This document shows, in pieces, positions 1 through 33,108 of a stretch of 33,108 nt of DNA. Every line of letters begins with the position of its first letter. Positions within the stretch are counted from its first letter, which is position 1. A program made the position numbers and the translations under genes. Source of the DNA: Pseudobdellovibrionaceae bacterium (lineage in GTDB: Bacteria; Bdellovibrionota; Bdellovibrionia; Bdellovibrionales; UBA1609); assembly GCA_002686065.1 (NCBI GenBank), contig NYZX01000056.1, positions 1-33,108 on the forward strand, written 5' to 3'. Under the pieces are notes generated by a model, which saw only the letters and a program-made list of their open reading frames with translations, was not told where the DNA came from and did not search any database.

Positions 1-8411: not shown

Positions 8412-10366
8412 ATCGGCTCCTTCGGCAAGACGACTTCAAATGTTGTCCCCTGACCTTCGGAGCTGTCAAATCGCAGCTTCCCACCATAGCGCTCGACAAT
8501 CTCGCGACTCATACTTAGGCCAAGTCCGGTTCCACGTCCTCGCTCTTTGGTTGTAAAAAAAGGTAAGAAAATCTGATCACGAATCTTTTTCGGAATACCA
8601 GGCCCCGTATCACGAACCTTAATTGTCACATTTCCATCCTGTTCTTTCGTCGAGATCTGAATCTGCCCAGGATCGTCCATCGCCTGACAGGAGTTATTAA
8701 TCAAATTAAACAACACCTGCTGCAGCAGACTTTTTTGTGCACGAACGTGCAACTGGCTGTCTTCAAGGTTGATATCGACTTTGTGATTATGAAGTGAAAC
8801 CTTCAACAACGATAAGGTCGATTCGATGAGATCATTCACATCAATTAGCTCATCTTCCGGCTTACCACGATCATCTGCGAAGCTAAGAAGGTCGGTAATA
8901 ATACTTTGGCTGCGACTAGCGGCTATTTCCACTTCCTTCAGGTCCGAGTAAATTTCAGAATCTTCCGGCACTTCTGACATCAAAATCTGAGACAAGGAAC
9001 GAATCCCCGTTAATGGGTTATTTAGCTCATGAGCGATGTGACCAGCCAAATGCCCCAAAGCCGCCATTTTTTCATTTTGAATGGTCTGACCACGCAAATC
9101 TTCTTTATCCGTGACGTCCAAATAGTGATTCACCAAAGTCGAGACCTCAGATGGCGGCCCCAAATAGACCGGGTAACTTGTCATTTCAAAGGCCTTCCCA
9201 GCACGCCGGACCTTCATCGTCTGAGGCTGGCCAGCCTGAATGACTTCGTGAATTCGACAGCCTTCACAAGGAGACGTCCTATTGGCAAAGGACTCATAGC
9301 ACTTGGTCCCGGCCTGCTGTGGCTCCGAAAAATGAACATTGGATCTAAGAAGCTCATAGTCAGATGTCACAATACAAAGTGGGTCTTCGACACTGTCAAA
9401 GGTCCGCTCCCACAGATAAGAGGCCTCGTGCATTTCACTTTCAAGCAACAAGCGCTCGATGGTCATACTTAGAGGCTGAAGCCAGGGGCTGATTTCTTCT
9501 AAAAACGTGTCAGTCTGACCAACCTCCAACTGGTGTTCCACGAACAAAGTCACAGGTTGTGCCCCTTGCGAGGCTAATCGAAGTGGCAAAGTTAAAACAT
9601 GAACAAAAGGCCTCTGAAACTGATTCGCTAAAAACCGTTGATCCTCTGGATCGTTTTGCTTAATCCGAATCGACGTCGGGCCCTGGCCCTCCTCAAGACG
9701 GATTCTTTGAACCCGCCCTTTCATTAAACCAATCAACTCGTAGCGACTTCTAAAAGGAAACCCTAAAATAAACTGAGAAATCGAAAATTTTGTCTGCCGA
9801 ATGTCTTTATTTAATCGTGCAACAACATCTTCTAAAGTCACCGCTTCACCGAGCGATGTTGTTAGCTGCACAAGACGGCGAAGGCCTTTTAAGCTATCTT
9901 GCACTTCCTTTTTCGCCGAGTCTTCTCGCTCGGTTTCCCGGTCAACCAAGTCTTCCAACCCCTGGGTGAGCTCTTCGAGTTGGTGATAATTAGAAGTCAG
10001 TGTTTGCTTCAGAAGCTGTTGTTTCTTCATCCGATTCAGATCTTTAGAAAAGTGCTCTGCGATCGACAATTTCTTGAACTCTTTTTCGCTAATGACTTTG
10101 GAAAAGGGCATCCAATCGAGACTAGCCAAACAAGGGTCATCTTCCCCCCCATAGACCAAAATAGACATCTGACTTGTCTGCAATAGGCTTTGCACTTTAT
10201 TTTCCCCAGGAAAGTCCTTTGAGGAAAATAAGCACAGATCAATCCCCTTCTTTGGATCTTCGATTTCGGGGTCCACAAGAATAAAAAGATCATCCTGATT
10301 CAGATGCTTGGCTTCAAGGTGCGGAGATACCCAGACTAAAGCCGGGCTGGATGCGTCCGATGACAT
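8408..10366 (-). CDS. cytoplasmic sensor histidine kinase (large N-terminal sensory region, PAS-like segment, HisKA + HATPase_c)
   Basis: 652 aa with no TM segment seen. H-box HIAHELNNPLTGI, N-box LFNLINNSCQAM, G-boxes RDTGPGIP and GTGLGLS. A Cys cluster (CYESFANRTSPCEGC) lies just upstream of the DHp domain. Confidence 0.85.
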   Translation of the reverse strand: MSSDASSPALVWVSPHLEAKHLNQDDLFILVDPEIEDPKKGIDLCLFSSKDFPGENKVQSLLQTSQMSILVYGGEDDPCLASLDWMPFSKVISEKEFKKLSIAEHFSKDLNRMKKQQLLKQTLTSNYHQLEELTQGLEDLVDRETEREDSAKKEVQDSLKGLRRLVQLTTSLGEAVTLEDVVARLNKDIRQTKFSISQFILGFPFRSRYELIGLMKGRVQRIRLEEGQGPTSIRIKQNDPEDQRFLANQFQRPFVHVLTLPLRLASQGAQPVTLFVEHQLEVGQTDTFLEEISPWLQPLSMTIERLLLESEMHEASYLWERTFDSVEDPLCIVTSDYELLRSNVHFSEPQQAGTKCYESFANRTSPCEGCRIHEVIQAGQPQTMKVRRAGKAFEMTSYPVYLGPPSEVSTLVNHYLDVTDKEDLRGQTIQNEKMAALGHLAGHIAHELNNPLTGIRSLSQILMSEVPEDSEIYSDLKEVEIAASRSQSIITDLLSFADDRGKPEDELIDVNDLIESTLSLLKVSLHNHKVDINLEDSQLHVRAQKSLLQQVLFNLINNSCQAMDDPGQIQISTKEQDGNVTIKVRDTGPGIPKKIRDQIFLPFFTTKERGRGTGLGLSMSREIVERYGGKLRFDSSEGQGTTFEVVLPKEPI

Positions 10367-10428
10367 GGGTCTATGTCACCGCAGAAACGAAAGACTGTCA
10401 AAGTGATGAGTAGAGACCCAGACGATCC

Positions 10429-11376
10429 TTATAAGTTTGCATCTTGGACGACGACTTCACCCGGGAAATAGTAATCGACCGAAACTTCAAATTGAATCTT
10501 TGAATGTTTGCAGTCGGGGCCCGTATCGTTATCCCCCGTCACCACAAAGCCGAACTTTGGAGCTTCAGAGTCACGATCCAAAGCAATTCGTTTAATGATT
10601 AAAGGATCAATGTCCAAGACAATCGATCCCGTTTGCTGGGTCAGCGGAAACGAACAACTCGATACACCCTCTCCCCCCCCGAGGCAATAGTCGTATCGGT
10701 CATTATTATTGTAATAAGAACCCCATTGAAGCCCAACAAGGCTTTCCCACGAGTACGAATACAAGTTAACCATCTGAGGCATTCCGCTTACAGATTCAGG
10801 CAAACTAAGCGGCGACAAAGCCGTCATCCCTTTGTGTGTATCAGGATATCTTGAGTCCCCCTCGACAGCCCACCAAGCATTCGAGGCTAAGACGACACCA
10901 TTCATAGTAAAGAAAAATTGGTCATCATAGGTGTATTTTTCGTTTTGGGGAAAGTTCATGCGCATATCACAGATAACGGCGTCTGCAGGCAAGTCTTCGA
11001 CGGTATAAACACTTTCACGTCGTGCCTGAATCCAGTTGTTTCGGGCCACAAGGTTATCATCTTGCCCAAAAGGACAGTTCAGCGATTGTTCTTCAATCAT
11101 CACAGGCTGGTTGGCAAGACGACGAAGCCGCCCCAGCTCGGATGCTTTTTGACAGTTCTCCACAACTTCTTCAACAGTTGGCTCGCTTTCAACCGGGTCC
11201 ACAGGCACATCCGGAGTGTCGATGACCTCAGAGTCCGGCGCATCTAACGACTGACTTGGGTCTTCCGTCGGCTTGAAGTCCACTTCTGAGCAGTTTTGAA
11301 AATTAAAAAGAAGAACGGGTATCGCTAATCCGTACAGAATGACATTCTTCATTTTGCTACTCGGCTTAGATGCCAT
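10429..11376 (-). CDS. hypothetical lipoprotein (315 aa)
   Basis: Signal and lipobox-like LLFNFQNCS, acidic Pro-rich linker, then a Cys-containing globular part. GGGGA RBS 8 nt before ATG 11376. An exact sigma-54 promoter match lies just upstream. Confidence 0.65.
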   Translation of the reverse strand: MASKPSSKMKNVILYGLAIPVLLFNFQNCSEVDFKPTEDPSQSLDAPDSEVIDTPDVPVDPVESEPTVEEVVENCQKASELGRLRRLANQPVMIEEQSLNCPFGQDDNLVARNNWIQARRESVYTVEDLPADAVICDMRMNFPQNEKYTYDDQFFFTMNGVVLASNAWWAVEGDSRYPDTHKGMTALSPLSLPESVSGMPQMVNLYSYSWESLVGLQWGSYYNNNDRYDYCLGGGEGVSSCSFPLTQQTGSIVLDIDPLIIKRIALDRDSEAPKFGFVVTGDNDTGPDCKHSKIQFEVSVDYYFPGEVVVQDANL

Positions 11377-11408
11377 AGATCGATTCCCCTATTCTTCCCT
11401 TTTAAATT

Positions 11409-11423
11409 GCAACCAAGGTGCCA
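11409..11423 (-). promoter_or_regulatory. sigma-54 (-24/-12) promoter candidate
   Basis: Minus strand reads CC-TGGCAC-CTTGG-TTGC-A, an exact TGGCAC-N5-TTGC(A/T). The -12 element is about 33 nt upstream of ATG 11376. Confidence 0.55.
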
Positions 11424-11482
11424 GGCAGGAATCGACCAGAAGCCAAACAACTGTCATAGAATTAGAATTCATCTAATAAATC

Positions 11483-11503
11483 GACGTCGTATTTTAAGAC
11501 GTC
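11483..11503 (-). terminator. weak terminator-like hairpin after the glycosyltransferase operon
   Basis: GACGTC (11483-11488) and GACGTC (11498-11503) form a 6-bp stem. On the minus strand it is followed by GATTTATT. Short stem and poor U tract. Confidence 0.3.
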
Positions 11504-11515
11504 CAACTAACAGTA

Positions 11516-12118
11516 TCAGTTTGATACAGAGGCCATATCCTGCAAAACATCGACCCAGCGACGGAAGCTTTCACTTAAATCGTATTCAACAATATCGGCG
11601 ATCAAAACTGTATCATTGCCCTCGACCGCGACAACAAGCTCGGTCAAAACATCCTGAAGTCGACGCTCTTCTTCTCGCCATCGGGTTTCAAGTTCTGGCT
11701 TTAATGACAAAAATTCTTTGGACCGCTGCAATCCCTCGGTGAGCCACTGCACCACCTCAAACAACTGCCCCAAATCTAAATCGTCAGACCCGGGCTCCAT
11801 CCCTCGAAAGCCCTCAGCCAAAGCTTCGCAATTTCGCTGACACTCAACCAAGCCGTCAACAAGCAGCTTTAAGGTGTCTTTTGTCATCTCTTCCAACGAG
11901 CGAAAGACGAATCGAAACTGTCGCACATCCGCTATTCCCGCACCTGCATATTGCTTTTCGGCCTCATCATCAAGCCGAACACCATCAACCTCGATCTCGC
12001 AAAGGTAAAGCCCCTTATGTTGATGCTGTTCCTCGATCACATGAATCAGCTCGGACAAAGTTGTCTGCTGCTGATAGTTCGCCTGAACGGTATTTGAATC
12101 CAACTCGATAACTGTCAT
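11516..12118 (-). CDS. hypothetical acidic protein (200 aa), last gene of the flagellar-linked GT9 module
   Basis: Start moved to ATG 12118 (MTVIELDS...), which forms an ATGA overlap with the stop of the upstream GT9 gene. No motif recognised. Confidence 0.6.
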   Translation of the reverse strand: MTVIELDSNTVQANYQQQTTLSELIHVIEEQHQHKGLYLCEIEVDGVRLDDEAEKQYAGAGIADVRQFRFVFRSLEEMTKDTLKLLVDGLVECQRNCEALAEGFRGMEPGSDDLDLGQLFEVVQWLTEGLQRSKEFLSLKPELETRWREEERRLQDVLTELVVAVEGNDTVLIADIVEYDLSESFRRWVDVLQDMASVSN

Positions 12119-13566
12119 AAAAAGTAGTCCTTTGATTTGTTTTCTTCGGCCAGCAATGCACGACACACCAACGCAAGTTCGTCATATGTTTTCGCCGTCT
12201 GGTCGAAAACCGTTTGAAGCTCGGCAGGTGATATTCGAACCTTTTGTGTTAAAAACCAGTTCACAAGCGGTCGAACCTCGGGAACGAATCGAGCCACCTG
12301 GTGAAATATTTCATCGGCCTCTAAAAGAATATCCAAGGCCGTCCCCTTTTGAGGGTTCTGGCGAACCTGTTCAAGTTGTTGTTGCGCCAGTTCGCAGGCC
12401 TCAAAAATGCGTTGAATGCCTAATGCGATCTCACTTCTTTTAGAAGCGGGAAACGGAGCTCCAACATACAAGGCCTGAGTCAACTGCCATGCATAGTCAT
12501 CCAACCGAAATCCCCTTAATTGAAAGCGAGACAACCCATTATCCTCACGAAGGATCACTGGCTGTATAGCTGGCTGCCCCTCCAGCATCGTCGTCGCCTG
12601 ATCGATGATTTGCTGAACATCAACTTCGTCGGGAGAGCGATACCATAGCGCTCGGCTTCCTGATGCCAAAGGGCCTGTCTCCCAAAAATTTACAGATGGA
12701 AACGTCACATTAAGTGTCTTGGTTGAAACTAAGGATGCCATATGCACCATGACACTATCTGGGGCAATCAGTAGCGCTGAGTTTTTAATCAAACTAAAAT
12801 GGTCTTCTAAAGGAATTTCCCCGACGAGATTGATCAAATGGGGCGACGAAACCGCACCCTGTACGGACGAACCGACCGTTTCGTCCTCGGGACCCCCGAC
12901 CAATACCACCGGATTTGATCGTCGATCCGTCAGACCTTGAACAAGGGAGATCAGACTTTGTTGAGTCATGGATTTCGACGCTTCGCTGGCTGCCACGTGC
13001 ACAACAATCGCATCAGGATAGTCCAACGATTGGCTTGGCATTACTTCTGACTGAAAGTCTTCAGGGATCAGCTCAACCCCACAGACTCCTGCAAACATAT
13101 CGATGACATGAACACGGTTGTAACTGTTTGCCCCGACTTGAGAATAAAAGTACGAAGACGTATCGTCAGGCACATCGAAAAAACCATCTGAGTGCCTTGT
13201 ATAACCAACCACTCTTTGCGGATCTCCACCCGACACCCGTCGAGTGACATAACTTGATAGCGGAGAGAAGCTAAGATTTATGACAAGATCATAGGACTGG
13301 GCGACCAGCTCGGAAAGACAGTTTTCGATCAACCTTAAACTATCATCAAGGCCATCATCGCTATCCCAGATCGGTTTTAGAATTTGCTTTACCGGAAATA
13401 CCCGAGCCGTACTAATAGCATCCAGCCCTCGGGTGGCCGCTTCAAAGCGATCGCGCACCAGTAGGTCGATCGTTGCCTCTGGGTAAGAGCGACGTAGGGA
13501 CTTTAATGCTGGCCAGGTTTGGTAGATATCACCGAACCGTGCGAGTTGCAGGACCAGAATCTTCAT
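12115..13566 (-). CDS. glycosyltransferase family 9 (heptosyltransferase-like) with ~140-aa helical C-terminal extension
   Basis: 483 aa. GT9 N-terminus MKILVLQLARFGDIYQTWPALKSLRRSYPEATIDLLV, and donor-site region LLIAPDSVMVHMASLV. Confidence 0.8.
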   Translation of the reverse strand: MKILVLQLARFGDIYQTWPALKSLRRSYPEATIDLLVRDRFEAATRGLDAISTARVFPVKQILKPIWDSDDGLDDSLRLIENCLSELVAQSYDLVINLSFSPLSSYVTRRVSGGDPQRVVGYTRHSDGFFDVPDDTSSYFYSQVGANSYNRVHVIDMFAGVCGVELIPEDFQSEVMPSQSLDYPDAIVVHVAASEASKSMTQQSLISLVQGLTDRRSNPVVLVGGPEDETVGSSVQGAVSSPHLINLVGEIPLEDHFSLIKNSALLIAPDSVMVHMASLVSTKTLNVTFPSVNFWETGPLASGSRALWYRSPDEVDVQQIIDQATTMLEGQPAIQPVILREDNGLSRFQLRGFRLDDYAWQLTQALYVGAPFPASKRSEIALGIQRIFEACELAQQQLEQVRQNPQKGTALDILLEADEIFHQVARFVPEVRPLVNWFLTQKVRISPAELQTVFDQTAKTYDELALVCRALLAEENKSKDYFL

Positions 13567-13711
13567 GGTTTAGCTGCTCCTTGATGATGGACTCTAAAAT
13601 CTTCATGTTTTCTGTGGCTTTGTTAAAACCTTTTGAGGCCTGCATTTTCGATGAGGCTTCATCAAGTTTTTTTATCAAAGCCTCTAGTTGTCTGGCTTTT
13701 TCATCGTTCAT
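13529..13711 (-). CDS. 60-aa helical micro-protein (tentative)
   Basis: ATGA overlap with the stop of the upstream GT9 gene. Amphipathic helical sequence (EKARQLEALIKKLDEASSKMQASKGFNKATENMKILESIIKEQL). Its last 38 nt overlap the next GT9 start. Confidence 0.4.
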   Translation of the reverse strand: MNDEKARQLEALIKKLDEASSKMQASKGFNKATENMKILESIIKEQLNHEDSGPATRTVR

Positions 13712-15381
13712 CTTGTTCTCCGTTCACTGAGCTCTTTCGCATAACGAATAAGTCGGTGTTGAATTTCACTTTTTTGAAAGCTGTGATCTAAAGCGACATC
13801 CAACTGCCGAAGGTAATCAAAGTTGTCGACCAACTTTGAGGTCGACCAGTCAATTTCCATACCTCGACGGACACGATCAAAAAGGTTCGGATCTTCATCG
13901 ACATGAATTTCCGTAACTAGTTTTTGATGCATCTTTTCTAAACACTCCGCTGGGTTGTGGTGTTTTCTTAGTGTTCGACTGATGTGCACCATCGATTCGA
14001 TCGTGGTTTGTTTTTTAAAAGAGTCTGCTTCAATGGACTTAAGCCACTTCGAAAACCGATCACTATCCATCGCCCCCATCAAAAGGTAGACTTCCTCGAT
14101 TAAGTGCAAAGCCACGTCTGTTCCCATAGGCTTATGCGACCCGTCTAGCAGACGTTGAGTCGACAACATCGTTAGAAGTCGGCTTGCCTCGAAAGACCAG
14201 TCCGACGGACTGCAACTGATCTTTCGCCAAAAACCAAAAGGCGTCGTCTTAACTAGACTCATCGCACACTCGTCTTTTGTTTGCTCGGCTAACACATGAA
14301 GTCCGTCCAATGTTCCCCGGTAAAAGTGGCTTAACGCAAGTCCGGCTAGGTCTCCAGGTATTGCTTGGCGACATTCAAAAGTTTTGCGTTCGCATCCATC
14401 GGCACGATGCGCACAAGGGAAGCATTCAATTTTAGGTTCAATAATCAAGCTATGATCTTTGTAAACCCCTGTTTTTCGAACATCAGCACTACCTAAAGCA
14501 AGCTCTACAATCTTACAGCTGGTCCCTGCCGCAAGGTGCTTTATACTTGTATCGACGGTCAGTAGACACTTTGACTGATTCAAAAGCGCAGTGACGCCTC
14601 CTAAAGACAACAAAGCCATCTGCAAGTGAAGCCCTCGAGCCTGAAGCTGACCGTAAAGGCTTTGAATTTGATCAGCCTCAAAGGGCGCTCCAATCAGAGT
14701 GATCGAGCTATCTTGATTTAAACTTTGAAACGCAAGCAAGGCGTCCCCAAGGCTTGTGACGTCCCATTCTTTACGGGAATCAAAACTTGTTGCCTGAACA
14801 ACCAAGCCTTTTGTTTTTAGCCCCAATGAACGTACTTCGTCTTGAAACTGAGGCTCTTCGTCAAATCGACATCGAAGATCTTCAGGCTGTATTTGAAGAC
14901 CTAAGCCGCCAGCTAGAGCGTCGTTATAGTGAAACACATTAGCCCCGCCAAGGGTGACATGATCTTCTAGGTATCGAAACCAAGGCGAAAAAAAATCGGA
15001 ACGGTCTTTGTTATCAATTGTTAATCCATAGACCTCTTCAGCCTCAATCAAGTCAGTCAGGTAGCCGCTTAACTTGTTTTGAGTCATATTAACAACGTAG
15101 TCAAAATGACGCTGGTTTAGGTCTTCGATCTGCCAGCTGAGCTGATTGACAGCGGACAACAGTGAAGCCGAACGATCTAAACAGGCATTTTGATATTGCT
15201 TTCGATCGAAGATATGAATTTCAGAAAACCACTGCTTTAAAATGGGCTCTGCGACTTTCGCATCTGAATTAATCAAAATGTGAAGTTCAACATCGGGATG
15301 TTCACGCTTCATCGCTTGGTAAAGCGGCCGGTGCATCAACAGATCGCCTAGTCTTAGTAAATCAACGACAAGCATTTTCAT
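13708..15381 (-). CDS. glycosyltransferase family 9 (heptosyltransferase-like) with ~200-aa C-terminal extension
   Basis: 557 aa. MKMLVVDLLRLGDLLMHRPLYQAMKREHPDVELHILI, LLTVDTSIKHLAAG, and the CxxC-x6-C-x6-C cluster (CFPCAHRADGCERKTFEC) that I recall as common in GT9 enzymes. Confidence 0.8.
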   Translation of the reverse strand: MKMLVVDLLRLGDLLMHRPLYQAMKREHPDVELHILINSDAKVAEPILKQWFSEIHIFDRKQYQNACLDRSASLLSAVNQLSWQIEDLNQRHFDYVVNMTQNKLSGYLTDLIEAEEVYGLTIDNKDRSDFFSPWFRYLEDHVTLGGANVFHYNDALAGGLGLQIQPEDLRCRFDEEPQFQDEVRSLGLKTKGLVVQATSFDSRKEWDVTSLGDALLAFQSLNQDSSITLIGAPFEADQIQSLYGQLQARGLHLQMALLSLGGVTALLNQSKCLLTVDTSIKHLAAGTSCKIVELALGSADVRKTGVYKDHSLIIEPKIECFPCAHRADGCERKTFECRQAIPGDLAGLALSHFYRGTLDGLHVLAEQTKDECAMSLVKTTPFGFWRKISCSPSDWSFEASRLLTMLSTQRLLDGSHKPMGTDVALHLIEEVYLLMGAMDSDRFSKWLKSIEADSFKKQTTIESMVHISRTLRKHHNPAECLEKMHQKLVTEIHVDEDPNLFDRVRRGMEIDWSTSKLVDNFDYLRQLDVALDHSFQKSEIQHRLIRYAKELSERRTR

Positions 15382-15971
15382 TTAACCAGCTCCCTCAATA
15401 TCTTTACAAACGGACGTAGCCCTGAACCCTTTGGAACCGCTTCGCTAAGTTCTTTGATCGAAGCCAGCTGACAGGTTTCAACTGTGGCATGGGACCAACT
15501 TCGCTTTTCAACAAGAAACCGAAAGGCCTGCTGACTTCGAAAGTTAAGGTGATCTTGTAAGTCATATGCCCACTTAGGGAAGATGTGACGAACCGAAGGG
15601 ATCTGAACCAGTTGATAGTTCACCCCAAGTAGTCTCGCCTGCAAATGCTGCAAAGCCCCCTTGTCTTCTTGCGATAGGACTTTGAGCTCTGCGTGCCTCA
15701 ACTCCATACCGTGAGTCTTTTTGATCCATTCACATATCGGCCCATGACCATCGATAGCGATGATATGTAAATCTGGAAACCGCTTTACGGCTTCGACCAA
15801 CTGGTAACCTGAAGCTAGACCAATAAATAAAAGAACATCTGTCGAGGGGTGTACATCTAAGCCGTTAACAAAGCTGACAGCTTCTTTTCTGGGATCAATT
15901 CGCGATGACAACAGGCGATTGTTCCACTTTAAAATTGGGTCTCCCGACCTGGCTTGCTCAACCTTTAGCAT
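15378..15971 (-). CDS. 197-aa protein resembling only the N-terminal region of motility-accessory-factor (Maf/DUF115) proteins
   Basis: GDPILKWNNRLLSSRIDPRKEAVSFV then VLLFIGLASGYQLVEAVKRFPDLHIIAIDGH recalls the Maf N-terminal layout (LhS..dP..EA ... GlGlGY). Overlaps both neighbours (ATGA downstream, 7 nt upstream). Assignment is from memory only. Confidence 0.4.
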   Translation of the reverse strand: MLKVEQARSGDPILKWNNRLLSSRIDPRKEAVSFVNGLDVHPSTDVLLFIGLASGYQLVEAVKRFPDLHIIAIDGHGPICEWIKKTHGMELRHAELKVLSQEDKGALQHLQARLLGVNYQLVQIPSVRHIFPKWAYDLQDHLNFRSQQAFRFLVEKRSWSHATVETCQLASIKELSEAVPKGSGLRPFVKILRELVK

Positions 15972-16948
15972 TCAGATGATTCTCCCCATTCTTTTTGCAT
16001 TTGCTCTTCAACTTGGCGTAGCAATTCAAGGCTGAGTTCATCTGTAGGTTGGTTAAGCAAAAGACGTTCTAGTTCTGTCGCTGCATTTATATATTGTCCT
16101 GAATCAAAATAGACCTGGGCCAAAAGACGCCCCATGTCTGTATCATCCTGGTGCCAACTCATATAAGTCTCTAGACGACTAACAATACGAGCGGTCTTGT
16201 GATCTTGAAATGCCCACTGAATAGCTAGCTTTAATGCCGTCGGGTTGACCGAGTTCAAGTCCAGAGCACGCTCGATATTAGCCCATGAAAGCTCATGATC
16301 ACCAAACTGACGGTGAACCAAGGCCAAACCGATCCATGCCCGGTCGTTATGCGAATCTTGCCGACTCGCTTTTCGATACCAATGAAGGGCCTTATTCCAA
16401 AGTCCTTTTTGAACCTCAAGCGTTCCAAGGTTGACTAACAAAGCAACAGACGACGAATTAATCTGGTAGGCCAACTGATAATGAGCTTCAGCTTGATCGA
16501 CCTGCCCGGACTTAAGAAACAAATTTCCAAGCTCTTTGTGAATCGAAAAAAGATAGTCCGGATGGTCTTTAAATAGAGTTAGGCAGGACTGATAGGACTG
16601 AATAGCGTCCTTAACCTGGGCCAAGTCGGTCTGTGCATGAGCTAACTCGAACATGGCAATGGGATCGTTCCAGTTTTTAGCCACCTGCTGAAAGCAGGTC
16701 GCAGCCCCTTTCAGGTCGCCCGTTCCACGCAGGACTTGCCCCATCCAAAAAACAGCCATCGGGTGCTCGTCGTTGGTAGCCATATAATCGGCCAACAAAG
16801 ACTTTGCCGCATGGAATTCTTGCGCATCGATCAAGGTTTTAATGTTAATTAAAGAGGCTGAATCCGTTGCTCGAGTTGAACGAGATTGATTCGCTTGCTT
16901 TGAACTATCGACGACAGGACTTCTGTCCTGCTGAAACATTGGATCCAT
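15965..16948 (-). CDS. TPR-repeat protein
   Basis: 327 aa with at least six 34-residue repeats carrying the W/L-G-Y-A-F-A-P pattern (e.g. AVFWMGQVLRGTGDLKGAATCFQQ, AWIGLALVHRQFGDHELSWANIERAL). GGAGGG RBS. Confidence 0.8.
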   Translation of the reverse strand: MDPMFQQDRSPVVDSSKQANQSRSTRATDSASLINIKTLIDAQEFHAAKSLLADYMATNDEHPMAVFWMGQVLRGTGDLKGAATCFQQVAKNWNDPIAMFELAHAQTDLAQVKDAIQSYQSCLTLFKDHPDYLFSIHKELGNLFLKSGQVDQAEAHYQLAYQINSSSVALLVNLGTLEVQKGLWNKALHWYRKASRQDSHNDRAWIGLALVHRQFGDHELSWANIERALDLNSVNPTALKLAIQWAFQDHKTARIVSRLETYMSWHQDDTDMGRLLAQVYFDSGQYINAATELERLLLNQPTDELSLELLRQVEEQMQKEWGESSEC

Positions 16949-16978
16949 CCTAGACCCTCCTACTGCCTACCTACTACA

Positions 16979-16993
16979 GCAAAGGAGGTGCCA
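16979..16993 (-). promoter_or_regulatory. sigma-54 (-24/-12) promoter candidate for the TPR/GT9 operon
   Basis: Minus strand reads GG-TGGCAC-CTCCT-TTGC-TG, an exact TGGCAC-N5-TTGC. The -12 element is about 31 nt upstream of ATG 16948. Confidence 0.6.
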
Positions 16994-17188
16994 CCTTCAG
17001 ATGGAACAGAAGCTCCACCAGACCGGGTAGATGTTGCCGATTTGACTTGTGCGAAGCTTCAAACGTCAAAACCTTGACGTAAAAAAACAAAACCTCCAAG
17101 TGCTTGGCGACTATCCCCAAACAATTGAAGGTTTAATTCGATCTTGCTTTGCGACGAAAGCGTAGCAAAGCTCGTAAAAATCTTAGAA

Positions 17189-17614
17189 TCAGGCCTCTTC
17201 ATCCACGCGGCGATGCTCATCAAACTGACGATACCCACCGACAGCTTTGCGCCCCATTTTCACCTGGCGTAGCTCGACCAACATCTTAGACTTTTCTTTT
17301 TCGATAAACGAAAGAACCTCAAGATCTTGCGCTAAGATACGCTGAACGACGTCTTCTTTTTCACGTAAGGCCAAAGAAATAGCCTTCTTACCACTTTCTG
17401 TGATGTGGCCAGGCTCTAAAACTTCACGGTTAAAGTCTTCAATCCGAGCATCCACGTGACTAACAAGCTCAAGCAGCACTTCACGAGCGTTATAAAACTC
17501 GTCAAGGTGGTCAAAGCGGCCTTCACTTAAACTTGTGATTTGTTCTTCGTTTAAACGATAGAACTTAAACAGGTAATCATTCTTCTCATTTAGTAGATCT
17601 ACAATCCTTTGCAC
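17189..17614 (-). CDS. flagellar export chaperone-like protein (FlgN/FliT-type, tentative)
   Basis: 141 aa, all-helical. GTG start with AGGAGGG RBS, 16 nt after fliS, which is the usual position of fliT/flgN-like genes. Confidence 0.5.
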   Translation of the reverse strand: MQRIVDLLNEKNDYLFKFYRLNEEQITSLSEGRFDHLDEFYNAREVLLELVSHVDARIEDFNREVLEPGHITESGKKAISLALREKEDVVQRILAQDLEVLSFIEKEKSKMLVELRQVKMGRKAVGGYRQFDEHRRVDEEA

Positions 17615-17630
17615 CCTATCCCTCCTGGTT

Positions 17631-18029
17631 CTATCGTTGTGGCGAATCTTCGCGTTTTAGTTTTTCAATGGCTTCCTGCCATCCGGTATGCAATGTCTGC
17701 ATCACTCCAAGGGCATCTTCTAATGCCTTTTTATCAGAGTGAATGTTTCCTTTGGTCAGCTGGTCTGTGACAAACATATACAGCTGCTCAAGGCTTTTAG
17801 AGATCTCACCACCCACCTCGTGGTTTAAGGTGTTGTTAAGTTCTAAAACGATGTCATAAGCGCGCCCAATGTTGGTCCCTCGAGCGGCAATATCGTTTTT
17901 TTCAACGGCAACAATAGCCAGCTTGATAAACTTGATCGCCCCTTCGTAAAGCATAAGCAGTAGCTTTTCCCGACTTGCGCTTTGTATGGATGTTTTCTTG
18001 TACTTCTGATACGGATTACTCACCAGCAC
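17631..18029 (-). CDS. fliS: flagellin-specific chaperone FliS
   Basis: 132 aa. YQKYKKTSIQSASREKLLLMLYEGAIKFIKLA...LELNNTLNHEVGGEISKSLEQLYMFV is the classic FliS pattern. GTG start with AAGGAG RBS. Confidence 0.9.
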   Translation of the reverse strand: MLVSNPYQKYKKTSIQSASREKLLLMLYEGAIKFIKLAIVAVEKNDIAARGTNIGRAYDIVLELNNTLNHEVGGEISKSLEQLYMFVTDQLTKGNIHSDKKALEDALGVMQTLHTGWQEAIEKLKREDSPQR

Positions 18030-18103
18030 TCGCTCCTTGACAGCATTCGTTTACTTTTCGGATCTTTAACGTTTCATACTTAGTCATCAATTTCGTTTCC
18101 TAT

Positions 18104-19471
18104 CTAAAGTCCTGGGAAGGCACCGCCGCCTCCACCAAGCGCAGCGATTTGGCCACGCTGGTTGTTCAAACGCGCCATGGTTTCTTCAAGGTTGGCAAAC
18201 TTACGCTTTAAGCTAACTTCTTTGCGCTGTAGTTGGCGCTCTTTGTTGTCGATTCGACGATTGGCCTGATCAATTCTATTTCTAAGACCGCGTTTTCTGT
18301 TTGAAAGTGGACCAAAGGCTCCGTCTAGCAAAGTTCCAACACTTCGGCGAAGATTCGGTACGAATCCCGTACTAAACCCATCACCAGCAAAGAAGGCACT
18401 GACGGCATCAGGGTTCGACGCTACAATTTGGTTAAACTTATCCTGGCTAAATTCTAAGGTACCACTTCGCGTAAATTGGATACCCAACTGGCCTAATCGC
18501 TTGATTGGCCCAGCGATACCCACCTGAGTTGATTGAACCAAGTTTCTAAGACGGTTTTCAATGGTACGCAGTAAGCTATCACCACCTAAGGTTCGTGTCG
18601 TGTCCGAGTTCTCGTTCAGCGAGTTTTGCTCTTGAATGAAACTGAATACCTTGTTCATCGCATCGACAAAGTCTTTCACCCTGGTTTCGACCACTTCACG
18701 GTCTTCGCTGACCGAAATATTGACCTGTCGACCCGGGCTGGCCTGCCGAAGGTTTAAAGTAACCCCTGGAATCAAGTCTGTGACGGTCGTATCACCCACT
18801 TCAAAATCAATCCCATCAATTTTTACTTTTCCGTTCTTGGCTGCGATTTCTTTATCAAAGTAGACATCCTGATCACCATCAAGGAAGTACAAAGTCGGAT
18901 AGCTGACCTCGTTGTCTTCACCCAATGCGTCTCCAGATAACATCAACCGAAAGGGTGCATCCGGCTCGTCACGGTCATTGATAACCAAGGCACGGATCCC
19001 CAAGTTTGAATTGTTAATGGCACGAGCGACGCCATCAAGCGTGCTGTTCTCACCAGAGATGTAAATTTCCTTATCGCCATCTTTGGTTTCGAATTTGATA
19101 TAACCGGTACCTATCTCGGTGCGGTCACGATCAGGAAACCCGTTGGTGACTGCGGCAGCTTTTTGAGGAAGGTCGACGACTTCAATGTTATAGCTACCTG
19201 TTTTAGCCGCCTGTGGATCAACTGCACCCGTGACGATCGAGGTGTCACCACTATCTAGTTTTAAATCGTTAAACCCGCGCACTGAGGCCAGTGATGAGAT
19301 AGATTCTTGAATCGAGCGCACGCGTCCTTCGAGATCTGTCACCAGATCCATCTTGGCTTGTGTATTACCCAGCTTCCGCTGTTCACTGCGAATAGGTTCT
19401 CGCTCAGCATCTAACAGCTGCTCGACAATATTCGGCGGTAATCCTGAGGCACGTCCTATGCCAAAATTCAT
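18104..19471 (-). CDS. fliD: flagellar filament cap protein FliD
   Basis: 455 aa. N-terminal GIGRASGLPPNIVEQLLDAEREPI and C-terminal coiled coil (RIDNKERQLQRKEVSLKRKFANLEETMARLNNQ) are typical of FliD. Confidence 0.9.
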   Translation of the reverse strand: MNFGIGRASGLPPNIVEQLLDAEREPIRSEQRKLGNTQAKMDLVTDLEGRVRSIQESISSLASVRGFNDLKLDSGDTSIVTGAVDPQAAKTGSYNIEVVDLPQKAAAVTNGFPDRDRTEIGTGYIKFETKDGDKEIYISGENSTLDGVARAINNSNLGIRALVINDRDEPDAPFRLMLSGDALGEDNEVSYPTLYFLDGDQDVYFDKEIAAKNGKVKIDGIDFEVGDTTVTDLIPGVTLNLRQASPGRQVNISVSEDREVVETRVKDFVDAMNKVFSFIQEQNSLNENSDTTRTLGGDSLLRTIENRLRNLVQSTQVGIAGPIKRLGQLGIQFTRSGTLEFSQDKFNQIVASNPDAVSAFFAGDGFSTGFVPNLRRSVGTLLDGAFGPLSNRKRGLRNRIDQANRRIDNKERQLQRKEVSLKRKFANLEETMARLNNQRGQIAALGGGGGAFPGL

Positions 19472-19726
19472 AACGAATGCACTCCTTGCACTTATAGTTT
19501 AACGCGAACCCTATAAGTCAGTGAGTCAATAATACGTCGACCTCACCTAAGACGAGGCGGCATATTTTTCCGTATTGGTGCGGCTTTGCGGACGATAGTC
19601 GGAAGTTTGACAGACCAATGAGTCCTTGCGTGAACAACTCCGGCCAAAGCTTGTCAAAACCTCAACGGCATCAGAAATTCAGGACTTATGGCAAGCCCTG
19701 ATTAGCGCTTTCATTGGAGCTAAGTT

Positions 19727-20908
19727 CTAGTCGCAGTTCTGCGGAAGAGCAAAAGGCTTTGACCTGTTTGTCGTTGGCCAGTTTTCGAAGCCTTTTACCG
19801 AAAGAAGAATAAACTGTGACCTTTGGTTCTGGTCAAAATTGTTGTCGCTGACAAGAACCAAGCTTCCTGAACCATCTGGAAAGCGTGGGCCGTAGGCGAT
19901 TCCCTCCAGACTGTCCAATGATTGAAAACCGGGTGTCAGATCAGACAAAATAGTCGAAAGGTCTAAGAACAAAGATTTCTTCAAGAAGTGAACCTTAGAC
20001 TTATCTACATCACTCAACGAAAACTCGCTTTCGATGTTCGTCGCATCCTTTGTGTCTACTTGGAATAGCCTATGAATGTTGACGTAACTTCGAGCTCCAT
20101 AAAACAGATGCGATGTTCGCTCCAGGGCAATAAGCCGATCATCATCAATGGCAAGTAGGTCTGATAGCCCGACGCTTGCAGATCGAACTCGCATTCGATC
20201 TGATTGGACCATTTCTGGATAAACACTGACTTTATAGGCAAACTCTCCGACTAACTTCGGAGGAGTCACCGATATATCATATTTAAGAAGCCTCACATTC
20301 GCCGAGTTTTCGAAGTCCGACCGCTCACCGTCTTGGTAAAGTGGGTACTCGTTCGCTGTGTAGAGGTACTTTCCTGAAGGGGTCACAGTCAGAGATTCAA
20401 AGCCTCCGTTTTGACGGACACCAGAAACATCCGGACGGGACTTAAACTTTTCGGGAACGGAAAACTCACGAACCAGCTTATAGCTAGGGTCAAACTCCAT
20501 GATACTCGGCTCACGGTGTAGTCGTCCCGCATCGGGGTGTAAATTTCCCTCAGAAGAAACAAACAACCGAGCCCCAGCTGTGGCTATTCCTTCGGCATCC
20601 AATAACCACCGAGCAAAAGGTCTGTCTGAAGAATCCTTTAGCAAAATCGTATCTTCCACCTCAACCTGAAGCCCTTCACAGCTCAAGCCAAATCCAAAAC
20701 GATGAATGTGTGGGTGATATCTGTCATCAGAGACGGCAAACAACGACTGATCTGAAGCCATGAACGCCCCTGACAACCCACCAACTCTAAGCCCACTGTG
20801 AAATGTGTCTGTCGACAAATTCGCATCACCCACAACTCGAATATCAGGAACCCCTGCAAACAGCGACCCACACACGACCAACGAAAAAACCAGAGTAAAG
20901 ACTTTCAC
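19727..20908 (-). CDS. secreted esterase-like-activity-of-phytase family protein
   Basis: 393 aa, GTG start, signal peptide MKVFTLVFSLVVCGSLFA. GGLSGAF...AVSDDR, FESLTVTPSGKYLYTANEYPL and LEGIAYGP...LVLVSDNNF recall the phytase-like beta-propeller family. Confidence 0.65.
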   Translation of the reverse strand: MKVFTLVFSLVVCGSLFAGVPDIRVVGDANLSTDTFHSGLRVGGLSGAFMASDQSLFAVSDDRYHPHIHRFGFGLSCEGLQVEVEDTILLKDSSDRPFARWLLDAEGIATAGARLFVSSEGNLHPDAGRLHREPSIMEFDPSYKLVREFSVPEKFKSRPDVSGVRQNGGFESLTVTPSGKYLYTANEYPLYQDGERSDFENSANVRLLKYDISVTPPKLVGEFAYKVSVYPEMVQSDRMRVRSASVGLSDLLAIDDDRLIALERTSHLFYGARSYVNIHRLFQVDTKDATNIESEFSLSDVDKSKVHFLKKSLFLDLSTILSDLTPGFQSLDSLEGIAYGPRFPDGSGSLVLVSDNNFDQNQRSQFILLSVKGFENWPTTNRSKPFALPQNCD

Positions 20909-20920
20909 GATAACCCTTCC

Positions 20921-21568
20921 TTAACTACCAACATTTCCTAATAGACCTTGATCAGCCATACTTTGCTCTTCAGCACGAAACAAATTCATCAACTTCTCGG
21001 AGAACTCTCGGCTCATATACGGACTTAGCTCGGAGTAGAACTTATCCCGCACCTCTTCAAGCTCTCTTTCAGACATAAGCCCTTGAATCACCGACTGCTC
21101 CGCCTCTCTCACTTGGGTATAGAAATACTGGACATAATCCAATACCCCCGAAGCTTCTACTCCATCGAGCCCTAAGGTCGACTGAACCTGAGCAAGCATA
21201 TCCCTTTCAAAGACCTTTTGAGTCGCCTTCGCAACCACCTCTGGTTCCATATCCTGAACCTGGTTTTTCCACTTGCGAGCAACACCAACATCTGGGACTA
21301 ACACCCCCGAATCTAGCTGTTCACCACTGGGCTCTGGCAAGGCTTCACCTTCCTCCTGAACCGGCGTCACATTTAAACTGTCGCTCGGCTGGCTTGTCAC
21401 ATTTAACGTATGATCAATAGAAACCCGTTCCAAATCGTTAGACTGTTCGCTGTCACTTAAAACAGACTCAGTTTTGACGATCTCGAGCTCACTTCCATGA
21501 TCCAACGGCACCAGAACATATAGTGCAGCCACAGCCACAACTAGGTAAACCAAGTTTGATTTCTTCAT
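20921..21568 (-). CDS. hypothetical membrane-anchored/exported acidic protein (215 aa)
   Basis: N-terminal hydrophobic segment LVYLVVAVAALYVLV. 12 nt upstream of the phytase-like gene, so probably co-transcribed. Confidence 0.6.
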   Translation of the reverse strand: MKKSNLVYLVVAVAALYVLVPLDHGSELEIVKTESVLSDSEQSNDLERVSIDHTLNVTSQPSDSLNVTPVQEEGEALPEPSGEQLDSGVLVPDVGVARKWKNQVQDMEPEVVAKATQKVFERDMLAQVQSTLGLDGVEASGVLDYVQYFYTQVREAEQSVIQGLMSERELEEVRDKFYSELSPYMSREFSEKLMNLFRAEEQSMADQGLLGNVGS

Positions 21569-21585
21569 CCCTGTAACCTCTTAAC

Positions 21586-21622
21586 GCAAAAAAGCGCGAC
21601 GAACTCAAAGGCTGTCGCGCTT
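21586..21622 (-). terminator. rho-independent terminator after the 142-aa gene
   Basis: Minus strand: GCGCGAC (21620-21614) - 13-nt loop - GTCGCGC (21600-21594), followed by T6 (21593-21588). Confidence 0.75.
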
Positions 21623-21663
21623 CTATAACTAGGCAAATCAGAACAATTCACCCAACAAATTTC

Positions 21664-22092
21664 TTAGCGGTGAGTGAACCACAAAAGAACTTTGTCATAT
21701 GGCTCGTTACGATCTGTGCGGTAAACGAAAAGTGGCACGTAGTACTCACCTTCGGCCCAAGAGTAACGGAACTTGCTTTTATCAACATAAAGTTGACCGT
21801 CAGCAGTATAGTAGTTACCAGCGCTTCCGCTAAGTTCAGTCTTGTAAGTCTGACCAGCAACTTCAGTGTAGTAACCGTTTAGTAGGTTTACTGAATCGTA
21901 AAGACGAACGCCCTTACATTGTGTTCCACGAATGTTCACCCAGCATTTGTCGCCAGAAGTACATTTAGTGTGAACTGTACCACCACAGTTTTTAAGGAAT
22001 CTTGGGCTGTCGTGGTTAACATCCTGTTGGCCGCTGAAAGCCAATGCTGAACTTGTAGCTAGCGTCATAAGTGCGACGATTAGTGATTTCAT
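21664..22092 (-). CDS. small secreted Cys- and Tyr-rich protein (142 aa)
   Basis: Signal peptide MKSLIVALMTLATSSALA. Strong RBS AAAGAGGAGA 7 nt upstream. Five Cys in CGGTVHTKCTSGDKCWVNIRGTQC. Own terminator. Confidence 0.7.
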   Translation of the reverse strand: MKSLIVALMTLATSSALAFSGQQDVNHDSPRFLKNCGGTVHTKCTSGDKCWVNIRGTQCKGVRLYDSVNLLNGYYTEVAGQTYKTELSGSAGNYYTADGQLYVDKSKFRYSWAEGEYYVPLFVYRTDRNEPYDKVLLWFTHR

Positions 22093-22501
22093 ATTTATTC
22101 TCCTCTTTTTATTGTGTCTCTTTTTTACTGCTCAAGAGCTTACTCGCTAAACGAGCTCCTTACAGAACCCGCCAAAATCCCTCTGCGACTCTTGATTCGC
22201 GGCGAACGTAACGCAGGTCCCGGACGAAATGGAACCGCCAAATTTCTTTTGTAAGGTTTTCTAGAGTCAACAAGGCGGATTTGTAAAATTGGGATAACGA
22301 TACGGACCAAGGAACGCTGTGCCCTGAAGCCGATTCAAGAGACTTGTAGATATCACAGGTCTACACCTTGTCCATTGCGAACAAATATGCGGATGTGGGA
22401 TGATTCCGCCGAGGCAGGAGAAAGCACGTATCGCCCTGCACCTTATTAGAGGTGCGCCCCTGGGAAGGCTAAAGGTGATAGTAAGTGCTGACATGGGAAT
22501 A

Positions 22502-22527
22502 AAGCTTTTGACCGAAGTCAGAAGCTT
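22502..22527 (+). other. 11-bp hairpin in the leader of the 888-aa gene
   Basis: AAGCTTTTGAC (22502-22512) - CGAA - GTCAGAAGCTT (22517-22527), with one G-T pair. Lies 48 nt upstream of GTG 22575. Confidence 0.4.
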
Positions 22528-22574
22528 GGACAGCTGACGGAGAGGCTGCGGTCCATAAATTTAAGGGGCTCCAG

Positions 22575-25241
22575 GTGAGATACTTTTGTTTTGTATCGGC
22601 GATCTCAGAGACTTTCCGTAAACACGCTCGCATACAGGCGAAGGCGATACTATTTGTTCTTTCAACACTGTTTGCCTTAAGCGCTCAAGCAAGGTTAATC
22701 AATCCAGTCATCATTGAACCTTCGGATATTCTTTTCCAAAACTTTCCAGAGTACATCTATCGGAACGGCCAGCTGGTTGAATCCACAAAGCCTTTTAGCT
22801 TCACTTATATAGACCGTCGAGGGGCTAAAAGATCTGTTAAAGGATATTTGCGCCCAGGAACAGAGCTTCTGCTTAAAACCCTTGTTGAGAAGAAAGCCGC
22901 AAATCCCAACTTCAACTTCCACTTCTTGAGCTCATGGCCCCAGGCGAAACTATTTGGGTTTCTTACCGCCTTAAATTCAGATCAGCTACCCATCATCGAC
23001 ACCATCGGTTCCGCATTCGGAAGCGAAGTCATCCAGGCCTATAACAGCTTAAAAGGCAATCAAAACGGCAACCTAAAAGACATTGGCCTTTTCCACCCGA
23101 GTCGTACACATTACCAATCCCTATGGACGTCAATTAAAGGAATCGCAAGTAAAGGCCTATCCCTGAACAAAGACGATCTTATGAAGCGAATGGGAAAAGG
23201 ACCTGACCAGGGCATAAACACAGCGATAATGATCGACAGTCACGCCAAGAACGTCGTCAAACATCAGCGAGATAACGTGGTCGTCCCTGCTCCAAGCCCA
23301 TGGAGAAACGAAAAGTTCAAAGCTAAGTTTGCAAACGCTGTGAAGCGCCCATTAACAACCTTAGGAAACACTCTGCTAAACCACGAAGTTATTGTGGACA
23401 ACACGAACAGGTATCGTCAGCTACGAATTTTAGTAGACCTTTTATCCGATGCCGAAAAAACATCTGTTCCAACCGATGTCAGACGCTGGAGCGAACTGCT
23501 TAGATACGCGAAAACCCTTTCTTTGGATATTTCCCACTATTCGTTTTTGATTGCGGATGTCTTCAAGGAAGACTCTGAAGATACAGAGGTCCTTATCCTG
23601 GGTCGCGATACAGATTTATTCTACGAGGGCGTAAAAACCCTGATCGAACCTCTTGGAATCAAAAGCCATGTGTCCTACATCAATATGAGCCGCCTTATTG
23701 CCAGCAAGCCAGCTAGCGATATCATAAAGGCTCTTGAGTACGTCGGTGTTGACATTGAAGGAGTTCGAGCTGGCCGAAAGAAACTTCGTGTCATCGACTC
23801 GAATCACACAGGAAGTATCGCCCGAAATATCATTCGTGCCGTCGCCGGAGAACAAGGCGAAAGCCCTCAGTGGCGAGATATCGCATCACGAATGTCCGCC
23901 TTTTACTTCAATGTCGTTCGAACCAACCGGATTCCCCTTGAAAGCTGGCCAGACTTCAATACCTATATGGTGAATGGTGGTTTTTTCGAAGACCCTGTTC
24001 ACCAGGAACGCGCCGGTGGGTACGCATTAATGCGGGGAACAACAGCTTACCTCGATACCTATCGACCGAAGCCCATCCAACGTACTGCTGAAATCCGGGA
24101 AGATGGCTCGCTGATTGAGCTTCCGGCGCACCCATCAGAGCTACGAGCTCGTCATGTCTTAGCAGAGCATATTAAAGCCCACTTTTCGTCTCCTGATATT
24201 CGGTCTGTATTAAAAAACCGTCTACAATTCGTTCGTAACCAGCCCGGTCATTATCCCGCTTCCTGGCCCGCAAACGAACCTTACTTCGGAGAAGCACCAC
24301 TAAGCAGAATCATTGACCCAGCTAATCTGGCTGAGGCCATGAACCCCAAGAAAGCCGACAACAAACTTGGGATGTCCTTTTCAAAGCATATCCGTAGTCA
24401 ACGCCGCCATAACATGCTGCCCTTCACCTTCACCCACTTGCACCCGGACTCATTGACTAGGTGGCATATGTACCGCCCCGAATGGGCCGCAAACGAGACA
24501 GAGATTGACCTTGGCCAAAACTTTTTTAAACCTAATTTCGACAGCTCATCTTCGAACTCAATAAACTTAGAACCTTTGAACACGGCCAGTTTACACGAAC
24601 GTCGAATTGCTGCCGTTCAAGCTCTATCGCGTAGTGCCCGCGGCGAACATCTGGGTGGCAAAACACGTGTGTACGGCGAAGAACTTGCCGAGACCACAAG
24701 ACGGTCCAATAACCAAGTTACAGACAACCTGTTGTTGGCTAAAGACCTAAAGTTCGACGACTACAACCAGCTTGGTGAGTTTATCAAACACCAGATAATC
24801 GATATCTACGTCAAAGAAGTCCGACGAGGTTATGAAAGCGGAGACATTTGGAGAGTCCATAACTATCAAAACGATCAACAACTTGTAAGTGGCGAGTTTT
24901 CGGACGCCCAACAGGCTATCGACCTTGAGCAGGACTGGATCTGGTTTTCTGAATGGCTGTTTATGTATCTAAAACATGACTACGACCCGATTCGCCTTGG
25001 CGCAAAAGTCCATTTCTACTTTGCAAACTACCTTCACCCCTCGATTGATGGCGCGGGGAAGTCAGCTCGCGATCTAGTCGACTTCGTTTTTCTTCGAAAA
25101 GGGTATATGCCACCGGACTGGTCAAGAGTTACAAAAGACGAATATTGGCAAAAAACACAATCTTATGATGACCTACTTGAGTTGATTACAGCGCTATCCG
25201 TAAGTGGAGACACCTACCAGTGCAAATCCATTTTTCAGTAG
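22575..25241 (+). CDS. exported 888-aa protein with C-terminal Fic-like domain (degenerate motif HPSIDGAGKSAR)
   Basis: GTG start with AAGGGG RBS. Signal peptide AILFVLSTLFALSAQA|RL. C-terminal HFYFANYLHPSIDGAGKSARDLVDFVFLRKGYMPP (motif at 25035-25070) fits the Fic core HxFx(D/E)GNGRxxR in His, Asp, both Gly and the last Arg. Confidence 0.7.
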   Translation: MRYFCFVSAISETFRKHARIQAKAILFVLSTLFALSAQARLINPVIIEPSDILFQNFPEYIYRNGQLVESTKPFSFTYIDRRGAKRSVKGYLRPGTELLLKTLVEKKAANPNFNFHFLSSWPQAKLFGFLTALNSDQLPIIDTIGSAFGSEVIQAYNSLKGNQNGNLKDIGLFHPSRTHYQSLWTSIKGIASKGLSLNKDDLMKRMGKGPDQGINTAIMIDSHAKNVVKHQRDNVVVPAPSPWRNEKFKAKFANAVKRPLTTLGNTLLNHEVIVDNTNRYRQLRILVDLLSDAEKTSVPTDVRRWSELLRYAKTLSLDISHYSFLIADVFKEDSEDTEVLILGRDTDLFYEGVKTLIEPLGIKSHVSYINMSRLIASKPASDIIKALEYVGVDIEGVRAGRKKLRVIDSNHTGSIARNIIRAVAGEQGESPQWRDIASRMSAFYFNVVRTNRIPLESWPDFNTYMVNGGFFEDPVHQERAGGYALMRGTTAYLDTYRPKPIQRTAEIREDGSLIELPAHPSELRARHVLAEHIKAHFSSPDIRSVLKNRLQFVRNQPGHYPASWPANEPYFGEAPLSRIIDPANLAEAMNPKKADNKLGMSFSKHIRSQRRHNMLPFTFTHLHPDSLTRWHMYRPEWAANETEIDLGQNFFKPNFDSSSSNSINLEPLNTASLHERRIAAVQALSRSARGEHLGGKTRVYGEELAETTRRSNNQVTDNLLLAKDLKFDDYNQLGEFIKHQIIDIYVKEVRRGYESGDIWRVHNYQNDQQLVSGEFSDAQQAIDLEQDWIWFSEWLFMYLKHDYDPIRLGAKVHFYFANYLHPSIDGAGKSARDLVDFVFLRKGYMPPDWSRVTKDEYWQKTQSYDDLLELITALSVSGDTYQCKSIFQ

Positions 25242-33108: not shown

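What the first reader, a model, noticed from the sequence alone, without database searches (positions are those of the whole stretch)
11516..16993. Sigma-54-promoted, translationally coupled TPR / Maf-like / double-GT9 module directly downstream of fliD-fliS: candidate novel flagellin (or flagellar) glycosylation system
Six ORFs (327, 197, 557, 60, 483 and 200 aa) are chained by start/stop overlaps (7 nt, ATGA, ATGA, 38 nt, ATGA). They lie behind an exact TGGCAC-N5-TTGC match at 16979-16993, immediately after fliD-fliS-(FlgN/FliT-like). Both large proteins have clear GT9 (heptosyltransferase-type, GT-B fold) N-terminal and donor-site signatures. They are 130-200 aa longer than LPS heptosyltransferases such as WaaC/WaaF, with helical C-terminal extensions. 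No LPS-core or sugar-nucleotide genes are adjacent. Two precedents make a protein substrate plausible. GT9-like autotransporter heptosyltransferases (AAH/TibC) O-heptosylate proteins. Caulobacter FlmG couples a TPR flagellin-binding domain to a GT-B glycosyltransferase. Here the TPR unit is a separate polypeptide, and a fragment-like Maf N-terminal homologue is present without the usual Maf catalytic domain. A GT9-based flagellar glycosylation system has not, to my knowledge, been described.
Basis: partly seen in the sequence, partly recalled or inferred. Interest (0 to 1): 0.65.

Follow-up and report, generated by a model that had tools for sequence, protein, structure and literature searches.

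The report
Flagellum-linked double-GT9 glycosyltransferase operon
A six-gene, sigma-54-driven operon with two unusual heptosyltransferase-like enzymes sits right after the flagellar cap and chaperone genes in all Bdellovibrio-type predators sampled; it probably adds sugar to flagellar proteins, but nobody has tested that.

Summary

The module is the orthologue of B. bacteriovorus HD100 Bd0614-Bd0619, which is annotated but uncharacterised. It is conserved across Bdellovibrionales. FliS and the TPR gene lie upstream in 68 of 68 loci, and the second GT9 gene lies downstream in 70 of 70. A sigma-54 motif precedes the TPR gene in 71 of 74 loci.

The two large proteins are paralogous, divergent GT9 enzymes. 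GT9A keeps all four WaaC catalytic/donor residues and GT9B keeps most; both fail the LPS-heptosyltransferase equivalog cut-offs. HD100 has canonical heptosyltransferases and an ADP-heptose synthase elsewhere.

- The 197-aa protein has a methyltransferase-like Rossmann fold. Its resemblance to the Maf N-terminal domain is only a short motif.
- The 200-aa protein is DUF8042/TP0873_N, and it appears fused to the second GT9 in six related loci.
- The 60-aa ORF is a conserved microprotein.

The best reading is a multi-subunit cytoplasmic system that glycosylates flagellin or another flagellar protein (confidence about 0.5). Modification of sheath or LPS glycolipid is the main rival. No glycan has been shown, and GT9 genes in flagellar loci had already been predicted in enterobacterial flag-2 loci. 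I rate it a new variant of a known kind, of moderate interest.

The parts
16979..16993 (-). Sigma-54 (-24/-12) promoter TGGCAC-N5-TTGC of the module
   Evidence: Exact match; 2 in the window against 0.05 expected. TGG[CT]A[CT]-N5-TTGC is conserved in the same intergenic gap in 71/74 related loci. It accounts for 74 of the 75 such sites on the coding strand of 85 loci.
15965..16948 (-). 327-aa TPR protein (orthologue of HD100 Bd0614, annotated 'putative O-linked GlcNAc transferase'); proposed substrate-binding or scaffold subunit
   Evidence: TPR_2 1.5e-21 plus many other TPR models. No GT domain. Present upstream of GT9A in 68/68 loci. HD100 name.
15378..15971 (-). 197-aa Rossmann-like (class I methyltransferase-like) protein with a motif-level resemblance to the Maf N-terminal domain (orthologue of Bd0615)
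   Evidence: 25/49 family members hit PF20157 and 17/49 hit Methyltransf_25. The Maf_N match covers only about 35 aa. AF2 N-terminal 100 aa have pLDDT about 90; Foldseek top hits are SAM methyltransferases. The family has 368 clusters at E<=1e-10, and all 150 listed members are stand-alone proteins of 146-221 aa. Bd0615 was detected in a proteome, clustered with FliS.
13708..15381 (-). 557-aa GT9 glycosyltransferase A with a C-x2-C-x6-C-x6-C motif and a helical C-terminal extension of about 200 aa (orthologue of Bd0616)
   Evidence: PF01075 30.5 bits. Family profile against PDB: WaaC 1.2e-16, with D13, K192, E222 and D261 equivalents invariant. The Cys motif is nearly invariant. The extension matches only generic helical bundles. 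Family lengths are 393-593 aa.
13529..13711 (-). 60-aa conserved helical microprotein; it overlaps the GT9A stop by 4 nt and the GT9B start by 38 nt
   Evidence: An ORF in the same position in 50 loci, with a conserved L-x-E-L-I-K-E-Q-x-x-N-E-N-S...R motif. No significant Pfam hit.
12115..13566 (-). 483-aa GT9 glycosyltransferase B, paralogue of A, without the Cys motif and with its own C-terminal extension of about 160 aa (orthologue of Bd0618)
   Evidence: PF01075 28.3 bits. hhalign A against B gives E 1.9e-44 over the GT-B fold. Profile against PDB: 3TOV 3.3e-16, WaaF 1.2e-10. D13 invariant; the K and D-S donor-site motifs nearly invariant. Downstream of GT9A in 70/70 loci.
11516..12118 (-). 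200-aa DUF8042/TP0873_N protein: small alpha/beta N-domain plus a four-helix bundle (orthologue of Bd0619)
   Evidence: Precomputed PF27299 + PF26154 on the window's own protein P0118. AF2 pLDDT 86. Foldseek returns only generic four-helix bundles. In six related loci without a separate gene, the helical part appears fused to the GT9B C-terminus.
17189..19471 (-). Context: fliD (19471-18104), fliS (18029-17631) and a FliT/FlgN-like 141-aa gene (17614-17189), immediately upstream and in the same orientation
   Evidence: Pfam FliD_C 1.8e-48 and FliS 2e-38. FliT hit in 36/39 family members. Same order in all loci with enough flank.

Best explanation
The module is a sigma-54-dependent operon, conserved across Bdellovibrionales, that encodes a cytoplasmic multi-subunit glycosylation machine dedicated to the flagellum.

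**Proposed mechanism**
1. The TPR protein recruits the acceptor. It may be helped by the small Rossmann-like protein, the DUF8042 protein and the 60-aa microprotein. The most likely acceptor is newly made flagellin, before FliS binding and export. Another exported flagellar protein is possible.
2. The two paralogous GT9 enzymes act in sequence. They transfer sugar from an ADP-activated donor, most plausibly ADP-heptose made by the cell's LPS pathway.

**Shown here**
- The gene content, the coupled gene arrangement and the conserved sigma-54 site.
- The invariant flagellar neighbourhood.
- GT9 membership with intact catalytic/donor residues, and the paralogy of the two enzymes.
- Canonical LPS heptosyltransferase genes elsewhere in a reference genome.
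- An apparent GT9B-DUF8042 fusion in six related loci.

**Inferred**
- That the acceptor is a protein, and that it is flagellin.
- The identity of the sugar.
- The adaptor roles of the four non-GT proteins.
- Formation of a complex.
For: 1. **Context.** FliS and the TPR gene lie upstream of GT9A in 68/68 loci, and GT9B lies downstream in 70/70.
2. **Separate regulation.** A sigma-54 site is conserved in 71/74 loci, and 74 of 75 strict sites in 85 loci lie at this one position. HD100 RNA-seq shows RPKM dropping from 53 (Bd0613) to 6 (Bd0614).
3. **Active-looking enzymes.** Both pass the Pfam GT9 threshold. The WaaC residues D13, K192, E222 and D261 are conserved in GT9A, and GT9B keeps the D13, K and D-S equivalents.
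4. **Not the housekeeping LPS enzymes.**
   - They score 27-56 bits against NCBIfam heptosyltransferase I-III (TIGR) equivalogs whose cut-offs are 135-185.
   - They are each other's closest relatives: 138 and 113 bits, against 36-65 for WaaC/WaaF.
   - HD100 has Bd1503/Bd1504 heptosyltransferases and the Bd0720 ADP-heptose synthase elsewhere. Bd1504 and Bd0720 are growth-phase-induced; the module's GT9 genes are not.
   - The acceptor-side N-domains are not basic. Median pI is 7.0 and 5.4, against 9.3-9.8 for WaaC/WaaF/WaaU.
5. **Partners typical of protein-targeting glycosyltransferases.**
   - A stand-alone TPR protein. The FlmG TPR domain binds flagellins (PMC7591256).
   - A protein sharing a motif with the Maf N-terminal domain.
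   - A DUF8042/TP0873_N protein. A distant relative of it also sits beside flaG and a flagellin gene.
6. **Likely physical coupling.** There are tight gene overlaps in most loci, and a tail matching the DUF8042 family profile on the GT9B C-terminus in six related loci.
7. **Protein-level support.** Bd0615 and Bd0613 were detected and fall in the same temporal cluster as FliS.
8. **Independent precedent.** GT9 genes occur in the flagellin-modification region of enterobacterial flag-2 loci (PMC6993521).
Against: - No glycan on any Bdellovibrio flagellin is reported in the papers I could search. Purified flagellins of 274-282 aa run at 29-31 kDa, so any modification must be small.
- The synteny comes from one order, so it may be inherited rather than independently selected.
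- The nearest solved relatives are LPS heptosyltransferases. The protein heptosyltransferase TibC is not detected even at E<=1.
- There are no sugar-nucleotide genes in the locus.
- HD100 transcript levels are low in both sampled phases.
- The Maf link is only motif-level.
- Structure searches for the 200-aa protein gave nothing specific.
Confidence: 0.5

Rival explanations
1. The two GT9 enzymes modify a glycolipid (LPS inner core or a related lipid) destined for the flagellar sheath, which in Bdellovibrio is an outer-membrane extension. The operon is co-located with the filament genes so that sheath-specific LPS is made while the filament grows.
For: - The closest solved relatives are WaaC, WaaF and 3TOV.
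- HD100 annotators named Bd0616/Bd0618 'putative lipopolysaccharide (biosynthesis)'.
- Bdellovibrio flagella are sheathed, and sheath LPS was reported to differ from cell LPS in fatty-acid content (review PMC7175336).
- All characterised GT9 enzymes other than the autotransporter heptosyltransferases act on LPS (established knowledge of the family).
Against: - Canonical heptosyltransferases exist elsewhere in HD100, and one of them (Bd1504) is strongly growth-phase-induced.
- The module enzymes miss the LPS equivalog cut-offs by a wide margin.
- Their acceptor-side domains are neutral to acidic, not basic.
- TPR, Rossmann-like and DUF8042 partners are not features of LPS core operons.
- The reported sheath difference concerns fatty acids, not sugars.
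- No lipid A or Kdo genes are nearby.
Confidence: 0.2
2. The module glycosylates some other acceptor (a non-flagellar protein, a cytoplasmic or periplasmic glycan, or a small molecule). Its position after fliS would then be inherited synteny in one order, without functional meaning.
For: - All 80 related loci belong to one order, so conservation of gene order is not independent evidence.
- The module has its own promoter, separate from fliD-fliS.
- The genes further downstream (histidine kinase, rsmD, coaD, aminotransferase) are equally syntenic yet are not flagellar genes.
Against: - The order is deeply sampled, with only 25-35% identity between GT9A orthologues, yet the adjacency never breaks. 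The single 4.5-kb insertion (L065) keeps the promoter with the TPR gene.
- Bd0615 co-clusters with FliS in the proteome.
- A distant DUF8042 relative is also next to flaG and a flagellin gene.
Confidence: 0.15
3. The 197-aa protein is an active SAM-dependent methyltransferase. The module would then both glycosylate and methylate its target (a methylated sugar, or flagellin lysine methylation as by FliB), and the protein would not be a Maf-type adaptor.
For: - Motif I (GxGxG) and an acidic residue at the end of beta-2 are conserved.
- 17/49 members hit Methyltransf_25.
- The Foldseek top hits are SAM methyltransferases, including the protein-lysine methyltransferases PKMT1/2 (E about 3e-4).
Against: - Only about 100 residues fold confidently, with three Rossmann strands. 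The rest has pLDDT below 60, and no beta-6/beta-7 hairpin or catalytic motif IV is evident.
- All sequence hits are below the curated cut-offs.
Confidence: 0.25

Closest known systems
LPS heptosyltransferases WaaC/WaaF (CAZy GT9, GT-B fold)
   Same: Same Pfam family. WaaC residues D13, K192, E222 and D261 are conserved in GT9A, and GT9B keeps the D13, K and D-S equivalents. These are the best solved-structure relatives.
   Different: - 135-238 aa longer, with helical C-terminal extensions.
- Far below the NCBIfam equivalog cut-offs.
- Neutral to acidic acceptor domains.
- Encoded in a flagellar locus with TPR, Rossmann-like and DUF8042 partners, while canonical LPS heptosyltransferase genes lie elsewhere in HD100.
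Autotransporter heptosyltransferases TibC/AAH (BAHT)
   Same: Heptosyltransferase-type enzymes that O-glycosylate proteins in the cytoplasm using ADP-heptose from the LPS pathway (PMC4358343 abstract). This is the precedent for a protein acceptor.
   Different: There is no detectable sequence relationship at E<=1 in profile searches of PDB sequences. There is no autotransporter substrate gene nearby. Whether the GT9A Cys motif corresponds to the TibC iron finger was not tested.
Caulobacter FlmG (TPR + GT-B flagellin O-glycosyltransferase)
   Same: The logic is the same: a TPR module binds flagellin and a GT-B-type catalytic module does the transfer, in the cytoplasm (PMC7591256).
   Different: Here TPR and GT are separate polypeptides, there are two GT9 enzymes plus three further small proteins, and the donor is probably ADP-heptose. 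FlmG transfers pseudaminic acid.
Maf (motility-associated factor) flagellin glycosyltransferases
   Same: Located in a flagellar locus. Half of the 197-aa protein's family hit the Maf N-terminal domain model.
   Different: No MAF_flag10/DUF115 catalytic domain is present anywhere in the module. The N-domain match is a motif of about 35 residues shared with methyltransferases. No Maf structure is among the top 50 fold matches.
GT9-1 to GT9-5 genes in variable region 1 of Enterobacterales flag-2 loci (De Maayer et al. 2020)
   Same: GT9-family genes embedded in a flagellar locus and predicted, from genomics alone, to glycosylate flagellin (PMC6993521).
   Different: A different phylum and a lateral-flagellum system. 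That paper reports no double-GT9, TPR or DUF8042 architecture. Sequence relatedness to the present enzymes was not tested.

Membership tests
CAZy GT9 / Pfam PF01075 Glyco_transf_9 | Score above the Pfam gathering threshold | tested here: met
   30.5 bits (557 aa) and 28.3 bits (483 aa) against a cut-off of 22.
CAZy GT9 / Pfam PF01075 Glyco_transf_9 | Catalytic base and ADP-heptose-binding residues (WaaC D13, K192, E222, D261) | tested here: met
   In GT9A the aligned equivalents D13, K204, E235 and D277-T278 are invariant. In GT9B, D13 is invariant and K198 and D270-S271 are nearly invariant.
LPS heptosyltransferase I/II/III (NCBIfam equivalogs) | Score above the curated equivalog cut-off | tested here: not met
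   27-56 bits against the TIGR heptosyltransferase I-III equivalogs, whose cut-offs are 135-185. The NF-series models (RfaQ, RfaF, RfaC; cut-offs 437-569) also fail.
LPS heptosyltransferase I/II/III (NCBIfam equivalogs) | Transfers heptose to Kdo2-lipid A or the inner core | not testable with these tools
   Indirect only: non-basic acceptor domains, and canonical enzymes present elsewhere in HD100.
Autotransporter heptosyltransferases (TibC/AAH) | Detectable sequence homology to TibC/AAH | tested here: not met
   Profile searches of all PDB sequences at E<=1 return WaaC, WaaF and 3TOV but no TibC.
Autotransporter heptosyltransferases (TibC/AAH) | Iron-finger Cys cluster and dodecameric ring | not tested
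   GT9A has a nearly invariant C-x2-C-x6-C-x6-C motif. No structural comparison with TibC was made. GT9B lacks the motif.
Maf flagellin glycosyltransferases | MAF_flag10 (DUF115, PF01973) catalytic domain | tested here: not met
   No hit in any of the six proteins or in the 49 members of the 197-aa family.
Maf flagellin glycosyltransferases | Maf_flag10_N (PF20157) N-terminal domain | tested here: inconclusive
   The window protein has no hit at E<=0.1. 25/49 family members hit it (best 2.9e-6), and one of those examined passes the 23.5-bit cut-off. The match covers only profile positions about 108-147 of 228. Fold search favours methyltransferases.
FlmG-type flagellin O-glycosyltransferase | TPR flagellin-binding domain fused to a GT-B domain in one polypeptide | tested here: not met
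   The TPR protein (327 aa) has no GT domain, and the GT9 proteins have no TPR.
Flagellin glycosylation island (generic) | Glycosyltransferase genes embedded among flagellin, fliD and fliS genes | tested here: met
   68/68 loci.
Flagellin glycosylation island (generic) | Demonstrated glycan on flagellin | not testable with these tools
   No report was found. SDS-PAGE gives 29-31 kDa for flagellins of 274-282 aa, which excludes only large glycans.
Sigma-54-dependent promoter | GG/GC elements with consensus TGGCAC-N5-TTGC at the proper distance upstream of the gene, conserved among relatives | tested here: met
   rpoN is present in HD100 (Bd0843). The activator protein and the transcription start were not identified.
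DUF8042 / TP0873_N (Pfam PF26154, PF27299) | Pfam hit to both models | tested here: met
   The precomputed domains on the window's own 200-aa protein (P0118) list both. The local Pfam copy gave no hit to either model.

The most novel reading that the evidence does not exclude
The operon encodes a third mechanistic class of flagellin O-glycosylation system, alongside Maf-type and TPR-fused FlmG/GT2-type enzymes. It would be a multi-subunit machine in which two duplicated GT9 enzymes use LPS-pathway ADP-heptose to build a short heptose-containing glycan on flagellin. Targeting would come from a free TPR protein, a Rossmann adaptor, a DUF8042 protein and a microprotein, all under a dedicated sigma-54 switch. 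This would be the first experimentally tractable case of GT9-dependent flagellar glycosylation, and it would assign a function to DUF8042/TP0873_N.
Probability: 0.3. Interest if true: 0.7.

Novelty: new variant of a known kind. Interest (0 to 1): 0.5.

Why it matters
Flagellin glycosylation is known to depend on Maf, FlmG, or GT2/GT4-type enzymes. A GT9 (ADP-heptose) route has only been guessed at from enterobacterial flag-2 genomics.

This module is invariant across an entire order of predatory bacteria. It includes the genetically tractable B. bacteriovorus HD100 (Bd0614-Bd0619), where deletion mutants and flagellin mass spectrometry are routine. The prediction is therefore directly testable.

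A positive result would:
- extend protein heptosylation beyond autotransporters;
- give first functions to DUF8042/TP0873_N and to a large family of orphan 200-aa proteins;
- reveal a sigma-54 sub-regulon of the sheathed flagellum.

A negative result with an LPS phenotype would instead point to sheath-specific LPS tailoring, which is also unexplained at present.

Tried and rejected
- **TibC/AAH kinship.** Single-sequence and profile searches of PDB sequences found only WaaC, WaaF and 3TOV. Rejected at sequence level.
- **Full Maf N-domain homology for the 197-aa protein.**
  - The profile search of PDB gave only marginal methyltransferase hits.
  - Foldseek gave methyltransferases.
  - An exhaustive HMM search of 1.84 billion representatives listed only stand-alone proteins of about 200 aa in its top 150, with no long Maf-like proteins. 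The most distant listed member that could be named was still Bdellovibrionota.
- **Fold assignment for the 200-aa protein.** The model is good (pLDDT 86), but Foldseek returned only generic four-helix bundles at E>=0.03.
- **Homology among the helical parts.** I compared the two GT9 C-terminal extensions, the 200-aa protein and the FliT-like protein with hhalign. All probabilities were below 15%. The 80% signal came from the fused tails in six related loci.
- **Adjacent CTP_transf-like gene as an ADP-heptose synthase.** Rejected: it is CoaD (177.6 bits, cut-off 103.3), next to RsmD.
- **RNA evidence for the transcription start and operon.** Only metatranscriptome contigs with flat depth were available, and they were uninformative.
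- **Context of distant DUF8042 relatives.** One is beside flaG and a flagellin gene. The other has no flagellar context, and its DUF8042 hit is weak.
- **Literature.** Nothing on TP0873/DUF8042, nothing on Bdellovibrio flagellin glycosylation, and nothing useful on heptose in its LPS.
- **A loose GG-N10-GC scan** was uninformative, as expected.

Full report
**1.

On the minus strand the window carries six ORFs:
- 16948-15965, 327 aa
- 15971-15378, 197 aa
- 15381-13708, 557 aa
- 13711-13529, 60 aa
- 13566-12115, 483 aa
- 12118-11516, 200 aa from the ATG. The mechanical ORF reaches a GTG at 12166.

Their overlaps are 7, 4, 4, 38 and 4 nt. TGGCACCTCCTTTGC lies at 16979-16993, 30 nt before the first ATG, with a GGAGG between them. 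The window has two exact TGGCAC-N5-TTGC matches against 0.05 expected by chance. Both are on the coding strand, just upstream of a start codon.

Upstream lie fliD, fliS and a 141-aa FliT/FlgN-like gene. A 277-aa flagellin gene lies at 31334-30501.

**2. Origin, and how widespread the module is**

A word-indexed search with the 557-aa protein found only eight relatives. Their contigs showed the same gene order. A scan of one genome per species found 103 relatives. The 80 loci kept are all Bdellovibrionales, including B. bacteriovorus.

I mapped the window's proteins onto these loci and called ORFs. The gene order is nearly invariant:

flagellin(s) - FlaG - FliD - FliS - FliT-like - gap of about 40-250 nt - TPR - ~200 aa - GT9A - ~60 aa - GT9B - ~200-230 aa - histidine kinase - receiver - RsmD - CoaD - aminotransferase - DUF2802

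(FlaG is taken from the precomputed gene calls; it was not among the mapped queries.)

- FliS and the TPR gene precede GT9A in 68 of 68 loci with enough flank. GT9B follows in 70 of 70.
- Most gene junctions inside the module overlap or abut.
- I found no paper that studies them.

**3. The promoter is real**

TGG[CT]A[CT]-N5-TTGC occurs between the FliT-like and TPR genes in 71 of 74 loci. On the coding strand of all 85 loci there are 75 such sites, and 74 of them are at this position.

The module is therefore a separate sigma-54 unit, not a read-through of fliD-fliS. This fits the drop in HD100 RNA-seq from RPKM 53 (Bd0613) to 6 (Bd0614). HD100 encodes rpoN, Bd0843. I did not identify the activator or the transcription start. 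Metatranscriptome contigs were uninformative.

**4. The two large proteins**

- Both pass the Pfam GT9 threshold.
- They are paralogues: hhalign gives E 1.9e-44 over the GT-B fold.
- They are closer to each other (138 and 113 bits) than to E. coli WaaC or WaaF (36-65 bits).
- Family profiles find WaaC (1.2e-16), 3TOV and WaaF among solved structures, but not TibC even at E<=1.
- The WaaC residues D13, K192, E222 and D261 align with invariant residues of GT9A. GT9B keeps the D13, K and D-S equivalents. Both therefore look catalytically competent, with an ADP-sugar site.
- Both fall far below the NCBIfam cut-offs for LPS heptosyltransferases I-III.
- GT9A has a nearly invariant C-x2-C-x6-C-x6-C motif and a helical extension whose length varies. 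The family spans 393-593 aa.
- GT9B has a different extension. The two extensions are not detectably related to each other or to the other helical proteins of the locus.

**5. Are these the cell's LPS enzymes? Probably not**

- HD100 is annotated with a heptosyltransferase pair elsewhere (Bd1503, Bd1504) and an ADP-heptose synthase (Bd0720). Bd1504 and Bd0720 are strongly growth-phase-induced.
- The module genes are not induced in that way.
- An ADP-heptose donor is therefore plausibly available without any sugar genes in the locus. The neighbouring CTP_transf-like gene is CoaD.
- The acceptor-side N-domains of WaaC, WaaF and WaaU are basic (pI 9.3-9.8). Those of GT9A and GT9B have median pI 7.0 and 5.4. 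This is soft evidence against an anionic lipid A-Kdo acceptor.

**6. The small proteins**

*The 197-aa protein.*
- It has no Pfam hit of its own.
- In a 49-member family alignment, 25 members hit Maf_flag10_N and 17 hit Methyltransf_25.
- The Maf match is confined to about 35 residues around the GxGxG loop and beta-2.
- The AlphaFold model is confident for residues 1-100.
- Its best fold matches are class I methyltransferases, with no Maf entry among the top 50.
- An exhaustive HMM search found 368 clusters at E<=1e-10. All 150 listed are stand-alone proteins of about 200 aa, and the ones that could be named are Bdellovibrionota.
- I call it a Rossmann-like protein with motif-level resemblance to the Maf N-domain. 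It could be an adaptor or a small methyltransferase.

*The 200-aa protein.*
- Precomputed Pfam domains on the window's own protein list TP0873_N plus DUF8042.
- The model (pLDDT 86) is a small alpha/beta domain followed by a four-helix bundle. No specific structural relative was found.
- One distant relative lies beside flaG and a flagellin gene. Another, with only a weak DUF8042 hit, has no flagellar neighbours.
- In six related loci that lack a separate gene, GT9B is 540-590 aa long and its tail carries the family's conserved helix motifs. The scores are modest (E 1e-6 to 1e-4) but consistent, and I read this as a gene fusion. It argues for physical association with GT9B.

*The 60-aa ORF.* It is conserved at the protein level in 50 loci. 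It is probably a real microprotein.

*Protein evidence in HD100.* Bd0615 and Bd0613 were detected by proteomics, in the same temporal cluster as FliS and the DUF2802 protein.

**7. Interpretation**

The best-supported reading is a flagellum-dedicated cytoplasmic glycosylation machine.
- TPR-mediated recruitment of flagellin has a precedent in FlmG (PMC7591256).
- Protein heptosylation by heptosyltransferase-type enzymes has a precedent in TibC/AAH (PMC4358343).
- GT9 genes were already noted in the flagellin-modification region of enterobacterial flag-2 loci (PMC6993521).

Against it:
- No glycan has been reported.
- B. bacteriovorus flagellins of 274-282 aa run at 29-31 kDa, so any glycan is small.
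- The synteny is from a single order.
- The nearest relatives act on LPS.

The main rival is tailoring of sheath LPS, since the flagellum is sheathed and its LPS differs in fatty acids (PMC7175336).

My estimates are about 0.5 for flagellar-protein glycosylation, 0.2 for sheath/LPS glycolipid and 0.15 for an unrelated acceptor. Separately, there is a 0.25 chance that the 197-aa protein is an active methyltransferase.

**8. Novelty**

The genes are known and annotated, but uncharacterised. The combination is not described in anything I could search: a double GT9 with a free TPR protein, a Rossmann protein, a microprotein and a DUF8042 protein under a dedicated sigma-54 promoter. The general idea of a flagellin glycosylation island, even one with GT9 genes, is not new. 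I therefore rate it a new variant of a known kind, of moderate interest. It is directly testable in HD100.

Noticed in passing
window 11409-11423 (-) and ORF 11376-10429 (-): A second perfect sigma-54 site (CTGGCACCTTGGTTGCA) lies 33 nt upstream of a 315-aa ORF that has a hydrophobic N-terminus and no family hit. This gene is absent from all 85 related loci, where the histidine kinase follows the 200-aa gene directly. It looks like a lineage-specific insertion that brought or acquired its own sigma-54 promoter.
   Followed up: partly
L026, L027, L033, L039, L047, L062 (GT9B genes of 540-590 aa): These loci have no separate DUF8042 gene. The C-terminus of GT9B carries matches to the family's 'fRe.dl...F.el' and 'kDf..aD.lEYel' helix motifs, which looks like a gene fusion.
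   Followed up: yes
window 8408-10366 (-), 7700-8065 (-): A 652-aa histidine kinase follows the module in almost all related loci. A small ORF follows it (121 aa in the window); its counterparts in L001-L004 carry Response_reg, and it was matched in only some loci. They might sense or regulate something flagellar. No sigma-54 activator domain is present.
   Followed up: no
HD100 Bd0619 (orthologue of window 11516-12118): In published RNA-seq, Bd0619 has a higher RPKM than the genes upstream (25.6 in attack phase and 56.2 at 3 h of growth, against about 5-9) and is flagged growth-phase-specific. This hints at an internal promoter or a differently stable 3' end.
   Followed up: no
L065, between the FliT-like gene and the TPR gene: A 4.5-kb insertion separates fliS/fliT-like from the module in this one genome. 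The sigma-54 site stays with the TPR gene.
   Followed up: partly
window 22575-25241 (+), 25220-27964 (+), 27942-28727 (+): Three overlapping plus-strand ORFs of 888, 914 and 261 aa between the two flagellar gene groups have no NCBIfam hit at E<=1e-5. They were not scanned against Pfam.
   Followed up: no
window 4182-5258 (-): A 358-aa DUF2802 protein is conserved at the far end of the syntenic block. Its HD100 orthologue Bd0627 falls in the same proteome cluster as FliS, Bd0613 and Bd0615.
   Followed up: no
window 19727-20908 (-), 29199-30371 (-): A phytase-like esterase (393 aa) and a PhoD-like phosphatase (390 aa) are interleaved with the flagellin, fliD and fliS genes. Other loci carry different inserts at these positions, for example a sulfatase/phosphodiesterase or GSDH.
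   Followed up: no
L088 4157-5185 (+): A 342-aa TP0873_N + DUF8042 protein from an unidentified organism lies next to flaG, a flagellin gene and a DUF6311 gene. This is a second, independent flagellar context for the domain pair.
   Followed up: partly

Follow-up and report, generated by a model that had tools for sequence, protein, structure and literature searches.

What might a Fic-type active site do at the end of a protein that appears to be exported from a bacterium of the Bdellovibrio family? Among the toxins and regulators that modify proteins, Fic enzymes form a major class, and where their signature motif or binding pocket is known to have changed, new chemistry goes along with it, as in the kinase Doc and the phosphocholinating AnkX. 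ATP is normally absent from the periplasm. The window considered here, the whole 33,108-nt stretch of contig NYZX01000056.1, encodes an 888-aa protein with a variant Fic motif, and this protein probably represents a small family of secreted enzymes that is uncharacterised.

Gene, family and signature motif

The features of the gene are as follows.

22563-22568, + strand: Shine-Dalgarno-like AAGGGG, 6 nt 5' of the GTG start (direct sequence reading)
22575-25241, + strand: ORF of 888 aa, with signal peptide, NIF-like domain, α/β domain and Fic domain
22575-22691, + strand: Sec-type signal peptide, aa 1-39 (inspection, hydropathy; 8 of 10 family members alike)
22695-23459, + strand: NIF/FCP1-like HAD phosphatase domain, aa ~41-295 (Pfam on homologues, family alignment)
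22716-22730, + strand: degenerate HAD motif I, EPSDI, aa 48-52 (alignment; homologues have DLDET, DxExT or similar)
23460-24299, + strand: α/β middle domain, aa ~296-575, GRDxD ... SR ... hhVDxGxxGS (pLDDT mostly 70-95)
24300-24566, + strand: linker, aa ~576-664 (pLDDT <50 for residues 605-662; variable, gapped alignment)
24567-25214, + strand: FICD-like Fic domain, aa ~665-880 (profile, domain model, Foldseek)
24627-24644, + strand: SRSARG, aa 685-690, candidate class II inhibitory-helix position (alignment)
24822-24914, + strand: probable flap region, aa ~750-780, with a [WF]Rx[WH]xY segment (model and alignment)
25035-25070, + strand: Fic signature motif variant HPSIDGAGKSAR, aa 821-832
25221-25223, + strand: Cys883 (alignment)

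The sequence-only reading had placed a non-canonical Fic motif at 25035-25070, and the 888-aa ORF and its codons bear this out: CAC CCC TCG ATT GAT GGC GCG GGG AAG TCA GCT CGC on the + strand reads HPSIDGAGKSAR, and the flanks, HFYFANYL ... DLVDFVFLRKGYMPP, are found in the ORF as quoted. Compared with the canonical HxFx(D/E)GNGRxxR, the motif differs at F3 (Ser), N7 (Ala) and R9 (Lys). The relaxed pattern H...[DE]G.G[KR]..R occurs once in the six-frame translation of the window, against an expectation of 0.004. Because independent marine assemblies yield 10 further cluster members with the same motif sequence, including Ser823, a sequencing error is excluded.

An exhaustive HMMER search of 1.84 billion proteins recovered only about 10 homologue clusters. 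They share an architecture of signal peptide, NIF/FCP1-like HAD domain, α/β domain of unknown type and Fic domain, and some, including the cluster of P0006, are labelled Bdellovibrionota. Word-indexed searches with the full protein and with alignments A1 and A3 returned only its own cluster, the fragment P0026 and one weak match, and a scan of a genome collection with the single protein returned no match.

The 480-nt intergenic region upstream of the gene had no Rfam or tRNA match in the window, promoter and terminator scans gave background levels only, and positions 22200-22574 gave a fold z of -0.41. Sequence words of the gene were absent from metatranscriptome contigs of the same samples.

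A FICD-like fold

By profile and by model, the protein ends in a genuine Fic domain of ~220 residues. A single-sequence phmmer search of the PDB with the last 179 aa found FICD (E=2.4e-6), with HPSIDGAGKSAR aligned to HPFIDGNGRTSR, and the family profile matched human FICD at E=8.9e-14 and BT_2513 at E=5e-8. Pfam Fic (PF02661) recognises half of the ten family members, with a best E of 1.1e-5, and scores 13 bits on the window protein alone, under its cut-off of 24.

The AF2 model of the domain (pLDDT 78.4, pTM 0.82) points the same way. Its best 50 Foldseek matches in the PDB are all Fic, with probabilities of 0.97-1.00 (1.00 in 47), and it aligns to FICD with a TM of 0.50-0.58 across 224-259 columns for a query of 249 residues. 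IbpA Fic2 and Bep structures also appear among the Foldseek matches. In the model, the loop that carries the motif lies between helices 805-820 and 827-841; the motif begins where the first helix ends and continues into the second. Sequence and structure thus uphold the earlier claim of a Fic fold, but not the bounds that went with it, since the domain extends over residues ~665-880 and not just 780-888. The probable flap consists in the model of isolated β residues near 750, 764 and 779, at a low pLDDT of 53-60; its [WF]Rx[WH]xY segment is conserved, and Arg760 is invariant in the alignment.

PADLOC matched the candidate defence system PDC-S04 (E=1.2e-4) over only ~45 residues (817-863), which is the Fic motif region. 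Membership in that system was rejected, as a match so confined reflects shared ancestry only.

A motif variant conserved across the family

In canonical Fic enzymes, the central Asn contacts ATP and braces the loop. For the roles of R1, R2 and Asn, of the Mg bound by D/E and of the anion nest at the second Gly, we follow published accounts (PMC5033356, PMC8097203). In the alignment, the family motif is HPFxD[GAS][VA]G[KR]xxR. H821, P822, D825, G828 and R832 are invariant in the seven full-length members and also in P0026, among members that keep these residues at an overall identity of 27-37%. Position 7 is never Asn in the family consensus but Val or Ala, and position 9 stays basic (K/R) throughout.

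The conservation of the motif among homologues, on which the sequence-only reading depended, therefore holds for His, Asp, the second Gly and the last Arg. Its three substitutions divide: Asn to Ala/Val and the first Arg to Lys/Arg are traits of the family, but Phe to Ser at position 3 is private to the window species. One homologue, P0009, has a decayed Fic motif, VPFQSQYNEVIY, which the window protein does not resemble. Judged on the alignment, the motif is a conserved, previously undescribed active-site variant of Fic.

No conserved inhibitory glutamate

An inhibitory (S/T)xxxE(G/N) helix had been proposed as something to look for in cis and in the neighbouring genes. A regex scan of the 888-aa protein found none, and the neighbours hold none that is conserved. 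In the family alignment, the candidate class II position instead carries SRxxxG, in which S, R and G are invariant, and the window protein has Arg in place of the inhibitory Glu. SRSARG lies 132 aa from the motif His, compared with 129 in FICD (FICD figure from PMC8097203), and resembles the SRRLEG of EcFicA (PMC5033356). When the N-terminal half of the Fic domain, which holds SRxxxG, was searched as a profile, no PDB relative was matched. We read the Fic domain as probably active and constitutively uninhibited.

Two other candidates were rejected. SLLLEG in the 914-aa neighbour has a Glu that aligns with Arg in its homologue, and SRVAEG lies in an unanchored reverse-strand frame; both were put down to chance, with ~0.8 such matches expected in every 900 aa.

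The NIF-like and middle domains

The window protein itself has no significant Pfam match, and its NIF-like domain was assigned through the family alignment only. Pfam NIF (PF03031) matches six of the ten family members (best E=1.3e-7), and its cut-off of 21.8 bits is passed by P0009 (31.9), P0005 (24.3) and P0006 (23.8). The family members share the DLDET, (K/R)PG..FL, KD and DD motifs of NIF/FCP1/SCP-type HAD phosphatases, and DLDET and DD are kept in P0005, P0006, P0007 and P0009. In the window protein, by contrast, EPSDI replaces DLDET, and acidic motif IV reads DS instead of DD. These replacements suggest that the NIF-like domain is probably catalytically dead in the window species.

The middle domain has no sequence relative in Pfam or the PDB. 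A Foldseek search with the full model gave only low-TM matches for it, to the Bcs3 capsule multienzyme and to SIS-type folds, which were set aside. It is duplicated, however, in a relative, P0011 (hhalign probability 97%, E=6.5e-11), where the middle domain is kept and a protein-kinase-like domain replaces Fic. Such a swap fits a C-terminal module that modifies proteins by means of nucleotides, and points to an uncharacterised modular scaffold.

Export and gene neighbourhood

A basic n-region opens the protein, followed by a hydrophobic core of 13 residues, AILFVLSTLFALS, with a mean Kyte-Doolittle value of 2.37, and by a predicted cleavage site between AQA and R; the AF2 pLDDT is low at about residues 33-39. 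An equivalent segment lies immediately ahead of the first conserved domain in 8 of 10 homologues. Inspection, hydropathy and this recurrence support the earlier description of the protein as exported, although the segment could be an uncleaved anchor instead of a cleaved signal peptide. Beyond the Sec signal peptide we saw no export feature, and no secretion system or delivery mechanism could be linked to the gene. Cys883 is the sole cysteine of the mature protein in most members and is kept in every homologue that has that region.

Two ORFs follow in overlapping arrangement.

25220-27964, + strand: 914-aa ORF further downstream, in a 22-nt overlap with the Fic ORF; its N-terminus resembles a signal peptide; possible partner
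27942-28727, + strand: third overlapping ORF, 261 aa, with no known domain

The 914-aa ORF has no Pfam or PDB match. It has a homologue of 903 aa (E=2e-15) with a clear signal peptide, which adjoins the Fic homologue P0002, and signal-peptide features are present in co-located partner proteins as well. A member of its cluster in NCBI nr is 863 aa long, so that translation may begin 51 codons further on. At locus L002, a 258-aa gene with a signal peptide occupies the same relative position as the 261-aa ORF, with a similarity (E=0.067) that is not significant.

Beyond this, gene neighbourhoods are not conserved among the homologue loci examined. The 914/903-aa pair is the sole homologous pair of partners among them, and the ~495-aa and Gln_deamidase_2 neighbours of the homologues have no significant similarity to genes of the window.

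Proposed function and alternatives

We suspect that the protein is an active Fic transferase that uses an altered nucleotide-type donor outside the predator cytoplasm, most likely in or on another cell. We put the probability of this reading at roughly 0.55. In this scenario, His821 would deprotonate a Ser/Thr/Tyr hydroxyl of the target protein, and Asp825 (via a metal), the Gly828 anion nest, Lys829 and Arg832 would hold the di- or triphosphate of the donor. The loss of the central Asn implies that the donor, still of nucleotide type, or its orientation may be altered relative to canonical enzymes.

The reaction would take place in or on another cell, such as prey, or where that cell leaks the donor. 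Given export from the cytoplasm of a predatory lineage, action there is more likely than action in a normal, ATP-free periplasm. Delivery into another cell, one of two options raised earlier for an exported Fic protein, gains in plausibility from the labels of the organism and of several homologues as Bdellovibrionaceae or Bdellovibrionota; predation by this uncultured lineage is suggested by those taxonomy labels. The taxon itself is supported by another window protein, for which a cluster-mate at 90% or more carries the label Bdellovibrionaceae/Pseudobdellovibrionaceae MAG, and by a window housekeeping gene, whose best genome match is an uncultured Bdellovibrio. The family has few members, all uncultured, and whatever we say past its fold and its conservation is inference.

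The most serious alternative, which we nevertheless consider unlikely, is a pseudoenzyme in which the Fic fold serves as a binding or scaffolding module and family catalysis, if any, is the work of the NIF phosphatase domain. The whole family lacks the central Asn and the window species also lacks the structural Phe, and in P0009 the protein persists without its Fic motif. There are precedents: the effect of Bartonella BepC persists with a quadruple active-site mutant (PMC8097203), and EcFicT-like proteins with degenerate motifs were suggested not to be competent for adenylylation (PMC5033356). However, invariance of His, Asp, the second Gly and the last Arg, with a basic position 9, at 27-37% identity is difficult to account for unless the site binds phosphate or is catalytic. 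Moreover, in the window protein it is the NIF motif (EPSDI) that is decayed, which leaves Fic as the sole plausible catalytic site.

Improbable to a greater degree is a housekeeping or regulatory enzyme that would act on the producer's own envelope, for instance on periplasmic or flagellar-sheath proteins, with a non-ATP donor and not as an effector. The operon does sit within a flagellar and glycosylation gene cluster in the window species, and FICD, the closest solved relative, is N-terminally anchored, non-cytosolic and directed at a resident target (PMC8097203). The flagellar context is, however, absent from every homologue locus examined. To our knowledge, no extracytoplasmic donor is known for bacterial Fic enzymes.

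A Doc-like kinase, with inverted ATP binding and phosphorylation of the target, would fit the Lys inside the motif and the kinase-like domain that takes the place of Fic in P0011. We regard it as very improbable, given that an invariant Gly occupies position 8, with the Lys one place further on at position 9, and that Arg12 is invariant and Asn is absent; the proteins closest in both sequence and fold are of the FICD type, and no Doc structure is among the best 50 matches. A chance motif in a non-Fic protein, which the lack of a significant Pfam match to the full-length window protein might suggest, has a negligible probability and is refuted by the family profile match to FICD and the all-Fic fold list, together with the low expectation for the pattern.

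A bolder reading can also be drawn, which we offer as speculation and think more likely wrong than right by a good distance. The family would be a new class of predator-to-prey (or other intercellular) effectors, in which an Asn-less HPFxDG[VA]GKxxR motif and the missing inhibitory Glu would accompany non-AMPylation chemistry through a different donor or donor orientation. The lone invariant C-terminal Cys would be a previously undescribed signal for sorting, tethering or activation, and the NIF and middle domains would form a reusable delivery or targeting chassis for a Fic or kinase warhead.

Relation to known Fic systems

The best match in both sequence and fold is with FICD/HYPE and other class II AMP-transferases (C. 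elegans FIC-1, Bacteroides BT_2513, Clostridium difficile CdFic). The family shares with FICD-type proteins the His, Asp, second Gly and last Arg, a nearly identical HPF(I/V)DG... start and a motif loop between two long helices. The layout is also alike, with an N-terminal anchor or signal, non-Fic domains and, at the C-terminus, a Fic domain outside the cytosol (PMC8097203). Unlike FICD, the window protein has Ala for Asn (Ala/Val in the family), Lys for R1 and, in the window species only, Ser for Phe. The (T/S)V(A/G)IEN of FICD-type proteins has a possible counterpart in an SRxxxG from which the inhibitory Glu is missing, the TPR repeats of FICD are absent, with NIF-like and unknown domains in their place, and the host is a bacterium of a predatory lineage.

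EcFicT-like proteins likewise have a motif that is conserved yet non-canonical, with the second Gly (the diphosphate nest) retained and the central Asn often substituted; their degenerate motifs have been read as a possible new biochemical function (PMC5033356). EcFicT, however, is a small cytoplasmic toxin with a hydrophobic R1 and an SRRLEG antitoxin, whereas the window protein is large, exported, basic (K/R in the family) at R1 and without an antitoxin.

In the Fido-fold proteins Doc (phage P1) and AnkX, deviations in the motif or pocket accompany chemistry other than AMPylation, and the sequence-only reading had likened the three substitutions to theirs. That analogy fails on position. The Doc motif groups, Hxxx[D/E]GNKRxx[!R], keep Asn and Arg9, with Lys8 and no Arg12 (PMC4454073), and in AnkX R1 binds the α-phosphate of CDP-choline (PMC5033356), so the substitutions in the window protein, with Gly8, Lys9 and the last Arg kept, sit at different positions. 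All five motif groups catalogued in a 2015 survey retain the central Asn (PMC4454073); a conserved motif that lacks it and bears Lys is thus a candidate for a further donor specificity.

VopS, IbpA Fic2 and the Bartonella Beps resemble the proposed system in that a Fic domain is delivered outside the producer and modifies proteins of another cell. VopS and IbpA lack the auto-inhibitory helix (PMC8097203), and the window protein likewise has no inhibitory Glu in cis. They differ in having canonical or near-canonical motifs and in reaching eukaryotic cells by type III, type IV or two-partner secretion; here the presumed target is bacterial prey. Export to an ATP-poor place, in the Bdellovibrio family, would make the protein a concrete candidate for a PTM weapon in bacterial predation.

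In the literature searched, we found no description of a NIF-Fic domain fusion and no paper on Fic proteins of Bdellovibrionota. Fic goes unmentioned in a 2024 comparative-genomics paper on the phylum. The one paper in which the terms 'Fic domain' and 'Bdellovibrio' co-occur concerns Campylobacter T6SS effectors.

A FICD-like Fic domain in an exported protein

The sequence-only reading had proposed a Fic motif in an exported protein, and both parts are borne out by the coding sequence and its N-terminus:

22575-25241, + strand: ORF of 888 aa, GTG start, AAGGGG Shine-Dalgarno 6 nt upstream
25035-25070, + strand: motif HPSIDGAGKSAR, residues 821-832

Basic residues at the N-terminus are followed by a hydrophobic core (AILFVLSTLFALS) and AQA|R, and an equivalent signal-like segment stands directly before the first conserved domain in eight of ten homologues. 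The protein is multidomain and, as predicted from its sequence, exported. The relaxed motif H...[DE]G.G[KR]..R occurs once in the six-frame translation of the window (0.004 expected). Ten other members of the protein's cluster, from independent marine assemblies, are identical to it (including Ser823), and more than 20 ocean metagenome contigs carry the gene in an unchanged gene order; it also occurs in many marine metagenome runs. Given this recurrence, the sequence is real and not an assembly error.

Pfam by itself is not decisive for the Fic assignment, with no match for the full-length protein and E=0.19 for a C-terminal fragment. With the last 179 residues as query, phmmer matched human FICD (E=2.4e-6) among all PDB sequences, pairing HPSIDGAGKSAR with HPFIDGNGRTSR. 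A seven-member family profile of the C-terminal 249 residues matched FICD (E=8.9e-14), C. elegans FIC-1 (1e-8) and Bacteroides BT_2513 (5e-8). AlphaFold2 models of the whole protein (mean pLDDT 77.7) and of the C-terminal 249 residues (pLDDT 78.4, pTM 0.82) both start the motif in a loop between long helices (805-820 and 827-841); the second half of the motif enters the latter. The best 50 Foldseek matches of the domain model in the PDB are all Fic proteins, including FICD, FIC-1, VbhT, IbpA Fic2, EfFic, CdFic, BepC, SoFic and BT_2513 (probability 0.97-1.00, and 1.00 in 47 of the 50), with TM scores to FICD of 0.50-0.58 over 224-259 columns. The protein carries a genuine FICD-like Fic domain. 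The fold had been anticipated at about residues 780-888, and it is modelled there, but the sequence, profile and fold matches together extend the domain to about 665-880.

A conserved motif outside the catalogued classes

A word-indexed search with the window protein returned only its own cluster. An exhaustive HMMER search of 1.84 billion representative proteins yielded 11 proteins, nine of them relatives along most of their length (23-33% identity), and a later search added a fragment, P0026. The homologues with an intact Fic domain have the signatures HPFTDGVGKTTR, HPFADGVGKVTR, HPFADGVGKTTR, HPFYDAVGKTSR, HPFSDAVGRIGR, HPFYDSVGKVAR and HPFYDGAGRVSR. The motif is conserved among them, with His, Pro, Asp, the second Gly and the last Arg invariant. 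Three departures from the canonical HxFx(D/E)GNGRxxR had been listed for the window protein. Two proved to be family traits (Val or Ala, never Asn, at position 7, and Lys or Arg at position 9), whereas the loss of Phe at position 3, which is otherwise universal in the family, is private to the window species. The homologue P0009, in which the motif is destroyed (VPFQSQYNEVIY), shows what loss of function would look like in this family.

In canonical enzymes both Arg residues and the central Asn touch ATP directly (PMC5033356). According to the literature, His is the general base, the Asp or Glu binds Mg, the second Gly forms an anion nest for the diphosphate, and the backbone of the structural Phe is also hydrogen-bonded by the Asn. 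The window family keeps the base, the metal ligand, the nest, a basic residue at the first Arg position and the last Arg. The Asn contact is absent, and the window protein also lacks the Phe that the Asn braces. Since Asn is kept in all five motif groups of a 2015 Fic/Doc survey (PMC4454073), the family signature lies outside the catalogued classes.

A putative inhibitory helix without its glutamate

An inhibitory (S/T)xxxE(G/N) motif, which the sequence-only reading had left to be sought in cis or in the neighbours, is absent from the window protein. Neighbouring frames contain two matches, no more than chance would give, and neither is conserved. A conserved LSR[STN][AI]xG element (S685-G690; S, R and G invariant) lies 132 residues N-terminal of the catalytic His. 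Glu234, the inhibitory residue of FICD, precedes His363 by 129 residues (PMC8097203), and the inhibitory segment of EcFicA is SRRLEG (PMC5033356). At the expected Glu position, family members have R, N, N, Q, A, R or Q. A profile of the half-domain containing S685-G690 had no PDB relative by sequence. We read the element as a putative vestigial class II inhibitory helix that lacks its Glu, in which case the Fic domain would be constitutively uninhibited. The signature is conserved in the family and uncatalogued, and the inhibitory Glu is missing.

The window protein, P0006 and P0026 have a Glu two residues past the expected position (S-A-R-G-E-H; aa 689-692, nt 24639-24650), where other members have I, R or K.

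Proposed function and alternatives

We suspect that the protein is an active, unregulated transferase, to which we give slightly better than even odds (about 0.55). The Fic domain would take a phosphate-linked group from a nucleotide-type donor and transfer it to a hydroxyl of a protein, the donor or its orientation may be altered because the Asn is missing, and the protein may act beyond the cytoplasm of its producer, with prey as the most plausible target.

The domain could instead be a pseudoenzyme or a binding module, for which BepC and EcFicT are the analogues; we consider this a credible but unlikely alternative. That the exported protein is a self-directed enzyme of the envelope seems improbable. 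A kinase of the Doc type is very improbable: in Doc, position 8 is Lys, Asn and Arg9 are retained and the terminal Arg is missing, whereas the window protein has Lys at position 9 and the family has invariant Gly8 and Arg12, so the earlier analogy with Doc does not fit by position. Chance resemblance of the motif is refuted.

For the proposed transferase, the fold and probable mechanism class are familiar; the signature, architecture, lone C-terminal Cys and ecological setting are not. In the literature searched we found no description of Bdellovibrionota Fic proteins or of this motif or architecture, and one homologue carries no annotation beyond "NLI interacting factor-like phosphatase".

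Accessory domains

Pfam NIF (PF03031, FCP1/SCP-type HAD protein phosphatases) matches six of ten members, and the three checked individually exceed the curated cut-off. In four homologues the DLDET and DD motifs are canonical, but the window protein carries EPSDI (22716-22730, aa 48-52) and DS (aa 221-222) instead, so that its phosphatase domain is probably dead. P0009 is the reverse, with DLDET kept and the Fic motif destroyed, so the two catalytic centres decay independently.

The middle domain (residues ~296-575) models well as an α/β unit. GRDxD, SR and VDxGxxGS segments are conserved in it, and it has no relative among Pfam or PDB sequences. In P0011 (L014:268-2730), a distant relative that lacks an N-terminal signal peptide, the domain occurs twice in tandem, and after the two copies a protein-kinase-like domain (Pfam Pkinase, E=4.9e-6) takes the place of Fic. 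Such an arrangement suggests a modular scaffold with interchangeable nucleotide-using, protein-modifying domains.

There is essentially a single cysteine in the mature proteins of the family. It lies 5-13 residues from the C-terminus, and every homologue having the region carries it:

25221-25223: Cys883, in the same column in P0002-P0007, P0009 and P0026

Its context is often C-x-x-I-F-x-stop, with no transmembrane segment after it. A CaaX box was rejected; the residue could be a sorting, tethering or disulfide signal.

Gene context and organism

The Fic operon lies inside a flagellar and glycosylation cluster, a placement not conserved elsewhere. Flagellar late genes (FliD, FliS, FliT-like, flagellin, FlaG-like) occupy 1-21600 and 28800-33100, and among them are interspersed probable glycosylation genes (for two large GT9-like proteins, a TPR protein, a cytidylyltransferase-like protein and an aminotransferase). 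Two secreted phosphatase-type genes are also present:

19727-20908: phytase-like
29199-30371: PhoD-like

A phytase-like gene also lies directly 3' of the homologue P0003 (L004). The intergenic region before the operon is unusually long (480 nt, 22093-22574); it contains no Rfam family, tRNA or tmRNA, and 22200-22574 folds no better than shuffles (z=-0.41).

Downstream of the Fic ORF are two overlapping ORFs with signal-peptide-like N-termini and no known domain:

25220-27964: 914 aa
27942-28727: 261 aa

A homologue of the 914-aa protein (E=2e-15) adjoins P0002 in another metagenome (L002/L003), in divergent orientation, and both it and its 258-aa neighbour have clear signal peptides. At the other Fic-homologue loci the neighbours are unrelated. 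An NCBI nr cluster member of the 914-aa protein, from a contig as long as the window (33108 bp), has 863 aa, pointing to a start 51 codons later that would drop the signal peptide, and TARA scaffold L011 has the gene in two pieces (210 + 644 aa).

Gln_deamidase_2 (PF18626) genes, with no counterpart in the window, lie near P0006 (L012:4648-5598) and the kinase-bearing P0011 (L014:8081-8857), which hints at effector-rich neighbourhoods.

The protein originates in the Bdellovibrio family, Pseudobdellovibrionaceae, which in NCBI includes Bdellovibrio, Pseudobdellovibrio and Micavibrio. Another window protein has a cluster-mate, at 90% identity or more, whose label is a Bdellovibrionaceae/Pseudobdellovibrionaceae MAG. 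The cluster of P0006 is labelled Bdellovibrionota, and the window aminotransferase finds its best match among genomes in an uncultured Bdellovibrio, with an identity of just 46%.
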